64,000 nucleotides of DNA from Bradyrhizobiaceae bacterium (lineage in GTDB: Bacteria > Bacteroidota > Ignavibacteria > Kapaibacteriales > Kapaibacteriaceae). Shown piece by piece: positions 1 to 64,000 of the stretch (position 1 is the stretch's first letter; each line of letters starts with the position of its first letter). The stretch lies in the NCBI GenBank assembly GCA_024103135.1, contig JAGFIZ010000047.1:107-64106 (forward strand), written 5' to 3'. Under the pieces are notes generated by a model, which did not search any database, was not told the origin of the DNA, and saw only the letters and a list, made by a program, of their open reading frames with translations. Made by a program: the position numbers and the translations under genes.

Positions 1-2536
1 CATCACGCGTCGCAATGAGTGTGTAGGTCGTGGTCTCCCGAGGGTTTGCTATCGGAGCAAGTGCCGTTGAGTCATCCAGCCCCGTAGATGGGCTCCATAC
101 GTACGAGTCTGCAACACCCGTAGCCGAAAGTCGCGTAGCACTTCCAAGGCAGATACGCTTGACGGGGCCTGCCTTTACATCTGGAGCTGGGAGAATGTTT
201 ACATGGACGGTATCGGAAGAGGTGCATGTGCCAGCACCATGTCCCACAAGCACGTAGGTTGTGCTCACTAGTGGTGCTACGGTCAAGGTAGCTGCGGTGT
301 CGACCTGCTGACCATCAGTCGTATACCATTCATAGCGCTGCGCACTTCCAGAGGCTCTCAACAATGCCGTCGAGCCCTCGCAGATCGAGGTGTCTGTAGA
401 TGCCTGAACTACTGGACCCTGCATTGCAGAAATCACCAACGAATCGGTTGAACTACAACCACCACTTTCAGCGAAGACCTTTACCACGGTTGGCCCAGTG
501 ATAGTCACGACCGTTTCGTTGGTGGTTGATGGCATAACGCCAACACCACTCCATGTGAAGGACGATCCGCCACCCGTTGCTCGAACGGTGATTTGCTGTC
601 CTGTACAGGCCTCCGCCGGACCATCGATGATGATGGTGAACGTTGGTTCGACGTATACCACCACCGTATCGGTAACGACGCAACTACCCTTCGTCATCGT
701 TACCACAAACTCCGTTGTTTGCGTCGGCTTAGCAACTGGTGATGCCGATGATGGGTTGTCCACCAAGTTCTCCGGCGACCAATGGTACATGTCGGCACCA
801 GATGCATGGAGCGTTGCCGATCCACCAGGACAGATTGTAGCATCGGGTCCACCAGTCAGTTTGCTCACTGCTACGGTAACTACGGCTGTGTCCTTGCAGC
901 CATCTGCGCTCGTGCCAACAACGGTGTACGTAGACGTGCTAGCAATCGTGGCAATCGGATCGGCAATGTTGGGATCACTCAAGCCATGCGAAGGCGACCA
1001 ACGATAACTGGCTGCACCGGAGGCATGGAGTTGGATTGGCACGTTCGGACATGTAGAGAGCGACGTTGGTACGGAGAGTTTTGGCTCCGGTAACACGTCA
1101 ATCTCGATCTCGATGGTATCGTCGCCATACATATTCGAAACCGTCAACGATGCACGATGCAGTCCAGGTGTGTTAAAGCACACAACGGGATTTGGTAGAC
1201 GTGGACTCGATGGTGTACCCGTAGGAATGTTCCAACTCCACGAGTTAATCAGGCCTTGGCTCTCATCTACAAGTTGGATGCATTCATTTACGCAGACACG
1301 TACATTTCGAGTGAATGCAACAGGCATCTTACAAGCTTGGTCGCCAGGGACATGGGATGTAAAGTTCCATGCAAGGAAGAGCGGCAAGCCGGATCTGCAG
1401 GTACCCGTAAGTGTTATCGCTGTGTCGACGATGGTTGGTAAGGGGGCTGAAGGATCAGGGATCGACGCGAGATGTTTTTCGTTGGGTCTGCCAATGTAGA
1501 TGGCCTTGTCGGGAGCAAGTTGCATCGGTGTAAAAGCCGATGATCCCTTCAAGAAACCAACGTTCTGTCTTGAAGCAATGATGACGTCGCTGTCATACGT
1601 CTTCAAGTCGAACCTCGTGATATAGACACCTTCAGTTGGCGTTTGCACCGTTGAGGCAATGTAGAGATACCGACTATCGGCAGAGAATGCAGCACCATAG
1701 TGCGAAAGCGACCGATCTGATCCAAAGAGGTCAATACCGTTGAAGAGTGTCCCGGTGGAACGCGTAAAACGATAAAGCTGCGCTGTGCCTGAAGGCGAGG
1801 TGATGATGATGAACTCGCCATTGGGCGAGGCATGCATCTGTCCTGCATCTCGAATCTCTGCATCAGGGATCCCGTTTGATACAACTGGAGTCAAGGACAA
1901 ACCACTCGCCGTAAGGTGATAGGCGTTGAATACGGAGATTGCTCGTCTCCGAACAACAATCCACCAACCCGTGCCATCACAGTCACGAGTTGCGGTTACG
2001 TGTTCGGTTATGTCGTCCGTGACAAACGAGTTCTTTACGATAACATCACCAAATCCGACGTCCCTTCGCATGTCGACCATGCTGTAGGTAAGACACATAC
2101 ATCGGTCGCCGGGGTCTACTGCCGTGATTGGTGCTGGATTGAAGATGGCATAGAGATCATCACTACCAGGCCAAGGGAGGATGAGGGCACTCTGACTCGT
2201 TGATCGTTCACCCTGAAGTCCATTGCCATTTGGCATGATCTGATGAAAGGAATTACGAACTTCATGACCGTCGGTGTAAAACAACAACTTGCCCGTAACA
2301 GGGTGCGACTGAACAGCACACCCTTCGTCGGTGTCGATACGTCCATCGGTCAAGGGCTCTACAGTCCCATTGGCAAACGTGATACCGGCATTGCTGCCGA
2401 AGTACCAATTCCACGCACTGCGTTGAGCATACACATCTGCCGAAGGCATTGCGAGCCAGCATGCAAGAATCAGACATTCTGCAGCGAGCGCAATCCCTAA
2501 CCTCCCCCCACTGAGGTATGAACGCCAAGGTGCCAT
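1..2536 (-). CDS. Large T9SS/gliding-type cell-surface adhesin-like protein, C-terminally truncated by the window edge. It has a signal peptide, an N-terminal beta-propeller-like region, and tandem ~75-aa Cys-pair Ig/PKD-like repeats.
   Basis: ATG at 2536 on the minus strand, with no stop down to position 1 (the ORF is not in the supplied track because it is open-ended). The N-terminus MAPWRSYLSGGRLGIALAAECLILACWLAMPSADVYAQ is signal-peptide-like. Downstream repeats carry a conserved motif: ICPGGSATLHASGADMYHWSP, ICEGSTALLRASGSAQRYEWY, ICLGSATRLSATGVADSYVWSP, CTGQQITVRATGGGSSFTWSG. Confidence 0.6.
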   Translation of the reverse strand, partial: MAPWRSYLSGGRLGIALAAECLILACWLAMPSADVYAQRSAWNWYFGSNAGITFANGTVEPLTDGRIDTDEGCAVQSHPVTGKLLFYTDGHEVRNSFHQIMPNGNGLQGERSTSQSALILPWPGSDDLYAIFNPAPITAVDPGDRCMCLTYSMVDMRRDVGFGDVIVKNSFVTDDITEHVTATRDCDGTGWWIVVRRRAISVFNAYHLTASGLSLTPVVSNGIPDAEIRDAGQMHASPNGEFIIITSPSGTAQLYRFTRSTGTLFNGIDLFGSDRSLSHYGAAFSADSRYLYIASTVQTPTEGVYITRFDLKTYDSDVIIASRQNVGFLKGSSAFTPMQLAPDKAIYIGRPNEKHLASIPDPSAPLPTIVDTAITLTGTCRSGLPLFLAWNFTSHVPGDQACKMPVAFTRNVRVCVNECIQLVDESQGLINSWSWNIPTGTPSSPRLPNPVVCFNTPGLHRASLTVSNMYGDDTIEIEIDVLPEPKLSVPTSLSTCPNVPIQLHASGAASYRWSPSHGLSDPNIADPIATIASTSTYTVVGTSADGCKDTAVVTVAVSKLTGGPDATICPGGSATLHASGADMYHWSPENLVDNPSSASPVAKPTQTTEFVVTMTKGSCVVTDTVVVYVEPTFTIIIDGPAEACTGQQITVRATGGGSSFTWSGVGVMPSTTNETVVTITGPTVVKVFAESGGCSSTDSLVISAMQGPVVQASTDTSICEGSTALLRASGSAQRYEWYTTDGQQVDTAATLTVAPLVSTTYVLVGHGAGTCTSSDTVHVNILPAPDVKAGPVKRICLGSATRLSATGVADSYVWSPSTGLDDSTALAPIANPRETTTYTLIATRD

Positions 2537-2581
2537 GTAGTAACCTGAAAAATAGCATACTTACCGACACAAATCACGGTT

Positions 2582-3391
2582 TTGATCCGAAATGTGAGGG
2601 GGCTGACCCATGGTCGTCCGCATAGCCCTAGTTTTGCATGCGAAAACGCAGATTTTTCCTCTCAACAAGGGGCTCCTGACTTGCTTAAACAAGCACGTGT
2701 TCTGGTAGTCGACGACGAAGCCGACATCGTTGATCTGATATCGTACAATCTCAAAAAGGCAGGCTTTGACGTGCTCACGGCCTCCAATGGTACCGAGGCA
2801 CTTGCCATTGCTAGCAAGGAGCTTCCCGACCTGGTTGTACTTGATGTGATGATGCCTGGCATGAATGGCTTCGAAGTCTGTAAGGTGCTGCGTAGTCAGG
2901 AGTCAACCTCGCCCATTGCAACGGTGTTCTTAACAGCAAAGACTCGTGAGGTGGATCAGCTAAAGGGACTTGAGCTTGGTGCCGATGATTACGTTCCAAA
3001 GCCAGTGAGTCCACGTATTCTTGTCGCCCGCATTCAGAACATCCTACGTCGCCGCGAGGAACACACCCGTCAAGCCACTAGCGTCGAGACAAGCCTCCTT
3101 GGCGGAGAGATGGTGGCAAACCGACAGAACTATACGATCCGCATTGCCGATAAGGAAGTGTTCTTCCCGAAGAAGGAGTTCGAGCTCGTCGTTCTGTTGG
3201 CTTCTAATCCTGGGAAGGTTTACTCCCGCGATGAGTTGCTTGCCAAGGTTTGGGGACAGTCCGTGCAGGTCGTTGATCGTACGGTCGACGTGCACGTGTC
3301 CAAGGTGAGGGAAAAGCTCGGAACCATGGCACAGCGACTTGAGACTGTCAAGGGGGCTGGGTACAGGTTTACCTCCACATCTGAAAAGTAA
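2582..3391 (+). CDS. OmpR/PhoB-family response regulator (REC + winged-helix).
   Basis: VLVVDDEADIV...LVVLDVMMPGMNGFEV...LTAKT...LGADDYVPKPVSPRILVARIQ, followed by a C-terminal wHTH (VDVHVSKVREKLG). The true start is probably the in-frame TTG near 2681 (LKQARVLVVDDE). Confidence 0.85.
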   Translation: MIRNVRGLTHGRPHSPSFACENADFSSQQGAPDLLKQARVLVVDDEADIVDLISYNLKKAGFDVLTASNGTEALAIASKELPDLVVLDVMMPGMNGFEVCKVLRSQESTSPIATVFLTAKTREVDQLKGLELGADDYVPKPVSPRILVARIQNILRRREEHTRQATSVETSLLGGEMVANRQNYTIRIADKEVFFPKKEFELVVLLASNPGKVYSRDELLAKVWGQSVQVVDRTVDVHVSKVREKLGTMAQRLETVKGAGYRFTSTSEK

Positions 3392-3396
3392 GAGCC

Positions 3397-4476
3397 ATGT
3401 CAGCACAACCAACCGCACCGTTTTACAAGAACCCGGTTCTTTACTTCACCGCTGGCATCCTGGGCTTGTTGCTGGTATTCGTCATCCTGATTTCTATCTA
3501 CGAACCACAAGCCACCCACGAACTGGGGTTGCTACGCTTTGTACTATTAGGTCTGGGCATTGCCTTGTTAGGTTGGGCAATCCATACCCATCATGTGCGT
3601 ACGCTCGAGAAGGCATTGTATCATCCGTTGCAACGGCTCACCGATAGTACCTATGCAATTGCAGAAGGGGCAACGAGTGGACGTGTTGAGTTGGGTCCTA
3701 CTACCGATAGCGACGTACTCCTGGCAAGTGATGCCGTAAACAAGCTGGCGCAAAAGGCATCACGTGACATTGCAGAATACACCCGACTCGAACGTGTTCG
3801 GAGTGAGTTCCTAGGCAATGTTTCTCATGAGCTGCGTACACCAGTGTTTAGTGTGCAGGGATATTTGGAGACGTTGCTTGATGGCGCAGTCGACGATCCA
3901 AGCGTGAATCGGCAGTTCCTCGAGAAGGCCTACCATAACACTAAGCGACTCAACACGCTGTTGAACGACTTGATTGACATATCGCGAATCGAGAGCGGTG
4001 AATTACGGTTGAGCTTTCGTTACTTCGATATGTGCGAGGTCCTCAAGGAGGTTGTGCAATCAATGGAGCACATTGCCTCTCAGCATTCGATAGCCATTGT
4101 GCTCGAGCTACCGAGTGATGACAACTGCAGTGTACTTGGCGATAAGGAGCGCCTTGTGCAGGTGATGACGAACCTCATCGACAATGCACTCAAATACAAT
4201 ACTGAACATGGAACGGTGACGGTGAGCGCAAAGGTGGCGAAGGGTACGATGCACGTAAGTGTATCGGACACGGGCGTTGGTATTGCAGCCGACCAGCTTG
4301 ACAGGATCTTCGAACGCTTCTTCAGAGTTGGCGAAGACCGATCACGCTCCATTGGCGGTTCGGGCCTTGGTCTAGCAATCGTCAAACATATTCTCGAAGC
4401 CCACCAGGCACCGGTTCACGTCTCTAGCGTCGAAGGTAAGGGGACAACCATCAGCTTTGAGTTGAAGACTGCCTAG
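3397..4476 (+). CDS. Sensor histidine kinase with two N-terminal TM helices and a tiny periplasmic loop (intramembrane-sensing type). It is PhoR-like in its H-box (SHELRTPVFSVQGYLETLLDG).
   Basis: HisKA H-box SHELRTP, and the N/G1/G2 boxes (NLIDNALKYN, DTGVGI, GGSGLGLAIVK). It lies 5 nt downstream of the response regulator. Its stop overlaps the stop of the convergent 4473..9239 gene. Confidence 0.85.
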   Translation: MSAQPTAPFYKNPVLYFTAGILGLLLVFVILISIYEPQATHELGLLRFVLLGLGIALLGWAIHTHHVRTLEKALYHPLQRLTDSTYAIAEGATSGRVELGPTTDSDVLLASDAVNKLAQKASRDIAEYTRLERVRSEFLGNVSHELRTPVFSVQGYLETLLDGAVDDPSVNRQFLEKAYHNTKRLNTLLNDLIDISRIESGELRLSFRYFDMCEVLKEVVQSMEHIASQHSIAIVLELPSDDNCSVLGDKERLVQVMTNLIDNALKYNTEHGTVTVSAKVAKGTMHVSVSDTGVGIAADQLDRIFERFFRVGEDRSRSIGGSGLGLAIVKHILEAHQAPVHVSSVEGKGTTISFELKTA

Positions 4477-7400
4477 TTCACCACAACGATGGTTGTTTGA
4501 ATTGGCGTCGTTGACGTGTGTGCTCGAACAACATAAACACCACTGGAAAGCCCCCTGACATCAACGATGAGTGAATGATCTCGTTGATACCACGGTACCA
4601 CTATCTCATTGCCAGCAAGGGTTTGAACAGTGCATGAGGTAATGGGTGCATCGTTTGAGAGGCCAACGAGCACGTGGTCGGATGCCGGTTGCGGATACAC
4701 ACTCGTTGTATGTGGTTCCTGTAGATCAACATCCGCGGTGTATTCCCAAGTAACGTCATCAACGTACAACCCATCGGAGTGCTTGGTCAGGTTCGACCTG
4801 AATCGCAGCCGAAGCTGAAGCGTGTCGGGACTTATGTAGTCAAACACGTGCTGACCTGCACGCCAAGCGTCGGCCCCCTTGGTAGTATCTGCCCAACGTG
4901 GATCAACGCTAGAATTCCACCATGCAATGGTCTGCCAATCATGTGATTGTTCGCCGCTACGCTTAACCTCCAGATATGCAGTGTCAGTCGGATCGACAAA
5001 CGCAGCAACACGCCAGCGTAGAACAATGGCATTGTTCTCTGGAATCAAACCAGGCTGTTGAAATGGGTAGAGGAGCACGGTATCGCGCGCGGAACGTGTG
5101 TAGTCCTGGTTGGGCGATTCAGTAAGGGAGGTAGGTGGACTGTACGACAAGCGCGAGTCCAGGCCCCATTGTCCGCCCATCACATAATAATTCGGCATCG
5201 TATCAAAGGTCTCTTGTCTCCATTCCATGTTTCCTGCAAATACCATCATGCTGTCAGAGAAAGGACTCATGTTCTTGTCGGCATCACGGATTGCAGCACG
5301 AACCTTCCAGAAGCCATCTTCCGGGGCAGCAACGACAAAGGAAAGTGTCTTGCCTGTATCTGATGCGGACACGGCTATCACCGCCGTATCAGCACCACGT
5401 GCGATGAGCACCTGTGCTAGGTTCACGAGTGGAGTTTCTCCATCAAGCCTGAAGCGTGGCATGGTTAACGTAACTCGATGGTATGCCACATCGCTGGAGT
5501 CATAACCCATAACGTTAACCAAGGTGGGTGACCCTGGAAGTTTTGACCCACCTGCAAAGGCCGATGCAGTGCGAGTTGCAGACGTGTCGGTGCCATCCTC
5601 CACATGTAGGGTGTAGGTGTACTCACGGTACGAGGTGAGAGCAGTGTCCCGATAGCTCGTTGTGGCAACCGGCAACGTCGCGATGCGCATGCCATCACGG
5701 AATAAGGCGTACTGTGCGGCAGGGGAAAGGGGCTGACCAAACGTGCGAGATGAAACTGCACTCCAGCCAACATCGATACTCGTTGGCATCGCAGCAATGG
5801 TGTTGGCCCACATCGTGTCTGGAGCTCTCGGCGAGCGTGTGTTGACGATGGCGGTGTACACGTCACTGTCAACAGTGTTGGTGCTGGTTGTATTTCGCAT
5901 GTCTACCCACGATGGGTAGACAATGCCGTTGTAGAAGTCGCAACCCGAATAGTCTCCGGCAAAGGTCCTGCCACTAAATGGATTGTTGCGCAAATCATTG
6001 TCGGCATCACCGACCCTCCTGTCCGTCCAGGTTTGTCCGCCGTCAGTCGAGAGACTCACATAACAGTTAACAAGGATGTTACTCTCGTCGTCACGACTAT
6101 CAAAGTACATCACGGCAACATCGCCAGTAGTAGGATCGATGGCTATCCACGGCCAGAACTGATCATTGGATGTGTCGGAATGCACGACCCTTGGTGTCGA
6201 CCACGTAGTGCCATTGTCGGCTGAGTACGATGAGTAGACGTTTGGTGGATTGTCTGCCGACCAGACAAGGTACAGTCTTCCGTTGCGTGCTCCACCCGTA
6301 TTGTCGACCGACAGGCTTGGATACGCTTCTGCACGAACGGTACCCTTTACTCTTGAATTCACCGTTCCTTCGATCTCTAGCTTCTCGCCGAACGGATTGT
6401 AGGTGTGCAGAATACGTGGCTCTGAAAATGTAACTCCGCCATCTGTGCTTCTAGCGTATCGAACGGCATTCTCCGTGCCGCTATTCCATACTACGTGGAC
6501 GCTACCGTCGGGCCCCGTCCGAGCAAGTGGAAAGCTTTGTCCAAACGTTGCATGCTCACTCGTATGTGGGAAGCGAGCACCTACGGCGATCGGTACGCTC
6601 CAACTTAGCCCCCTATCGGTACTGCGCGAGATAACGATCTGCGTGCTACTGTCGGCATTGATCACACGTTTCCACGGGATGTACAGATTGCCACGGAAGG
6701 GTGATGAAGAAGCCGTGTCGGCATGGACGTAATACTTGTCTTCGAAAGCACTGTCGGCCGTCTGCTTGCCAAGGTGTTCGATGACGGGAATGTGGGTAGG
6801 CCCCCAGGTAAGTCCGCCATCATCAGTAATGGAGATGTAGACGCCATTCTCGCCGAACTGAGGAGTCTGTCCAACGTTAAAGCCACCATAACACAAGTAG
6901 CCACGTCCCTGATGATCAAAGCAAACGGATGGATCGTTGGTGCTTCGCCAGCCTTCATGTGGGTAACCCAACTTGACGTTATGCCAGGTATTGGCGCCGT
7001 CGGTCGAGTAATACGCCCATGTCTGACTGTTGGCTCGATAGTCTACTGCACTACCAATAAGATTGCGAGGATTGAGTGGGTTGACTGCGATCGAACTTTC
7101 ATTCTGCATTGGTTGCTGATCCTGTTCTTCGGCAATCAGCGACACGTTCTCAAACTGCGACGCATACCACGACAATCCTTGAACGAATGGCACCTTGGGC
7201 CAGTCGGGATGCAGATTCGTAGGGTCAGGTGTGGGATGAGCACGCTCCATTGACTGCTTACGTGCCCTATGATCATTGTCCGATGCTTTGGCAACGGAAC
7301 CAGACAGCACCACCAACCCAATTACAATGCCCAGTCCAAGGTCACGCGCCAGGTTTGTCCAATGTCTGTGATGCAACATGTCGCGCAGCTTTCGTGTGAT

Positions 7401-9239
7401 TGCAGGAGCCTCTCGATTTCCATGTCGTTCCAGAATCAATGCATTGCATGCAGTGAGCACGTGCATCGACGATGAGGTCTTTGTGTTGATCCGTGCCGCT
7501 TCTTGAAGCATCGACATTGCCTGTTCAACATTGTTCTGTGCCTGGGCAACCGTGGCTAGCCCGTTCAAGACCAGCGCACGTAATGCCGGTAGGTTGGTAG
7601 AGAGCACCTCGGCATCTTTCAATAGTTGCTCTGCTTCGGAGACCATGCCAATCGAGACGCATGCTCGTGCTTCGAGACATAACAGCGTTATACGTTCGGT
7701 TGTCGTAAGTGCCGGGTGGTTCCGCGCGCGCTGGGTATGCAGTTGTGCTTCGGTGGGCTGACCCATGATGAGTGCATCGCAGGCAAGTCTAATTGACTCG
7801 TCGGCATCGACAGTGGCACCGTCAGCAACGACTACAGTTGACGGCTGTCCATCTACGTCAACAGGAGCTGTATCAACATCGGCTTCAGGCCAATTGACGG
7901 CAAGGGCGGGGTCGACTTCCTTTAACATCCGCTGCGTTATCTCGACGTCTTCTGCAATGTGACCATGCGCAGCAATGATGGCTGCCAACTGCTCTCGTGT
8001 TGCCTGCAAATCAGCTGCATCGTGTTCCTTGGTAAGGATCTCTGCAATTCGATGATGAAGGGCCTTACGTTCCTCATACGAAACGTAATGATAGAAGTAG
8101 GTGAAGGCTAGATCTGATGTAAAGCGATAGGTCGTTGTCTTGATGTTGTATCTCGTACGAACGCCAATGCTCTCGATCATACCAGTGCGTTGCTGTAGTC
8201 TGCGCAAGCTTCTGGCAGCACTTACCACATCAGTGTTCGTTAGTGCGGCAAACAGAAAGGCAGAGAACTCTCTACCCTCGATGGCACCCATTGCAAGACT
8301 AATCGCATCATCCTCTTGAATTTCATGGAGTAGGACGTCGGTAGACGGGTGTGCCCCGAGTTGGACGCCAGACGTTAGTATGCTATCCGTTCGAAGGTGC
8401 CCATCCGACGATATCTCGCCCATTCGCTCCAGGTAACGGACGTATTCGACCATCACGCCAGGGAGTCCACCGCACCGTTCGTTAAGTAAGCCAACTTGTT
8501 CCTCTGTGAGCTTCAGGGAAGGGGCTATGGCATGGAGTACAGATTCCGCGGTAGCGCTGTCGATTGAATCAAGGACAATGTGTTGCGTAGTGCTGGCAAG
8601 CTCAGTGGGCAATGCCGTCAGCGCAAGATTATGTTCACGTGCCAAGCGTTGATCAAATGCCCACACGATGAGCAGCTTGTTCTGTGGGTTTGCTGCAATA
8701 CGCTTTAGCACTTCGAGACTTTGTGGGTCTGACCAGTGTGCTGCATCTACCAACAACACGAACGGTGTGTGAGCCGCAACTCCTTCAAGTGCTTCGACGC
8801 ATTCTTCGACGGCAGCTTTCCGTTTTTGAAGCAGGGCAGCAGTCTCGCGTTTGTATTCGGTAACGTCCTGCCGAACTGCCTTGATTGCATAAAAGATGTC
8901 GCCAGCGATCGGCAATGATGCCAGCAGACTCATACCAATGTTCAGTGCGAGACGCTTCTTGGCAACCTGTTCACCATTCTGATACAGACTCTCGATAGCT
9001 AGCCCAAAGGGCTGAAGGGGTTGTACGCTTGCTACATTCAAGGTGCCAATGGGTTGCCTGCAGTCAACCCTCACGGCTTGATCGCCAAGGTGCTTCTGCA
9101 AGGTATCCAGCAAGAAACTCTTGCCACTGCCCGGCTCACCCGAAACGAATACAACACTGCCAATGCCCTTCTGCCACTGGGTAATGAGTGCATTGAGCGT
9201 AGCACTCTGAGTGGGTCTTCCTGGGATGACGATGCTCAC
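4473..9239 (-). CDS. 1588-aa multidomain protein. The order is an N-terminal P-loop STAND/AAA_16-type NTPase and TPR-like region (~aa 1-620), one hydrophobic TM/signal-like segment (aa ~634-649), a BNR/Asp-box six-bladed beta-propeller (sialidase/sortilin-like), Fn3/Ig-like beta domains, and a T9SS C-terminal sorting domain.
   Basis: Walker A VSGEPGSGKS and VLLVDAAHWSDPQSLEVL (DxxHWxD, typical of AAA_16). TPR-like helices around LTTTERITLLCLEARACVSIGMVSEAEQLL. Hydrophobic segment LGLGIVIGLVVLSGSVAKA. Asp-boxes YYSTDGANTW, ISITDDGGLTW, SRSTDRGLSW, ARSTDGGVTF, SADNGTTW, LSTDGGQTW. The C-terminus SVYPQPASDHVLVGLS...LAGNEIVV...GLSSGVYVVRAHT...TTIVVVN matches the T9SS CTD pattern (YPNPA...GVYxV). 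Confidence 0.7.
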   Translation of the reverse strand: MSIVIPGRPTQSATLNALITQWQKGIGSVVFVSGEPGSGKSFLLDTLQKHLGDQAVRVDCRQPIGTLNVASVQPLQPFGLAIESLYQNGEQVAKKRLALNIGMSLLASLPIAGDIFYAIKAVRQDVTEYKRETAALLQKRKAAVEECVEALEGVAAHTPFVLLVDAAHWSDPQSLEVLKRIAANPQNKLLIVWAFDQRLAREHNLALTALPTELASTTQHIVLDSIDSATAESVLHAIAPSLKLTEEQVGLLNERCGGLPGVMVEYVRYLERMGEISSDGHLRTDSILTSGVQLGAHPSTDVLLHEIQEDDAISLAMGAIEGREFSAFLFAALTNTDVVSAARSLRRLQQRTGMIESIGVRTRYNIKTTTYRFTSDLAFTYFYHYVSYEERKALHHRIAEILTKEHDAADLQATREQLAAIIAAHGHIAEDVEITQRMLKEVDPALAVNWPEADVDTAPVDVDGQPSTVVVADGATVDADESIRLACDALIMGQPTEAQLHTQRARNHPALTTTERITLLCLEARACVSIGMVSEAEQLLKDAEVLSTNLPALRALVLNGLATVAQAQNNVEQAMSMLQEAARINTKTSSSMHVLTACNALILERHGNREAPAITRKLRDMLHHRHWTNLARDLGLGIVIGLVVLSGSVAKASDNDHRARKQSMERAHPTPDPTNLHPDWPKVPFVQGLSWYASQFENVSLIAEEQDQQPMQNESSIAVNPLNPRNLIGSAVDYRANSQTWAYYSTDGANTWHNVKLGYPHEGWRSTNDPSVCFDHQGRGYLCYGGFNVGQTPQFGENGVYISITDDGGLTWGPTHIPVIEHLGKQTADSAFEDKYYVHADTASSSPFRGNLYIPWKRVINADSSTQIVISRSTDRGLSWSVPIAVGARFPHTSEHATFGQSFPLARTGPDGSVHVVWNSGTENAVRYARSTDGGVTFSEPRILHTYNPFGEKLEIEGTVNSRVKGTVRAEAYPSLSVDNTGGARNGRLYLVWSADNPPNVYSSYSADNGTTWSTPRVVHSDTSNDQFWPWIAIDPTTGDVAVMYFDSRDDESNILVNCYVSLSTDGGQTWTDRRVGDADNDLRNNPFSGRTFAGDYSGCDFYNGIVYPSWVDMRNTTSTNTVDSDVYTAIVNTRSPRAPDTMWANTIAAMPTSIDVGWSAVSSRTFGQPLSPAAQYALFRDGMRIATLPVATTSYRDTALTSYREYTYTLHVEDGTDTSATRTASAFAGGSKLPGSPTLVNVMGYDSSDVAYHRVTLTMPRFRLDGETPLVNLAQVLIARGADTAVIAVSASDTGKTLSFVVAAPEDGFWKVRAAIRDADKNMSPFSDSMMVFAGNMEWRQETFDTMPNYYVMGGQWGLDSRLSYSPPTSLTESPNQDYTRSARDTVLLYPFQQPGLIPENNAIVLRWRVAAFVDPTDTAYLEVKRSGEQSHDWQTIAWWNSSVDPRWADTTKGADAWRAGQHVFDYISPDTLQLRLRFRSNLTKHSDGLYVDDVTWEYTADVDLQEPHTTSVYPQPASDHVLVGLSNDAPITSCTVQTLAGNEIVVPWYQRDHSLIVDVRGLSSGVYVVRAHTSTTPIQTTIVVVN

Positions 9240-10342
9240 TTCTTGTCCCCACTATGTTGTCTCGGAAGCGTTAGCAGAGCGCGGATCAATTGCTCGGTAT
9301 CAGCCCTTGAGTCAAAGTCATGGTATGCCGTGGCAGCTACCTGCGTGCCAGCATTCTCCTCAGTTCTACCGTACATCAAGATTGTGGCATAGGTAATCAG
9401 AAGCATGAACTCGAGTCCTAGGGCACTGAGTACGAAACTTGGATCCGTTGCAGGCAAGAATTTTAGTCCTCTGATCCCAATCACAATGATCAGTACGGCA
9501 GCACCCATGTACACAAGACCAAGGATCACATTGCTATACCGGTCGGTGAAGTATTCACGCATGTAAAACTTTACGGCATCGTGCATACGAAGCAGTCTTG
9601 AGGCGCCAGACGAGTTTTTCCAGAGCAAGGCGCGTTGCATGAGCTCCAGTTCGCTGTACCCAATCTTGAATCGATCTGCCAGGTCGTGCAAGCGTCGTGT
9701 ATCAGCACTGGCAATCTCGCGGGCGAGACTCTGCACCTCCTGGTTGCTATGCTCTCCAAACTGCTGTACGGCCAATCGGTCAAGTGCCAGGAGAATCTCG
9801 CGGTCGATCTTCTGTCGTAACAGTCCTTTGGGAAGTAGGACGGTGATCAAGGCGGCCAGGATCGTCCCGCCAACAAATACCAGCGGAGCTAGAGCAATGA
9901 TTGGTTTGAAGATGTATTCGGCATGCGGACGGGACGACTCTGCAAGGCGGGGGTCGGCCAGAGCCCAGGTCGTCATCGGACCCGTTGTAACAAGCTCGGT
10001 AGCTCTGTTCTCGGCAACCTGGTACGTAACAATCGTCCCATCGCTGATGACTTCACTGCGAAGAAAGCCAGAGAAGAACATGTTCAACAGCGGCGATGCT
10101 ATGCCAACAAAAAGAAAACCCATACAGAGCAGACTAAGCACTACGAACGAAAGTCGCTGTGTAGTACTATGGGTGCTTTGCTCAACAACTTGTGATCTGG
10201 AAGTAGCAGTCATGACTAAAGTTAGGAACAATGCCGCTCTTGGAGTCATCATGGCGGACAAGAATTGTTCAAGCACAAGTGAGAGGTATCCTTGTCCGCC
10301 GCTCAATACGGCCGCGTAGTCCAAAGCCCCCTCCCAAATCAA
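9236..10342 (-). CDS. Conserved membrane protein with four predicted TM helices and a ~100-aa cytoplasmic loop. It is translationally coupled to the 4473..9239 gene.
   Basis: TTG start in the track. TM candidates are LSFVVLSLLCMGFLFVGIASPLL, IIALAPLVFVGGTILAALITVLL, VILGLVYMGAAVLIIVIGI and FVLSALGLEFMLLITYATILMY. Its stop overlaps the start of the downstream large gene by 4 nt. I recognise no family. Confidence 0.5.
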   Translation of the reverse strand: MIWEGALDYAAVLSGGQGYLSLVLEQFLSAMMTPRAALFLTLVMTATSRSQVVEQSTHSTTQRLSFVVLSLLCMGFLFVGIASPLLNMFFSGFLRSEVISDGTIVTYQVAENRATELVTTGPMTTWALADPRLAESSRPHAEYIFKPIIALAPLVFVGGTILAALITVLLPKGLLRQKIDREILLALDRLAVQQFGEHSNQEVQSLAREIASADTRRLHDLADRFKIGYSELELMQRALLWKNSSGASRLLRMHDAVKFYMREYFTDRYSNVILGLVYMGAAVLIIVIGIRGLKFLPATDPSFVLSALGLEFMLLITYATILMYGRTEENAGTQVAATAYHDFDSRADTEQLIRALLTLPRQHSGDKK

Positions 10343-10633
10343 TGGCGTTCAAGAGGACTCCATTGTTATCAATAGCAGTAACTTTGTACCCACGGAAGTA
10401 TGGTGCTGCAACCGAGAAATCCGGTCAGCACACCACTTTCCAGGGCGGGAAATATGTAGACAACGCTCATTCGGTTGTAACACGATTCACCTGTTCTCGT
10501 TGAACATTTCATTCATCACGTGGTACGTCTCTGCCAGGGCAATCGTTGACAACACGATTCGTGATGCAAAGCTTTTGCATTGGGTGTAGCCACCGCCGCA
10601 GAGATGCACAGTTCTCATTCGACAACTACCATC

Positions 10634-11050
10634 ATGAACAAACGCACATTACATATCACGGAATTCGATCGCTCACGCTTGCTTGAGCTTATTGCTGTTG
10701 TTAGAGAGTACGGAACTCAAGGTCGTGTTGACCTTGGTGCATTGGCCGACGAGTTACGGAAGGCCGAAACCGTTGCAAGCAAGGAGATACCACCTAACGT
10801 TGTCACCATGAACTCAAAGGTCTTGTTGCGAGACCTTGATACCGACGAAACGATGACCTTTACGTTGGTGTTTCCAAAGGATGCGAACATCGACACCGGT
10901 GCAATCTCCGTTCTTGCGCCAATCGGTACTGCAATCCTTGGATATTCAACGGGTGACGTCATCGAGTGGAAGGTACCATCACGGGTGCGCAAGATTCGCA
11001 TTGAAGAGATCCTCTATCAGCCCGAAGCCGCAGGCGATTACCACCTGTAG
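10634..11050 (+). CDS. rnk: Regulator of nucleoside diphosphate kinase Rnk (GreA/GreB C-terminal-domain family).
   Basis: The protein aligns along its whole length to E. coli Rnk (VVTMNSKV..R.L...E...TLVFPK..........ISVLAPIGTAILGYSTGDVIEW..P........IEEILYQPEAAGDYHL). The start was moved to MNKRTLHITEFD. Confidence 0.8.
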   Translation: MNKRTLHITEFDRSRLLELIAVVREYGTQGRVDLGALADELRKAETVASKEIPPNVVTMNSKVLLRDLDTDETMTFTLVFPKDANIDTGAISVLAPIGTAILGYSTGDVIEWKVPSRVRKIRIEEILYQPEAAGDYHL

Positions 11051-11055
11051 TTGCC

Positions 11056-11496
11056 ATGGGGGTGATTCTTTTACTGCATGTTCTGGGTGCAACGATTTGG
11101 ACTGGCGGACATATCGTGCTCGCTGTTTCCGTGTTGCCTTCAGTCTTGCGTAACAAATCACCAGAGTTGCTCTTGCAGTTCGAACGTCGGTATGAACGCA
11201 TCGGCATGCCTGCACTTCTTGCACAGGTAGTCACAGGGTTGATCATGGCTAATGCCATGTTGGGCGATACGGGGACGTGGTTTGGATTTTCGGATCCGAT
11301 AAGCACATTGGTTTCGATCAAGCTTATTCTACTTATGCTCACGGTTGGTCTAGCGATAGATGCGCGGCTTCGCGTATTGCCGCACCTTTCCGAAAACAAT
11401 CTCGTTGACCTTGCTTGGCATGTTATCCCAGTGACGTTGCTGTCAATCGCCTTTGTCGTAGTCGGCGTGTCTTACCGAACGGGTTGGTTCTACTAG
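11056..11496 (+). CDS. CopD/HemJ-like small polytopic membrane protein (4 TM).
   Basis: The N-terminal helix with conserved His (LLLHVLGATIWTGGHIVLAV) resembles the CopD C-terminal/UPF0093 family. It sits beside the copper-dependent oxidase and Sco genes. Confidence 0.4.
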   Translation: MGVILLLHVLGATIWTGGHIVLAVSVLPSVLRNKSPELLLQFERRYERIGMPALLAQVVTGLIMANAMLGDTGTWFGFSDPISTLVSIKLILLMLTVGLAIDARLRVLPHLSENNLVDLAWHVIPVTLLSIAFVVVGVSYRTGWFY

Positions 11497-11629
11497 AAGT
11501 GCACGTAGGGATCTTCAGAAAGCTGAGGAAACTCAAGTCCTCGCAGCAGCCATTTCCGTTAGAAGTCAGCCACACTCTCAATTTCAAGTCGCATGTTTGC
11601 AAGAACATCAACCACAGCCACGAGTCGTA

Positions 11630-12226
11630 ATGGGTAAGGAGCGAGTACTTGCATTCAGTGATGGCGTGTTAGCTATTGCCATCACGATCATGGTACTAGA
11701 GTTGGAGGTACCAACAACATCAGATCCGCATGCACTGCTGCACGTGCTACCAGTGTTTTTGAGTTACGTGCTAAGCTTCATCTACGTTGGTATCTACTGG
11801 AACAATCATCATCACCTGATGCATAAGGTTGGTCACGTTACTGGTGGAATGCTGTGGGCAAACCTTCATCTTCTGTTCTGGCTCTCATTGTTTCCGTTTG
11901 CAACAGCGTGGATGGGGCAGAATCATTTCGATGCTGCTCCTGCTGCAGTTTATGGCTTCGTCCTGCTTATGGCTGCAATTGCGTATTTGATTCTCAGTAA
12001 CACCATCGTCACTGCTCAAGGCCCACAATCAGAACTGAAGGCAGCCATTGGTTCTGACGTGAAAGGCAAGCTATCGATAGTCCTCTATGCAGTAGCCATT
12101 CCCATTGCCTTATTTATCCCTTGGATTGCAGAGCTTATTTACGCCATCGTTGCAGGCATGTGGCTAATACCCGACCGCAGAATTGAACGAAACATCAAAC
12201 ACACTCACAACACATCGCCACAATAG
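11630..12226 (+). CDS. TMEM175/DUF1211-family potassium channel.
   Basis: Signature RVLAFSDGVLAIAITIMVLEL in TM1, with a second repeat of the 6-TM architecture. The start was taken at the ATG (MGKERVLAFSDG) rather than the track's TTG at 11597. Confidence 0.75.
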   Translation: MGKERVLAFSDGVLAIAITIMVLELEVPTTSDPHALLHVLPVFLSYVLSFIYVGIYWNNHHHLMHKVGHVTGGMLWANLHLLFWLSLFPFATAWMGQNHFDAAPAAVYGFVLLMAAIAYLILSNTIVTAQGPQSELKAAIGSDVKGKLSIVLYAVAIPIALFIPWIAELIYAIVAGMWLIPDRRIERNIKHTHNTSPQ

Positions 12227-12372
12227 GTTGTTGGATAATCGCAAAGTGCTATGCGGTGAATGAGCGTATTTCTTGAGGTTTGGGTGACATCGCATACGTG
12301 ATTGTGGTAAGTTGAGCCACCATGACGCAATTGCGGACATGTTGACGGTCACGTTGATAAAGAAGGTTAGTT

Positions 12373-14268
12373 ATGTCGAGTGGTTCTCACCACAAGCAAG
12401 CTGGGTCGTCACGCTCACAGCAAACCCAAGGACTCGCAGTCTCTCCCGCACTCTCGACCGTAGTTGATGCCGAACAGGTTCCCGCTGAGCGCCAGCCGAT
12501 GGACTTGCGCACGCTTAGAACGTGTCTACTGGCGCTTATCCTTGGTGTTGCTGCTTCGATCCTTGCCTTGCTACTAGTGTGGTTGATAGCATTCGTTACC
12601 AACCTTGCATTCTATGGAAGGATATCCACGGAGTTTGCCTCACCAGCCGCCGCCGTACCAAGTCTAGGACTATGGGTGGTGCTGATTCCTGTCGTGGGCG
12701 GACTCATCGTTGGGGCCATGGCTCGGTATGGGTCAAGGGCAATACGCGGACATGGCATTCCTGAAGCGATGGAGCAGATCCTGACGAACAAGAGTCAGAT
12801 CCCCGCTCGGGTGACCATTCTTAAGCCAGTTTCTTCGGCTGTTGCCATTGGAACTGGCGGACCGTTTGGTGCCGAAGGACCAATCATTGCAACTGGTGGT
12901 GCACTTGGTTCACTCATTGGTCAGATAACGGCATCCACGCCTGCAGAGCGACGTACCCTTCTCGGAGCTGGTGCCGCTGCAGGTATGGCTGCAACATTCG
13001 GGAGTCCCGTCGCCGCCGTATTACTTGCCGTAGAGTTGTTGCTGTTTGAGTATCGTCCTCGCTCGATTATTCCCGTTGCGCTTGCAGCGAGTGCAGCAAC
13101 GGGCATGAGAATAGCCCTTGAAGGTTCCGAGCCAGCATTTCACATGACCAACATTGCACCTGCACCCTTAAGTGCGTTGGCATTCTACATCGTGCTAGGT
13201 GCCTTGATGGGACTGTTGTCAGTTGTGATCACTCGCTCTGTCTACGCTATCGAAGAACAATTCGAAAAACTCCCCGTTCATTGGATGTGGTGGCCAGCCA
13301 TCGGTGCAGTGGTTGTTGGTGTTGTCGGCTTTTTTGCACCCGACACCCTAGGTGTAGGATACTACAACATCTCGAACATCCTGTCGAACAATCTTACCGT
13401 TAGTGCAATTGCAGTCCTCTGTGTGATGAAGTTCATATCGTGGTCGATTGCTCTCGGCAGTGGAACGTCAGGCGGCACGCTTGCACCAATGTTTACGATT
13501 GGTGGTGGGATTGGCGGACTCATTGGTGCAGGAGCAATATTCCTATTGCCTGCTGCGGGGATCGACGTCCGCATTGCCGGGTTAGTCGGCATGGCAGCAC
13601 TCTTTGCTGGAGCCTCTCGAGCATTGTTGGCCTCGGTTGTCTTTGCCTTTGAAACTACGCTGCAACCAATGGCCTTGCTTCCACTGCTTGGTGGTTGCGC
13701 TTCGGCCTACTTGATCTCGTCCATGCTCATGCGCAATACGATCATGACGGAGAAGATTGCACGGCGTGGTGTACAGACACCTAACGAGTATAGCACTGAT
13801 CCGCTCGACCATATTCTAGTTCGCGACGTGGCTACGAAGGACGTAGTTACGATAAGGGCCAATCAGCAGGTTGGTGCAACGCAGGATTGGATGCAAGCCA
13901 ACATGCCGGGGAGCGAACATCAGGGTTACCCACTAGTGAACGACGTAGGGACACTCGTGGGTGTGATCACGAAGAAGGAAATTCAGGAATGTCAGGAAAG
14001 GGGCTATCGCGTTAGCGAGCTTGTGCAGACCCTTCCTCGGTTTGTGTATGACGATTGTACGGTACGCCAAGCAGCGGACCACATGGTTAATCACGATATC
14101 GGTAGACTCCCTGTTGTGAACCGCGAGGGGAAACCACGCCTAGTGGGAATTCTAACAAGGAGCGACATCATGTCGGCCTACCGAAAACGAATCTCCGAGT
14201 ATCAGATGGAGGATGCCTCAAAGAAGATCTTCCCATTTTCAAAACACCAGTCAACCACCCAAGCGTAG
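12373..14268 (+). CDS. ClC-family chloride channel/H+-Cl- exchanger with tandem C-terminal CBS domains.
   Basis: ClC motifs GSGIPE (RGHGIPEAME), GKEGP-like (GAEGPIIATG), GTLAPMF (GxFxP) and a conserved Tyr region. A C-terminal CBS pair is present (VRDVATKDVVTI..., IGRLPVVNREGKPRLVGILTRSDI). Confidence 0.85.
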   Translation: MSSGSHHKQAGSSRSQQTQGLAVSPALSTVVDAEQVPAERQPMDLRTLRTCLLALILGVAASILALLLVWLIAFVTNLAFYGRISTEFASPAAAVPSLGLWVVLIPVVGGLIVGAMARYGSRAIRGHGIPEAMEQILTNKSQIPARVTILKPVSSAVAIGTGGPFGAEGPIIATGGALGSLIGQITASTPAERRTLLGAGAAAGMAATFGSPVAAVLLAVELLLFEYRPRSIIPVALAASAATGMRIALEGSEPAFHMTNIAPAPLSALAFYIVLGALMGLLSVVITRSVYAIEEQFEKLPVHWMWWPAIGAVVVGVVGFFAPDTLGVGYYNISNILSNNLTVSAIAVLCVMKFISWSIALGSGTSGGTLAPMFTIGGGIGGLIGAGAIFLLPAAGIDVRIAGLVGMAALFAGASRALLASVVFAFETTLQPMALLPLLGGCASAYLISSMLMRNTIMTEKIARRGVQTPNEYSTDPLDHILVRDVATKDVVTIRANQQVGATQDWMQANMPGSEHQGYPLVNDVGTLVGVITKKEIQECQERGYRVSELVQTLPRFVYDDCTVRQAADHMVNHDIGRLPVVNREGKPRLVGILTRSDIMSAYRKRISEYQMEDASKKIFPFSKHQSTTQA

Positions 14269-14556
14269 AACTGACGATTTCAATAATCGGGGTTTTCTTT
14301 GCTTTAATCACGAAAAAACCAGATGTTCGCATCCGATTGGTATCAGCGTAGTACCATGGATGAAGATGTTGATGATTGACGGATTCTGCTACGGAACGTG
14401 ATTGAAGGCATTGGTGTAGTTGTAGGAGCGACGCTGATCGAGCTTCGACTTTATGGTATGGTGAACTGTAAACGGAGACCATACTACCGGGCATAAAGCC
14501 GAGTTCTGTGAATACGATGGACACACTTGTTTTCACATTACAGAGGGGACGGCTTT

Positions 14557-15099
14557 ATGTACCTCCAGGATGTAATCTGGACTATTGCTCTTACGGGCAT
14601 GAGTCTGGTAGCACTGGGATTCCTACTCATCATCTTCCGCGCCAGTAAGCAAGCGGATGAAGCAACCAGGGCAGCGTCGAACGCCACTGCCCGAAAGCTC
14701 AAAACATGGATGTTTGGCATCCTGCTGTTGATCTTCGTAAGCGGGAGCTGGGCAACCTTACACGACTACCCGATTGTCTTCCAGGATGGCTCGTCCGGAC
14801 AGCAAGCCGTGACGGTGGTAGGAAGAATGTGGTCATGGGATGTAATCCCCGACACAATTCGGACTGGTGTACCAATTGAGTTTCAGGTTACCAGCGAGGA
14901 TGTGAATCACGGTTTTGCGATCTATGATCCGAACGGACGAATCCTGTCGCAAACCCAGGCAATGCCCGGCTATACGAACCGCCTGCACTATACCTTTAGT
15001 CAGCCAGGTACCTATACGATTCAGTGCCTTGAATTCTGCGGAATGGGGCATGCACCAATGTCGTACCCACTCGAAGTCGTCGCGAAAGGAGGCATGTAG
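14557..15099 (+). CDS. Heme-copper oxidase subunit II (CuA cupredoxin, no cytochrome c domain).
   Basis: Two N-terminal TM helices, then a cupredoxin with CuA ligands: HGFAIYD...CLEFCGMGHAPM (H...CxExCGxxHxxM). The start was moved to the ATG at 14557 (the track start at 14527 is TTG). Confidence 0.75.
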   Translation: MYLQDVIWTIALTGMSLVALGFLLIIFRASKQADEATRAASNATARKLKTWMFGILLLIFVSGSWATLHDYPIVFQDGSSGQQAVTVVGRMWSWDVIPDTIRTGVPIEFQVTSEDVNHGFAIYDPNGRILSQTQAMPGYTNRLHYTFSQPGTYTIQCLEFCGMGHAPMSYPLEVVAKGGM

Positions 15100-15102
15100 T
15101 CT

Positions 15103-16605
15103 ATGGCATCATTGACGCTATATCCCGAAGACGAACGCCTTGTTGGAGCGAGCCGTGTTGCGTTTAACCTTTACATGATTACGGCGATAGGGTTATTCGT
15201 AATTCTGATGATCATTGGGCTTACCATGCGCCTGAGTCAGGCGATGTGGTTCGAAGTGCAGGTAGACCTGTTCTATAAACTCTTGTCCATGCATGGAACA
15301 GGAATGGTAGGTACGGCAGCGCTGTCAACTACCGCCGTGATGTGGTACTTCCTGCGCAAGTACGTGAACCTGCATCTCTGGGCCTTCATTACCAACTACG
15401 TGCTCTTCATGCTGGGAGCCGTGTGCATCATTGTGGCCATCTTTATTGGTGATTATGGTGCCTTGTGGACGTTTCTGTATCCGTTGCCAGTTAACGGTAT
15501 GGGGCTTTGGTCGTCATACACCGCCGCACTATTCATGGCTGGCAACTTGCTAATCGGCGTCGGCAGTTTGTTGTTCTACTTCGACGCAGCAGCAGCGATC
15601 ATCAAGAAACATGGAAACCTTGGTCGAGCCTTAGGGGTGCAGTGGTTGTTCAAGGGCACAATTGATCCCAATCATCCTAAGGCAGTAGTGGCAAGCACAA
15701 TGGTCATCATTGCCAACTCACTTGGCATTCTTGCCGGAGCCGTAGTGCTCGTGATGAGTTTGATCAACGTCTTCTATCCCGACATGCATCTTGATGCATT
15801 GCTTGCCAAGAACCTTACCTACTGGTTTGGTCACATGTACATCAATGCAACCATTTACATGGGTGTGATTGCCGTGTACGAATTGTTGCCCCGATACACC
15901 GGAAAACCATACGCCATATCACGTCCGTTTATCTGGTCTTGGTCGGCAAGTACCTTGTTCGTGATCATCGTGTACCCACACCATCTGATGATGGACTTTG
16001 CACAGCCACAGTGGCTAACGATCATGGGACAGGTGATCTCATGGAGTGCTGGCTTCCCAGTGTTCCTCGTCACCACGTTTGGTGCGCTACAGAACCTTCA
16101 CCGGTCGGGTATCAAGTGGAAGACGCCATCAAGATTTATGATACTCTCGCTCTTTGGTTGGGCAGCAGGCATCGTCCCCGCAATTCTTGATGGAACGGTA
16201 AGAAACAACCTTGTGATGCACAATACACAGTGGGTTCCAGGACACTTCCACTTCTATCTGGTTCTTGGTGTACTGTCCATGGTACTTGCTTTGATGTTTC
16301 ACGTAACAGGCAGTCGTACACAGACTCCACCGAATTCCTCTGCAGACAAGATTGGATTTTCATTCTATCTGATAGGGGGCTTGGTGTTTGTGCTGGCCTT
16401 CCTTGCAGCAGGACACATGAGTGTTGCAAGGCGCATGGCAACACACTTGGAACAATGGATCCCAACCGACAAAATGGGCTCGATTGGCGCGACCATTTTG
16501 ATTCTGGGAATGATCTATTTTGCAGTGCGAATATCAATTGGTTTGCTTCGCTCACCGTCAAGTTCCCAAGCCACAGGTGCAAGCTCTTCGAGTAGTAGTC
16601 AGTAG
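15103..16605 (+). CDS. Heme-copper oxidase superfamily subunit I (divergent, B-family/NOR-like; 500 aa).
   Basis: Subunit-I hallmarks are WFGHMYIN (CuB His region), PHHLMMDF (the HH CuB ligands) and VPGHFHFYLVLG (the HxH haem ligands). It is 3 nt downstream of subunit II. It lacks the canonical GHPEVY/GHPIVY Tyr spacing. Confidence 0.75.
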   Translation: MASLTLYPEDERLVGASRVAFNLYMITAIGLFVILMIIGLTMRLSQAMWFEVQVDLFYKLLSMHGTGMVGTAALSTTAVMWYFLRKYVNLHLWAFITNYVLFMLGAVCIIVAIFIGDYGALWTFLYPLPVNGMGLWSSYTAALFMAGNLLIGVGSLLFYFDAAAAIIKKHGNLGRALGVQWLFKGTIDPNHPKAVVASTMVIIANSLGILAGAVVLVMSLINVFYPDMHLDALLAKNLTYWFGHMYINATIYMGVIAVYELLPRYTGKPYAISRPFIWSWSASTLFVIIVYPHHLMMDFAQPQWLTIMGQVISWSAGFPVFLVTTFGALQNLHRSGIKWKTPSRFMILSLFGWAAGIVPAILDGTVRNNLVMHNTQWVPGHFHFYLVLGVLSMVLALMFHVTGSRTQTPPNSSADKIGFSFYLIGGLVFVLAFLAAGHMSVARRMATHLEQWIPTDKMGSIGATILILGMIYFAVRISIGLLRSPSSSQATGASSSSSSQ

Positions 16606-17194
16606 TCTCGCGGTGCTCCTTCTTGGAGGTAGCACCTTCTGGTATGTAACCGATTCACTCCGTGCATATACGTCAGAGACGGCACGGAGGATTGATGTAG
16701 AAGAACATCCGCGTCCTGTACCTGAGGTTGTGTTGCAAACCTCCTCGGGACAGGACGTTGTGTTTTCGTCGCTGCGTGGACGCTGGGTCGTGGTAGAGTT
16801 TATCTACACACGGTGCATGTCGTTTTGCTTTGCGCAGGGTAGTGAACTCTCCTCAATGCAGGAAACGCTGAAGGAAGGAATCTCAAACAATCGTGTACAG
16901 CTGTTGAGTGTAAGCTTCGACAGGGAGTACGACGTACCGGTACGACTTAAGGCATACCAACAGCGCTACTCAAACAGTACGGAAGGCTGGTTCGTAGCCA
17001 GGCCAGCAACTGACAGTGATTTGCGGACAATGCTTGACGTGTTCTCCGTAGTCGTAATTCCCGACGGCATGGGTGGTTATGTCCACAATGCTGCTATTGC
17101 CGTGGTAAACCCGGAAGGCAAGCTCATCGCCATCCATGATTGGAACAAGGCCGATGACGTAGCGAAGATGATTAACTCACGGTTACCGATATGA
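16520..17194 (+). CDS. SCO1/SenC-family copper chaperone (thioredoxin-like, one N-terminal TM).
   Basis: The CxxxC motif (EFIYTRCMSFCFAQ) and a conserved His region (HNAAIAVVNPEGK). The track start overlaps subunit I by 86 nt. An in-frame GTG near 16613, just after the subunit-I stop, is the more likely start. Confidence 0.7.
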   Translation: MQCEYQLVCFAHRQVPKPQVQALRVVVSSLAVLLLGGSTFWYVTDSLRAYTSETARRIDVEEHPRPVPEVVLQTSSGQDVVFSSLRGRWVVVEFIYTRCMSFCFAQGSELSSMQETLKEGISNNRVQLLSVSFDREYDVPVRLKAYQQRYSNSTEGWFVARPATDSDLRTMLDVFSVVVIPDGMGGYVHNAAIAVVNPEGKLIAIHDWNKADDVAKMINSRLPI

Positions 17195-17757
17195 AGCGCA
17201 CAACTCTGTTAGGGCTTGTAGGCATCGCACTGTGGGTTGTAAACATGTTGCCACCGGTGCGATCGCTAATTGAAACAACGATGACCTCGCAGATGCTTGT
17301 CCAGCTTACCATGCTCACGATGTCTGGTTGGTTTGTTGCGCACCTCGTCCCCCTACATGTGCGCGACCACATTGATCGTTGGAATGCTCAAGGCATTGCG
17401 GGACTTCTTCTGGCAACCGTAACCAGTATGGTGTGGATGTTGCCGCGGATGATGGATAGCTCACTGAGCGATGGGACAATCACTGTAGCGAAGTTTGTCA
17501 CCGTGCCACTACTCATCGGCGTACCACTAGCTCTTAGTTGGCCGTTGATGGGATTTGTCGTTAGAGGCTTCTTCCTTCTGGAGGCAGTAGCCACAGCATT
17601 CCGGCTTGGTTGGCTGTACCTGATCTCTCCGGAGCGGGTATGCGTGAACTATTTGATTGACGATCAGCAAGTACTAGGCATCGTCATGCTCTGCATTGGA
17701 GGGGTGCTCTTTGCATACTTCGGCTGGAAGTTGATGTTCGGCACTATTCGAACATGA
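17191..17757 (+). CDS. Polytopic membrane protein of unknown function. It is translationally coupled to sco and may be an oxidase assembly factor.
   Basis: Four-nt overlap with sco and 5-6 predicted TM helices. The functional suggestion comes only from context. Confidence 0.35.
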   Translation: MKRTTLLGLVGIALWVVNMLPPVRSLIETTMTSQMLVQLTMLTMSGWFVAHLVPLHVRDHIDRWNAQGIAGLLLATVTSMVWMLPRMMDSSLSDGTITVAKFVTVPLLIGVPLALSWPLMGFVVRGFFLLEAVATAFRLGWLYLISPERVCVNYLIDDQQVLGIVMLCIGGVLFAYFGWKLMFGTIRT

Positions 17758-17857
17758 CCGCGATCAACAGAGTGTCGTCGGCGTCGATGATCCATGCAAG
17801 AGTACATCGTACACTCATCTCATTGCATCAGGCAGGGGGCCATGCAGCCCTTGAATG

Positions 17858-18448
17858 TTATCCGTGAACCGTAGGCGTATTACCAAGCCCCTTGACGATG
17901 GCAGCTTCGAACTGACCAAACTCTTCAATGCGCTTACGGACCTGCTCGTGCGGGAAGTACTCCCGAGCAATGTCGGTGTAGGCACGGTAATGTCCAGCCT
18001 CGCTTGCCAGTAGCGAGCGATACATATCACGCATTTCATCTTCCCTAGCATGCTCGGCTAGCAGCGAAAAGCGTTCGCAGCTTCGTGCTTCGATGAAGGC
18101 GCCGACGATCAAGGAGTCCAGCATACGCAGTGGTTCACCCTGCCGGATGTGCGAGTGAAGGGCTTGTGCGTAGGGGTTGCCAGCGTCATGTTCAAGGGTG
18201 AGTCCACGCTTGTCCAGCTCTTCGACTACCATCTGCAAGTGATCGAGTTCTTCCTTTGCCAAGTCGATCATATCGCGAACCAGTCGCGTATGCCTTGGAT
18301 AGCGCGTGATCATCGCCAGAGCAAAGGCCGCTGCTTTTTTCTCGCAAAGGGCATGGTCAAGCAGGATCTCGGTAGGATGGTCGATCGCAACCTCGACCCA
18401 TTGTGGATTGGAGCTGGTCTGTAAGCAAAGCATGGTCAAAACTACCAA
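17858..18448 (-). CDS. miaE: tRNA-(ms2io6A37)-hydroxylase MiaE-like ferritin-fold di-iron protein.
   Basis: ILLDHALCEKKAAAFAL and downstream E/H-rich helices (EELDHLQMV, ARSCERF, EAGHYRAY) fit the MiaE family. The start is possibly at MLCLQTSS. Confidence 0.6.
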   Translation of the reverse strand: MVVLTMLCLQTSSNPQWVEVAIDHPTEILLDHALCEKKAAAFALAMITRYPRHTRLVRDMIDLAKEELDHLQMVVEELDKRGLTLEHDAGNPYAQALHSHIRQGEPLRMLDSLIVGAFIEARSCERFSLLAEHAREDEMRDMYRSLLASEAGHYRAYTDIAREYFPHEQVRKRIEEFGQFEAAIVKGLGNTPTVHG

Positions 18449-18516
18449 TGACTGTACTCGTAGGACTGGTAATCGGCAGACGATGACGTCCGACGTTCTA
18501 CGTCAGGACAGGGGAT

Positions 18517-18543
18517 CGTTTGCAGGTAAGGATGAGTTTTCGT
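18517..18543 (+). promoter_or_regulatory. Bacteroidota-type sigmaA promoter candidate (-33 TTTG, -7 TAGTTTTG) for the Cys-rich regulator and ytfE.
   Basis: TTTGCAGG...(19 nt)...TAGTTTTG matches the TAnnTTTG -7 consensus, ~100 nt upstream of the 18648 start. Confidence 0.35.
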
Positions 18544-18647
18544 AGTTTTGTTCACGAAAAACCAAATAACGGTAGTCGGGACGCCTAGCAAGCTAGGTTG
18601 CACTACGCAAACAGACAAGTCAACACCACGATTTTCACAGAGATCAA

Positions 18648-19346
18648 ATGAGATCAGACACCACGATCACCGCTCCCGGAATTGGTGCCAGTCAAAGAGC
18701 AATGTTGATTGCATTAAAGCGGTTCGGCGAGGCTACGTTGGGCGAGGTTGAGACTACCGTGCACATTGCACCAGAGACAGTGTGCAGTCACATGCAGGCA
18801 CTGGTGGCACAAGGATTGGTGACGAGGAGCGGATTAAAGCGTTCTGGTCCCGGCAGACCACGCGTATGCTACCGACTCACCGAAGCAGGGGAAGCACTCT
18901 TCCCGCAGAAGCATAAGGAACTGCTTCAAGAACTGGCGGAGTATCTAACGCAGTCGGGACAGAGTGCTCTCCTCGAAGCATTCTTCGAGGCGCGGCTAAA
19001 ACGTAAACGAGCGGAAGCGGAACAAAGAATTGGAGCGATTGACCAAGCAGAACGCTTGGAACTGTTGGCGCGTATCCTTACGGAAGAAGGCTTTATCGCC
19101 GAGGTTGTAACGGAAGGCGGCGAGCAACAACTCCGCATCTGCCACTGTCCGCTGCGCGATCTCGTTAAGGTCACCCGTCTTCCATGCAGAGCCGAAATGT
19201 CGTTTGTTACCACTACGCTTGGCGCTGTTACCCACCGACATAGCTTCATCCCAGACGGTGCGCATGCTTGTACCTATACCATCATTCCACTAGCAGATCA
19301 CGAACAATCACATTCCAAGAAAAAATCCTCTCGGAGAGCAGTATGA
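18648..19346 (+). CDS. Winged-helix (ArsR/DeoR-like, COG2345-type) transcriptional regulator with a C-terminal Cys/His cluster (SufR-like putative Fe-S/metal sensor).
   Basis: N-terminal wHTH (QRAMLIALKRFGEATLGEVETTVHIAPETVCSHMQALVAQGLVTR). C-terminal ICHCPLRDLVKVTRLPC...HACTY. Confidence 0.5.
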   Translation: MRSDTTITAPGIGASQRAMLIALKRFGEATLGEVETTVHIAPETVCSHMQALVAQGLVTRSGLKRSGPGRPRVCYRLTEAGEALFPQKHKELLQELAEYLTQSGQSALLEAFFEARLKRKRAEAEQRIGAIDQAERLELLARILTEEGFIAEVVTEGGEQQLRICHCPLRDLVKVTRLPCRAEMSFVTTTLGAVTHRHSFIPDGAHACTYTIIPLADHEQSHSKKKSSRRAV

Positions 19347-20014
19347 ACATAACCTCAAATTCGCGTGTTGGCGAGATTGCTACCCAACACCCATTGTCGA
19401 CTAGAGTGTTTTCCAGACATGGTATCGACTTCTGCTGCGGTGGCGGCATGGCTCTGGCAGATGCCTGTGAGAAGCGCGGACTAGATACCGACGTGGTGAT
19501 CTCGGAGATCGAGCAAACAATGGCAGCCCCCGAAGCAAGTGCTGTAGAGCGGTGGGACAGCAAGCCAGTGGCCGAACTCGTCAACCACATCGTCAAACAG
19601 TACCACGAGCCCCTGCATGAAGAGTTACCTCGCCTGGAGGCGATGGTGCGCAAGGTGTATCGAGTCCATGGCGACAAAGAGCCCGTGATGCTCGGCTCAC
19701 TGCTCGAAACCTACCTACATCTAAAGGCTGAAGTCGACGAGCATCTCCGCGAGGAAGAAGAGGTCCTCTTCCCAGCCATCGTGGCCGGTAAGGACAAGCC
19801 AGCCCCGCTATTGAATGCCTTTGTTGACGACCACACATCTGTTGGTGCCGACCTCAAGCGTATACGCGAGATTACGGGCGACTTTGTGGTACCAGCAGCA
19901 GCATGTAATACGTGGACGGCATTGTGGCACGGGCTTGCAGCTCTTGAAACAGATCTTCATGAGCACATTCACCTCGAGAACAACGTGCTCTTCCCACGTG
20001 TAACAGCAGGATAA
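19343..20014 (+). CDS. ytfE: Iron-sulfur cluster repair di-iron protein (RIC/YtfE/ScdA family: ScdA_N + hemerythrin-like).
   Basis: The N-terminus VGEIATQHPLSTRVFSRHGIDFCCGG is the ScdA_N motif. Hemerythrin-like H/E motifs follow: HEPLHEE, HGDKEP, HLREEEEVLFP, LHEHIHLENNVLFPRV. The start was moved to MNITSN. Confidence 0.8.
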   Translation: MNITSNSRVGEIATQHPLSTRVFSRHGIDFCCGGGMALADACEKRGLDTDVVISEIEQTMAAPEASAVERWDSKPVAELVNHIVKQYHEPLHEELPRLEAMVRKVYRVHGDKEPVMLGSLLETYLHLKAEVDEHLREEEEVLFPAIVAGKDKPAPLLNAFVDDHTSVGADLKRIREITGDFVVPAAACNTWTALWHGLAALETDLHEHIHLENNVLFPRVTAG

Positions 20015-20019
20015 CCCAC

Positions 20020-20082
20020 CCTACGGGCACAAGGAGCAGCTTGGTTTCTAGTACCTTGCCAGGCTGCTCCCGTAGTGCCCAC
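20020..20082 (+). terminator. Stem-loop (possible terminator/attenuator) between ytfE and the DUF488 gene.
   Basis: GGAGCAGCTTGG ... CCAGGCTGCTCC (11/12 bp), flanked by an outer CCCTACGGG / CCCGTAG pairing. No U-tract follows. Confidence 0.3.
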
Positions 20083-20434
20083 TTTGACGATGCACATTCA
20101 GATTAAACGCGCCTACGACGCACCACAACATTCAGACGGTATGCGAGTGCTTGTGGATCGGCTCTGGCCACGAGGCATCACTAAGGAGCATGCAAGGGTC
20201 GACCTCTGGCTTAAAGACGTTGCCCCCTCAACGGAACTCAGGAAGTGGTTTGCACACGATGCTGCACGGTGGACTGAGTTCTGTAAGCGATACAAGAAGG
20301 AACTCCAACACAATCCAGCGTTTGCGGAGCTACAAGCCATCGCATCATCACAGGCAATTACCTTGGTTTACTCTGCCAAGGACAGTGAGCACAATCAAGC
20401 AGTGGTGCTCAAAGCACTGTTAGAACAACGTTAG
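20075..20434 (+). CDS. DUF488-family protein (YeaO-like).
   Basis: RVLVDRLWPRGITKE...LWLKDVAPSTELRKWF is the DUF488 core. Confidence 0.55.
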   Translation: MPTLTMHIQIKRAYDAPQHSDGMRVLVDRLWPRGITKEHARVDLWLKDVAPSTELRKWFAHDAARWTEFCKRYKKELQHNPAFAELQAIASSQAITLVYSAKDSEHNQAVVLKALLEQR

Positions 20435-20657
20435 TTGCAGGCAAGGCATGGCCTTCACCGTGTGCGAACGTCATGTCGTCGTTACCAAGCGCAAGTAGCA
20501 TGAGTAGTCGCCGACAAGGAATCTTAGCGAGCAAGAGGTTGTTGGTAAACCCTTTGAACGTACCAAGCCTTTCGATTTCCATGTACGCACCCAATAACGA
20601 TTGCTTGCCGTGGTTTGATGTTGTACACTTGCAACACATCACCACTTCAACACTACC

Positions 20658-21170
20658 ATGCCACGATATGCTGCCTTCCTTCGAGGTGTAAGCCCCACCA
20701 ATGCTACCATGCCTGCTCTGCGGAGCAGTGCCGAAGCAGCCGGCTTTACGAATGTCACAACCGTATTGGCGACAGGGAACATTCTGTTTGATTCGAGTAA
20801 GAAGTCCGAGTCGACATTGGCTGCACTACTCGAAGTACACCTACGCGAAACGTTGTCGCGTGACTTTCCGGTAATCGTTCGAAGCGTAGACTATCTTCAG
20901 GACATGCTCTCGTCAAAACCGTATGATGGATTCACCGTGCATCCGTCGGACAAACGTGTGGTCACCTTTCTTGCCAAACCGTTGACTCAACAACTATCCT
21001 TTCCGATTGAACAGGATGGCGCAAGGATACTCTGTGTGCGTGGAACGGAGGCATTTACCGTTTACACACCATCGCCCAACGGACCTGTGTTTATGAAGTT
21101 GCTCGAACGAACGTTCGGCAAGAGCATAACCACACGCACTTGGGATACGGTGATTAAGGTTGCCAAATAA
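20658..21170 (+). CDS. DUF1697-family protein.
   Basis: YAAFLRGVSPTNATMPALRSSAEAAGF...TVLATGNILF is the DUF1697 N-terminal pattern. Confidence 0.55.
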   Translation: MPRYAAFLRGVSPTNATMPALRSSAEAAGFTNVTTVLATGNILFDSSKKSESTLAALLEVHLRETLSRDFPVIVRSVDYLQDMLSSKPYDGFTVHPSDKRVVTFLAKPLTQQLSFPIEQDGARILCVRGTEAFTVYTPSPNGPVFMKLLERTFGKSITTRTWDTVIKVAK

Positions 21171-21174
21171 GAAA

Positions 21175-21205
21175 CGGGGATCGGTGCAAAGCACTGATCC
21201 CCGTC
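21175..21205. terminator. Bidirectional rho-independent terminator between the convergent DUF1697 gene and dnaK.
   Basis: GGGGATCGGTGC-AAA-GCACTGATCCCC: a 12-bp stem with one mismatch, followed by a T-rich run. Confidence 0.5.
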
Positions 21206-21266
21206 TTTGTTGAGTGTAGTAGGTGCAACTCCCGCATCACTCAGCGTATTGGCCGTGTAGGGTGGA

Positions 21267-23192
21267 CTACTTCTTGTCGTCGTCGACTACGGTGTAGTCT
21301 GCGTCTTCAACAGTAGACCCATCGCTTGCTGTGCTGTCCTGAGCATTACCTGCTTGTCCTGCAGCATCGGCACCTGCTTGCGCACCATCCTGTGATGCCT
21401 GTTGGTACATCTTGGTTGATGCCTCGCTCCACAATTCATTCAATGCATCCATTGCTGCACGAATGTCTGTTGGATTGTTCTTCGTTGCATCGGCAAGACG
21501 ATCCTTAGCCTTGATGATGCGATCCTTGGTGTCGAGATCCAACTTGTCTTCGAACTCCTTGAGTTGCTTCTCGGTGCTGTATACCAATGCATCTGCTTGG
21601 TTGCGGAGCTCGATTTCTTCCTTGCGTTTCTTGTCGTCTGCGGCATGATCTTGAGCTTCACGCTTCATGCGCTCAACTTCTGTCTTGTCTAGACCACTGG
21701 AACCAGTGATGCGAATGTTCTGCTCCTTACCGCTTGCCTTGTCCTTTGCCGTTACACTCAGGATACCATTGGCATCGATGTCGAACGTTACTTCGATCTG
21801 TGGGATACCACGTGGTGCTGGTGGAATGCCGTCAAGATGGAACTTGCCGAGAGTCTTGTTGTCGGCAGCCATTGGACGCTCGCCTTGGAGGACGTGGATC
21901 TCGACGCTTGGCTGGTTGTCGCTTGCAGTAGAGAAGGTCTCCGACTTGCGGTGTGGAATGGTTGTGTTTGAAGGAATCATCTGCGTCATCACACCACCCA
22001 TGGTTTCGATACCCAAGGATAGTGGCGTCACGTCAAGCAGCAACACGTCCTTCACATCGCCTGCCAACACGCCGCCTTGAATTGCAGCACCAACGGCAAC
22101 AACCTCGTCGGGGTTCACGCCGCGTGATGGATCCTTACCGAAGAAGTTCTTCACGATCTCCTGAATCTTAGGAATACGTGTCGAGCCCCCTACCAAAATC
22201 ACCTCGTCGATTTGCGATGGTGTAAGATTGGCATCGCGGAGTGCGATTTCGAGTGGCTTCAGACTTCTGTCGAACAGATCGGCGCAGAGCTTCTCGAATG
22301 TTGCTCGAGTGATGTTCACGTTCAGGTGCTTCGGACCGTCCTGTGTTGCCGTAATGAATGGCAGATTAACGTCGGTCTGCAGCATCTGGCTGAGCTCGAT
22401 CTTGGCCTTCTCTGCAGCTTCACGCAGACGCTGAAGGGCCATCGGATCCTTGCGAAGGTCGATCCCTTCTTGCTTCTGGAATTCTGCTGCAAGATGGTCA
22501 ATGAGTCGCTGGTCGAAGTTATCTCCACCAAGGTGTGTATCGCCATTGGTGCTCTTTACTTCGAAGACGCCTTCACCGATTTCCAGTACCGAGATGTCGA
22601 ACGTACCACCACCAAGGTCATACACGGCCACGGTCTGGTTCTGTCCCTTCTTGTCGAGACCATAAGCAAGAGCTGCTGCCGTTGGCTCGTTGATGATTCG
22701 GCGGACAGTGAGTCCGGCGATTTCGCCAGCATCCTTTGTTGCCTGACGTTGAGCATCGTTGAAGTATGCAGGAACGGTAACCACCGCTTCGGTGATCTTC
22801 TCGCCCAGATAATCTTCTGCCGTCTGCTTCATCTTTTGCAGAATCATGGCGCTGATCTCTGGTGGCGAATAGTGCCTACCATCGATGTCAACACGAGCAG
22901 TGTTGTTTTCGCCTGCAACGACCTTGTAGGGGACGGCTTTTGCTTCGTCGGTGACTTCGTTCATCTGCCGACCCATGAAGCGCTTGATCGAGTAGACGGT
23001 GTTGTGTGGGTTGGTTACGGCCTGACGTTTTGCGGCCTGACCCACGAGGCGCTCACCGCTCTTGGTGAACGCTACGACCGAGGGCGTGGTACGCAAGCCT
23101 TCTGCGCTTGCGATCACGATTGGCTGAGCCCCCTCCATGACCGACACAACGGAGTTCGTTGTGCCAAGGTCGATTCCAATAATTTTTCCCAT
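21267..23192 (-). CDS. dnaK: Molecular chaperone DnaK (Hsp70).
   Basis: [18 protein letters not shown]..., [13 protein letters not shown], and full-length similarity to Hsp70. Confidence 0.97.
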
Positions 23193-23267
23193 TGTTTTCT
23201 TGTTGTTAGTTGCTGTGTTGTGAATTACGGGAGTTGCACGATTGATTGACTGATACCGATAATGTGG

Positions 23268-23708
23268 TTACTGGATCGTAACCTCTAGTTCGCGTGGTTT
23301 GGCTGGCTCCTTCTTGGCAATTGCTACCGTGAGCACGCCGTTGTCGAACGATGCCTTGATCGAGTCGGTGTCCAGGTTGTCTGCTAAGCCAAAAGAGCGC
23401 GCGAAACTACCATACCGACGTTCAATGCGCATGTAGTTTTTGTCTTCCTGCTTTTCTTCACGCTTCTTCTCGCCGCGAATCGTAAGCACCTTGTCATCAC
23501 TCACGGTGATCTTTACTGCTTCCTTTGGAATGCCAGGGAGCTCTGCATGGAACATCACACCCTTGTCGTCTTCCGTTACATCAACACGTGGCGAAAAATC
23601 ACCCATCTCGAAGGCAAAGCCTCCGCGCTGCATTTGGTCGAAGACATCGTTTACACGCCGCGATACTTGCTCGAAACCGCGGAACGGATCAACCTTGATA
23701 ATACCCAT
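23268..23708 (-). CDS. Small heat-shock protein (Hsp20/alpha-crystallin family).
   Basis: Alpha-crystallin domain: SPRVDVTEDDKGVMFHAELPGIPKEAVKITV...SFDNGVLTVAIAKKE. It lies 75 bp upstream of dnaK on the same strand. Confidence 0.9.
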   Translation of the reverse strand: MGIIKVDPFRGFEQVSRRVNDVFDQMQRGGFAFEMGDFSPRVDVTEDDKGVMFHAELPGIPKEAVKITVSDDKVLTIRGEKKREEKQEDKNYMRIERRYGSFARSFGLADNLDTDSIKASFDNGVLTVAIAKKEPAKPRELEVTIQ

Positions 23709-23816
23709 TGTGGGACTCCTATGTGATTGTGATAAGAAAATCGTTGTTGACTCATGGTGAACGTGGTACTAACTACGTCCACATACCCCTTGCCATGGAA
23801 AAGCATGCCAAAATGG

Positions 23817-23888
23817 AAAATGCGCCAAAATGACGCATTTTACCGTAAAGCGTTGCCAGATAAGCAGTAAGTAGCGCCATAATGACGC
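23817..23888 (-). promoter_or_regulatory. Two copies of a 15-mer (GCGCCAAAATGACGC and GCGCCATAATGACGC, 52 bp apart), the first embedded in an 8-9-8 inverted repeat AAAATGCG-N9-CGCATTTT. Candidate operator upstream of hsp20-dnaK.
   Basis: Seen directly at 23822-23836 and 23874-23888. The palindrome is at 23817-23841. They lie 110-180 bp upstream of the hsp20 start. Confidence 0.3.
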
Positions 23889-24042
23889 TTTGCCGTTCTT
23901 TTCGGCATACCTGTCTGCCATATTGCAGGAATGGCATACGGACACGTCGGTACCGACACCGTAGGAGTTTTGGGTGGAAGGGGGCGATGTAGTCAGCTGG
24001 GAATGTCCACCAGACCGTGGTATAGGATCCGTCGGACTACGC

Positions 24043-24627
24043 TTATGGAAGGCGTCGTGCGCCCAGGTACCGTGGCTTCCAGTACGGGTCGGACAATTCC
24101 GAGATGATCACACCGCTCGATGTAGAGCTGTGGATGAAGGAGTTGTGGCCGAGGTAGAGGCCAACGTGGCTGACCTTGTTGGGTGAGGTAGCAAAGAAGA
24201 CAAGGTCGGCAGTTTCCAGGTCATCAAGGTCAACAGGTGTACCAAGCTTGTACAATTCACTCGTCGTTCGCGGTATGCTTATGCCGGCACTAAGGAAGCA
24301 ATACTGCAAGAAGCCGCTACAGTCAAAGCAGTCGGGGGTGTTGCCGGCATAGCAATAGGGCGTGCCTCTCAAGTCTGCAGCTTGCTCCAGCACAGCATCG
24401 AGCTTTTCGTTTCCCGTTGATTGAAATACCGACGAGCTTGAACAGGCAACAGTACCAACGGTCACCACGAACACCATTAACAATCGTAGTGCTGTTTGCA
24501 CGATACCATGGCGCTGCATCGAAGCAGGATGCATAGCTCGACAAGGTGTAGGATGGTTCGCAGTCCACAACCAAGGGTTTGCCTTATCAAGGCAGGCGTA
24601 CCACTTCATTTTGCAGTTGCCATTCAT
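24043..24627 (-). CDS. NlpC/P60 (C40) family peptidoglycan peptidase, likely a lipoprotein.
   Basis: Catalytic Cys context DCSGFLQYCF and the His region SHVGLYLGHNSFIHSS. A lipobox-like VGTVAC is present. Confidence 0.8.
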   Translation of the reverse strand: MNGNCKMKWYACLDKANPWLWTANHPTPCRAMHPASMQRHGIVQTALRLLMVFVVTVGTVACSSSSVFQSTGNEKLDAVLEQAADLRGTPYCYAGNTPDCFDCSGFLQYCFLSAGISIPRTTSELYKLGTPVDLDDLETADLVFFATSPNKVSHVGLYLGHNSFIHSSTSSGVIISELSDPYWKPRYLGARRLP

Positions 24628-24636
24628 ACCATGGCG

Positions 24637-25620
24637 TTACGATTGCTTGTCAGCACCCGCCTTGACGGCCTCTGGCTTGTAGGGAAATACCAATGATGCA
24701 ACGATGCTCAAGCCAAGGATGACGGCGATGACGATGAGGGCTGCTTCCACAGGTACGTGCCACCATGGCTGGATGAACATCTTTACGCCAATGAACGTGA
24801 GGATGACGCTCAACCCGTACTTGAGGTAGTGGAAGAGGTTCATCACGCCGGCGACGGCGAAGAACATCGACCGTAGACCCATGACGGCAAAGATGTTGCT
24901 TGTGAAGACGATGAACGGATCCTTGGTGACGGCGAAGATGGCCGGTATCGAGTCGACGGCAAAGATCAGGTCCGTTGCTTCGATCGTCAGCAACACCAAA
25001 AACAACGGCGTCCAATGCCATTGACGGTTCTTTACTACACGAAAACGCTCTTGGTAGTATTCGTCGGTAACACGAAGGAACTTTCTGGCAAAGCGCACGA
25101 CAACGTTGTTGCCAACATCTTCCGTCTCACCGGAAGAAAAGGCCATCTTGATACCAGTAAACACCAGGAAGGCACCAAAGACAAAGTAGATCCACGAGAA
25201 TGCAGAAATCAAGGCCGCACCAACGGCAATCATGATCCCTCTCATCACGATGGCACCGATGATGCCCCAGAACAGCACCTTGTGGTGGTACTGGGGAGCA
25301 ACCTTGAAATACCGGAGAATCAGGATTATGACAAAGATGTTGTCAACCGAGAGCGACTGCTCCAACAAGTACCCGGCAAAGAACTCCGTTGCTGCCTGCG
25401 GTCCCTCCAGATAGTATACGAGGACGTTGAAACCCAAGGCCAACGTAACCCAGAAAGCGCTCCACCCAAGGGCAGCACCTACGGTAACCACCTTTGGTGA
25501 CTTGTTGAAGACTCCTAGGTCCAACGCCAGCAGGATGGCAACCAAAACAAGGAAACCAACAAAGAGCCAGATCTCATTCAAGAACATTGTAATCCTGACA
25601 GTGTTTGGCAAAACTACCAA
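24637..25620 (-). CDS. TerC-family integral membrane protein.
   Basis: LSVDNIFVIILIL and repeated TerC helices (EATDLIFAVDSIPAIFAVT). Confidence 0.8.
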   Translation of the reverse strand: MVVLPNTVRITMFLNEIWLFVGFLVLVAILLALDLGVFNKSPKVVTVGAALGWSAFWVTLALGFNVLVYYLEGPQAATEFFAGYLLEQSLSVDNIFVIILILRYFKVAPQYHHKVLFWGIIGAIVMRGIMIAVGAALISAFSWIYFVFGAFLVFTGIKMAFSSGETEDVGNNVVVRFARKFLRVTDEYYQERFRVVKNRQWHWTPLFLVLLTIEATDLIFAVDSIPAIFAVTKDPFIVFTSNIFAVMGLRSMFFAVAGVMNLFHYLKYGLSVILTFIGVKMFIQPWWHVPVEAALIVIAVILGLSIVASLVFPYKPEAVKAGADKQS

Positions 25621-25635
25621 TGCCTAACTTGGTAC

Positions 25636-28485
25636 ATGGCACGACCGATCATTCTTATTGACGGGTTCTCACTCGTCTTCCGAGCTTATCATGCGATGTC
25701 GCGTACCGGCATGCAAACCCCAACGGGCGAACCAACCTTTGCCGTATTCGCCTTTGCTAACATTCTTGCGGGCATCCTGGACAAGCAGCAGCCAGAGAAT
25801 ATCGCTGTTGCCTTCGACACCTCGGCGCCAACGTTCCGTCATGAAGAATACGACCAGTACAAAGCCAATCGCGATGCTTTCCCCGAAGACCTTGTGCCGC
25901 AACTGGCGCGAATCAAGACATTGATTGATGCCCTAGGTATTCGTCGACTGGAAATGCCGGGCTACGAAGCCGACGACGTAATCGGCACTCTTGCAAGAAG
26001 GGAGAGCGAAGCTGGCAATACCGTGCTATGCGTAACGAGTGACAAGGACTACTTTCAGCTTGTGAACGACAAGGTGAACATCCTTCGTCCAGGGAAGGAT
26101 CCGGGAACGTACGATAAGTACGATGCTGCCAAGGTGCTGGAGAAGTTCGGTGTCGGCCCGGAACACGTCATCGACGTCCTGGCCTTGATGGGTGATGCCG
26201 TCGACAACGTCCCTGGCGTCAAAGGAATTGGCGAGAAGACGGCAATACCACTCATTCAAAAGCATGGTTCGTTGGAGAATCTGTACGACAATCTCGAGTC
26301 GATAGACAAAGCCTCGGTGAAGAAGAAGCTCGAAGAATCACGTGACCTTGCCTTCCTTTCCAAGAAGCTTGTGACCATTCATACAGAAGTGCCTGTCGAC
26401 GTTAACCACGCAGACCTTCAACGATCCGAAATCCAGTTTGAGCATGTAGACGCATTATGTCAGGAGCTTGGCTTCACCACGCTCCGTCATCGCTTCCGTC
26501 AGCTCGCCGCTGCACAAGGAGTTCAACTACCGGAGAGCGACTTCCTGGAGCGTTCTGCTGCCCTCGGGAATCGGACGCTAGTTGATGATGCAGAAAGTGC
26601 CGAGCCAACAGAGACTAGCGCAGCACTCGACACGGTACATACCGTTGCTCACGACTACACACTGGTCGACACAGAAGGCGGCTTGACAGCCATGCTTGCC
26701 GAGCTTGGAACACCACAATGGCTAAGCGTCGACCTCGAAACCACAGGTCTCGATGCCATGCAATGCGCCATTGTTGGTATTGCACTTTGTGCCGTGGAGG
26801 GCAAGTCGTTCTACATCGACGTCGACGACCGTTCCGACAGTACAGGCGACACACTCTTTGAAACACATGCCGACCGACATGGTCTGCCCGTAGCCGACGT
26901 GATACGCCTGCTTAAGCCCCTTCTCACCAATCCTCACATCGGAAAGGTCGGACAAAACCTCAAGTATGACTCCTTGGTACTTCGCCGGTATGATGTTGTC
27001 CTCGAGCCAATTGCATTCGACACCATGCTAGCCAGCTACATCCTAAACGCCGACATGCCGCACAATCTTGATGCGTTGGCCGAGCGCTGGATGAACTACA
27101 AGCCGATTTCAATCACCACACTAATTGGCGAAAAGAAGGGGGCACAACGCAGCATGCGCGATGTAGACCCCTCGGTAGTAGCTGAGTATGCAGCCGAGGA
27201 TGCCGACGTCGCACTCAAGCTTGCCAACATCCTCAAACCTCGCCTTGAAGATCAAGGGTTGATGAATCTTGCCACCTCAATCGAATTCCCAACCGAGGAG
27301 ACACTGGTCCACATCGAACACACCGGCGTGTTTATTGATAAAGGGGCTCTGGCAAGCTTGGGTGACTACATGCGTGATGAGTCAACGCGACTTGAGAAGG
27401 AGATTTATGCCGAGGCGGGTGAGTCGTTTACGATCAACTCGCCCAAGCAACTCGGTGAAGTCCTCTTCGACAAGATGATGTTGCCTGGCAAGAAGAAAAC
27501 CAAGACGGGATATAGCACCGATGTTAGCGTGCTTACCGAGCTCGCCGATAAGTATCCCATCGCGCAGTTGGTACTGGATTACCGACAGGTTGAGAAACTT
27601 CGTTCTACCTACGTCGACGCACTACCGCGACTGATCAACCCACGTACGGGAAGAGTGCATACATCGTTCAATCAGACCGTTGCGGCAACCGGCAGACTAA
27701 GTAGTACCGATCCCAACCTTCAGAACATCCCAGTACGTACAGAGCTGGGTCAGCAAATCCGCAAGGCCTTCGTTCCCCAACATCCCGATAGCGTAATCCT
27801 TTCGGCAGACTACTCGCAAATCGAGTTGCGCATCATGGCGGCTGTCTCACAGGACGAGAATCTCATACAGGCCTTCCACCAAGGCGAAGACGTCCACAAG
27901 GCCACGGCCGCAGTACTATTTGATGTGCCGATTGCCGAGGTGACTACGGAACAACGACGCATTGCAAAGACAACCAACTTTGGCATCATGTACGGACAAG
28001 GTGCCTTTGGACTGGCACAACGACTGGGAATCTCCCGTCATGAAGGCCAAGCCATAATCGACAACTACTTTGGCAAGTACGGTGGCATAAAGCGATTCAT
28101 CGAAGAAACCATTGCCACGACCAGGGACAGGGGATATACGGAAACGTTATGCGGACGTCGACGATACTTTCCACTGATCAATAGCAACAACAAGGCCTTG
28201 CAGGCAGGTGCCGAGCGAGCTTGCATCAACACGCCGATACAAGGTACAGCGGCCGACATGATGAAGCTCGCCATGATCAACGTGCATCGTCGGATGCAAC
28301 GCGAGAACAGTCCTGCCCTGATGATGCTCCAGGTTCATGACGAATTGCTCTTCGAAGTGCGAACGGCCGATCTTGAAGCACTTCGCCTGCTCGTCACGGA
28401 GGAGATGCAGAATGCCCTTCCTCTAAAAAATGTACCGGTGTTAGTTGAAACAGGATTCGGATCTTCGTGGTTTGAAGCACATTAA
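25636..28485 (+). CDS. polA: DNA polymerase I.
   Basis: 5'-3' exonuclease N-terminus, a 3'-5' exo domain, and the polymerase motifs (DYSQIELR, HDEL..., QGTAADMMKLAM). Confidence 0.95.
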   Translation: MARPIILIDGFSLVFRAYHAMSRTGMQTPTGEPTFAVFAFANILAGILDKQQPENIAVAFDTSAPTFRHEEYDQYKANRDAFPEDLVPQLARIKTLIDALGIRRLEMPGYEADDVIGTLARRESEAGNTVLCVTSDKDYFQLVNDKVNILRPGKDPGTYDKYDAAKVLEKFGVGPEHVIDVLALMGDAVDNVPGVKGIGEKTAIPLIQKHGSLENLYDNLESIDKASVKKKLEESRDLAFLSKKLVTIHTEVPVDVNHADLQRSEIQFEHVDALCQELGFTTLRHRFRQLAAAQGVQLPESDFLERSAALGNRTLVDDAESAEPTETSAALDTVHTVAHDYTLVDTEGGLTAMLAELGTPQWLSVDLETTGLDAMQCAIVGIALCAVEGKSFYIDVDDRSDSTGDTLFETHADRHGLPVADVIRLLKPLLTNPHIGKVGQNLKYDSLVLRRYDVVLEPIAFDTMLASYILNADMPHNLDALAERWMNYKPISITTLIGEKKGAQRSMRDVDPSVVAEYAAEDADVALKLANILKPRLEDQGLMNLATSIEFPTEETLVHIEHTGVFIDKGALASLGDYMRDESTRLEKEIYAEAGESFTINSPKQLGEVLFDKMMLPGKKKTKTGYSTDVSVLTELADKYPIAQLVLDYRQVEKLRSTYVDALPRLINPRTGRVHTSFNQTVAATGRLSSTDPNLQNIPVRTELGQQIRKAFVPQHPDSVILSADYSQIELRIMAAVSQDENLIQAFHQGEDVHKATAAVLFDVPIAEVTTEQRRIAKTTNFGIMYGQGAFGLAQRLGISRHEGQAIIDNYFGKYGGIKRFIEETIATTRDRGYTETLCGRRRYFPLINSNNKALQAGAERACINTPIQGTAADMMKLAMINVHRRMQRENSPALMMLQVHDELLFEVRTADLEALRLLVTEEMQNALPLKNVPVLVETGFGSSWFEAH

Positions 28486-28497
28486 CCCAACACCTCC

Positions 28498-29964
28498 ATG
28501 AGCATGCTTGTTGCCATACTCTTGGGCCTGATACAGGGTCTCACAGAGTTTATTCCCATCAGCAGTACGGCACACCTGACGCTTGCAGGCCATCTTCTTG
28601 GTGTAATCGACCCACTCCATCCGGAACGGTGGACGGCATTCATTGCAACCATTCAGATGGGCACGTTGGCTGCAGTGTTTGTGTACTTCCGACGTGACAT
28701 CATGGGCATGACAAGAGCATTTGTTTCCGAAGTACTCCAACCATGGAAGATTCCACCATCGCAGTGGAGTGCCGATGCCCGTATGGGCGTCCTCGTATGC
28801 CTTGGCACAATTCCCATTGTTACTATCGGTTTGGCATTCAAGAAGTTGATCGAGGGTCCACTGACGAAGGATCCCATTGTCATTGCCATCGGACTCGTTG
28901 TAGTAGGCATTCTCTTGTGGTATGCAGAGCGTAAGGCACGCTTTGACCGAGGACTTGACCAGCTTCGCATTACCGACGCATTGTTGATTGGCCTCGCTCA
29001 GGTTATGGCACTTGTCCCCGGTGCCTCGCGTAGCGGTTCCACCATCATGGCAGGTTTGTTTAGGGGGCTGAACAGAGAAGATGCCGCTCGCTTTTCATTC
29101 TTGCTTTCAATTCCAGCAGTGGCTGGTGCAGGAGTGCTTGAATTTGCCGGTGAACTCAAGCACCTATCGTGGTCCGAGGGAGGTCCGCAATTACTTGCAG
29201 CAACCATCGCTGCCCTGCTGAGTGGTTATGCATCGATTGCCTTCCTGCTCAGGTTTCTAAGAACACGATCGGTGAACGTCTTTGTGGTTTATCGACTGCT
29301 TCTCGGTGGTGTTCTTCTTGCCACAGCTTGCACACCACAGTCGCAAGTGCAGGATTCGGCTTCGATCGTTGATTCAGGTTATGCGTCAAGCACTCAGCCT
29401 ACCATCGCCCAAGCAGGCGATTCCGTCCACGCAACGATCACCAGCAAGGTACGCGTACGTACGAGCATGGGATCGTTTGACATTGGTCTATATGGGAACG
29501 ACGCCCCGCTTACGGTCGAGAACTTCGTCGAGCTCGTAAAACGTCGGTATTACGACAGGATCCTGATTCACAGGGTTGTACCCGACTTTGTCATCCAGAT
29601 GGGCGATCCAAAGACGCGTGACGTGCACGCACGAGCGGAGTGGGGAAAGGGCGGCATGACGGCCTCGGGAAGCCCCCTTCCAGAAGAAATTGACGAAGCA
29701 TCCATCCCCATGAAAATCGGCTATATCCGTGGAACGGTGGCCATGGCACGGAAAACGGAGAGCGGTACCGGAACCAGTCAATTTTTTATTTGTTTGGACG
29801 GAGCCGCTGGACTTCCACCGCAATACACGATTTTTGGAACTGTTGTAAACGGGATGGATGTTGTCCGGGCCATTTCGGAGGTAGATGTCGAGCCAGGTCC
29901 ACTGGGTATAATCGACTCTAGTCCGCGAAAACCGATTGTCATTCGTTCTATACGACTGTTGTAA
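28498..29964 (+). CDS. uppP: Undecaprenyl-diphosphatase (UppP/BacA) fused in frame to a C-terminal cyclophilin-type peptidyl-prolyl isomerase.
   Basis: aa 1-~275 carry the UppP motifs (GLTEFIPISSTAHL, PGASRSG). The last helix ends in a lipobox-like LLATAC. An S/T-rich linker follows, then a cyclophilin (FHRVVPDFVIQMGDP, QFFICL). Confidence 0.75.
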   Translation: MSMLVAILLGLIQGLTEFIPISSTAHLTLAGHLLGVIDPLHPERWTAFIATIQMGTLAAVFVYFRRDIMGMTRAFVSEVLQPWKIPPSQWSADARMGVLVCLGTIPIVTIGLAFKKLIEGPLTKDPIVIAIGLVVVGILLWYAERKARFDRGLDQLRITDALLIGLAQVMALVPGASRSGSTIMAGLFRGLNREDAARFSFLLSIPAVAGAGVLEFAGELKHLSWSEGGPQLLAATIAALLSGYASIAFLLRFLRTRSVNVFVVYRLLLGGVLLATACTPQSQVQDSASIVDSGYASSTQPTIAQAGDSVHATITSKVRVRTSMGSFDIGLYGNDAPLTVENFVELVKRRYYDRILIHRVVPDFVIQMGDPKTRDVHARAEWGKGGMTASGSPLPEEIDEASIPMKIGYIRGTVAMARKTESGTGTSQFFICLDGAAGLPPQYTIFGTVVNGMDVVRAISEVDVEPGPLGIIDSSPRKPIVIRSIRLL

Positions 29965-29984
29965 TTGCAAACTCAGGAGACAAC

Positions 29985-30605
29985 ATGTTAAGAATCGTTT
30001 TTTTCATCACCATGGTACTCGGAATGGCCATGACCACAACCGTCAATGGACAGGTTTCCGACACACCGAATAAAAAACAAAAACCACCAATGCCTACAAG
30101 TAATACAGCCGGCGTACAGGATACCTTTCTCATAACCGTTCAGCGTGGCAACGTTGATATGGGGACCATAGAGTTTGTTCTATGGCCAGACTTTGCACCC
30201 AAGCACGCTGAATTCTTTGTGAAGCGTGTTGCAGAAGGATGGTACAATGGAACGGCCTTCCATCGCGTGATTCCGAACTTCATGATTCAAGGTGGCGATC
30301 CCAACTCAAAGGACAAGCCACGTGAAACGTGGGGAACGGGCGGCTTCCCCGAGCATGTTGTTGCCGAGTTCAATTCTCGCAAGCATGAGCGTGGTGTGCT
30401 AAGCGCTGCACGCACACAGGATCCGAACAGCTTTAGCGGTCAATTCTTTATCTGTGTTGCCGATGCACCGTGGCTTGACGGTTCATACTCTGCATTTGGC
30501 AAGGTCACCAAGGGCATGGATGTTGTCGATGCCATTGTTGCACTTCCTAGAGATGCACGCGACAACCCACTAGAGAAAGTCAGCATGACCATTGTTAAGA
30601 AATAA
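29985..30605 (+). CDS. Secreted cyclophilin-type peptidyl-prolyl cis-trans isomerase.
   Basis: Signal peptide, then FHRVIPNFMIQGGDP...GQFFICV. Confidence 0.85.
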   Translation: MLRIVFFITMVLGMAMTTTVNGQVSDTPNKKQKPPMPTSNTAGVQDTFLITVQRGNVDMGTIEFVLWPDFAPKHAEFFVKRVAEGWYNGTAFHRVIPNFMIQGGDPNSKDKPRETWGTGGFPEHVVAEFNSRKHERGVLSAARTQDPNSFSGQFFICVADAPWLDGSYSAFGKVTKGMDVVDAIVALPRDARDNPLEKVSMTIVKK

Positions 30606-30607
30606 CA

Positions 30608-32137
30608 ATGACCAAGACGCTTCTTGTATTAACAAGCTTTGTCACACTGTCCGTCTCGGCTCTTGGCCAGACGGACAGTACGTTTAAGCCAATCAATCTT
30701 GGTCCAAACGTCAATGGTTTGTATGACGATATCCTCCCCGTGATCTCGCCAGACGGGCTAACGCTGTATTTCTGCAGAAGCCATGATCCGGAGAACATCG
30801 GGGGCGGACGTCAGGACATCTGGTTTAGCGAGGTTCAACCAGACGGTTCTTGGGGTAAGGCACGCAACATTGGTGTGCCGCTCAACAACAAGGACAACAA
30901 CTACCTCTGCTCGATTACGCCGGACGGTAATACGGCCATTGTTGGTGATGGGTATAGTGATGCACGCAACCGACAACGATCGGTTGCCATCAGTCGCCGC
31001 ACCACATCCGGCTGGACAGAGCCGCAGCCGCTCATCATCGAGAACTACTACAACAACAATCGCTTTGGAGAGTTTTCGCTTGCCAATGATGGTAAAACAC
31101 TCATCATGGCAATCGAGAGGAAGGACTCCAAGGGCGGCAAGGACCTCTACGTTTCTTTCCGCAAGGCAGATAGTTCGTGGTCCGAACCAAAGAACCTCGG
31201 CGATGTTGTGAATTCCCTCGGACATGAAGCAACACCGTTTATCGCTTCGGATAACTCCTCGCTCTACTTTGCGTCTGATGGGCAAGGGGGCTTTGGAGCA
31301 TTTGACGTGTTTGTAACAAGGCGCCTGGATAGCACGTGGACGGTGTGGAGCACACCCGAGAACCTTGGTGGTTCGATTAACAGCAGTGGTTGGGACTTGT
31401 ACTATACCATCCCGGCTTCTGGCGATTACGCCTACTACGTGTCGTATGCCAACACCTATGGTGCTGGCGACATCTTCAAGATCAGACTGCCAGAAACAGC
31501 CAGACCTCGTCCGGTGGTTCTTGTAAAAGGCAGGGTACTCAACAAGAAAACCAACGAGCCAATCGAAGCAGACATCGCATACGAAGACTTGTCCAGTGGC
31601 AAGGAACTGGGTATTGCCCGTTCGTCACCCGGAACCGGCGCATTCAAGATCGTACTTCCTGCAGGTGCGAAGTATGGCTTTAGAGCATCGGCCGATGGTT
31701 TCATTTCTGTTAATGAGAACATCGACCTGACGAACATCAAAGAGTACACCGAGGTTAACCGTGACCTCTACCTTGTGCCGATCGAGGCAGGTAGTGTTGC
31801 ACAGCTTAACAACATCTTCTTCGATTACGACAAGTGGGACCTACGGCCGGAGAGCCGATTCGAGCTCGACAGGTTTGTAGACGTCCTTAACAAGAATCCG
31901 ACCATGGTTATCGAGATTGCCGGTCATACCGACAGTGTTGGGTCGGATTCATACAACGAAAAGCTATCGGACAGGCGAGCCAAGTCCGTTAACGATTACC
32001 TAACGACGGTTGGAAAGATTGCACCGACCCGAATGACTTCGCATGGTTATGGCGAGTCACGTCCGGTAGCCCCTAACGCTACACCGGAAGGTCGGCAGAT
32101 GAACCGCCGCGTAGAGATTATCATCCTAGAGAAGTAA
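30608..32137 (+). CDS. OmpA-family outer-membrane protein with N-terminal TolB-like (PD40) beta-propeller repeats.
   Basis: Signal peptide and repeated xSPDG/TLYF motifs. The C-terminal OmpA domain reads NIFFDYDKWDLRPESRFELDRFVDVL...IAGHTDSVGSDSYNEKLSDRRAKSV. Confidence 0.8.
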   Translation: MTKTLLVLTSFVTLSVSALGQTDSTFKPINLGPNVNGLYDDILPVISPDGLTLYFCRSHDPENIGGGRQDIWFSEVQPDGSWGKARNIGVPLNNKDNNYLCSITPDGNTAIVGDGYSDARNRQRSVAISRRTTSGWTEPQPLIIENYYNNNRFGEFSLANDGKTLIMAIERKDSKGGKDLYVSFRKADSSWSEPKNLGDVVNSLGHEATPFIASDNSSLYFASDGQGGFGAFDVFVTRRLDSTWTVWSTPENLGGSINSSGWDLYYTIPASGDYAYYVSYANTYGAGDIFKIRLPETARPRPVVLVKGRVLNKKTNEPIEADIAYEDLSSGKELGIARSSPGTGAFKIVLPAGAKYGFRASADGFISVNENIDLTNIKEYTEVNRDLYLVPIEAGSVAQLNNIFFDYDKWDLRPESRFELDRFVDVLNKNPTMVIEIAGHTDSVGSDSYNEKLSDRRAKSVNDYLTTVGKIAPTRMTSHGYGESRPVAPNATPEGRQMNRRVEIIILEK

Positions 32138-32144
32138 GTCAGCT

Positions 32145-34070
32145 ATGATTATCACATTACCTAACGGCGACCAACGTGAGTATGCCGATGGAACAGCTGG
32201 TGCAGAGATTGCCGCATCGATTTCCGAAGGGTTGGCGCGCGTAGCCGTAGGCATTCTGGTAGACGGTAAGGCCTACGACCTATCAAGCCCCCTCACACAC
32301 AATGCATCAGTTCGCATTCTTACCTTCGACGATGAAGAGGGCAAGGAAATATTCTGGCATAGTACGGCACACTTGATGGCAGAAGCTTTGGAGTCGCTCT
32401 ATCCTGGCGTGAAGTTCGGGATTGGTCCACCAATCGAACAAGGCTTCTACTACGACGTCGACCTTCCCGACGGAGTAACGCTCAGCATTGATGCCTTGCC
32501 CGCCATTGAAGAGAAGATGCGTGAGCTTGCAAAGGCAAACTCCACCTACCAACGTATTCCGATGGAGTGGAAGGCAGCCGTTGAGTATTTCACAGCCAAG
32601 GGTGATGAGTACAAGCTGGAGCTACTTGAAGGACTCAAGGACAGCGAGATTACGTTCTACACTCAGGGTCAGTTTACCGACCTCTGTCGCGGCACACACG
32701 TCCCCAGCACTGGAATGATCAAATTCCCAAAGCTGCTAAGCGTAGCTGGCGCGTATTGGCGTGGCGACGTGTCGCGTAAGATGCTTACACGCATTTACGG
32801 CATCAGCTTCCCCAAGAAGGCACAACTCGACGAGTACATTCGACTTCGTGAAGAAGCAGAGAAGCGGGATCACCGCAAGATTGGTCGCGACCTGGAGCTC
32901 TTCATGATTACGCCAACCATAGGTGGCGGACTCCCAGTGTGGCTTCCGAAGGGGGCTGTAGTTAGACGACGTCTTGAAGAGTTCATCAAGGAAGAGTTGC
33001 TTCGTCGTGGGTACGTCGAGGTAATCACACCACACATCGGCAACCTGAACCTATACCGCACGTCGGGACACTATCCGTACTATGCCGACTCTCAGTTCAA
33101 CCCCATTACGGTGGAAGACGAAGAGTACTTGCTGAAGCCGATGAACTGTCCGCATCACCACCAGATCTACTCCTCCAAGCCACGCTCATACCGCGATCTA
33201 CCATTGCGATTGGCTGAGTTTGGTACGGTGTATCGCTATGAGCAAAGTGGCGAGCTGAACGGTCTGAGCAGAGTTCGTGGTTTCACACAAGATGATGCTC
33301 ACATCTACTGTACGCAAGAGCAATTGCACGCAGAACTTACCAACGCTATTGAACTCACGCAGTTGGTGTTCAAGACGTTTGGCATGGAGGTCAAGACTCG
33401 ACTGTCCGTGCGTGATCCTCACGATACAACCAAATATGCTGGTGATCCAGCGATGTGGGATCAAGCCGAACGCGACATCAAGGAGGTAGCCGATGCCATG
33501 GGATTGGACTACTTTATTGGTGAAGGTGAAGCGGCATTCTATGGACCCAAGTTCGACTTCATCGTTCGTGATGCCATTGGTCGTAAGTGGCAGCTAGGAA
33601 CCGTCCAGGTGGACTATGTGATGCCAGAACGTTTTGGGCTGGAGTACAATGGAGCGGACAATGCCAAGCATCGTCCGGTTATCATTCATCGTGCACCGTT
33701 TGGTTCGATGGAGCGATTTATCTCGATCCTCATCGAGCACTATGCCGGCAATTTCCCCTTCTGGTTGGCACCTGTTCAGGTAAGCATACTACCGATTGCT
33801 GATGCACACCATTCGTTTGCATCTGATCTTGCAGCAGAGCTTACCAGCATGGGGCTTCGGGTGCATGCGGACTTCCGAAACGAAAAGATTAGTCGGAAGA
33901 TTGCCGAGAGCGAGCAACAGAAGGTCCCATTCTCTCTCGTGATCGGTGCCAAGGAAATCGAGCAGGATAGTGTGGCACTACGCAAGCATGGCGAGGGTGA
34001 TAAGGGGCTCATTACGGTGAGCAACCTGAAGGACCTGTTTGTCACACTGAATGTGCCTGGTGCAGAGTAA
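32145..34070 (+). CDS. thrS: Threonyl-tRNA synthetase.
   Basis: TGS, editing and class-II core motifs, plus the anticodon-binding domain. It is full-length (641 aa). Confidence 0.95.
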   Translation: MIITLPNGDQREYADGTAGAEIAASISEGLARVAVGILVDGKAYDLSSPLTHNASVRILTFDDEEGKEIFWHSTAHLMAEALESLYPGVKFGIGPPIEQGFYYDVDLPDGVTLSIDALPAIEEKMRELAKANSTYQRIPMEWKAAVEYFTAKGDEYKLELLEGLKDSEITFYTQGQFTDLCRGTHVPSTGMIKFPKLLSVAGAYWRGDVSRKMLTRIYGISFPKKAQLDEYIRLREEAEKRDHRKIGRDLELFMITPTIGGGLPVWLPKGAVVRRRLEEFIKEELLRRGYVEVITPHIGNLNLYRTSGHYPYYADSQFNPITVEDEEYLLKPMNCPHHHQIYSSKPRSYRDLPLRLAEFGTVYRYEQSGELNGLSRVRGFTQDDAHIYCTQEQLHAELTNAIELTQLVFKTFGMEVKTRLSVRDPHDTTKYAGDPAMWDQAERDIKEVADAMGLDYFIGEGEAAFYGPKFDFIVRDAIGRKWQLGTVQVDYVMPERFGLEYNGADNAKHRPVIIHRAPFGSMERFISILIEHYAGNFPFWLAPVQVSILPIADAHHSFASDLAAELTSMGLRVHADFRNEKISRKIAESEQQKVPFSLVIGAKEIEQDSVALRKHGEGDKGLITVSNLKDLFVTLNVPGAE

Positions 34071-34076
34071 CACCTG

Positions 34077-34781
34077 ATGGCTGGGAGAAAGTCACGTAGG
34101 TATTGGCTTGTGCTAATACTCTCGGTCGTGTTATTCCTGGTATTGATTCCACTCGGTGCCACGGTGTACGTGGACCTTGCAACCAATACCATGATGTTTG
34201 ATGCTCAGAGCGCCCCTAAACAGCGGGTTGCGTTGGTGCTTGGTACAAGCCGACGTACCACCAAACGCGAAATGAATGGCTACTATGCCGAGCGGATGCG
34301 AACGGCTGCAGAGCTGTATGCATCGGGCAAGGTGCAGTACCTTCTTGTTAGTGGTGACAATGGTACGCTTGAGTATAACGAACCTGACTCGATGCGCAGA
34401 GACCTTGTAGCCATGGGCGTACCACCACATCGAATTGCTACGGACTTCGCCGGATTCGATACCTACGATTCGATGATTAGGGCGCACAAGGTTTGGGGTG
34501 TTGATTCATTGATCGTCGTGTCGCAAGACTTTCAAGCACGCCGGGCCGTGTACATTGCATCGTTCAACAATATCCATGCTGTTGGCGTTGCTGCACGTGA
34601 TCCACATCAAAATCCATTTGCGATGACCAGACTGCGCGAGGTGTTCGCACGACTCAAAATGCTGGCCGACGTTCATGTGCTGCACAGCGAGCCCAGATTC
34701 CTGGGTCCGCATGAGTCCTTCCCTGCCGACACGACCATCAACAGTCCGGATTCAACCCTACCATCTACTCAAACATTGTGA
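34077..34781 (+). CDS. SanA/YdcF (DUF218) family membrane-anchored protein.
   Basis: One N-terminal TM, then the DUF218 core (ALVLGTS...YLLVSGDNGTLEYNEPDSMRRDLVAMGVP...IVVSQDFQARRAV). Confidence 0.7.
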   Translation: MAGRKSRRYWLVLILSVVLFLVLIPLGATVYVDLATNTMMFDAQSAPKQRVALVLGTSRRTTKREMNGYYAERMRTAAELYASGKVQYLLVSGDNGTLEYNEPDSMRRDLVAMGVPPHRIATDFAGFDTYDSMIRAHKVWGVDSLIVVSQDFQARRAVYIASFNNIHAVGVAARDPHQNPFAMTRLREVFARLKMLADVHVLHSEPRFLGPHESFPADTTINSPDSTLPSTQTL

Positions 34782-34850
34782 ACGACAGTAGTTTTGAGCT
34801 GAGCAAGATGAACATCACGTCAGTCCATAGCATCTGTTGGACTCCTTCCG

Positions 34851-35219
34851 ATGATTAACCTGAGAACTACAACCATTGCAAGCGGAGTAACCTGCATCAT
34901 TGTCGGCAGTGGTGCCTACATGCTCTCGCAGGAACCGGCATGTCTGGTTGTGCTGGTCATTGGCTTTATTCAGACGGCACTAGGTCTGCTCATTCGCTCA
35001 GAACTGCGTTGGCCGGCCGTAACCACGCTTGTTATTGCTGGTGTGGTGATGATGCTAACTGCGCAGAGCATCACGCGTTTCATTCACATTTTGATGGGAC
35101 GAACACAGACGTCGCCAGGAGCAGTGCTGGCGTTCACGGTACTTTCTGTTGTTTGCCTCGTGCATCTTACTATTGGAATTCGATGGGTAATCACGAAGAA
35201 GCACAACGCGAGAAGCTAA
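34851..35219 (+). CDS. Small hypothetical membrane protein (3 TM).
   Basis: A hydrophobic ORF preceding the ferredoxin. I see no recognisable family. Confidence 0.3.
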
Positions 35220-35566
35220 ACAAGAAGGTATCCGAGCTTGGTATTGGCACGCATAGTCGGCATATCTTTCTCTGTGCCGAACAGACCGTACCGAAGTGCT
35301 GTTCGCCGGAGCAAGGGAAGAAGTCGTGGGACTACTTGAAGGACAGGCTAAAGGAACTGAATCTATCCGTCCCAGGACAGGTTTTTCGCACCAAGGCCAA
35401 CTGCCTGCGCGTCTGCGTAATGGGTCCGATTGCCGTCGTCCACCCCGACAACGTCTGGTATCACAGCTGCACGCCTGATGTTCTTGAACGAATCATACAG
35501 GAGCATCTAATTGGGGGGACGCCTGTTGCCGACTATCAGTTGCGTGTTGATGTGCCGTTAGAGTAA
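35183..35566 (+). CDS. Thioredoxin-like [2Fe-2S] ferredoxin.
   Basis: Four Cys in the Trx-like Fd arrangement: [16 protein letters not shown] ... [15 protein letters not shown]. The start is the ATG at 35183. The track's 34940 start is an out-of-context N-extension that overlaps the upstream membrane ORF. Confidence 0.65.
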
Positions 35567-36229
35567 CGAGCACACATAAATGTGAACGGCTATATAGGCC
35601 AGTCCGAGTGGCACGAACATCCCAACCCATCCTAACCAGGTGCGAATTACAGGAACTCTTGCCGGTGGGATGAACTTTGCAGAGAACAATGCACTGCGAA
35701 TGCCATGCTTGAGATGCAAGGCAAGCGCAATCATGCTCAGTACGTAGAGCAACGTGTACCAGATACTGGCAAAGGCCTTGTGAGCTTCGGTGTATAGGTC
35801 GAATCCATTCGTACCAAAAACACGGTTAGGGAGAAAGAAGCGCTGAAGGTGTACGCAGAGGAAGACAAGGATGATGATGCCTGTGAGCCCAACGAACCGC
35901 GTGGACACATCCTTCGGCTTCTTTGCACGAGGATTGTTCTGCATCATCTTCCTGTGCTGCAGTCGCATTTTCAAGCCAAGTCCGATATGTACGATAAAGA
36001 GTGCGAACAGGCCGACCTCTACGATCCTGACAATGACGCTATGTCCCAAAGTCCCGGTGTACCAGCGGTATGGTTCAGGATCGGGTAGTAGCAGCATCAG
36101 GTTGGCAACAAAGTGCTCAACAAGAAATAACAGCAGTAACGCACCGGTAAGTGCTTCGGTGTTCTTTCTGCCATACGGTGTTGTAAGCCATTTCTTCAGC
36201 ATGGAAAGCCTACCCTGTTTGGCTGACAA
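35558..36229 (-). CDS. Succinate dehydrogenase/fumarate reductase dihaem cytochrome b558-like membrane subunit (SdhC-like, B. subtilis/Bacteroidetes type). It is an orphan: no sdhAB are adjacent.
   Basis: Five TM helices, with four TM His spaced ~42-46 aa apart ([26 protein letters not shown]), as in SdhC. Confidence 0.55.
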
Positions 36230-36272
36230 CGAACACTACTACATGCCGCAGAAACACGTCTGCTGTGATCTG

Positions 36273-36620
36273 TCATAACGGTGTGTTGATCTCGTGAAGG
36301 GGGCTGAGTAGTGCGCGAGTTGCCACCATGTCGGTTCCAAACCGTTGGATGCCATCTGCGCGCATGGCTGACGCATGGTCGGCCACATACCGATCATAGT
36401 CGGCTCTAGTCTCTGCATGATACCGCACAACGAACGTCGTGAAGTCTGCTTCGACGGGCTCGTCAACCTGCTCAATTTCTGTGCGAGTAAAGCAGTTGGT
36501 GTCGAGGATTGCCCTCACGTGCGGTACAATCCATTCCAGCCACTCATGTGCACGACCATTCGCAATGCGAACTCGCACTTCGTAAATCATGCTCATGCTG
36601 GTTGCTTCTTGGGAAGCCAA
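36273..36620 (-). CDS. DUF4286-family protein.
   Basis: The MIYEVRVRI...EWLEW...H......ATRALL pattern. Confidence 0.45.
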   Translation of the reverse strand: MASQEATSMSMIYEVRVRIANGRAHEWLEWIVPHVRAILDTNCFTRTEIEQVDEPVEADFTTFVVRYHAETRADYDRYVADHASAMRADGIQRFGTDMVATRALLSPLHEINTPL

Positions 36621-37942
36621 AGGTGGAGAACTAGTAGGCCAACCAGTGCACAGATGCTGGAAGCAATCAGGATGCTCAATCGTGCAACATCGAGATGCAT
36701 GCCCGGCTCGAAGGCAAGGTGCGCAACGAACAGTGCCATGGTAAATCCTATACCGCAGAGAATTGAAACACCATAGATCAGACGCATGTTTACGCGATTG
36801 GGAAGCTCTGCAATGCCAAGACGGAGTGAAAGGGCAACAGCTAGAGTGATACCGACCTGCTTACCGAGGAAGAGGCCGAGTATGATGCCCATGGATACGT
36901 GGTCGCCAATCGAGTCCAACACACGTGGGTCAAAGAATACCCCGGCATTAACTAAGGCAAACACAGGCATGATGAGGAAGTTGACGCCGTTGTACAGCGA
37001 GGCCTCCATGCGATGAAGGGGTGATTGGACGTCTTCGCATCGTTGTTCCAATGCATGCACGACGTCAAGTTGTTTACCCTCTTCCTCGCCATTCTCCACA
37101 GTACGAACGAGTCCACCCAAGTAGGTCTTTGCATCATGCACAAAGTCCTTCATGGAAATGCGCGAGCGTACTGGTATCGTCATTGCCAGCATCACACCGG
37201 CAATCGTGGCATGGATTCCTGAATGCAACACAAACAGCCATAGCACAACACCGGCAAGAGCATACATGCGTAGGTCACGCACACCCGACCGGTTCATCAC
37301 GACTAGCAGGATCATGGTCACCGCTGCACCGAAGAGTGCTAACATGTTGAGTGAGCTCGTGTAGAATAGCGCGATCACGAGAACAGCTAGCAGGTCATCG
37401 GCAATGGCCAAGGCAGCAACGAAGACCTTGAGGCCAAGGGGGACGCGATTACCGAGTAATGCAAGCACACCTAGAGCAAAGGCAATGTCGGTTGCTACAG
37501 GAACACCCCAGCCGTGAGCTGCCGGAGTGCCTGCATTGAACAATGCATAGATCGAACCAGGGAACACCATCCCCGCCAGAGCTGCAATGAGTGGTAGTGC
37601 AGCCTTGCGTAGTGTGGAGAGCTCGCCAATCAAGGCCTCGCGCTTGATCTCCAGGCCTACCAGGAGGAAGAATAACACCATCAAGCCGTCATTAACAAAG
37701 TGCTCGAAGGTGAATGCAAGGTGCAGACTAAACAGCGTGATGTCGATCGGCTGATGTAGGAACTGCTCGTACGACTCATGCAGCGCACTGTTCGTCCAGA
37801 AGATGGCAATGGCTGTGAAAACAAGGATGACGATGCCAGCGGAGGATGACTGCTTGAAGAAGGCCTGAAATGATCCCTGTATTTGTGCTCTGATTGACGT
37901 TAGCGTTTTAAGCGCACTCATTGTTCGACTAGCTCCATGCAA
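36593..37942 (-). CDS. nhaA: Na+/H+ antiporter NhaA.
   Basis: FFLLVGLEIKREALIGELS and PVFALVNAGV are NhaA motifs. The likely start is MSALKTL near 37921, which removes the overlap with rfbA. Confidence 0.85.
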   Translation of the reverse strand: MHGASRTMSALKTLTSIRAQIQGSFQAFFKQSSSAGIVILVFTAIAIFWTNSALHESYEQFLHQPIDITLFSLHLAFTFEHFVNDGLMVLFFLLVGLEIKREALIGELSTLRKAALPLIAALAGMVFPGSIYALFNAGTPAAHGWGVPVATDIAFALGVLALLGNRVPLGLKVFVAALAIADDLLAVLVIALFYTSSLNMLALFGAAVTMILLVVMNRSGVRDLRMYALAGVVLWLFVLHSGIHATIAGVMLAMTIPVRSRISMKDFVHDAKTYLGGLVRTVENGEEEGKQLDVVHALEQRCEDVQSPLHRMEASLYNGVNFLIMPVFALVNAGVFFDPRVLDSIGDHVSMGIILGLFLGKQVGITLAVALSLRLGIAELPNRVNMRLIYGVSILCGIGFTMALFVAHLAFEPGMHLDVARLSILIASSICALVGLLVLHLWLPKKQPA

Positions 37943-38787
37943 TAGCTACGGTATGACGAATGGGGCAGTTGAGCAACGGAGGCAAGGTATTCGTCGTGGG
38001 TTAGAAAATTCATTCGCAATGCGGTTTCTTCGATGCAGGCAACCTTGCGTCCTTGCCGACGCTCGATTGCATGGATGTAGTTGGCTGCTTCCAACAGACT
38101 CTCGGGCGTGCCGGTGTCCATCCAGATCGTACTTCTGTCCATGGTAAGTACTCGTAAGCCCCCTTCCGCCAAATAGGCGTTGTGGACGTCGGTGATTTCG
38201 AGTTCGCCACGGGCGCTGCGGACGAGTCCTTGGGCAATCGTACTAGCTCGTTCATCGTAGATGTACAGACCAGGGATGGCAAGATGACTCTTCGGTTGTT
38301 TGGGTTTTTCTTCGATCGAGGTGATGCGACCGTTGGCATCGATGTCAACTACACCATACCGAGATGGATTGTGAACGTGATAGCCAAAGATGGTTGCACC
38401 AGTGTTCGAGCTTACGGCAGTTCGGAACAATGCAGACTGACCGTGGAAGAGATTGTCGCCCAGAATCAACGTCACAGGTGCGCTGCCCCATACTCGTTCT
38501 GCAATAATCAGTGCCTCGGCAATGCCATTTGGCTGTGGCTGCACGGCGTAACGCAACGAAATGCCTAGTCGAGAGCCATCACCTAAGAGTTGTTCGAAGA
38601 GTGTTACATCGCGTGGCGTCGAGATTACCAGGATGTCGCGTATGCCAGCAAGCATGAGTGTATTGAGCGGGTAATACACCATTGGCTTATCGTAGATGGG
38701 CTGCAATTGCTTGGAGATTACACCCGTCATCGGATGCAACCTCGTACCGCTACCACCTGCAAGTAGAATACCACGCATGTTTGCCAC
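37918..38787 (-). CDS. rfbA: Glucose-1-phosphate thymidylyltransferase.
   Basis: MRGILLAGGSGTRLHPMT..ISKQLQPIYDKPMVYYPL. Confidence 0.9.
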   Translation of the reverse strand: MANMRGILLAGGSGTRLHPMTGVISKQLQPIYDKPMVYYPLNTLMLAGIRDILVISTPRDVTLFEQLLGDGSRLGISLRYAVQPQPNGIAEALIIAERVWGSAPVTLILGDNLFHGQSALFRTAVSSNTGATIFGYHVHNPSRYGVVDIDANGRITSIEEKPKQPKSHLAIPGLYIYDERASTIAQGLVRSARGELEITDVHNAYLAEGGLRVLTMDRSTIWMDTGTPESLLEAANYIHAIERRQGRKVACIEETALRMNFLTHDEYLASVAQLPHSSYRSYCMELVEQ

Positions 38788-38829
38788 ACCGCAAATTACG
38801 GAGGCATGTGCAGAGGATGGTTAGGGGGC

Positions 38830-39507
38830 TTAGGTCGGCTCGGCGTCGCTGTTGAGCCCACGGTGCCTTACCAGCTTGGCTTCGACGAGGAAGATGACGT
38901 TCTCGGCAATGTTCGTGGCATGGTCTGCGAGGCGCTTCATTTGTTGGAGGACAAGGAGCAATCGCGCCGAGTCGGCAATGGTCTCGGTATGACTAGTCAT
39001 GTAGCCGATGAGCTTCGTTCGGAGGTGGAGATACTGATCGTCGATTGTCGAGTCCGTTGGAAGAATGTGACTTGCAAGGTCGGGATCGTTGTTGATAAAC
39101 GAATCCACGCTGGACTGGAAGAGTGTGAACACGGCCGACGTCATTTGTGTGATGTCGATCTCCCGTGCTACATGCGTTGCTCCTGGCGCTTCGGGCACAA
39201 CGCGTGCAATCTCCGTGGCAATGTCGCCAATCCGCTCCAGCTCGTTGTTGATCTTGATGGCCGTGAGAAGCAGCCGAAGATCACTGGCAACGGGCTGGTT
39301 GAGTGCAAAGATTCGCTGACAGAGCTTGTCGATCTTCAGGTCGAGCTTGTCGACCTTGTCGTCACGCTCCATCACAATACGAGCGAGCTCTTCATTCCCG
39401 TCGGCCAATGCCTTAAATGCAAACTCGACTTGTTCCTCGACGAGTGAGCCCATGCGAATCAGACGCGTGCGGAGCTTGTCGAGGTCTTCTTCAAAGTGCT
39501 TGATCAT
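38830..39507 (-). CDS. phoU: Phosphate transport system regulator PhoU.
   Basis: Two PhoU repeats (ELERIGDIATEIA.., LKRLADHATNIAENVIFLVEA). Confidence 0.9.
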   Translation of the reverse strand: MIKHFEEDLDKLRTRLIRMGSLVEEQVEFAFKALADGNEELARIVMERDDKVDKLDLKIDKLCQRIFALNQPVASDLRLLLTAIKINNELERIGDIATEIARVVPEAPGATHVAREIDITQMTSAVFTLFQSSVDSFINNDPDLASHILPTDSTIDDQYLHLRTKLIGYMTSHTETIADSARLLLVLQQMKRLADHATNIAENVIFLVEAKLVRHRGLNSDAEPT

Positions 39508-39512
39508 GGTGG

Positions 39513-40280
39513 TTATCCAAATCGACCTGTGATGTAATCTTCTGTTTCTTTCTGTGCTGGACTGGTAAACACCGTCCGCGTCTTATCAAACTCAACGAGC
39601 TTTCCCATCAGATAGAAGCCAGTGTAGTCGCTTACACGGGCTGCCTGTTGCATGCTATGCGTTACAAGTACGATGGTATAGCTGCTGGAGAGTTCGGCAA
39701 TAAGGTCTTCTACCTTGGCCGTAGAGATTGGATCAAGGGCAGAGCAAGGCTCGTCCATGAGCAAGATCTCTGGGTTTACGGCAATGGCCCGCGCAATGCA
39801 AAGTCGCTGCTGCTGTCCGCCTGACAATCCCATGGCCGAATGATGCAGGCGATGTTGCACTTCGTCCCACAAGGCACTCTTCTTCAGACTTGACTCTACG
39901 ATATGGTCCAGCTCTTCCTTGCTGCGCTTTTCATTGAGCGTAAGACCGTAGGTGATGTTCTCGTAGATGCTCTTTGGGAATGGGATCGACTTTTGAAAGA
40001 CCATGCCAACCTTACGACGAAGTGTGGCAACGTCGACCGACTTGTCGTAGATGTCTACGTCGTCAATGATCATACTGCCTGTCCGGCGGACGCCTTCGAT
40101 CAGGTCGTTCATACGATTCATGGACCGCAGAAACGTGCTTTTCCCACAACCGGAAGGTCCAATGAACGCCGTGACCTTGTGCTCAGGAATATCAATGGAG
40201 ATATTGAACAAGGCCTGCTTCTCGGTGTAGAACACAGAGAAGTCGGATGCATGAATCTTTGTGCGATGATCCTTTGCCAT
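39513..40280 (-). CDS. pstB: Phosphate ABC transporter ATP-binding protein.
   Basis: GPSGCGKST Walker [10 protein letters not shown] signature, and the PstB-specific N- and C-termini. Confidence 0.95.
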
Positions 40281-40289
40281 GAGCGAGTA

Positions 40290-41201
40290 CTATGCTTTGC
40301 GCAGTCGTGAACGAATAAAGATTGCGGCGAAGTTCAAAAAGAAAGTCAGTGCAAGGAGGACGATGGTCGTAGCGTACTGTAGCGGCAGTGCTGCCTCTAC
40401 ATCGGGCGACTGCGTGGACAGTACCAGCAGGTGATAACCCAGATGCATGAACTTGTCGGTCACTGCACCTGGCAGTACTTCCGACGAGTACGTTACCCCA
40501 ACAAACAAAATCGCTGCAACTTCTCCTGCACCCCGTCCAACGGCGAGAATACTGCCAGTTAGGATTCCGGACGTTGCATTCGGTATCACAACCTTCCACA
40601 CCGTCTGCCATTTCGTTGCGCCGAGAGCAAGAGAGGCTTCGCGCAGTTCACGGGGTACGGCACGTAATGCTTCTTCGACGGATACGATGACCACTGGCAG
40701 CGTGAGGACGGCAAGCGTTGCAGAACACCACAGGAGCGAGCCATCACCAAATGCACTGCTGCCTGTAAAGGCATCAATGCGCTTACCGATGAATTGAATG
40801 AAGAAGCCAACGCCAAAGAGTGCAAAGACAATTGATGGAACGCCAGCAAGGGTGTTGACGGCAAAGCGTACCATGCGGGCGAGACTGCTTGACTGCCTTG
40901 CATACTCCGACAGGTACACGGCCGTTGCCGTACCAACGGGAACGCCCAACACCGTCATCAGCATTACCAACAGCGTCGTTCCAGCAAGCGCTGGAAAGAT
41001 TCCACCTTCCATGTTGCTGTTCCGTGGGAACTCCGTCAAGAAGCTCCATGTGGTATGTGGAGCACCCTTGATGACGATGTCGGTGAGCATACCAAGCATC
41101 AAGCCAAGGACAGCGACGGCAGCCGTTGCTGCAACACCAACAGCGAAAGCACCAACAAGGCGCCTAGGGATGGTCTTAAGATTGGCAAATGGTGCGCTCA
41201 C
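40290..41201 (-). CDS. pstA: Phosphate ABC transporter permease PstA.
   Basis: The EAA-like loop and the PstA family pattern. It shares 1 nt with pstC. Confidence 0.9.
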   Translation of the reverse strand: MSAPFANLKTIPRRLVGAFAVGVAATAAVAVLGLMLGMLTDIVIKGAPHTTWSFLTEFPRNSNMEGGIFPALAGTTLLVMLMTVLGVPVGTATAVYLSEYARQSSSLARMVRFAVNTLAGVPSIVFALFGVGFFIQFIGKRIDAFTGSSAFGDGSLLWCSATLAVLTLPVVIVSVEEALRAVPRELREASLALGATKWQTVWKVVIPNATSGILTGSILAVGRGAGEVAAILFVGVTYSSEVLPGAVTDKFMHLGYHLLVLSTQSPDVEAALPLQYATTIVLLALTFFLNFAAIFIRSRLRKA

Positions 41202-42589
41202 TACTGTCCTTGGAATTTCTTGATGAGTCGCTGCTTTACATACAGCTCAGTGAAGGCATTGAGAGAGAAACTCACAACAAAGAGCAGGGCACCAATGAGG
41301 AATAGCACGCCGTAGTGTTCAGAACCCCACACAACCTCGCCCATTTCCGAGCCGATGGTTGCTGCAAACGTCCGCCCGGGTGATAACGGATTCCAATCGG
41401 CTAACGCTGCATTGCCCGTAGCCATTAGGGCAATCATCGTCTCTCCGAAAGCCCGTCCGATACCAAGGATGATTGCAGCAAACACGCCTGGTGCAGCGGC
41501 AGGCAGCATTACTCTGTAGGCCGTCTGCCATTCTGATGATCCAAGAGCGAGTGATGCCTCACGCAGGGTCTTAGGCACTGCACTAAGTGCATCTTCCGAT
41601 ATGGCAAAGACGATTGGTATGACGGCCAGCGCCATACCAATGCCCCCTACCAAGGCGTTGAGTCGGTACTCGAGTCCAAAGGTATTCTGCAAGAACGAGG
41701 CTATGGTAACCAGGCAGAAGAATCCAAGGACAACGCTTGGAAAGCCAGCAAGGAGTTCGATGGCTGGCTTGAGAATCTGACGGAGTTTGCGTGGTGCAAA
41801 GAAGGCAGAGTAAATCGCAGCAAGGATGCCAAGTGGAGCACCGATGGCAATGGCCACGGCTGTTGTTTTTACCGTACCGATGAACAATGGCCAGAGTCCG
41901 AACTTCGGATTCTCGCTTACGGGCTGCCAGGTTGTGGTAGAGAGGTTCGACATGAGACTCTTCTTTGCCGCATTTGACCCTGAGGCTTCAGAGGTGCTGG
42001 CTTCTGATGCGGCAACGTCGGTTGGTAAGTTCCCCGTCTCTGCATTGTAGATCTCAGGATAGTCTGCATTGCGAGGAACATAGAGCTGATGAAGTGAACG
42101 TGAAGAGTCAGCCACGTATGAATCCACGCGCGACTCAGTGTTGGGCTGGTCAGACGCAGCGGCGGTCCCATACGCCTCTGGTGAATCTGACGTAGATGTT
42201 TGTGGTACATCGGTACTCGCCGTCTGCTCAGTGTTTGTACCTGGAAAGAACAACACCGTAGCTTCCTTGAACACAAACACCAGGATCAAGAAGATCAACA
42301 GTATTGTAGCCGAGGCAACCACGCGGATGGATTGCTCGGCAAATACTTCGATGGGATGTGTTTTTGTCTTGCGAAAAGGATGCACGGTGTTAGTTCGAAA
42401 GAGGATAATAACCAAGCTCAGTAACGCGAGCCTGGCCCTTTGAAGAGAGGACCCAGTCGATGAACGCCTTGACGTTACCAGTTGGTCGTTCACGAAGATA
42501 GAAGTACAGGAACCTTGCCACTGGATACTCACCACTAGCAATCGTTGCTGCCGTTGGTAGTACGTATGGATCTTTGGCTGTCTTTGCAA
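41201..42589 (-). CDS. pstC: Phosphate ABC transporter permease PstC, with a ~140-aa Ser/Thr/Asp/Glu-rich insertion in the first periplasmic loop.
   Basis: PstC core (GFPSVVLGFF..., EASLALGSSEWQT). The track ORF overlaps pstS. The real start is probably the in-frame GTG near 42385, just after the pstS stop. Confidence 0.8.
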   Translation of the reverse strand: MQRQPKIHTYYQRQQRLLVVSIQWQGSCTSIFVNDQLVTSRRSSTGSSLQRARLALLSLVIILFRTNTVHPFRKTKTHPIEVFAEQSIRVVASATILLIFLILVFVFKEATVLFFPGTNTEQTASTDVPQTSTSDSPEAYGTAAASDQPNTESRVDSYVADSSRSLHQLYVPRNADYPEIYNAETGNLPTDVAASEASTSEASGSNAAKKSLMSNLSTTTWQPVSENPKFGLWPLFIGTVKTTAVAIAIGAPLGILAAIYSAFFAPRKLRQILKPAIELLAGFPSVVLGFFCLVTIASFLQNTFGLEYRLNALVGGIGMALAVIPIVFAISEDALSAVPKTLREASLALGSSEWQTAYRVMLPAAAPGVFAAIILGIGRAFGETMIALMATGNAALADWNPLSPGRTFAATIGSEMGEVVWGSEHYGVLFLIGALLFVVSFSLNAFTELYVKQRLIKKFQGQ

Positions 42590-43304
42590 TGGCGATCATC
42601 TTGACATTCTTTGCGTAGGCAGCGCCACCATAGCCAATGCCGTGCACGTCCTTTGACAAGGCATTCACCAAGGCAGCAGTACCCGGCAGGTGTTGTGCCG
42701 TTGCTGCAAAGTCACGCTTATGTAGCACATGCTCCTTGAAGAACTCGTAGGTGCCGGAGTTGTTCTCTCTCGAATACAAGATGATGCGAGCGTCCTTGCC
42801 CCCTACCTGCTTCCAGTTGGTGATTTCACCGGTGAAGATTTTCTCTACTTGCTCTAGCGTGAGCTTGCGGACAGGATTCGAAGCGTGGGTGTAGATGCTT
42901 AGGCCATCACGTGCAACACGAACTTCCATGCCGCGATAGCCAGACTTGGACTTCAACAATTGAACTTCGGCCTTCTTTATTGGCCTCGACGAAGCACAAA
43001 TTGTTGTTGTGCCGTTGATAAGAGCTGCAATGCCAGTACCGGAGCCACCGCCCGTTACTTGGAAGTAAACGGAGTTCTTGTCAGGGTAGGCTTCAGTCCA
43101 ACTCTGAACAAGCATGACCATTGTGTCGGACCCCTTGATTGCAACCATCTGCTTGTTTGCTGTTGCCGTTGCTGTAGTTGTTAGGAGAACTAGCAGCAAG
43201 GACTTCGCAAGCGTGGCTTTCGATAGCAGAATGGTGAGTAGGGGGCTATGGTTCTGTGCAGTGATGATACTCGTCTTCCGTGATTGCTTTGTGGTCGGAG
43301 TCAT
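42390..43304 (-). CDS. pstS: Phosphate-binding periplasmic protein PstS.
   Basis: FQVTGGGSGTGIAAL and the PBP type-II fold pattern. Confidence 0.9.
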   Translation of the reverse strand: MTPTTKQSRKTSIITAQNHSPLLTILLSKATLAKSLLLVLLTTTATATANKQMVAIKGSDTMVMLVQSWTEAYPDKNSVYFQVTGGGSGTGIAALINGTTTICASSRPIKKAEVQLLKSKSGYRGMEVRVARDGLSIYTHASNPVRKLTLEQVEKIFTGEITNWKQVGGKDARIILYSRENNSGTYEFFKEHVLHKRDFAATAQHLPGTAALVNALSKDVHGIGYGGAAYAKNVKMIAIAKTAKDPYVLPTAATIASGEYPVARFLYFYLRERPTGNVKAFIDWVLSSKGQARVTELGYYPLSN

Positions 43305-43313
43305 GCAGTTGCG

Positions 43314-44576
43314 TTAAATCCCGAATTCCACGTTGAATCGCGTATAGAGTTCGCGTGTAACGTTCGATGTTGCAAGGTCAGTTGTTCGTAGCGCACCGAG
43401 TTCAAGGTTGCACTTGACGCGATGTCCGTTTGCGTAGTAGCCAATGTTAGCCGCCATGTTCTCAACGCGTTCATACTCTGGGAGCCCAGCGAGTGCCTTG
43501 TCCGCCTCGGTTACACCGTACCTTCCAGCAACGCTGATCATGCTTGGAAACACATAGGATGCTTGAAGCAGATAGCCGCGACCAGCGAATACTGCTCGCA
43601 TGTTGGTTCCAGATGTAGTTATGGGATTCTTGCTTGTACGCTGAGCGTACTCACCATAGAGCGAGAACCCAGAGTACTTGAACACAGCATCGGCATACAC
43701 GAGGTCGGCCGACCGCTGCTCATACAGAGCGTTACCAAGCGTACCGCGCGATCGCGTCATATTCTCGTTGTGTTGAGCAGTGACGCCCATACTAAGCTTA
43801 GGCGAGGGTTCACGCTCGAGGTCGCCTTCTACATAGTCACCACCATCGGTAAAGGCACCAAGCGGGAGGTACTCGGCACGAGCAGTGTAGGCCAGTCCAC
43901 CACCGGCGATTGCTGGCTGGTTGCGACCGTCGCCATCGGTGATGGCAGCACGGAGGTTTATGATCTGGGAGCCGTGGAGCGGACGCCAGAAGGCTTGAAA
44001 GCCAAAGTCTCTGTCGGTTGTGAAGGCAGAGTTGACGATTGAGCGATCGGCGAACTCAATGTCGCCCGATGAAATCACACGCTGCCTGTTCCCTGGAAGC
44101 TTGGTCTGACCAAATCCGGCTTGAAGTCTACTGGAGAAATTCCAGTAGATCATGGCATCCCTGATAATGTTCGGGAACTGTGTGCTGCTCCAGTCAATGT
44201 CGTTCCGCGAAAACGATAGCTGCAGATTGAAGGTAAGTCGAGGATCGAGTAGCGATCCACCAAAGCGGACGCGGAGTCTGCGGACGGCGAGTTCGATCTT
44301 GCCTGCTGACAGATCAACTGGGTCGGCCTCTGACGATGGCATGGTTGTGTACACCATCCAGTTCTGCATGCGAAACCGCATTATTACGTGCGTTGACGAA
44401 TCGGCCGTATGAAAGGCAATCCCCTTCTCGTTAAAGTCGAAGCTAGCTCCAGAAGAAGCTGTTGCTTGTGCGAAGAGACCTACCGAACTACCAAAGCACC
44501 CAACGATAAAGACTATCAGCCAGAGAAACGTGTAAGGGGCAGAACCCTTACGCCGAGTAGAAGCCACATAACTCAT
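43314..44576 (-). CDS. Outer-membrane porin, phosphate-selective porin O/P-like (first gene of the pst operon).
   Basis: Signal peptide, alternating beta-strand pattern and a C-terminal aromatic residue. It is positioned immediately upstream of pstS. Confidence 0.55.
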   Translation of the reverse strand: MSYVASTRRKGSAPYTFLWLIVFIVGCFGSSVGLFAQATASSGASFDFNEKGIAFHTADSSTHVIMRFRMQNWMVYTTMPSSEADPVDLSAGKIELAVRRLRVRFGGSLLDPRLTFNLQLSFSRNDIDWSSTQFPNIIRDAMIYWNFSSRLQAGFGQTKLPGNRQRVISSGDIEFADRSIVNSAFTTDRDFGFQAFWRPLHGSQIINLRAAITDGDGRNQPAIAGGGLAYTARAEYLPLGAFTDGGDYVEGDLEREPSPKLSMGVTAQHNENMTRSRGTLGNALYEQRSADLVYADAVFKYSGFSLYGEYAQRTSKNPITTSGTNMRAVFAGRGYLLQASYVFPSMISVAGRYGVTEADKALAGLPEYERVENMAANIGYYANGHRVKCNLELGALRTTDLATSNVTRELYTRFNVEFGI

Positions 44577-44592
44577 AGTCGCAAAACTATTT

Positions 44593-44643
44593 GTCTATGG
44601 TAACAGGTGATGTAGGAAAAAGTCAATGTTACGTAATGGTAAC
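44593..44643. promoter_or_regulatory. Repeated ATGKTAAC/GTTACC elements with ~11-bp spacing and a TGTTAC-N6-GTAACA inverted repeat in the divergent porin-pst / pfkA intergenic region. Pho-box-like candidate.
   Basis: ATGGTAACAG at 44597-44606, AATGTTAC at 44625-44632, AATGGTAAC at 44635-44643. On the pst strand this reads GTTACCATTACGTAACATTGAC...CTGTTACCATAGAC. Confidence 0.25.
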
Positions 44644-44676
44644 AATGCCTGCTCCCCAAGCCCTATTTTCGCGGCC

Positions 44677-45636
44677 ATGAAAAGAATTGCAGTCTTTACT
44701 AGTGGTGGTGATGCCCCTGGCATGAATGCGCACATTCGAGCCGTTGAACGGGTGGGTGAAAAGCGTGGACTGGAGGTAGTGGGGATACTTGGTGGCTACT
44801 CGGGTATGATTGCCGGACACTTCGAGGTGCTGGACAGAGTACGTACCGCTAGCATCGTCGAACGTGGTGGCACGGTTCTCAAGACTAGTAGGAGTGCAGA
44901 GTTCACGACGGTAGAAGGACGCGCCAAGGCAGCCCAACAACTCAAGGATCACGGCATTGATGGCGTTGTTGCCTGTGGGGGTGACGGGACGTTCCATGGA
45001 GCCCACTTCCTGAGTCAAGAACATGGCATAAACATCGTTGGCACGCCAGGTACGATCGACAATGACCTTTGGGGCACCGATTTTACCATTGGGTATGACA
45101 CGGCAATCAATACGGCAGCATCGGCGATCGATAGAATCAGAGATACTGCCGACTCACATGGACGTCTCTTCTTCATCGAAGTGATGGGTCGGCATGCCGG
45201 TTTTATTGCCATGGACGTCGGCGTTGCCTGCGGTGCCGAATTTATCGCCGTCCCCGAAACCATGACTGACGTCGAGTTACTCTATCAGCGCATTGTCGCC
45301 CAAGGCTTGGACAAGCGCACCATCGTCATCGTAGGAGAAGGCGATGAACTTGGCGGCGCACTCAAGATTTCCAAGCTCATGGAATCGCGCTTTGGCGTCA
45401 GCAGCAAGGTGAGTATTCTTGGTCACATGCAACGCGGTGGATCACCCACAGTGCGTGATCGCGTGCTTGCTGCCCGACTCGGCGCTGCTGCCGTAGATGC
45501 CTTGCTCGAAGGGATAACAGGCGTCATGATCGGCGAACAAAATCAAGAGATCGCCTACGTACCCTTGCACGAAACCTGGGAACGCAGAAAAACTGTACCT
45601 ACCTATCTCAACGATCTGGTTAGCTTGCTCGTATGA
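44677..45636 (+). CDS. pfkA: ATP-dependent 6-phosphofructokinase.
   Basis: MKRIAVFTSGGDAPGMNA, GGDGT, MGR. The start was moved to MKRIAV. Confidence 0.9.
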   Translation: MKRIAVFTSGGDAPGMNAHIRAVERVGEKRGLEVVGILGGYSGMIAGHFEVLDRVRTASIVERGGTVLKTSRSAEFTTVEGRAKAAQQLKDHGIDGVVACGGDGTFHGAHFLSQEHGINIVGTPGTIDNDLWGTDFTIGYDTAINTAASAIDRIRDTADSHGRLFFIEVMGRHAGFIAMDVGVACGAEFIAVPETMTDVELLYQRIVAQGLDKRTIVIVGEGDELGGALKISKLMESRFGVSSKVSILGHMQRGGSPTVRDRVLAARLGAAAVDALLEGITGVMIGEQNQEIAYVPLHETWERRKTVPTYLNDLVSLLV

Positions 45637-45908
45637 AACCAACATTTCTAACACTCATCCAGATGTTCCAACTGGAAGGCATGGTTGCCCTTGGTAAAAT
45701 GCTTAACCCTGCCTCGAACGAGATCACACGTAACCTGGAACATGCTCGATATGTGATCGACATTCTTGAAATCCTTAAAGAAAAGACCGTCAACAACCTT
45801 GCCGATGATGAGCGTAGGTTCTTGGATCAGACAATAAGCACGCTTCAGCTCAACTACCTCGAAGAAACGGACAGGCCATCGGCTCCACCTAAAGGAGACT
45901 TGGCGTAA
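45633..45908 (+). CDS. DUF1844-family small protein.
   Basis: The LGKMLNPASNEITRNLEHARYVIDILEILKEKT pattern. It overlaps pfkA by 4 nt and abuts nadK. Confidence 0.5.
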   Translation: MKPTFLTLIQMFQLEGMVALGKMLNPASNEITRNLEHARYVIDILEILKEKTVNNLADDERRFLDQTISTLQLNYLEETDRPSAPPKGDLA

Positions 45909-46774
45909 TGCATCGCATTGCACTCTTTGCCTATGCCCGTAGTACCGATGCAGTTACGTGGGCAGAGTATGCAGCAACACGATTGCTCGAAGAAGGTGTG
46001 CAGGTCATCCTTGAAGCACAACTTGCCGAAGCTGTGGCTGACGATGTACGTGAACGATGCAAGATCAGCAGTGCTGCTGATTTCGAACGTCATGCCGATA
46101 TGGTGATGACCTTTGGCGGCGATGGTACGCTCCTGGCAGCATCACAGGTGCTGATTGGTACCGATGTGCCGATCATGGGTGTGAATGTGGGTAGACTGGG
46201 CTTTCTGGCTGAGTACCAGGTGTCGAATCTTGACGACGGGATTATGTCCGTACTCAAGGGCGACTACCGGCTTGTTGAACGGAGTACCCTGGAAGTAACA
46301 TGGAGTGGCGGCACGGTGTATGCTCTCAACGAAGCACAGGTTGAACGTGCGTCGGGATCGAAGATGATCACCATTCGTGCCCATGTGAATGATCACCTGG
46401 TTGCGGACTATCGGTGTGATGCCGTGCTTGTGGCTACACCAACAGGGTCGACGGCGTATTCGCTTGCTGCTGGTGGACCCATCATAGCACCATCGGCAGA
46501 AGTTCTTTGTGTCACGGCAGTATCTCCGCATGCGCTCACGATACGTCCGCTTGTAGTGGGTGACGACTCCGTGATCCGTCTACTGGTTCACGAAGACACT
46601 GCTAGTGCCCAATTGCTTGCCGATGGTAGGGTGCTTGGTACTGCACAACCTGGTGATTACATGACTGTTAGGAAGAGCGAGCGTCCGATAAAACTCGTCA
46701 AGCGCTCGGAGAACACCTACTACGACCTTCTCAGGGACAAGCTTCTCTGGTCGGCCAACGCCACAAAGAAGTAA
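45908..46774 (+). CDS. nadK: NAD+ kinase.
   Basis: GGDGTLL, NVGRLGFL, and the C-terminal DG..LGT. Confidence 0.9.
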   Translation: MHRIALFAYARSTDAVTWAEYAATRLLEEGVQVILEAQLAEAVADDVRERCKISSAADFERHADMVMTFGGDGTLLAASQVLIGTDVPIMGVNVGRLGFLAEYQVSNLDDGIMSVLKGDYRLVERSTLEVTWSGGTVYALNEAQVERASGSKMITIRAHVNDHLVADYRCDAVLVATPTGSTAYSLAAGGPIIAPSAEVLCVTAVSPHALTIRPLVVGDDSVIRLLVHEDTASAQLLADGRVLGTAQPGDYMTVRKSERPIKLVKRSENTYYDLLRDKLLWSANATKK

Positions 46775-46782
46775 TCGCCACC

Positions 46783-48099
46783 GTGCTAAAACGCGAACTC
46801 AGCGCCATACAAGCCACTGCCGTGAACATGATCGACATGGTCGGCATTGGACCGTTCATTACTACGGCCATCGTCGTTGCCACCATGGGCTCTGCACCAG
46901 CAGCTTTGCTTGCCTGGGTATGTGGTGCTGCATTGTCGTTTGTTGATGCAGCTATTTGGAGCGAGCTAGGCGCCAAGTTTCCGCAAGCAGGAGGCACGTA
47001 TGCATTCTTGCGCGAGACGTACGGAGGGAAGTGGGGACGACTTATGGCCTTCCTGTTTGTGTGGCAGACCATCTTTCAAGCGCCGCTCGTTGTCACCTCT
47101 GGAGCCTTGGGATTTGCGAAGTACCTCGGATACTTGGTAACGCTGAGTCCACTTGCCACTCACATCGTTGCCGCCTCGTTGATTCTCTTGTTGGTATTCC
47201 TGCTTTACCGACGTATTGGGCAAACAGGAACGATCTCCGTCGTCCTCTGGATAGCCGTACTCCTTACGCTTGGCTGGATTATCGTAGGTGGACTAGTAGG
47301 GGGCTCACCCAGTCTTGCCTTTGACTGGAGCAACACCACTACCAATGGTGTTGATGGCATCGTTTGGGGTGCCTTGGGGGTAGCAAGCATCTCTACCATC
47401 TACAGCTACCTGGGCTACTACAACATCTGTCACCTTGGTGCCGAAGTCGTCAACCCCGAGCGCATCATCCCACGCAGCATGTACATCTCGATTGCGGGGA
47501 TTGCCTTGTTGTATCTGGGTATGCAGGTAGCCATCATGGCTGTGTTGCCGGCGACCGATATTGCGGGGAGCGCATTTGTTGTCAGCACATTCATGGAACG
47601 ATTGTATGGCGGCGCTGCTGGACAGGTCGCAACGGGCTTGATTCTCCTTGTTGCCCTTTCGAGTCTGTTTAGTGTGATGCTCGGCTACACGCGCATCCCT
47701 TATGCCGCAGCGAAGGATGGGTTATTCTTTGCTGTGTTCGGTAAGGAACATCCTACGATGCACTTTCCGCATGTTGCTTTGTTAGTGTTAGGGGGCTTGG
47801 GAGTAGTGTTCTCGCTGACACTAACCATCGAAGACTCGATCAAGGCCATCATCACCATGCGGATTTTCACACAGTTCATTGCTCAGGCCGTGGGCTTGCT
47901 TGTCTACAGAAAGCGCGTCGGTGCTGCTGCTATGCCATGGAGGATGTGGCTGTATCCAATACCAGTGTTGTTGACCATTGCGGGCTGGCTCTGGATTTTT
48001 GCTTCGGCAAAGCCTTTGCAACAGATTGTGGCCGTCACGGCACCAGTAGTTGGTGTGGTTGTGTACTATGCATTCATCCGTCAGCGAGGTGAACAATGA
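46783..48099 (+). CDS. APC-superfamily amino acid/polyamine permease.
   Basis: Twelve TM helices, and an N-terminus LSAIQATAVNMIDMVGIGPFITTAIV typical of APC transporters. Confidence 0.8.
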   Translation: MLKRELSAIQATAVNMIDMVGIGPFITTAIVVATMGSAPAALLAWVCGAALSFVDAAIWSELGAKFPQAGGTYAFLRETYGGKWGRLMAFLFVWQTIFQAPLVVTSGALGFAKYLGYLVTLSPLATHIVAASLILLLVFLLYRRIGQTGTISVVLWIAVLLTLGWIIVGGLVGGSPSLAFDWSNTTTNGVDGIVWGALGVASISTIYSYLGYYNICHLGAEVVNPERIIPRSMYISIAGIALLYLGMQVAIMAVLPATDIAGSAFVVSTFMERLYGGAAGQVATGLILLVALSSLFSVMLGYTRIPYAAAKDGLFFAVFGKEHPTMHFPHVALLVLGGLGVVFSLTLTIEDSIKAIITMRIFTQFIAQAVGLLVYRKRVGAAAMPWRMWLYPIPVLLTIAGWLWIFASAKPLQQIVAVTAPVVGVVVYYAFIRQRGEQ

Positions 48100-49688
48100 T
48101 TGTTAGTGGTTTGATCGTTGATGTTCGGAACAGACGAACGTTTACCGGCCATGTACACGTAGAAAATGATCGGATTGTTCGCATTGTTGCCGATGATACC
48201 CAAGCCCCCTCACTGACAATCCTGCCGGGCTTCGTCGATGCTCACGTGCACATCGAAAGCAGCTTGCTTGTTCCTTCCGAGTTCGCTCGCATGGCCGTTG
48301 TCCACGGTACCGTAGCTACGGTTAGCGACCCACACGAGATCGCCAATGTGTGCGGGATGGAAGGTATTCGCTTCATGCTGGACAATGCGTCACATGTGCC
48401 CTTTACGTTTGCCTTCGGCGCACCGAGTTGTGTACCTGCAACACCGTTCGAAACCGCTGGAGCAGAGATCACCGCAGATGATATCGACGAGCTGCTTCGT
48501 GATGAGCGCATTCCATACCTCAGCGAAATGATGAACTGGCCTGGCGTCCTGCACGATGATCCGGTCGTTCTTGAGAAACTTGCCGTAGCAAGGAAGCATG
48601 ATAAACCAATCGACGGACATGCACCAGGACTGAAGGGCGATGATGCTCGTGCCTATGCCAGCAAAGGTATTAGCACCGATCACGAGTGCTTTATGCTTGA
48701 CGAAGCAACCGATAAGCTTGCATGCGGCATGAAGGTGCTGATCCGTGAAGGGTCGGCAGCCCGCAACTTCGATGCACTACACCCCGTGATTGCAACGCAT
48801 GCTGATCGCGTAATGTTTTGCTGTGATGATGCTCATCCCGACATGCTAAGCGTTGGACATATCAACAAGCATGTTCAACGAGCACTTGCACTTGGATACG
48901 AGTTGTTTGACGTGCTGCAGATTGCCTGCATTAACCCCGTCGATCACTACCAACTACCTGTGGGTACACTGCAGGAAAAGGACTGGGCAGATTTCATCGT
49001 CGTCGATAACCTGCGCTCGATGAACATCATGCAAACCTGGATCAAGGGTCAGCTCGTTGCAGAACAAGGAAAGTCCAGAATTCCTTCATCCTCGATCACT
49101 CCCGTAAACTCCTTCAATAGAGAGCCAATTGAGGTTGCAGACCTGGCATGTGATGATACCGGCGTTGTGCGAGCAATCGTCGCCCATGACGGACAACTTG
49201 TTACCTCGGAGGAGCATGTCCGCACATCCGACCCAGACGTTCTGAAGATCTGCGTCGTAAACCGCTACGCCAATACGCCTGTAGCCGTTGCATTCGTGCG
49301 TGGCTTTGGACTTACGAGTGGGGCGCTGGCCTCGAGTGTTGCCCATGACTCACATAACATCGTTGCCGTTGGGTGCTCTGATGCAGATATCGTTCGTGCC
49401 GTTAACGCCGTGATTGCGCAGAAGGGTGGACTAAGCGTTGCCGACGCAACGGGTGCTCACGTTCTGCCACTTCCGGTTGGCGGACTCATGAGTGATGCTG
49501 ATGCATGGACGGTGGCAGAACAGTACACAGCACTTGATACACGGGCAAAGAACCTTGGTTCGCCTCTCAGAGCCCCCTTCATGACCCTTTCGTTTATGGC
49601 ACTGTTGGTAATTCCGCAGTTAAAGCTTAGCGACAAAGGATTGTTTGACGGACAAACGTTTACGTTTGTCTCACTACAGGTCACATAA
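48096..49688 (+). CDS. ade: Adenine deaminase.
   Basis: Amidohydrolase metal site GFVDAHVHIESSLLVP, its length, and a C-terminal domain consistent with AdeC. Confidence 0.8.
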   Translation: MIVSGLIVDVRNRRTFTGHVHVENDRIVRIVADDTQAPSLTILPGFVDAHVHIESSLLVPSEFARMAVVHGTVATVSDPHEIANVCGMEGIRFMLDNASHVPFTFAFGAPSCVPATPFETAGAEITADDIDELLRDERIPYLSEMMNWPGVLHDDPVVLEKLAVARKHDKPIDGHAPGLKGDDARAYASKGISTDHECFMLDEATDKLACGMKVLIREGSAARNFDALHPVIATHADRVMFCCDDAHPDMLSVGHINKHVQRALALGYELFDVLQIACINPVDHYQLPVGTLQEKDWADFIVVDNLRSMNIMQTWIKGQLVAEQGKSRIPSSSITPVNSFNREPIEVADLACDDTGVVRAIVAHDGQLVTSEEHVRTSDPDVLKICVVNRYANTPVAVAFVRGFGLTSGALASSVAHDSHNIVAVGCSDADIVRAVNAVIAQKGGLSVADATGAHVLPLPVGGLMSDADAWTVAEQYTALDTRAKNLGSPLRAPFMTLSFMALLVIPQLKLSDKGLFDGQTFTFVSLQVT

Positions 49689-49689
49689 C

Positions 49690-50586
49690 ATGAAAAGCGA
49701 AAACACATGGTTGGGGAGTGAGTTCCCCGTCGACAGTGAAGTATTGCGGCTGATTCAGTTTGCCATTCACGAAGATGTTGGCCCTGGCGACATCACGTCG
49801 GAACTCACCGTTCATCACACATCACATGCAGCAGCACGCTTCCTGCTTAAGACAAGCGGTGTGGTCTGTGGATTGCCGATACTCCGACTGGTCTTTGACG
49901 AGTTTAGCGCCGATGTAAACCTCGAACTCAAGGTTCGTGAGGGCGATTGGTGTGAAGAAGGCACGGTGATCGCAACCATCGAAGGTTCTGCTCACGCTCT
50001 GTTGGCCGGTGAGCGCACGGCCTTGAACTTCATTCAACGGCTCAGCGGTGTTGCGACGCTTACGCGCCGTTATGCAGATCGGATTCAAGGCACAAATGCC
50101 CGCATTCTGGATACGAGAAAGACCATACCTGGTTGGCGCGTCCTTGACAAGTATGCCACACGCATTGGCGGGGCATTGAATCACCGCATGGGTCTGTACG
50201 ATATGGTGATGATCAAGGACAACCATATCACGGCAATGGGTGGCATTACCGAAGCCGTAACACATTGTGTGCAAGAACTGCGTAACAACACATCAATCAA
50301 GATCGAAGTAGAAGCACGGTCGCTCGACGATGTACGCGAAATTCTCTCATGTCCGGGAGTACATCGTGTAATGTTCGACAACTTCACTCCAGCTCAAGTA
50401 GCCGAAGGTGTTGCTTTGGTGAACAAGACGTTGGAGACGGAAGCAAGCGGCGGCATCACCTATGGGAACATTCGTGACTATGCCGAGGCAGGGGTCGACT
50501 TCATCAGCGTTGGTGCAATAACGCACAGTGCCGTTGCACTCGACATTTCGATGAAATTGTTTGTGCCCAAGGGTAAACACCTGTAG
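49690..50586 (+). CDS. nadC: Nicotinate-nucleotide pyrophosphorylase (quinolinate phosphoribosyltransferase).
   Basis: LLAGERTALNFIQRLSGVAT, ILDTRKTIPGWR, MIKDNH. The start was moved to the ATG at 49690, 1 nt after the ade stop. Confidence 0.9.
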   Translation: MKSENTWLGSEFPVDSEVLRLIQFAIHEDVGPGDITSELTVHHTSHAAARFLLKTSGVVCGLPILRLVFDEFSADVNLELKVREGDWCEEGTVIATIEGSAHALLAGERTALNFIQRLSGVATLTRRYADRIQGTNARILDTRKTIPGWRVLDKYATRIGGALNHRMGLYDMVMIKDNHITAMGGITEAVTHCVQELRNNTSIKIEVEARSLDDVREILSCPGVHRVMFDNFTPAQVAEGVALVNKTLETEASGGITYGNIRDYAEAGVDFISVGAITHSAVALDISMKLFVPKGKHL

Positions 50587-50644
50587 ACAATCCACCCTAA
50601 CCTCAACAAGATTCGGTTTCCTACAGGGTACATGGACGTCATGT

Positions 50645-51277
50645 CTAGTTCGATGGTTGATGTGCGTTTAGTACATGCATTGCAAGTGCGTACACTCTGC
50701 TGCGCAAGGGAAGCGGGTCCTTAACTCGAATTCTGCCGCCATAACTCAGCACCCACTGTGCTAGTGCATCGTTGGGTGGAACGGTAAGGTAGAGCAAGGC
50801 CGTACCATCGGTTTGTTTTTCCAGGCGCTGACTTGGATGCAGTTCCACACTTTCAAAATGCAGAACAAGATCGGCATCCAGCTCCATGGTTACCAGCGCC
50901 TCTGGCGTTGGATCATGTGGCGCTGCTGGTGCACCAGCATGCGGCGCGAAGAGTACGGGAACAGGACCCTTGAGTATGTACGTATGCTGCTTCGCATCGT
51001 ACGATATCGGAACGTGCAAGGAGTTGATCAGATAATCGATGTCACGTGCAATCGTGCGTGCACTGACTTCCAGTACCGACGCCATACGGCGCGCCGTAAC
51101 GGGGTCACCATTGATCAAGGCGGCCAAAATGGTCTGGATTCTATACAACGCCGGTTTGGGCAAAGCACGGACCCACGTTGAGTATCGTACATCGCGGAGG
51201 ATGCACGATGCTACGTCGAGCCCTATGCCATACGCTGTCATAGGCCTAGCAAGCAACAAAAAATAGTCTGTCCCCAT
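50645..51277 (-). CDS. HTH_11-type (YafY/DeoR-like) transcriptional regulator with a WCX-like C-terminus.
   Basis: ARRMASVLEVSARTIARDIDYL is the HTH. The C-terminus reads LAQWVLSYGGRIRVKDPLPLRSRV. The start is uncertain. Confidence 0.45.
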   Translation of the reverse strand: MGTDYFLLLARPMTAYGIGLDVASCILRDVRYSTWVRALPKPALYRIQTILAALINGDPVTARRMASVLEVSARTIARDIDYLINSLHVPISYDAKQHTYILKGPVPVLFAPHAGAPAAPHDPTPEALVTMELDADLVLHFESVELHPSQRLEKQTDGTALLYLTVPPNDALAQWVLSYGGRIRVKDPLPLRSRVYALAMHVLNAHQPSN

Positions 51278-51326
51278 TCCACGAAGGTGGAAGGGGGCTA
51301 TGGCATTGTGACCATCGGGGTAGGGA

Positions 51327-52934
51327 CTACAACTCTCGGCGCAATCGGGCGACGGGTATGCGGAGTTGTTCTCGGTACTTGGCTATGGTGCGGCGTGCAA
51401 CGTTATAACCAAGTAGCTTCAGGTCGGCAGCAAGCTTGTCATCACTCAAGGGCTTGCTCTTGCTCTCTGCTTCGATAAGCTCCTTGATCTTCTGCTTGAT
51501 GATTCGTGTGCTTACTTCTTCGCCGTCATCGGTGACAAGTGACTCGCTAAAGAAATACTTCAGCTCGAAGGTTCCATACTCAGTCTGAACGTACTTGCCA
51601 TTCACGATTCTGCAGACGGTGCTGATATCAAGTCCGGTGAGCTCGCTCACGTCACGATAGATGAGCGGCTTTAGTCCTGATGGCCCTTCAAGAAAGAAAT
51701 CTCGTTGCAGACCAGCAATGGCCGTCATCACGCGAAGCATGGTGCTTTTACGCTGACGTATGGCCTGCATGAGGAACTTGGCATCTTCATACTTCCGTCG
51801 CAGGAAATCGCGCGTTTCTTTGTTGAACTTGTGAAAGCGCGCTTCCTTCTTGAGTCTGTCGTAAGCATTGCTTACACGGAGGACGGGCAGGCGTGAGTCG
51901 TTGACAACGATGGTGAAGTCCGAACCATCCTCGGTACGTTCTACCGTAAAGTCGGGCGAGATGGTGTTGAACTCTGGTCCGAAGGTCCCGCCACCTGGAC
52001 GTGGATTGAGATTGCGAATCACGTCGATGGCTTCGCGCAGGTAATTCTCCGTAACGTCAAGCTGACGTTCGATGACGGAGAAGTGCTTCATGGCGAATGC
52101 ATCGTAGGCCTCCGTGAGAACCATGAGTGCGAGCTTCTGTGCAGCATTGGGCTTCGAGATGGCCTTCAGTTGTGCAACCAGGCATTCTTGTACTGTGCGC
52201 GAGGCATAACCTGGTGGATCCAGACTTTGGATACGCTTGAGAACATACTCGGCAGTCTTCTCGGTGATTGGTTCAAGCACGTGGGTAACGCCTGGAATCA
52301 AATCTCGTTCGAAACCAGTTGTGCGTGTGCCCAGCAATGAAGGTGCTTGTACCGCAAGGTTATGCTCGGCGATGATGCCATTGCACTCGTCGATCAATTC
52401 CTGCACATCTCTGCGTAGGTAACCGTCGCTATCTACGTTGCCAATGACGTAATCACCAAAGAGGCGCTCTTCATCGGTGAGTTGCATGAACCGTAGCTGA
52501 TCACGCATCTCGTCCTCCAGACTACTCACAGCACGAAATGCCAGTCCTTCTTCTTCGTTCTCGTCTTCGTCGTTTGGAACGTAGTCAGCAGACCGTGCAG
52601 CAGACGGATCCTCGCCCCACAGAAGCTTGTAGAATTCAAATCCATCCGGCTCGTCGGCGATGTCCTTTCTTTCCTGGACTGCGTGAGGTACGTTGGCTGA
52701 CGGTGCATCATCAGCATCGCGTTCGGCATGAGCAGGAGGAGCGTCTTGAGTATCGTGACCTTGCACATCATCGTGGCTATCCGAATGCTCCTCCAACATG
52801 GGATTGTTTTCGAGCTCGGAAATCACGTGCTGTTCAAACTGCAGTGCACTTAGCTGCAGTAGCTTCAGATACTGAATCTGCTGCGGTGTAAGTGTTTGCT
52901 GAAGTGACGTTTGAAGGTTCAGGCCTAGCTTCAT
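51327..52934 (-). CDS. rpoN: RNA polymerase sigma-54 factor.
   Basis: The N-terminal region I (LQQTLTPQQIQYLKLLQL) and the C-terminal RpoN box (ARRTIAKYREQLRIP). Confidence 0.95.
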   Translation of the reverse strand: MKLGLNLQTSLQQTLTPQQIQYLKLLQLSALQFEQHVISELENNPMLEEHSDSHDDVQGHDTQDAPPAHAERDADDAPSANVPHAVQERKDIADEPDGFEFYKLLWGEDPSAARSADYVPNDEDENEEEGLAFRAVSSLEDEMRDQLRFMQLTDEERLFGDYVIGNVDSDGYLRRDVQELIDECNGIIAEHNLAVQAPSLLGTRTTGFERDLIPGVTHVLEPITEKTAEYVLKRIQSLDPPGYASRTVQECLVAQLKAISKPNAAQKLALMVLTEAYDAFAMKHFSVIERQLDVTENYLREAIDVIRNLNPRPGGGTFGPEFNTISPDFTVERTEDGSDFTIVVNDSRLPVLRVSNAYDRLKKEARFHKFNKETRDFLRRKYEDAKFLMQAIRQRKSTMLRVMTAIAGLQRDFFLEGPSGLKPLIYRDVSELTGLDISTVCRIVNGKYVQTEYGTFELKYFFSESLVTDDGEEVSTRIIKQKIKELIEAESKSKPLSDDKLAADLKLLGYNVARRTIAKYREQLRIPVARLRREL

Positions 52935-53524
52935 GCTTCACCCTCCTCGTCGGCCTCGTGCGCCAGATCTACCAGCGCATCGGCAACGTCCTTCCCAAAC
53001 CCACGTTCAACGGCAGTGTAAACAGACTCAACAAGTAGTGTGTTGGTGGCCTCGCCGCGCTCTCTACCGGGCTTGCACTCGGCAAAACGCTCATACCGCA
53101 GGTAGGGTCCGCCAAAATTTGCTACACGAATTGGGAAGAGGTGACAGGAAAGGGGCTTTCTAAACGTGCTCTCACCGTTGTGATAAGCCTTCTCGAATGC
53201 ACACAACGCTACATCACCATCCCAGATCACAAACGTGCAGGCCTCGTCGTTGATGCACGTTGTCTCCCAATGACCTTCTGCACCGGCAAGTGCACCATGC
53301 TTCGCAAGTGCCTGCTTGCTCTCTTCACTCATGTACTTCAATGCCGAAGGGATGGCCTTGTGGAGCTCCTCTACTTCGTCATCCCGAACAGGTGCTCCGC
53401 CCCCTCCCGCTAGCGTACAACATGCACCTTTACAGCGTGCCAAGTCGCAAGAAAACTTAGCCCGTACAACGTCTGCCTCTATGAGAAGATCATCTAACGA
53501 AAGCATCGTGCCGAAATATAGCAC
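52931..53524 (-). CDS. DUF3109-family Cys-rich protein, translationally coupled to rpoN.
   Basis: CDLARCKGACCTLAGGGGAPV and additional Cys (CINDEACTF, CAFEKAY, CHLFP). It overlaps rpoN by 4 nt. Confidence 0.5.
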   Translation of the reverse strand: MLYFGTMLSLDDLLIEADVVRAKFSCDLARCKGACCTLAGGGGAPVRDDEVEELHKAIPSALKYMSEESKQALAKHGALAGAEGHWETTCINDEACTFVIWDGDVALCAFEKAYHNGESTFRKPLSCHLFPIRVANFGGPYLRYERFAECKPGRERGEATNTLLVESVYTAVERGFGKDVADALVDLAHEADEEGEA

Positions 53525-53532
53525 GATTATTG

Positions 53533-55761
53533 CTAGGAACTCCTAAGCCGCAAACTATTTGTCACTACGGTGACCGAGCTCATCGCCATTGCTGCAGCGG
53601 CAATCATTGGAGAAAGCATCCAGCCCGTGAACGGAAACAGGGCACCGGCAGCAAGGGGAATTGCCAGCACGTTGTAGATGAAGGCCAGAAAGAGGTTCTG
53701 GCGAATTGTGTGCATGGTTGCGCGTGAGATGCGTATTGCTGTAGGCAGGGAGGCCAGTGAGTTGCGGATTAGCTGTACGTCGGCCACGGCTTGTGCAATA
53801 TCGGTGCCACTGCTCATGGCTACACCAACGGTTGCTGTAGCGAGTGCGGGAGCATCGTTGATGCCATCGCCGACCATAGCGACGATGGAGCCCTGTGATT
53901 GCAGGGATTCGATGTAGGTGGCCTTTTGCTCTGGTCTGACGTGAGCGGTGATATGTTCGATGCCAACCATCGCTGCGATGGCCTTGGCAGTTTCGGCATT
54001 ATCTCCAGTGAGCATGTGCGTGGTGAGTCCTTGGTCGTGCAGACTTTTCACGGCATCGGCACTTTCTGGTCGCGGAGGATCGCTTAGCCCAAGAACTGCC
54101 ACTACCTGTCCGCTTATCCCTACAAACACGGTAGTCTCTGCTCTTGCACGCATTGTTGCGGCGTGGGTGGCGATGTCTTGGGGGACAAGTAAGAGGGCGT
54201 CGGACATCAAGTCCTCGGTGCCGACGCGTACGGTAAGTGTATCGAACTTGGCAACGATGCCCTTGCCTGGTATGGTCTGAACGTTGTTCACGCGATGTTC
54301 CGGAAGGATAGCTCCTGCATGTTCCAGAGCTCGGGCAAGCGGATGTTCGCTTTGTTGTTCGGATGCAGCAACGGCCGACCAGACGGTGTCGGCGTCGTAT
54401 TTGGAGTTCGGACTTAGATAGCGCGACGTAATGCTGGGCTGACCTGTAGTGATGGTTCCAGTCTTGTCGAGTACAACGTCCGTTACCGTTGCAAGATTCT
54501 CCAAGGCCTCTGCCGAGCCATATAGAATCCCATTGCGTGCTCCCAAGCCCCCTCCCACAACGATTGCTGTAGGTGTGGCCAGGCCAAGTGCACATGGACA
54601 GGCGATGACCAGGACTGCGATTGCTGTGTTGAAGGCAAACGGTATGCCCTGACCATCGGGTGCAGCAAAGAACCAGATGAGTCCTGTGACGAGTGCGATG
54701 AGGAGAACGATGGGGACGAAGACGGCACTAACACGGTCGGCCAGTCGCTGCACGTTGGCCTTGCCTTCCTGTGCACGCTCGACAGCCCGTATGATACGCG
54801 AGAGCACGGTGTCGGCACCAACGGCCGTTGTCCGCATCTCAATCGCGCCATGTTGGTTAACCGAACCGCCAATGACCGTATCGCCTATGGATTTTGAAAC
54901 GGGGAGACTTTCACCTGTGAGCAACTGTTCGTCGACGGCCGTGCTACCGGACGTTATCACGCCATCAGCAGGGATTGTTTCGCCGGGGCGGACGAGTACG
55001 ATGTCGTTAGTGACCAATGCTTCAGCATTGACTTCGACAACCTGGTCGTTGCGCTTGACGCGTGCCGTTGGTATGCGTCGTCGTAGCAACGAAGTCAAGT
55101 CGCCTGCTGTACCAAGTCTAGCTCTAGCTTCGAGCCACTTGCCAAACAGCACAAGCGTGATAATGGTTGACGTCGTATCCAGGTATGCTCCATGGTGTAC
55201 CGAGCCAAGCTCATGGAGCCATGGCGTATACATCAACACCAGACTGTACAGTAGTGCCGATGCCGTGCCAATGGCAACAAGCGTATCCATTGTTGCCGTT
55301 GCATGACGGGTGGCGTTGATGGCACCAACATAGAACGACCTACCTGCCCATAACACTGGCAATGTGAGGATGAACAGTACATCTTCGGCTATGTGTATGC
55401 CTGGCACCATCGTAGCAATCATCACCAGCGCGGCAAACGGTGCAGCAATCAAGAGGTTGGACAACCAGTACCGAGCCGACTCGCGCTGAATCTTCATTGG
55501 GTCTTTGCGAGGGCTTGCAACGTCATCCGACGTGATGTCGGCAACCTCATAGCCGGCTCGTTCTACTGCAAGCTTGAGTGCTTCGTCGGTTGTGGTCCCG
55601 ACAACCGTGGCACGGTTAAGCACAAGGTTTACGCTGGCCTTGCTGACGCCGGGTGTAGATACCAGAGCATTCTCCACCTTGCTTACGCAGGCAGAGCAAT
55701 GCATGCCAACTACATCAATCTGTTTCGTTGTCGAAGTCGTACTGGTAGCAGTGGTGCTCAT
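53533..55761 (-). CDS. copA: Copper-translocating P1B-type ATPase.
   Basis: HMA domain [33 protein letters not shown]. The start was moved to MSTTATS, giving a TAATG overlap with the msrA stop. The track's upstream extension overlaps msrA. Confidence 0.9.
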
Positions 55762-56426
55762 TACTCTTTGTACTGTTGTTTGACGCGGTCTTTGAAGTGT
55801 TTGACGAACTTTTCGACCTTCGGACGCACAACAAACGCACAGTATGGTTGACTGCCATTTTGATTGTAGTAGTTCTGGTGGTAGCCCTCTGCAGTATAGA
55901 ATCCCGTGAAGGCCGTGACCTCGGTAACGATTGGATCCGGCCACGTATGAGCCGCTTCGAGTTGTTCGATATAGGCATTCGCCGTTTCGCGTTGTGCATC
56001 GCTGTGATAGAAGATGGCACTGCGATACTGCGGTCCGACGTCATTGCCTTGTCGGTTCAGTGTGGTTGGGTCGTGAGCGGTGAAAAACACATTCAGAATG
56101 TCGGCATAGCTAACCACCGACGGATCGAAAACAATCTGACATGCCTCTGCATGCTTGGTGGTTCCCGTACTTACCGTCTTGTAATCCGCATCGTCCTTAC
56201 TACCACCACTATAGCCGCTAATGACGGTATCTACACCCTCTAGGCGTTGGAACACTGCTTCGATGCACCAGAAGCAACCACCAGCAAGGGTTGCCGTATC
56301 ACGTTCGTTGTTTGACATAGTATTGACGGTTGTTGAAAGGGGCTGTGGAGTACGGTCATTCTGCGAGCAAGCCGCCAGACTCGTACAGGTAAGGAAAAAC
56401 ATGATGAGCGATATCATAGACATCAC
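55761..56426 (-). CDS. msrA: Peptide methionine sulfoxide reductase MsrA, a predicted lipoprotein.
   Basis: [15 protein letters not shown] catalytic motif. The N-terminal [10 protein letters not shown] is lipobox-like. Confidence 0.9.
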
Positions 56427-57238
56427 GACGTTGTGTGTGTTCGCATTGCATAGCGCAGCTCCGGTGCTGGCAGGTTAGCTTCCGCAGCTACGGCGCGAAT
56501 GGCATCGTTGGTCGCAGCTACGATACGAGGATAGTCCGACGGCTTGCAGTATGGCCTGACGGCAAGCACTGCACCAGCCATGGTAAAGTCCATTGCCCAG
56601 ATTTCAGGAGCAGGTGTTTCGAGGACGCCAGGGATATTCTTGATTGCCGTCGTGAGCCTGCGGACGGTATCGTCGACGTCTACATCATGCGCTAACTGCA
56701 TCGTCCGATCCACTCTTCGATAGGGCGTATCGGTAAAGTTCTGAATGTTGTCAGAAAAGATCTTGTTGTTACCCACAAACGTCCGCACACCATCGGCAGT
56801 CGTTAGTGTTGTTACGAACAGGCCAATCTCTTCGACGATGCCTGCAGTGCCTCCGGCAGCAATGTTGTCGCCTACTTTGAACGGACGCAGCACGAGCAAG
56901 AATGCCCCTGCCGCAAAATTGGCGAGCAAGCTTCCCCATGCAGCACCAATGGCAATGCCTGCAGCCGCTACCAATGCAGCAAACGATGTTGTCTGCACAC
57001 CAAACTGAGCCAGTATGGCAACGATGAGCATGATGTTCAGGCCGACGCCAATGATTGACCCTAGGTACTGCTGAAGAGTGGCATCGACATGTCGGGCAGA
57101 AAGTGCTCTGCGTACGATCTTGATCACTAGGCCGATTACCCAGCGTCCGACAAACCAGAGGACTAGTGCCCCGAGGACCTTGACTCCATACTCGAGGGCG
57201 ATCCTTTCCAGGTGGGCAACGACTGCGTCAAACTCCAT
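56423..57238 (-). CDS. Small-conductance mechanosensitive channel (MscS family).
   Basis: Three TM helices and the pore-helix pattern AGIAIGAAWGSLLANFAAGAFLLVLRPFKVGD. Confidence 0.85.
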   Translation of the reverse strand: MEFDAVVAHLERIALEYGVKVLGALVLWFVGRWVIGLVIKIVRRALSARHVDATLQQYLGSIIGVGLNIMLIVAILAQFGVQTTSFAALVAAAGIAIGAAWGSLLANFAAGAFLLVLRPFKVGDNIAAGGTAGIVEEIGLFVTTLTTADGVRTFVGNNKIFSDNIQNFTDTPYRRVDRTMQLAHDVDVDDTVRRLTTAIKNIPGVLETPAPEIWAMDFTMAGAVLAVRPYCKPSDYPRIVAATNDAIRAVAAEANLPAPELRYAMRTHTTS

Positions 57239-57312
57239 GAAATTCTCCGTGCGTTTCGTTATTCAACAACGTTTGTATTCAAAGTTCTCAAGCAATTCTC
57301 TCTATTCACTTG

Positions 57313-57690
57313 TTAGCTTGCCAGAGCACGACTAGCAATCAAGCCAATCGCAGCAGCAAGTACTCCACCAATGACCGTGATTGCTACGTATACCGTTGCC
57401 ATTACGGGATGACCGCTCTGTACCAAATGCAGTGTTTCGATCGAGAACGCGCTCAACGTGGTAAAGCCACCGCAGAACCCCGTGCCAAGGAGCAGGTACA
57501 GGCTGTGCGATTCGTTACCAGAGTTGATCATCATGCCGGTGACCACACCGAGAGCTAACGATCCCAAGAGGTTCACGACGATGGTAGCCGCTGGTAAGGC
57601 ATGCTCCACAGTTGGAAGCCACGTATACACTAGATAGCGTAAACCACCACCAACGGCACTTCCCAGGATAACAAGGATTGATTGCATCAT
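57313..57690 (-). CDS. crcB: Fluoride ion channel CrcB/Fluc.
   Basis: GGGLRYLV...GFCGGFTTLSAFSIE are CrcB motifs. The start was moved to MMQSIL (126 aa). Confidence 0.85.
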   Translation of the reverse strand: MMQSILVILGSAVGGGLRYLVYTWLPTVEHALPAATIVVNLLGSLALGVVTGMMINSGNESHSLYLLLGTGFCGGFTTLSAFSIETLHLVQSGHPVMATVYVAITVIGGVLAAAIGLIASRALAS

Positions 57691-60198
57691 AACGACGAAA
57701 ATTACAGGACGGTATGTTTGTACCGACCCGTTTACACCAATGTCTGGGGAAAAGTCTTGTTCATCGTCCTCCTCCTCCTGCTTTGTTCTGCACTCCCGGT
57801 TGCTGCTCAGTCCGGTTTCGACCATACGATAACGTATTTGAAGGCAGAAAATTCTGAACCACTTGAACATCCGCTCGACATTCAGCGGATGAAGGTCGAT
57901 GTGTCCTTCGATCCCTATGCCGGACTAGTGCGTGGAATCGTCGTCCACTCATTTTCAGTGCTTCAGCAGCAGGTGGATTCCGTGACGTTCCATGCCGTGA
58001 ACATTACCATCAAGCAGGCGTTGTTGAACGACAAGCCAGTACGCTTTCGTCGTACGGACTCAGTCGTCGTAGTCTACTGCGAACCAGCATTGCATTGGGA
58101 TACACAAGGCACCATACAGTTCACCTATGAGGCAACACCACGCCGTGGCATTTACTTCATCGGCTGGGCCGACTCTACGGGAACAATGCGTCGGCAAATC
58201 TGGACGCAAGGACAAGCAACGGACAACCGACATTGGATTCCGATGTATGACGAGATGAACGACAAGATGATCACCGAGACCGTGGTCACCTTCGACTCTG
58301 CCTACACGGTGATTTCCAACGGTAATCTCCTTTCAAAACGCACCAATGGTGATGGCTCGCGTACCTGGCACTATGCCATGCCCAAGCCCCATAGTTCATA
58401 CCTGCTCATGCTTGCCATTGGCAAGTATGCAGTCACCTACGACACCTCATCAGGCAAGGTACCCCTCGAACAGTATTGGTATCCGGACAGACCGCAGGAC
58501 TACGAGCCAACGTATCGCTTGAGCAAGGAGGGTATGGACTTCCTTGAGCAAGAGATCGGCATGCCCTATCAGTGGGGTATCTACAAGCAGATACCCGCAG
58601 CCGACTATGTGTTTGGTGCCATGGAGAATACAACGGCGACGATCTTTGGTGACTTCTACCTCTGTGATGCTCGCGGTTGGCTGGACCGATCCTACGTTGG
58701 CACGAATACCCATGAACTTACTCACCAATGGTTCGGCGATCTCGTAACGGGTCGGAGCATACAGTCACTCTGGCTCCAGGAGAGCTTTGCAACCTTCTAC
58801 CCATTACTCTTCGCCAAACACATTTCCGGAGCCGACGAATATCAATGGCAGCGAAGGGGCATGCAGAATAGTGCGTTGAGTGCTGGAGAGAGGGATCGTT
58901 ATCCCATCGTTCATCCCAAGGCTGGTGGTGCACGCGTCTATCCAAAAGGAGCGGTCGTACTCGACATGATGCGCACCGTTTTTGGGAGAGATCAGCAGCG
59001 AAGAGCAATCCTCCACTACCTTAAGCAACATGCATTTGGTAACGTCGAAACCAACGATCTCTATCTCTCCTTCCAGGATACTCTTGGCATAAGCCCTCGA
59101 TGGTTTTTCGATCAGTGGCTGTACAGAAGTGGCGAACCCCATTACGTTGTTACCTACGGTTCTGGTACGCAGAACGATTTGAAAGGTACACAAGGCGTTA
59201 CAACGCTTACCATCAAGCAAGTTCAGTTTACCGATGACCTCACGGGCTACTTCAGAATGCCAATCGTCTGCGAAGTCCACTACACCGATCGCACCAAGGA
59301 TAGCGTTACTGCGTGGGTTGATGGACAGACTACGGTGGTGGACGTGCCCAACCCCGATAGTAAGGACATTGCCTTCATCCTATTCGATCCTGGCTCGACC
59401 GTACTTAAGCGCGTGACATTCGTAAAACCTTGGGAGATGCTCCATGCGCAGGCAACCCAAGCCCCCTTCATGATCGACAGATACGATGCTCTTGTGGAGC
59501 TTGCAAAGGACAGTATGCATGCAGCGGAGCTGGACGACCTCCTGCAATCGATCATGAAGAAGGAGAAACATCAGGGCATGCGCTCCGAAGCCGTGAGTAT
59601 TGCACTAGGCAAGAATGGAAAGGGGCTAGAGCATTCGCGGGATGTAGTACTTGCAGGTCTGCGCGACAAGAGTGCCGATGTACGCAAGCGTACGTTGTCA
59701 GCCATCACTACAATCGACAAGGAGTTGCAGGAGCCCGTAGAGACCTTGCTGAAGGACTCTTCCTATACCGTGATCGAGCAAGTATTCAGGAAGCTCTGTG
59801 CTGCATTCCCTGATCGAGTGAAACACTACCTAGACCAGACGTCGGATGTTAAAAGTCCACATGCCTTGGTCGAAATCGCCAGAGCAGAGATTCAGGCAGT
59901 GTCGGGAGACTCACGCGGAATGCAAGGACTTGCCGAGTACTGCACAAACCGACATGAGTTTGGCGTCCGCCGCAATGCCTTTGGCGCCCTCGTACGCGTC
60001 GGCACGGCCTCTACCCAAGCCCTCAGCGGAATGATCGACGCCACGGCAAACCCCAATTGGAGACTTGCCGATTCTGCTGCTGATGCCTTGAGCAAGTTGG
60101 CAACGCAGACCCGTATCAGACAGGAAGTTCGATCACTCCTTCGCACCATCGATCCTGACGAAAAACGCTACACGCGCGTGGCAGACATGGTACGATAG
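57682..60198 (+). CDS. M1-family zinc aminopeptidase (aminopeptidase N-like) with a C-terminal HEAT/ARM-like region. It is secreted.
   Basis: The GAMEN motif (FGAMENTTATIF) and HELTHQWFG...E (LWLQESFATF). The track start is TTG. The in-frame TTG at 57718 would give the signal peptide MYRPVYTNVWGKVLFIVLLLLLCSALPVAAQ. Confidence 0.9.
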   Translation: MHHNDENYRTVCLYRPVYTNVWGKVLFIVLLLLLCSALPVAAQSGFDHTITYLKAENSEPLEHPLDIQRMKVDVSFDPYAGLVRGIVVHSFSVLQQQVDSVTFHAVNITIKQALLNDKPVRFRRTDSVVVVYCEPALHWDTQGTIQFTYEATPRRGIYFIGWADSTGTMRRQIWTQGQATDNRHWIPMYDEMNDKMITETVVTFDSAYTVISNGNLLSKRTNGDGSRTWHYAMPKPHSSYLLMLAIGKYAVTYDTSSGKVPLEQYWYPDRPQDYEPTYRLSKEGMDFLEQEIGMPYQWGIYKQIPAADYVFGAMENTTATIFGDFYLCDARGWLDRSYVGTNTHELTHQWFGDLVTGRSIQSLWLQESFATFYPLLFAKHISGADEYQWQRRGMQNSALSAGERDRYPIVHPKAGGARVYPKGAVVLDMMRTVFGRDQQRRAILHYLKQHAFGNVETNDLYLSFQDTLGISPRWFFDQWLYRSGEPHYVVTYGSGTQNDLKGTQGVTTLTIKQVQFTDDLTGYFRMPIVCEVHYTDRTKDSVTAWVDGQTTVVDVPNPDSKDIAFILFDPGSTVLKRVTFVKPWEMLHAQATQAPFMIDRYDALVELAKDSMHAAELDDLLQSIMKKEKHQGMRSEAVSIALGKNGKGLEHSRDVVLAGLRDKSADVRKRTLSAITTIDKELQEPVETLLKDSSYTVIEQVFRKLCAAFPDRVKHYLDQTSDVKSPHALVEIARAEIQAVSGDSRGMQGLAEYCTNRHEFGVRRNAFGALVRVGTASTQALSGMIDATANPNWRLADSAADALSKLATQTRIRQEVRSLLRTIDPDEKRYTRVADMVR

Positions 60199-60229
60199 TT
60201 GCTTGGTCGTTATTCGCCGAAATCCCTCT

Positions 60230-60270
60230 CCACCTGTGAAGTTTCCTTCACAGGTGGAATCTGATTTTTC
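60230..60270 (+). terminator. Rho-independent terminator after the M1 aminopeptidase gene.
   Basis: CCACCTGTGAAG-TTTCC-TTCACAGGTGG perfect 11-12-bp stem, followed by AATCTGATTTTTC. Confidence 0.6.
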
Positions 60271-60346
60271 ACACAGGGTTTAGGAACCCAAGAGCGTTTC
60301 GGCAGTCTGAAAACGCTTGCATATCAAGAGGAAACCTGGAGGCATT

Positions 60347-63300
60347 ATGAATCGCTTTGCATCGATGTTCATCATAGCCGCAGTTGCGGTATTGTCCGCC
60401 ACCACGGCCTTGGCCGGTGGATCGACGATCCCTATGGGCTACAACGTATCGCAAGGAACGTTCACCGAGATCACCGGTGGTACGGTCCTCGAAACAGCCA
60501 ACGATATTGACGCATTCTCTCAGACTGTGAACCTACCCTTCACGTTCTCGTGGAATGGTACGGATTACACGAGTGTGCAGATCAATGGTGACGGGTACAT
60601 TGATTTCGCACCAGGCAGCGGTGGCTCAACGGGCAATCTCCCAGGGAGTTCGGCTGCAGTTGCTGCGTGGTATAACGACCTCACGGGTACTGCTGACGGT
60701 GAGATTCGTACCGAGACAATCGGCACTTCGCCAAACCAGGTTTTCGTCATCCAATGGAAGAATGTTACTCGCGCAGCACAGGGCAGTAGCAACGACTCAT
60801 ACACCTTTCAAATCAGACTCAATCAAGCAACGGGAACAGCCGACATTGTGTACGGCACGATGAACATCACTGCTGCCGTTGGAGCACAGATTGGTGGTAT
60901 CTGCAGCACAACCGACGAGATTGCTCTCACCGTCAACTACTGGTCAAACGATTGGTTGCACCCATACACCGGCATGGGTAGCGAGTCCATGGCCCTGGAA
61001 GACTGGGGACCAGCATCCGGCACCACCTACACCATCGGTACCGCATCGTCGGCCGATGCTCGTGTAGTACGCGTGAGCAGCCCAACAGGAAAGTTTACCG
61101 CCAACACCTCGCAAACAGTAAAGGTCATCATTGCCAACGCTGGCTCGAATCCGATGGACTCCGTGCTTATCGGCTGGTCGGTTAATGGCGTTGCTCGTTC
61201 GACAATGAAGTATATCGCTAGCTCCGAGCTTCAACCGGGTGACGAGGTAGAGGTAACCCTAGGTACAGTCACCTTTGGCACAGGCACACTCAATACCATC
61301 GTTGCTTGGACTAGTGAACCCAACGGCGTAATTGATCAGTATCCAGGTAATGACATCCTGCAGTTCTACATGGCACCACGCGTGTCGGGTCGGCTTAACC
61401 TGGCTCTTACCGGCAACCCTGGTGTTATCAAGAGCTTCAAGGACTGCATGCGCTTGCTCGTCAATGCAGGTATCAGCGGCAACACGAACATTCACGTCTA
61501 CAACGGCAACTACGACGAGCAGATCCTAGTGCCAGCGATCGACAACTCATTCAATGGCGGCATCGTTACGATTCAAAATGCGGCCAATACCACTCCGAAG
61601 ATTGTATGGTCACCATCCAACTACCCGCAAGGATACTTTGGAGGGTATGAAGACGACTATGCGCAGCTAACGGTCCTTGACGGTGCATCCGTTGCTATTG
61701 ACGGCTTGTGGTTCACACTGCCTGCAGGCTTGGACTGGGGTGGACACGTTAGTGGCGAATCAACGGGTCAGGTGACGATCAAGAACAGCACCTTTGAGGG
61801 ACCAAAGGACTATGCGCAGATGACCGATCCGACAAATTCGATCTATCTGCAAGGTGGACCGTTTACGATTTCAGACAATGTCATTAAGAATGTCTGGTAT
61901 GGTCTGTATATGGTTGGTGCAGGTTCATCCAAGGACGTCGTGAGCAACAACTCGGTAACGAACTTCATCGAAGTTGGTATGCAGATATCGAGTCCGAATG
62001 TCGACGTCGACATGAACTCCATTACTGCGACTACCAACGGTGGAGCTTACTCATACGGTCTAGGAGTCTTTGGTGCTGGCTTCGTTCGCAACAACAACGT
62101 CATCGTCGACATCTCGACGCAACTGGTCAGCAGTGCCGTTGGCATCGAGTGTGTTAGCACCGACGGTATTGGCGGCAATCCAGACGGACTGAAGATCTAC
62201 AACAACATGTCATACGTTGCATCGACTGACAAGGCACTTGCCCTCACTGTGCAGCCCGACGCCGACTTAGCCGTTACTGACGTGTACAATAACACGACCT
62301 ATGTTGGCGGCACACCGGCACCAGACAGATCCGTTGCCGCATATATCGTCGGCGATGGTCCAAAGGCCAACATCGTGAACAACATCTTCTACAACCAGGG
62401 AGATGGCGACAACGGTGGCTATGCAATCTTCATTGACGAAGTTGGTGTAGATCCCATCATCCAGACCATGGACTTTAACAACCACATGACTACTGGTGAC
62501 TATGTGGGCTACTTCCATGGCGACATTGCACGGAATGCTGTTGGAAATCCGCTTGCAGACTGGATTGCTGCAACGGGTGGCGATGCAAACTCTTCATCAG
62601 TTGCCATCACCTTTGCTGGTAACACAAACCTCCACCTGAAGGACATTCAGAACCAGCTCTTCGGTTCGGCAACCACCATTCCAACGGTCTCAACCGACAT
62701 TGACGGAGATACCCGCCACAAGCCATACATGGGTGCCGACGAGCTCAGACCAGACGTTAAGGTCCTGGAAAGCCCACAAAGCAGATATGCATGTCTGGGC
62801 GAACGCATCGTTCTTGTTTGCGTTGCAAACACCACACTTGGCGCCGTAACAACCTATCAATGGTATAAGGATGGAACGCCGTTGCTTGGTGCTATCGGTT
62901 CGATGTACATCCTGAACAATGTTGGTTATCCAGCATCAGGTGAATACTACTGCGTTGTCCAGTGCAGCGATGGAACCTATACCGTGACTGATACTTCGGA
63001 GAGTGCTACCATTATCGTCGTTCGTAACACGAACATCGTTACAGCACCAACGAATAAGGCAGTTGGCATGGGCGACAACGTCACCCTGGAAATCGAAGTC
63101 GAAGCCATTGGTACTCCAACTGACTTTGTACCATCATATCAATGGAAGAAGCGTTACTGGAGTGTACAAAGCCAGGCCTATCTCGATTCGAACGTTGTTG
63201 ACGACAGCCACGTCACTGGCTCCAAGTCCAGCCGTTTGAACATTCGTGGCGTTCGCGCCAAGGACACGGCTGATTCCTACGTCTGCGAGGTTGTTGGCTA

Positions 63301-64000
63301 TTGCGGAACAGTTACGTCGAAGCCAGTTCGCGTATACATTCCACTCATCCTTGCTAGCACGAATACGCCTATTGCCTGTGAAGGCGGACCAATCAACATG
63401 GAGGTGATCGTAAACCTTCAGCCATCTCCTGGTTCGACGCTTATGTTCCGCTGGTATCATGGTAACACGCCAATTGAGAACTCTGCTCGTATTACTGGTG
63501 CAGACGACAAGGCGATGCGCATTACTGGTGCTACGATTGCCGATACCGGTGATTACTACTGTGTGCTCTCGTATTCGAACTCCGACATCACCATCGAGTC
63601 GAATCACGTAACCGTTGAGTTGGGCGCACCTCCAGTGATTACAGCACAACCACTTGCCGATACCGTTTGTATTGGACAGCCATTCACTCTAACGGCTACA
63701 GCAACGGGTCTAGGTTTGGGCTATCAATGGTTCAAGGGTACAACATCAATTCCTGGTGCCGTTGGTGCTTCCTATGGTGTACTTGCCGCAGCCGATGCCG
63801 ATGGTGGTTCCTATTCCGTGGTCGTTACCAACCTCTGCGGTAGTGTAACTAGCGAGGTTGCCGAAGTCGTTGTCAACCGCGCTCCATCAATCACCACAGA
63901 GCCCCTTGACGCTGCTATTTACGATGGTGATACCTTGCGTCTGTGGGTCGAGGCAACTGGATCAGGTCCACTAACATATCAGTGGTACCACGATACAACC
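60347..64000 (+). CDS. Very large secreted surface protein, 3'-truncated by the window edge. It has a signal peptide, an Asn/Gly-rich parallel beta-helix-like region, and at least six tandem Ig-like (~90 aa) domains.
   Basis: ATG at 60347 (MNRFASMFIIAAVAVLSATTALA), open to the window end, so it is absent from the track. Beta-helix-like segments include NNNVIVDIS, IVNNIFYNQGDGDNGGYAIFID. Repeats carry a W-Y/F-K/H...G-Y-Y-C-V motif: QWYKDGTPL..GEYYCVV, RWYHGNTPI..GDYYCVL, QWFKGTTSI..GSYSVVV, YQWYHDTT. Confidence 0.65.
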   Translation, partial: MNRFASMFIIAAVAVLSATTALAGGSTIPMGYNVSQGTFTEITGGTVLETANDIDAFSQTVNLPFTFSWNGTDYTSVQINGDGYIDFAPGSGGSTGNLPGSSAAVAAWYNDLTGTADGEIRTETIGTSPNQVFVIQWKNVTRAAQGSSNDSYTFQIRLNQATGTADIVYGTMNITAAVGAQIGGICSTTDEIALTVNYWSNDWLHPYTGMGSESMALEDWGPASGTTYTIGTASSADARVVRVSSPTGKFTANTSQTVKVIIANAGSNPMDSVLIGWSVNGVARSTMKYIASSELQPGDEVEVTLGTVTFGTGTLNTIVAWTSEPNGVIDQYPGNDILQFYMAPRVSGRLNLALTGNPGVIKSFKDCMRLLVNAGISGNTNIHVYNGNYDEQILVPAIDNSFNGGIVTIQNAANTTPKIVWSPSNYPQGYFGGYEDDYAQLTVLDGASVAIDGLWFTLPAGLDWGGHVSGESTGQVTIKNSTFEGPKDYAQMTDPTNSIYLQGGPFTISDNVIKNVWYGLYMVGAGSSKDVVSNNSVTNFIEVGMQISSPNVDVDMNSITATTNGGAYSYGLGVFGAGFVRNNNVIVDISTQLVSSAVGIECVSTDGIGGNPDGLKIYNNMSYVASTDKALALTVQPDADLAVTDVYNNTTYVGGTPAPDRSVAAYIVGDGPKANIVNNIFYNQGDGDNGGYAIFIDEVGVDPIIQTMDFNNHMTTGDYVGYFHGDIARNAVGNPLADWIAATGGDANSSSVAITFAGNTNLHLKDIQNQLFGSATTIPTVSTDIDGDTRHKPYMGADELRPDVKVLESPQSRYACLGERIVLVCVANTTLGAVTTYQWYKDGTPLLGAIGSMYILNNVGYPASGEYYCVVQCSDGTYTVTDTSESATIIVVRNTNIVTAPTNKAVGMGDNVTLEIEVEAIGTPTDFVPSYQWKKRYWSVQSQAYLDSNVVDDSHVTGSKSSRLNIRGVRAKDTADSYVCEVVGYCGTVTSKPVRVYIPLILASTNTPIACEGGPINMEVIVNLQPSPGSTLMFRWYHGNTPIENSARITGADDKAMRITGATIADTGDYYCVLSYSNSDITIESNHVTVELGAPPVITAQPLADTVCIGQPFTLTATATGLGLGYQWFKGTTSIPGAVGASYGVLAAADADGGSYSVVVTNLCGSVTSEVAEVVVNRAPSITTEPLDAAIYDGDTLRLWVEATGSGPLTYQWYHDTT

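Follow-up and report, generated by a model that had tools for sequence, protein, structure and literature searches.

How does a single reading frame come to join a cytoplasmic signalling ATPase to a secreted protein with a type IX secretion system (T9SS) sorting domain, and what becomes of its product? The frame lies in the window, as we call the whole 64,000-nucleotide stretch of DNA that was analysed. A sequence-only reading had described one ORF of 1588 codons at 4473..9239; we recovered this ORF, which begins with GTG and runs on the minus strand, a detail that the reading had left out. The anatomy claimed for it was likewise recovered in full, including the AAA_16 domain, the Walker A sequence GEPGSGKS, the Asp boxes, one hydrophobic segment and the T9SS tail. 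From the N-terminus, the protein consists of a STAND-type AAA_16 ATPase, TPR-like repeats, the hydrophobic segment, a propeller, Ig/FN3 domains and a T9SS type A C-terminal domain (CTD).

Fused, split and cargo-only loci

Full-length fused homologues form 12 protein clusters of 1584-1612 aa, with 51-99% identity and 99-100% coverage. These come from independent assemblies, in which even a 99% identical fused protein is found, and the same single ORF is present in 5 species-level genomes. No variation is seen in the Walker A sequence, the Asp boxes or the motifs of the CTD. Comparison of two fused loci (L006 and L007) yielded dN/dS values of 0.058 for the ATPase half and 0.059 for the cargo half; purifying selection acts on both halves in a fused lineage.

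The sequence-only reading had proposed a comparison of fused with split orthologues, and both forms were detected. Among 39 related species-level genomes (Kapabacteria/Ignavibacteria-type MAGs), 5 carry the fused gene, 16 carry the ATPase and the cargo as adjacent, separate genes, and 18 carry the cargo only. In the cargo-only loci, which lack both the ATPase and the gene X described below, dnaK ends about 30-150 nt before the cargo ORF; conversely, more distant lineages have X and the ATPase but no cargo. The unfused ATPases are 644-666 aa long and end with the motif '...W..LRADLxL*', which in the fused proteins leads on into the hydrophobic segment. In the junction DNA of the split loci, stop and start overlap as ATGA or as TAATG, or a spacer of 12-54 nt lies between them, and in two loci (L003 and L005) the ATPase and the cargo are parted by one in-frame stop. 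Thus, of the three explanations offered beforehand, the two-gene locus that lost its stop codon accounts for the origin of the ORF: the genes are split in 16 of the 39 genomes, and the ATPase stop of the split loci sits exactly where the fused proteins enter the cargo signal peptide.

The fused proteins show two types of junction. In one, the sequence DLGL leads straight into the hydrophobic region, whereas in the other, DL is followed by five amino acids and a methionine, the retained initiator of the cargo. In both neighbour-joining trees, the fused forms are scattered among the split ones. The two junction types suggest that the fusion arose on at least two independent occasions, a number that neighbour-joining of such divergent sequences does not fix; the genes may just as well have fused and then split again. 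The fusion is most likely a recurrent evolutionary accident rather than a new type of membrane receptor.

Gene X (9236..10213, minus strand) lies directly upstream of the ATPase; in the sequence GTGA, the TGA with which X stops shares bases with the GTG with which the fused ORF starts. The product of X is a protein of about 325 aa with four hydrophobic segments and no match in Pfam or PADLOC. This gene precedes the ATPase in 21 of 21 ATPase loci and is also found in L046 and L048; it is probably an operon partner of the ATPase.

The ATPase and the secreted cargo

The AAA_16 match covers aa 6-191 (E 2e-17) and exceeds the Pfam cut-off. Walker A occupies aa 34-41 (9117-9140, minus strand) and Walker B, LLVDAA, approximately aa 161-166 (8742-8759, minus strand), as expected of a P-loop NTPase of the STAND class. 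G39, K40 and D165 do not vary in either ATPase alignment, nor does S41 in the fused proteins; in the window copy, the second acidic residue of Walker B is replaced by alanine. The AF2 model of the ATPase part (pLDDT 79) has the STAND-TPR protein PH0952 (6mfv_A) as its top PDB match (E 1.6e-10; 632 aligned columns), ahead of ORC/Cdc6 and Avs5; because the TM-scores against 6mfv_A are low (0.31), this match supports the fold class and not orthology. According to the model, the ATPase part is a core of nucleotide-binding, helical and winged-helix domains (NOD, or NBD-HD-WHD; aa 1 to ~440, 7920..9239, minus strand) followed by a repeat sensor. The repeats, a putative sensor or arm at aa 479-633 (7341..7805, minus strand), are identified by helices in the model, sub-threshold TPR matches and the ends of the unfused ATPases; they close with the conserved tail W..L..DLGL, the point where the unfused ATPases stop.

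The window ATPase resembles the MalT/PH0952 group (6mfv) in combining a P-loop NBD and ISM helices with a helical domain, a winged-helix domain and TPR-like repeats, and in its membership of the AAA_16 Pfam family. It differs in the shortness of its repeat region (~150 aa), in the D-A form of Walker B in the window copy and in that ATPases of this type are always encoded behind the membrane protein X. MalT and PH0952, furthermore, possess DNA-binding domains (PMC6468293), whereas neither Pfam nor the model reveals an effector domain on the window ATPase: AAA_16 begins at residue 6 and no extra domain precedes the signal peptide. The unfused orthologues likewise consist of NOD and TPR alone.

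The cargo begins with a six-bladed BNR/Asp-box beta-propeller of sialidase-like fold (aa ~700-1135; 5835..7142, minus strand). A BNR_2 match exceeds the cut-off (aa 863-1076, E 4e-12), five Asp boxes fit the pattern S-x-[DN]-x-[GA]-x-x-[WF] (aa 745, 873, 931, 1006 and 1064), and a sixth, ITDDGGLTW, was read from the translation. No PDB match to the cargo was obtained by sequence search; by fold (Foldseek), the propeller is closest to the Micromonospora viridifaciens sialidase 1wcq (E 3e-14, 13% identity). The FN3/Ig-like domains (aa ~1140-1335) and the ensuing jelly-roll-like beta-sandwich (aa ~1340-1505), together at 4725..5822 on the minus strand, are delineated from beta-strand domains of the AF2 model, the confidence of which is low at aa 1338-1402. 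Overall, the cargo model matches the architecture of 1wcq/2bzd, its top Foldseek matches, namely a propeller, an Ig linker and a carbohydrate-binding module. Thus, the cargo shares with the GH33 sialidases the six-bladed Asp-box propeller followed by Ig-like and beta-sandwich domains; however, it is only 12-13% identical to them and contains no (F/Y)RIP motif in aa 656-1140.

The claim that the protein ends in a T9SS sorting domain (aa 1514-1588; 4476..4700, minus strand) is borne out by the tail examined by itself. When the whole protein was scanned, the matches fell just under the cut-offs (TIGR04183, 22.4 versus 23, with a match spanning aa 1514-1586 of 1588, at the extreme C-terminus; PF18962, 20.3 versus 27), whereas the last 100 aa scanned alone scored 28.4 bits against the TIGR04183 cut-off of 23. 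TIGR04183 also matches 36 of 37 homologous tails with E<0.01, precomputed PF18962 matches exist for 9 of the 12 fused clusters, and the modelled domain (AF2 residues 860-931) consists entirely of beta strands, with pLDDT 83-91, as in a beta-sandwich.

The cargo is therefore comparable to T9SS type A cargo, such as the gingipain RgpB and other surface proteins of Bacteroidota, in its sorting domain of about 75 aa at the extreme C-terminus, its P-x-P-A, G-x-Y and terminal h-x-h-x-R motifs, its multi-domain, beta-rich passenger and, in the orthologues, a Sec signal peptide with glutamine at +1. The difference lies in the Sec signal, which in the window ORF is not N-terminal but internal (aa 634-652), behind a 633-aa cytoplasmic ATPase. 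We know of no described fusion protein whose C-terminal part is a T9SS cargo, and a limited literature search found none. Among about 20 window ORFs scanned, none matched the Pfam families of the T9SS machinery (SprA/Sov, PorV, PorU, GldKLMN). Other Por_Secre_tail proteins occur in related contigs, and a possible T9SS has been reported in Ignavibacteriae (PMC5837995).

The internal signal sequence and the proposed fate of the fused chain

The only membrane-grade hydrophobic 19-mer in the protein, aa 634-652 (LGLGIVIGLVVLSGSVAKA; 7284..7340, minus strand; Kyte-Doolittle 1.97), aligns with the N-terminal signal peptides of the unfused cargo orthologues, 32 of which were compared. In the unfused cargo, the signal peptide is 18-24 aa long and ends with a small residue followed by glutamine in 30 of 32 cases, classically A|Q, 8-10 aa before HERHMERAHPTP. 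The hydrophobic region of the fused proteins lies at the same distance from the HERHMERAHPTP/ERAHPTP motif, the MERAHPTP part of which (aa 664-671; 7227..7250, minus strand) lies near the N-terminus predicted for the mature cargo; its E-A-H-P-T-P residues are invariant in 12 of 12 fused proteins. As judged from these alignments, the segment is a homologue of a cleavable N-terminal Sec signal peptide. Among the fused homologues, the residue at -1 is small in all 12 and the cleavage-type motif reads A|Q or G|Q in 9, whereas the -3 and +1 residues are less canonical in three. The predicted signal peptidase I site of the window protein is A652/S653 (VAKA|SD), with serine instead of glutamine at +1. 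Glutamine at this position is typical of signal peptidase I sites in Bacteroidetes, and the Q-value of Ignavibacterium album is 77% (PMC5837995).

The sequence-only reading had considered the arrangement a topological paradox, with a large cytoplasmic domain irreconcilable with Sec export. The paradox dissolves given that an N-in/C-out signal anchor or an internal signal peptide brings the C-terminal part of a protein into the periplasm through Sec. We consider it fairly probable (about 0.65) that the ORF is a fusion of two adjacent, translationally coupled genes, the product of which is cleaved at the internal signal so that the two halves are set free. As the comparison shows, the ancestral order in this Kapabacteria-type lineage was dnaK, X, an effector-less STAND ATPase with TPR, and a T9SS cargo, followed by a convergent kinase and regulator, with the ATPase stop and the cargo start overlapping or a few bases apart. 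Loss of the stop, at least twice independently, placed the ATPase in frame with the cargo and turned the N-terminal Sec signal peptide of the latter into an internal hydrophobic segment. Under the proposed mechanism, the 630-aa ATPase part would fold in the cytoplasm, the internal signal would insert N-in/C-out via SRP/Sec, the C-terminal part of about 935 aa would be translocated, and signal peptidase I would cut at the small-x-small site, at A652/S653 here and at A|Q in most fused homologues. Two products would result: an ATPase that the former signal peptide keeps attached to the inner membrane, beside its likely membrane partner X, and a free periplasmic propeller protein, exported by the T9SS via its C-terminal domain as in the unfused relatives. 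The fusion would be tolerated because the signal peptide separates the halves again, and it would create no new signalling wire between them. Retention of the T9SS tail in the fused forms implies continued selection for export to the outer membrane, which presumably requires release from the inner membrane.

A precedent for such processing is the cytochrome b-c1 precursor encoded by fbcH of Bradyrhizobium japonicum, in which cleavage takes place at an internal signal peptide. The window ORF has a comparable internal hydrophobic region with a small-x-small signal peptidase I motif. As we understand fbcH, both are single ORFs derived from a pair of genes that relatives still have as separate units, and in both an internal Sec-type signal with a signal peptidase I site parts an N-terminal section, cytoplasm-facing or membrane-embedded, from a translocated one. 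However, both fbcH products belong to one complex, whereas there is no sign here that the two products cooperate; the N-terminal part of the window protein is a large soluble ATPase and not a polytopic membrane protein; and its cleavage is predicted from sequence.

Alternative readings

It is also conceivable, albeit unlikely, that two products arise by internal initiation, at M621 or at the retained cargo methionine, with the full-length read-through as a minor or additional product. The ATG of M621 (7377..7379, minus strand) is present with its first base at 7379, as had been claimed, and is followed by a plausible n-region and hydrophobic region. As a conserved feature, however, this start does not hold up, given that the methionine is not shared among the fused homologues, and ahead of the hydrophobic region two fused loci (L001 and L009) offer TTG or GTG in frame but no ATG. 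Moreover, without a stop codon, elongating ribosomes always yield the full chain, which still needs Sec and signal peptidase. In favour of internal initiation as such, one fused group (L006, L007 and P0010-12) keeps the original initiator methionine of the cargo despite substantial divergence; in another (L002, P0008 and P0009), MKM precedes the hydrophobic segment, and the ancestral genes were translationally coupled. Presumably, the window lineage uses few Shine-Dalgarno sites. An in-frame methionine just before or at the start of the hydrophobic region is thus seen in some fused lineages, which could make a cargo with its own start alongside the full-length product.

The sequence-only reading had also raised a new transmembrane STAND receptor, in which the segment would be a permanent, uncleaved signal anchor and the periplasmic propeller would sense a ligand and control oligomerisation of the cytoplasmic NOD, in outside-in signalling or defence. 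We regard such a bitopic receptor as improbable. The single-ORF architecture is under purifying selection, the STAND part carries no effector domain, the +1 glutamine is gone from the window protein, and the length of the uncharged stretch, 13-23 aa in the fused forms and 17-23 aa in several of them, would also suffice for a stable membrane anchor. Nevertheless, the segment shares its ancestry with a cleavable signal peptide and keeps the small-x-small|Q motif, and a T9SS tail would seem useless on a protein that a linker of about 50 aa ties to the inner membrane. Furthermore, fused and split states interconvert, and the halves are separate in 16 genomes and each also occurs without the other (the cargo alone in 18 genomes), so that no ancestral functional coupling calls for a covalent link; nor does the occurrence elsewhere of the ATPase and its membrane partner X without the cargo support a sensor wired to the propeller.

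That the fused protein is more than tolerated, either as a bitopic STAND receptor or as a selected 'polyprotein' yielding a tethered ATPase and the cargo 1:1 at the same Sec site, appears improbable; if the 'polyprotein' version were true, it would bring to light a cytoplasmic factor with a role in the biogenesis of T9SS cargo. Finally, an error of sequencing or assembly can hardly be entertained, nor can a recent, functionless read-through in a dying gene: although the locus comes from metagenome-type data and most relatives have two separate genes, the artefact or pseudo-fusion envisaged in the sequence-only reading is refuted by the 12 fused clusters with identity down to 51%, the 99% identical fused protein in independent assemblies, the 5 fused genomes of the locus survey, the origins numbering at least two, the invariant motifs and the dN/dS of about 0.06 in both halves.

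Beyond the cargo, on the plus strand and convergent with the fused ORF, lies a two-component system (2582..4476), in which a response regulator of the OmpR type (2582-3391) is followed by a histidine kinase (3397-4476); the system is syntenic with the cargo in the fused, the split and most of the cargo-only loci.

Recurrent fusion of an ATPase gene and a cargo gene

Judged from the sequences of the window and its relatives, the locus represents a fusion between neighbouring genes that recurs among these relatives and leaves a Sec signal peptide in the middle of a protein. The fused ORF (4473-9239, minus strand) is a single frame of 1588 codons that starts with GTG, and the anatomy assigned to it by the sequence-only reading is real. 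Pfam AAA_16 (aa 6-191, E 2e-17) and BNR_2 (aa 863-1076, E 4e-12) both score above their curated cut-offs, Walker A (GEPGSGKS) occupies aa 34-41, there are six Asp boxes (five found by regular expression plus ITDDGGLTW), and aa 634-652 form the only hydrophobic segment of membrane grade. The codon of M621, the proposed internal start, begins at 7379, as had been given. The type IX secretion (T9SS) tail falls slightly below both cut-offs when the full-length protein is scanned (TIGR04183, 22.4 versus 23; PF18962, 20.3 versus 27); the last 100 residues scanned separately reach 28.4 bits with TIGR04183, and 36 of 37 homologous tails match this model.

The comparison of fused and split orthologous loci that the earlier reading had called for was carried out by scanning one genome per species, which yielded 39 loci, all in Kapabacteria/Ignavibacteria-type metagenome-assembled genomes (MAGs). 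ORF calling and separate N-terminal and C-terminal HMMs sorted these into three layouts. One ORF of about 1600 aa is present in five genomes (L001, L002, L006, L007 and L009) in addition to the window; 16 genomes are split, with an ATPase gene of 644-661 aa followed directly by a cargo gene of about 950 aa (the 682-aa and 929-aa ATPase ORFs of L022 and L026, outside this range, are longest-start artefacts); and 18 are cargo-only, the ATPase being absent within 10 kb. A protein search added 37 clusters of stand-alone ATPases (599-666 aa), and the split layout recurs on two contigs of such clusters. Several MAG records with this Kapabacteria-type locus (L001, L002, L007, L009, L012, L019 and L027) are labelled 'uncultured Hyphomicrobiales', 'Chitinophaga pinensis', 'Patescibacteria group' or 'Melioribacter roseus P3M-2', labels that are probably wrong. 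In one genome, L026, an oppositely oriented rhodanese-like gene (3659-5032, minus) lies between ATPase and cargo.

Unfused ATPases end in "...W..LRADLxL*", and the unfused cargo begins with a classical signal peptide, which in 30 of 32 has a small|Q end, placed 8-10 residues upstream of the invariant motif HERHMERAHPTP. When fused, the W..L..DL tail passes directly into the hydrophobic region, which lies at the same position relative to HERHMERAHPTP; the small residue at -1 is kept, and 9 of the 12 proteins retain A|Q or G|Q. The window has VAKA|SD. Because of this shared position and the kept -1/+1 residues, we conclude that the hydrophobic segment of the fused ORF is the cargo's own signal peptide. 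The L026 ATPase ends in '...DLLKSSE' instead of the usual '...DLxL', and atypical ends are also found in a related stand-alone ATPase group (clusters P0144, P0146-P0148 and P0151). Most cargo orthologues, in each of the three classes, conserve the stretch H-E-R-H-M-E-R-A-H-P-T-P (7227-7262, minus; aa ~660-671), located 8-10 residues past the predicted cleavage site; basal cargo-only loci and the window copy diverge more. It is a possible metal-binding or maturation motif.

At the DNA level, split loci display classic translational coupling: the genes overlap as ATGA (L010, L033) or TAATG (L021), and the other junctions have a spacer of 12-54 nt. Just one in-frame stop parts the two genes of L003 and of L005. 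There are two kinds of fused junction: "(D/E)(L/I)GL" directly before the hydrophobic region (the window, L001, L009, L002 and relatives), and "DL + 5 residues + M + hydrophobic region", in which the cargo initiator Met is kept (L006, L007 and clusters P0010-12). Given these two kinds and the interleaving of fused and split forms in neighbour-joining trees of both halves, there have been at least two fusions, or else re-splitting of fused genes.

Misassembly and a decaying read-through are both ruled out by 12 clusters of full-length homologues from independent assemblies (1584-1612 aa, 51-99% identity, 99-100% query coverage; 5.8 billion proteins searched), by the good conservation of both halves, whose invariant residues include Walker A, the Asp of Walker B, the Asp boxes and the motifs of the T9SS C-terminal domain (CTD), and by the low dN/dS between the fused ORFs of L006 and L007 (ATPase part 0.058, cargo part 0.059; more divergent fused pairs were left out because dS is saturated).

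Fate of the internal signal peptide

A 620-residue cytoplasmic domain ahead of a T9SS cargo had been considered topologically paradoxical. A hydrophobic signal that follows a large cytoplasmic domain is, however, inserted N-in/C-out by SRP/Sec, the route of ordinary bitopic type II membrane proteins, and this dissolves the paradox. SRP/Sec would insert the internal signal behind the cytoplasmic ATPase in this orientation, so that the C-terminal 935 residues can reach the periplasm, and signal peptidase I would then cut at the predicted site A652|S653, leaving the ATPase tethered by its C-terminus and releasing an ordinary T9SS cargo. To judge from the sequences, such cleavage into two products is the most likely outcome because the fused lineages kept a cleavage-type c-region, because Gln at +1 is typical of this bacterial group (the Q-rule; the Q-value of Ignavibacterium album is 77%, PMC5837995), and because the T9SS sorting domain, also kept, is useful only to a protein able to leave the inner membrane. 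If the ATPase normally acts at the membrane with X, the product of the gene upstream, being tethered should do it no harm. One precedent is the cytochrome b-c1 precursor encoded by Bradyrhizobium fbcH, which undergoes cleavage at an internal signal peptide. Our literature search on fbcH and internal signal peptide precedents returned viral polyproteins only, and that on Kapabacteria and type IX secretion found nothing relevant.

Internal translation initiation may contribute to cargo production as well: M621 is present in the window, L002 has MKM, and the cargo Met is kept in L006 and L007. Nevertheless, the fused homologues do not conserve M621, and no in-frame ATG is present in L001 or L009, so that internal initiation is not a conserved feature; moreover, the full-length chain still must be made. 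Disfavoured is the possibility that the full-length protein stays uncleaved as a transmembrane STAND receptor, given that the segment is homologous to a cleavable signal peptide, the halves are independent in relatives and the CTD is kept; the suggestion of a new outside-in sensor is accordingly unsupported.

With recurrent fusion and signal peptidase I cleavage as the preferred reading, the chief value of the locus is as a natural test case and as a warning on architecture-based prediction. The matched fused and unfused orthologues suit tests of how Bacteroidota-type Sec and signal peptidase I handle an internal signal peptide after a 630-residue folded domain, and of how a T9SS cargo matures from such a precursor. 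A striking architecture, here a cytoplasmic ATPase joined to a T9SS cargo, can come trivially from tightly packed, translationally coupled genes, which calls for caution in surveys inferring "transmembrane STAND sensors" from the domain architecture of single ORFs.

Protein X, the ATPase and the dnaK neighbourhood

The locus also reveals a conserved, uncharacterised pair next to dnaK, namely the membrane protein X and a STAND ATPase that lacks an effector domain. The conserved order is dnaK, X, ATPase, cargo, a convergent histidine kinase and response regulator, and a large PKD/Ig_7 protein. X (9236-10213, minus) has about 325 aa and four hydrophobic segments; its stop overlaps the ATPase start (GTGA), and it lies upstream of the ATPase in all 21 ATPase-bearing loci. 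It has no credible Pfam family, even at loose thresholds, and no PADLOC match; the ATPase has one weak PADLOC match, to mad8 (E 1.6e-4), and a known defence system is therefore unsupported.

A profile search of 1.84 billion representatives identified ATPase orthologues of 680-700 aa in distant lineages. Two of the four distant loci examined, L046 and L048, carry an X homologue upstream (5997-6911 and 5994-7004, respectively; 35-36% identity, E 1e-61 to 1e-68) and no cargo downstream. The synteny of dnaK (21267-23192, minus, in the window) with X and the ATPase, seen in L046 as hsp20-hsp20-dnaK-X-ATPase (2456-9064), hints at a link of this pair to the heat-shock locus. More distant X homologues adjoin rmlC. 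Conversely, dnaK ends about 30-150 nt upstream of the cargo ORF in one cargo-only clade (L011-L020 and L039), from which X and the ATPase are thus cleanly missing. Because X with the ATPase, and likewise the cargo, occur alone in relatives, X and the ATPase are an older pair, and the cargo is an independent neighbour that was later fused; by the same sequence comparison, the two halves are not necessarily functionally tied. A role of the ATPase as a dedicated cargo factor is opposed by X and ATPase without cargo in L046 and L048 and by cargo without both in 18 genomes.

Within a few kb, L010 (2336-4675, minus), L021/L022 (~2400-5240, minus) and L045 (192-1628, minus) also encode paralogous effector-less ATPases of AAA_16 and TPR (MalT-like) type, which adjoin neither an X homologue nor a T9SS cargo. 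The PKD/Ig_7 (CHU_C-associated) protein (2-2536, minus) runs past the window end and has about 1170 aa in relatives; in most related loci, many cargo-only ones among them, its gene is syntenic with those of the cargo and the two-component system. Like the cargo, this protein may be secreted or T9SS-exported to the surface.

Structural likenesses of the two halves

The closest structure to the AF2 model of aa 1-660 (pLDDT 79) is PH0952, a STAND ATPase with a TPR sensor (6mfv_A, E 1.6e-10), followed by ORC/Cdc6 and Avs5; a PDB sequence search with each half gave no match. Like PH0952, the ATPase is modelled with an NBD-HD-WHD core and TPR-like repeats, but it lacks an effector domain, whereas PH0952 and MalT bear DNA-binding effectors (PMC6468293). 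The conserved hydrophobic stretch aa 101-119 (Kyte-Doolittle 1.62), between Walker A and Walker B, was rejected as a membrane hairpin because STAND NBDs carry ISM helices there, those of PH0952 touching the arm and the sensor (PMC6468293). Walker B in the window (LLVDAAHW; 8742-8759, minus; aa 161-166) reads D-A, as in clusters P0003/P0004, in place of the D-D or D-G of most homologues, a difference that may impair ATP hydrolysis in this copy.

For the cargo model (pLDDT 67.5), the closest structure is the Micromonospora viridifaciens sialidase (E 3e-14, 13% identity), the propeller, Ig linker and carbohydrate-binding module of which the model appears to match, although the FRIP motif is missing. 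As modelled, the cargo is a sialidase-like propeller. Elsewhere in the window, a second fusion of a membrane and a soluble part is found in one 488-aa ORF (28498-29964, plus), which joins a BacA/UppP undecaprenyl-diphosphatase (aa 6-271) to a cyclophilin-type peptidyl-prolyl isomerase (aa 318-485).

Follow-up and report, generated by a model that had tools for sequence, protein, structure and literature searches.

Four genes at positions 14527–17757 on the plus strand of the 64,000-nucleotide stretch of DNA analyzed here (the window) probably form an ordinary member of the known norS-norY-senC-orf1 cassette of the sNOR family, the enzyme of which is predicted to convert NO to N2O. We place it there by its diagnostic residues, its synteny, a comparison with Ruegeria as the one named reference, and a neighbor-joining (NJ) tree. 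The family is described and widespread, and the locus represents a known kind of system. An earlier note on this DNA, which saw the locus as an unusual divergent oxidase and thereby overrated its novelty, left the choice between a B-family oxidase and a NOR-type enzyme. The latter reading is retained here and narrowed to sNOR in view of Asn248 and the norSY-senC-orf1 gene order, while the former is set aside, as Tyr237 is replaced by Asn and the K-path residues are lost.

Organization of the cassette

The four genes are tightly packed and run in the same direction, encoding a CuA subunit II, a subunit I, a Sco/SenC protein, and a membrane protein (Table 1). All four ORFs were found on the plus strand, as the earlier note had described them, with subunit I at 500 residues and the membrane protein coupled to the Sco gene. 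The spacing between norS and norY is 3 nt, and the senC stop and the orf1 start share 4 nt. The 86-nt overlap between the Sco and subunit I reading frames is apparent, being a product of the longest-ORF rule. The host MAG has a G+C content of 52% and includes a T9SS-tailed protein. The name under which the copy in the window has been deposited, "cbb3-type", is misleading.

Table 1. Features of the predicted sNOR cassette and of the associated genes downstream.
Feature	Positions	Strand	Basis
Upstream region of norS, presumed promoter and leader	14269..14556	+	288-nt gap after ClC gene stop
norS, subunit II: N-terminal membrane anchor and CuA cupredoxin domain, 180 aa	14557..15099	+	PF00116, CuA ligands
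norY, predicted catalytic subunit I, sNOR-type heme-copper oxidoreductase, 500 aa	15103..16605	+	PF00115, ligands, N248
senC, Sco-family copper chaperone with N-terminal membrane anchor	16577..17194	+	PF02630; start uncertain
orf1, 188-aa polytopic membrane protein, conserved fourth cassette gene	17191..17757	+	Synteny; overlaps senC stop
Associated, outside the cassette: SufR-like winged-helix regulator	18648..19346	+	TIGR02702 below cutoff; three invariant Cys
Associated: RIC/YtfE di-iron Fe-S repair protein	19343..20014	+	TIGR03652 above cutoff

Subunit II and its upstream region

The longest ORF for subunit II spans 14527–15099 (190 residues), and translation probably begins with the ATG at 14557, which has a GAGGGG Shine-Dalgarno-like motif 8–9 nt 5' of it; the resulting 180-residue form is backed by independent gene calls on near-identical contigs. 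NorS matches PF00116 (COX2) with an E value of 8.5e-9 and scores 75.6 bits against TIGR02866. It carries the full set of CuA ligands (H128, C167, E169, C171, H175, and M178 in the numbering of the 190-residue ORF), which are invariant in 79 orthologs. A CxxCH heme c motif was sought in subunit II and is absent, and no heme c protein is encoded in the cassette, which agrees with the previous description of subunit II as a minimal cupredoxin without cytochrome c.

A sigma-70 consensus, an FNR/DNR box, and a palindrome were looked for in 14269–14556, and none was found. The 10-mer TCACGAAAAA at 14308 recurs upstream of the regulator gene (18552), which is marginal given that ~0.1 chance matches are expected, and a search of the window for an operator shared by the cassette and the regulator operon demonstrated none.

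The active site of NorY

NorY is a 12-helix-type subunit I that matches PF00115 with an E value of 4.4e-50, and its scores against the named oxidase models all fall far under their curated cutoffs (for TIGR02891, 69.9 bits versus a cutoff of 670). Its predicted model adopts the HCO fold (pTM 0.81, TM ~0.78). The low-spin heme ligands are H64 and H383, both of them His, the high-spin heme is ligated by H381, and the non-heme metal (CuB/FeB) site consists of H244, H293, and H294. The six metal-ligand histidines recognized earlier are thus all confirmed; in the order given, they align with H72, H386, H384, H233, H282, and H283 of ba3, and they are clade-invariant.

The earlier note had also observed that the CuB region departs from GHPEVY/GHPIVY. 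It reads WFGH244-M-Y-I-N248, which matches, column for column, the A-type GH-P-E-V-Y and H233-P-I-V-Y237 of Thermus thermophilus ba3, and N248 occupies the position of the cross-link Tyr (Y237 in ba3, Y244 in the bovine enzyme). Asn at this position is diagnostic of sNOR and CuANOR/bNOR (Table A4, PMC8756737, after Hemp & Gennis 2008). It is present in 76 of the 90 alignable top representatives, the 10 with Tyr being the most distant. All full-length relatives down to ~140 bits have Asn here, and no HPxVY oxidase scores above 129 bits. The check proposed in the earlier note, on the active-site Tyr and the proton channel, was run: the helix-VI Tyr is absent, and the analogue of the ba3 K-channel is not intact.

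These features bear directly on whether NorY could be a true but divergent, ba3-like cytochrome c oxidase of the B family, a reading that we find scarcely credible. The minimal CuA subunit II and the short subunit I without D-channel signature would suit it, NCBI calls a Rhodanobacteraceae homolog 'B(O/a)3-type chain I', and a published phylogeny places B-type ancestors behind sNOR (PMC11214002). T. thermophilus ba3 (PDB 1EHK, 1XME) likewise has a two-subunit core, in which a subunit I with six His is paired with a minimal CuA subunit II, and both ba3 and NorY keep Y248, the R449/R450 pair, and the helix-X HNT-W-V-GHFH motif. However, Y237 is Asn in NorY, leaving no His-Tyr cofactor, W229 is Tyr, and hydrophobic residues take the place of S309, T312, Y244, and S261 in the K-path (in this order, V, V, V, and I), with only Y248 kept. 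The S309 position is Val in NorY and in all close homologs, whereas Ser is retained there by the HPxVY oxidases aligned with them. A search of the PDB with the family profile (E up to 1) returned only A-type and ba3 chains, the latter at a mere 23–34 bits. Finally, the Asn clade is monophyletic and stands apart from the HPxVY group in the NJ tree, which was built from sequences other than labelled sNOR, nNOR, or bNOR references.

Comparison with other NOR-type families

Two further traits are reported for sNOR, namely the absence of the ba3 S309, unlike in bNOR and eNOR, and a conserved Glu at a location unused by other HCOs (PMC11214002). In place of the ba3 K-channel residues, NorY has T324 and the clade-specific pair Y259-E260 as conserved residues. 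E260 adjoins the equivalent of Y248(ba3) and shows conservation of 90% or more among close homologs, being present also in P0121, Cytobacillus, and Ruegeria; its conservation does not extend across the wider Asn clade.

We consider it improbable that NorY instead belongs to a sister family (bNOR, nNOR, eNOR, or gNOR) or performs other small-molecule chemistry. The Asn active site is common to bNOR (PMC8756737, PMC11214002), and the characterized, electrogenic NO reductase of Bacillus (Calidifontibacillus) azotoformans (bNOR/qCuANOR) resembles NorY in the predicted active site (three His with Asn for Tyr), the CuA subunit, and, as published, the B-family-like ancestry (PMC11214002; Table A4, PMC8756737). 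However, bNOR has been reported from Bacillales only and keeps S309 within a ba3-like, B-type K-channel, whereas NorY has Val together with the conserved Y259, E260, and T324, and has close homologs outside Bacillales. The two families are reported to be convergent rather than sister groups. The nearest relative of sNOR is reported to be nNOR (10.1101/592808), which combines a cNOR-like Glu site with a His/Met low-spin heme (PMC11214002), whereas NorY has N248 and the pair H64/H383; the top 150 representatives include no Glu-type sequences.

The diagnostic position is Gln in eNOR, which does not fit N248, and no eNOR-type sequence is found among the 150 closest representatives. The characterized eNOR of Rhodothermus marinus is like sNOR in being CuA-dependent, devoid of the Tyr cofactor, and reportedly B-family-derived, with a conserved cytoplasmic proton path, but differs from NorY in this Gln and in its ba3-like K-channel. 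In gNOR, Asp replaces a His and CuA is lacking, whereas the window has all three active-site His and a complete CuA site. The cNOR/qNOR and cbb3 enzymes were rejected as well: no NorB, qNOR, or CcoN was retrieved in the PDB profile search, and the partner of NorY is a CuA cupredoxin, whereas those enzymes are paired with cytochrome c subunits (NorC, CcoO/P) and the NORs among them have a Glu ligand. Each of the four genes also has a homolog in the cassette of Ruegeria/Silicibacter, a named sNOR host, which argues against all of the sister families.

SenC and the fourth gene

SenC matches PF02630 with an E value of 1.4e-13, and its C99-x3-C103 motif and H188 (numbering of the 224-residue ORF) are invariant among 81 sequences; a CxxxC motif and a distal His on a thioredoxin fold characterize the Sco/SenC copper chaperones. 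Two start codons are candidates, the GTG at 16577, which we favor, and the GTG at 16613 chosen by gene callers. The start upstream of 16613, which overlaps the 3' end of norY, is preferred because conservation begins at R24 and the SenC of Ruegeria begins at the equivalent of residue 22–23.

The orf1 product of the window has no Pfam or NCBIfam match. The gene follows senC in 78 of 80 loci, the remaining two being truncated contigs, and it also occurs in Cytobacillus and, with 41% identity (E 6e-24), in Ruegeria. The family comprises ~530 clusters, all labelled hypothetical and without a Pfam domain. The protein is modelled with eight helices (pLDDT 83.6), and a search of the PDB gave no structural relative. 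Among 124 family members, 7 match Caa3_CtaG (PF09678; best E 4.7e-5) and 12 match DUF1404 (PF07185; best E 1.5e-4), all under the curated cutoffs, and a weak precomputed DUF1404 match exists for the Cytobacillus protein. One possibility for the orf1 product is an assembly factor resembling a short CtaG/DUF1404 protein, or an accessory subunit.

Distribution and known sNOR hosts

More than 100 database clusters have 70–78% identity to NorY, whose close homologs come from Gemmatimonadota, Proteobacteria, and Armatimonadota. The norS-norY-senC-orf1 order and strand are found in all 80 related genome loci (80/80), and the same four-gene order occurs in Cytobacillus solani and on the megaplasmid of Ruegeria (= Silicibacter) pomeroyi. 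It is also the published gene order of sNOR, norSY-senC-orf1 (PMC4940428), and 'Silicibacter' is named as an sNOR host (Table A4, PMC8756737). The identities to R. pomeroyi DSS-3 are 43% for NorY (E 6e-124), 40% for SenC, 41% for orf1, and 32% for NorS.

The sNOR loci of N. europaea (NE0683-86), Nitrococcus mobilis, Ca. Methylomirabilis (Damo_0801-0802), and Ruegeria have these four genes in this order, and share with the window the Asn, the CuA subunit II, the CxxxC of Sco, and a membrane protein of ~190 residues. The H-x-x-x-N and Y-E-(L/I)-LP motifs are common to the window and Ruegeria. What differs is the host lineage, which is distinct from the ammonia oxidizers, Nitrococcus mobilis, Ca. 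Methylomirabilis, and Ruegeria, and the regulatory setting: a SufR-like three-Cys regulator with RIC in the window, an Rrf2 regulator in Ruegeria, and an FNR/DNR box in Rhodanobacteraceae. The Ruegeria cassette lies between the Rrf2 regulator gene and a formate/nitrite transporter gene, and the intergenic region by the former contains a perfect 13-1-13 palindrome.

Genomic neighborhood and regulation

Copper handling genes flank the locus, as had been noted, with a CopD-like gene at 11056–11496 and the Sco gene both found. The Cys-rich regulator begins 0.9 kb past the end of the cassette, rather than at the 2.6 kb stated earlier. It scores 67.6 bits against TIGR02702 (SufR), under the cutoff, and C167, C180, and C208 in its C-terminal domain are invariant in 40 family members; it is a candidate NO/Fe-S-sensing regulator. 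The adjoining RIC/YtfE protein scores 235.8 bits against TIGR03652, over the cutoff of 204.7. Its 223-residue call overlaps the regulator stop by 4 nt (translational coupling), and the two genes form one operon.

In other phyla, the regulator family adjoins NnrS, RIC, DUF2249, or the sNOR cassette, and in Gemmatimonadota loci the cassette has members of this regulator family as neighbors, together with RIC, DUF2249, and an Fe-S carrier. The earlier suggestion that the regulator/YtfE neighborhood points to an NO-related role gains in part from this comparative context. Counting against the favored reading are the lack of a demonstrated shared operator, flanks that beyond the four cassette genes are not conserved in 80 loci, and the missing nir and nos genes. 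No nitrification or denitrification genes, including nir, nos, and nar, are found in the 64-kb window, and in the 80 loci the 6 kb around the cassette contain no recurrent nir or nos gene. In 11 of 76 loci, norS is preceded at a distance of ~75 nt by a perfect FNR/DNR-type box (TTGATC-N2-GATCAA), which occurs in 0 of 74 controls.

Predicted function and mechanism

Judged from its sequence, the most likely function of the enzyme is NO reduction. We predict this activity mainly because the predicted composition of the active site is that of bNOR, a biochemically proven NO reducer with which sNOR has been argued to share its active site (PMC11214002). Nitrococcus mobilis forms N2O with sNOR as its sole NOR (PMC5665590). 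On the other side, no report of a purified or assayed sNOR was found in the literature searchable up to 2026.

Alternatively, the enzyme, while belonging to the sNOR family, could serve mainly in high-affinity O2 reduction under microoxic conditions, possibly tolerating NO, with NO reduction as a secondary reaction of the kind that ba3 and cbb3 oxidases show. The authors of a study on N. europaea argued for such a role (bioRxiv 10.1101/765727): all sNOR genes were up 2.7–10.8-fold under O2 limitation and cNOR was not, and NorY is without the conserved NorB glutamates (Sedlacek et al., 10.1101/765727 / PMC6967387). The FNR/DNR-type box found in part of the loci fits low-oxygen induction, although DNR/NNR regulators recognize it too, and copper handling is built into the cassette (Sco and possibly a CtaG-like protein). 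We nevertheless regard this role as rather unlikely. Oxygen reductases need the His-Tyr cross-link as the fourth electron donor, whereas this redox-active cofactor is missing in NorY, and Asn is universal in the clade. Nor is an alternative Tyr conserved near the metal ligands: Y246 and Y291 are not constant in the orthologs, Ruegeria having Phe and Trp instead. Models of these families reportedly show no migrated Tyr, and four-electron O2 reduction has been argued to be impossible for them (PMC11214002).

For the NO-reducing enzyme that we favor, a periplasmic cytochrome c or cupredoxin would deliver electrons to CuA, from where they would pass via the low-spin heme to the center formed by the high-spin heme and the non-heme metal, which would convert two NO to N2O and water. 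Protons would probably be taken from the cytoplasm along a path like a modified K-channel, leading past E260/Y259/T324 up to N248, and with this cytoplasmic supply NO reduction would be electrogenic. SenC would insert copper into CuA. The orf1 product would be indispensable to the enzyme, whether it acts in metal insertion or assembly or as a small accessory subunit.

The likeliest physiological role is NO scavenging, in nitrosative-stress defence or partial denitrification, rather than complete denitrification, because nir, nos, and nar are absent from the window and a regulator of the Fe-S-sensor type lies adjacent together with RIC. Speaking against the favored reading, the two putative copper-handling genes of the cassette would be as compatible with copper at the active site as with iron.

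Organization of the cassette

The cassette consists of four co-directional ORFs with nearly no intergenic space. Pfam assigns the first three products to COX2 (subunit II, E = 8.5e-9), COX1 (subunit I, E = 4.4e-50), and SCO1-SenC (E = 1.4e-13), and the Pfam scan assigned no domain to the fourth. The ORFs, Pfam assignments, and residue motifs all agree with the earlier note, which had described a divergent heme-copper oxidase with Sco and a coupled membrane protein. Near-identical contigs were found in many sequencing runs. None of the named NCBIfam oxidase models accepts subunit I, which scores 69.9 bits against the aa3 CtaD model (cutoff 670); in public records it carries the name "cbb3-type cytochrome c oxidase".

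Genome papers on AOB describe an alternative NOR with the gene order norSY-senC-orf1 (NE0683-86; PMC4940428). The window matches this arrangement gene for gene, as do all 80 of the loci found to be closest in a contig scan with subunit I (at least 64% identity, no Nitrosomonadaceae among them), the few missing genes lying at contig ends. The four-gene arrangement also recurs in Cytobacillus solani (45% identity).

The named sNOR reference, standing in for Nitrosomonas NorY, was that of Ruegeria/Silicibacter. Silicibacter is listed as an sNOR host (Table A4, PMC8756737). Silicibacter pomeroyi is now named Ruegeria pomeroyi, and the DSS-3 megaplasmid (NC_006569.1; locus L086) was the best plasmid match. 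Its gene order is a divergent Rrf2 regulator, subunit II, subunit I, SCO, a 189-aa hypothetical protein, a formate/nitrite transporter, and a cytochrome c, with a truncated hemoglobin and ccoNOQP upstream of the cassette. All four cassette proteins are homologous to those of the window (32% identity for subunit II, 43% for subunit I, 40% for SCO, and 41% for the fourth), and subunit I has the motifs GHVFIN and YEILP. This record wrongly names subunit II 'cytochrome C oxidase subunit I'. The region separating norS from the divergent Rrf2 gene holds a perfect 13-1-13 palindrome, ATATTAGGTATTT-A-AAATACCTAATAT; it is likely an operator, which would place the reference sNOR operon under NsrR-type control.

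Positions of the features discussed, in window numbering or in that of individual genome loci (L numbers)
Feature	Record	Position	Strand	Remarks
Cassette ORFs	window	14527-17757	+	from the 190-aa subunit II ORF
norS (subunit II)	window	from 14557	+	favored ATG, giving 180 aa; preceded by a GAGGGG motif and agreeing with gene calls on near-identical contigs
norY (subunit I)	window	15103-16605	+	500 aa; begins 3 nt past the end of subunit II
senC (Sco)	window	after norY	+	SCO1-SenC Pfam match
orf1	window	to 17757	+	188-aa membrane protein; start overlaps the Sco stop by 4 nt
Regulator	window	18648-19346	+	232 aa; begins 0.9 kb downstream of the cassette; SufR-like (67.6 bits, below cutoff)
RIC/YtfE	window	19343-20014	+
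Regulator-family site	window	18648-20014
Regulator-family site	L087	3625-5711
Regulator-family site	L088	3645-5711
Regulator-family site	L090 (Fodinibius)	4224-5639
Regulator-family site	L006	4782-5414
Regulator-family site	L056	394-1068
10-mer	window	14308-14317		upstream of norS
10-mer	window	18552-18561		upstream of the regulator
Palindrome	L086 (Ruegeria)	5423-5449
FNR/DNR-type box	L007, L021, L027, L034, L038, L042, L062, L063, L064, L067, L075	~70-78 nt upstream of norS
~440-aa membrane protein	L006	999-2324
~440-aa membrane protein	L024	2167-3420	-
~440-aa membrane protein	L035	3110-4438
~440-aa membrane protein	L056	1913-3397
TMEM175-type homolog	window	11630-12226
TMEM175-type homolog	L013	4795-5382
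TMEM175-type homolog	L037	8721-9305
TMEM175-type homolog	L054	8684-9271
DUF488 gene	window	20075-20434		3' of RIC
DUF1697 gene	window	20658-21170		3' of RIC
DUF488 gene	L090 (Fodinibius)	8121-8528
1588-aa protein	window	4473-9239	-	example region for the comparison with the MAG
Example region for the comparison with the MAG	window	21267-23192

Active-site and channel residues

Subunit I was aligned with close homologs, distant representatives, and the B-family ba3 oxidase of T. thermophilus (deposited sequence, via the PDB search). In this alignment the six metal-ligand histidines noticed earlier are all in place: H64 and H383 correspond to the low-spin heme ligands, H381 to the high-spin heme ligand, and H244, H293, and H294 to the ligands of the non-heme metal. 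The cross-link tyrosine of helix VI (Y237 in ba3, Y244 in bovine oxidase) is replaced by Asn248, and a separate HMMER alignment to A-type oxidases also puts Asn248 at this position. Two other candidates for a cross-link tyrosine, Y246 (His+2) and Y291 (before the HH pair), are not conserved and were rejected.

The K-path tells against the B-family oxidase that the earlier note had offered as one option. Only ba3 Y248 is kept (as Y259), and ba3 Y244, S261, S309, and T312 are V, I, V, and V in NorY. Adjoining Y259 is E260, which is kept in at least 90% of close homologs and is found in relatives of 53%, 45%, and 43% identity as well. The CuA ligand set of subunit II is complete and invariant in 79 orthologs, and Sco has its CxxxC motif and His.

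Y385 of the HFHFY motif, two residues past the low-spin heme His, is invariant throughout the clade with Asn at the tyrosine position (the Asn clade); ba3 has Gln there, and relatives with the oxidase-type motif HPxVY have Met, Thr, Ala, or Ile. We infer from the alignment that Y385 is a clade-specific residue of helix X, one turn from the proximal His and outside the distal pocket; for this predicted location it was rejected as a substitute cross-link tyrosine.

Family assignment

The residue at the tyrosine position differs among families, being Y in oxygen reductases, E in cNOR and qNOR, N in sNOR, Q in eNOR, D in gNOR, and N in CuANOR (bNOR) (Table A4, PMC8756737, after Hemp & Gennis 2008). 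Further marks of sNOR are a CuA subunit, the loss of S309, and a conserved Glu at a new location; bNOR retains a ba3-like channel and is confined to Bacillales; nNOR combines a cNOR-like active site with His/Met ligation of the low-spin heme; and gNOR has Asp in place of one His and lacks CuA (PMC11214002). Judged by its residues, the window enzyme appears to agree with sNOR on all criteria testable here, and each alternative family appears to fail.

An exhaustive search of 1.84 billion cluster representatives returned only 489 related clusters. Among the top 150, 90 representatives cover the motif; Asn is present in 76 of these and HPxVY in 10, which are the weakest matches (129 bits or less), and a neighbor-joining tree sets the Asn clade apart from the HPxVY sequences. 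We regard the locus as a routine member of sNOR, misnamed in public records but of a kind already known: descriptions of the family, with its diagnostic residue and gene cluster, date back to 2007–2008, and a review appeared in 2024.

In a PDB search with the profile of the subunit I family, the only matches were A-type oxidases (~42 bits) and ba3 (23–34 bits); NorB, qNOR, and CcoN gave no match up to E = 1, and no member of the family has a solved structure. The model of subunit I (pLDDT 74, pTM 0.81) superimposes on A-type oxidases with TM ~0.78 and on a B-type oxidase with 0.65. Since A-type oxidases outrank ba3 in both the sequence and the fold searches, and since the nearest tyrosine-containing representatives show no clear preference in score between ba3 and bovine COX1 (the latter an approximate reference sequence), the presumed B-family ancestry of sNOR is taken here from the published phylogeny.

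Predicted function

The enzyme would be an NO reductase dependent on CuA, serving either detoxification or respiration of NO, and would take up its protons from the cytoplasm via a modified K-like path. NO reduction is the most likely activity because sNOR shares its active site with the biochemically proven bNOR (PMC11214002), because Nitrococcus mobilis, whose sole NOR is sNOR, produces N2O (PMC5665590), and because of the genomic context. The one serious rival is the published proposal of a high-affinity oxidase, which draws on the induction of N. europaea sNOR under O2 limitation (10.1101/765727), yet the tyrosine cofactor is lost universally and has no conserved substitute, which argues against efficient four-electron O2 reduction. 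Our literature search returned no report of an assayed sNOR enzyme, and we therefore regard NO reduction as reasonably probable and the oxidase role as improbable.

As NO reductases, sNOR-type enzymes would be a widespread potential source of the greenhouse gas N2O that is routinely mis-annotated, and under the correct name the host would be expected to scavenge NO rather than to have an additional route of O2 respiration. The function of sNOR is a field-wide question, and this locus contributes little new on activity, active-site metal, or energy conservation. What it adds is comparative evidence tying the sNOR cassette to NO-stress genes, together with two uncharacterized partners, orf1 and the SufR-like regulator family.

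The regulator family and its neighborhood

The nearby Cys-rich regulator and YtfE had been put forward in the earlier note as pointing to an NO-related role. That argument stands in part: the regulator is translationally coupled to a bona fide RIC gene and its family adjoins NO-stress genes, but no shared operator was found in the window. With 93 clusters, the family is a small one; its sole annotation is 'ArsR family', and three Cys of the C-terminal part are invariant. On Acidobacteriota-type contigs the regulator gene is directly 3' of an NnrS gene, with RIC and DUF2249-hemerythrin genes nearby; in Fodinibius it is 3' of a hemerythrin-like gene, among DUF2249, ferredoxin, CopD, cupredoxin, and COX1 genes. 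In 4 of the 80 loci a homolog is encoded no more than 6 kb from the sNOR cassette; three of these loci are from Gemmatimonadota, whose NorY is the closest to that of the window. The homologs are accompanied there by RIC, an Mrp/NUBPL Fe-S carrier, and DUF2249 proteins. The three-Cys family looks like a candidate for an undescribed Fe-S-based regulator responding to NO or nitrosative stress.

No palindromes were found in the norS and regulator promoters of the window, and all that the two share is one 10-mer, TCACGAAAAA, which lies within a match of ~16/19 bases. Chance alone would give about 0.1 such matches, and the 10-mer is neither enriched nor conserved upstream of norS in other loci; it was rejected as a shared operator. 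A perfect or near-perfect FNR/DNR-type box, TTGATC-N2-GATCAA, precedes norS at a fixed distance of about 75 nt in 11 Rhodanobacteraceae/Lysobacterales loci; it occurs in none of 74 control regions and is absent from the window. It would fit control by NO or by low O2.

No general neighbors outside the cassette are common to the 80 loci, and the recurrent trpA, trpB, and accD flanks reflect vertical synteny within Rhodanobacteraceae. The flank survey was kept qualitative because greedy ORF calling in high-GC loci gave many antisense artefacts. Neither the flanks of the 80 loci nor the 64-kb window contain nir, nos, or nar genes; the remainder of the window holds housekeeping genes, and searches for rRNA, tRNA, and Rfam families gave no match in it.

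The fourth cassette protein

The orf1 family comprises ~530 clusters, annotated as hypothetical throughout and lacking a Pfam domain. Its AlphaFold model has eight helices and is confident (pLDDT 83.6); no relatives were found among solved structures. Invariant residues include W82-M-L-P85, D89, K101, E131, R138, C151, and D158-Q159. When 124 members were scanned singly, 7 matched Caa3_CtaG weakly (best E = 4.7e-5) and 12 matched DUF1404 weakly (best E = 1.5e-4); a weak precomputed DUF1404 match also exists for Cytobacillus orf1. As these weak matches come from a minority of members, a CtaG-like assembly role is a lead rather than a finding.

A broader and distinctly speculative proposal is that the regulators are undescribed Fe-S NO sensors, distributed over several phyla, with a nitrosative-stress regulon of NnrS, RIC, DUF2249, the Fe-S carrier, and the sNOR cassette, and that orf1 is a dedicated CtaG-like metal-insertion factor. 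If orf1 were such a factor, the sNOR active site would contain Cu rather than Fe, making it a copper-based NO reductase.

Additional observations

A ~440-aa membrane protein outside any Pfam family adjoins the sNOR cassette in Gemmatimonadota loci, where it sits between the Fe-S carrier and DUF2249 genes; its only resemblance, to the COX1 C-terminal part, is faint (E = 2.7e-4). The window also encodes a TMEM175-type potassium channel homolog 2.3 kb upstream of the cassette, and homologs ~60% identical to it directly adjoin the cassette in three unrelated loci; this gene may travel with sNOR. Next after RIC in the window come genes for DUF488 and DUF1697, and in Fodinibius a DUF488 gene lies near the homologous regulator, beside genes for DUF2249 and a Crp-family regulator; this association may be a weak recurrence.

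Exact copies of window proteins are deposited under the name 'Bradyrhizobiaceae bacterium' (a MAG; MCO64656xx). The G+C content of the window is 52%, one of its proteins ends in a T9SS Por_Secre_tail sorting domain, and the named relatives of the regulator are from Acidobacteriota, Gemmatimonadota, Balneolota, and Bacteroidota; for these reasons the taxonomic name seems incorrect. The 1588-aa protein joins an N-terminal AAA_16 (STAND-like) ATPase, BNR/sialidase-like repeats, and a C-terminal T9SS sorting domain, an odd union of cytoplasmic-type and secreted-type modules in a single ORF.
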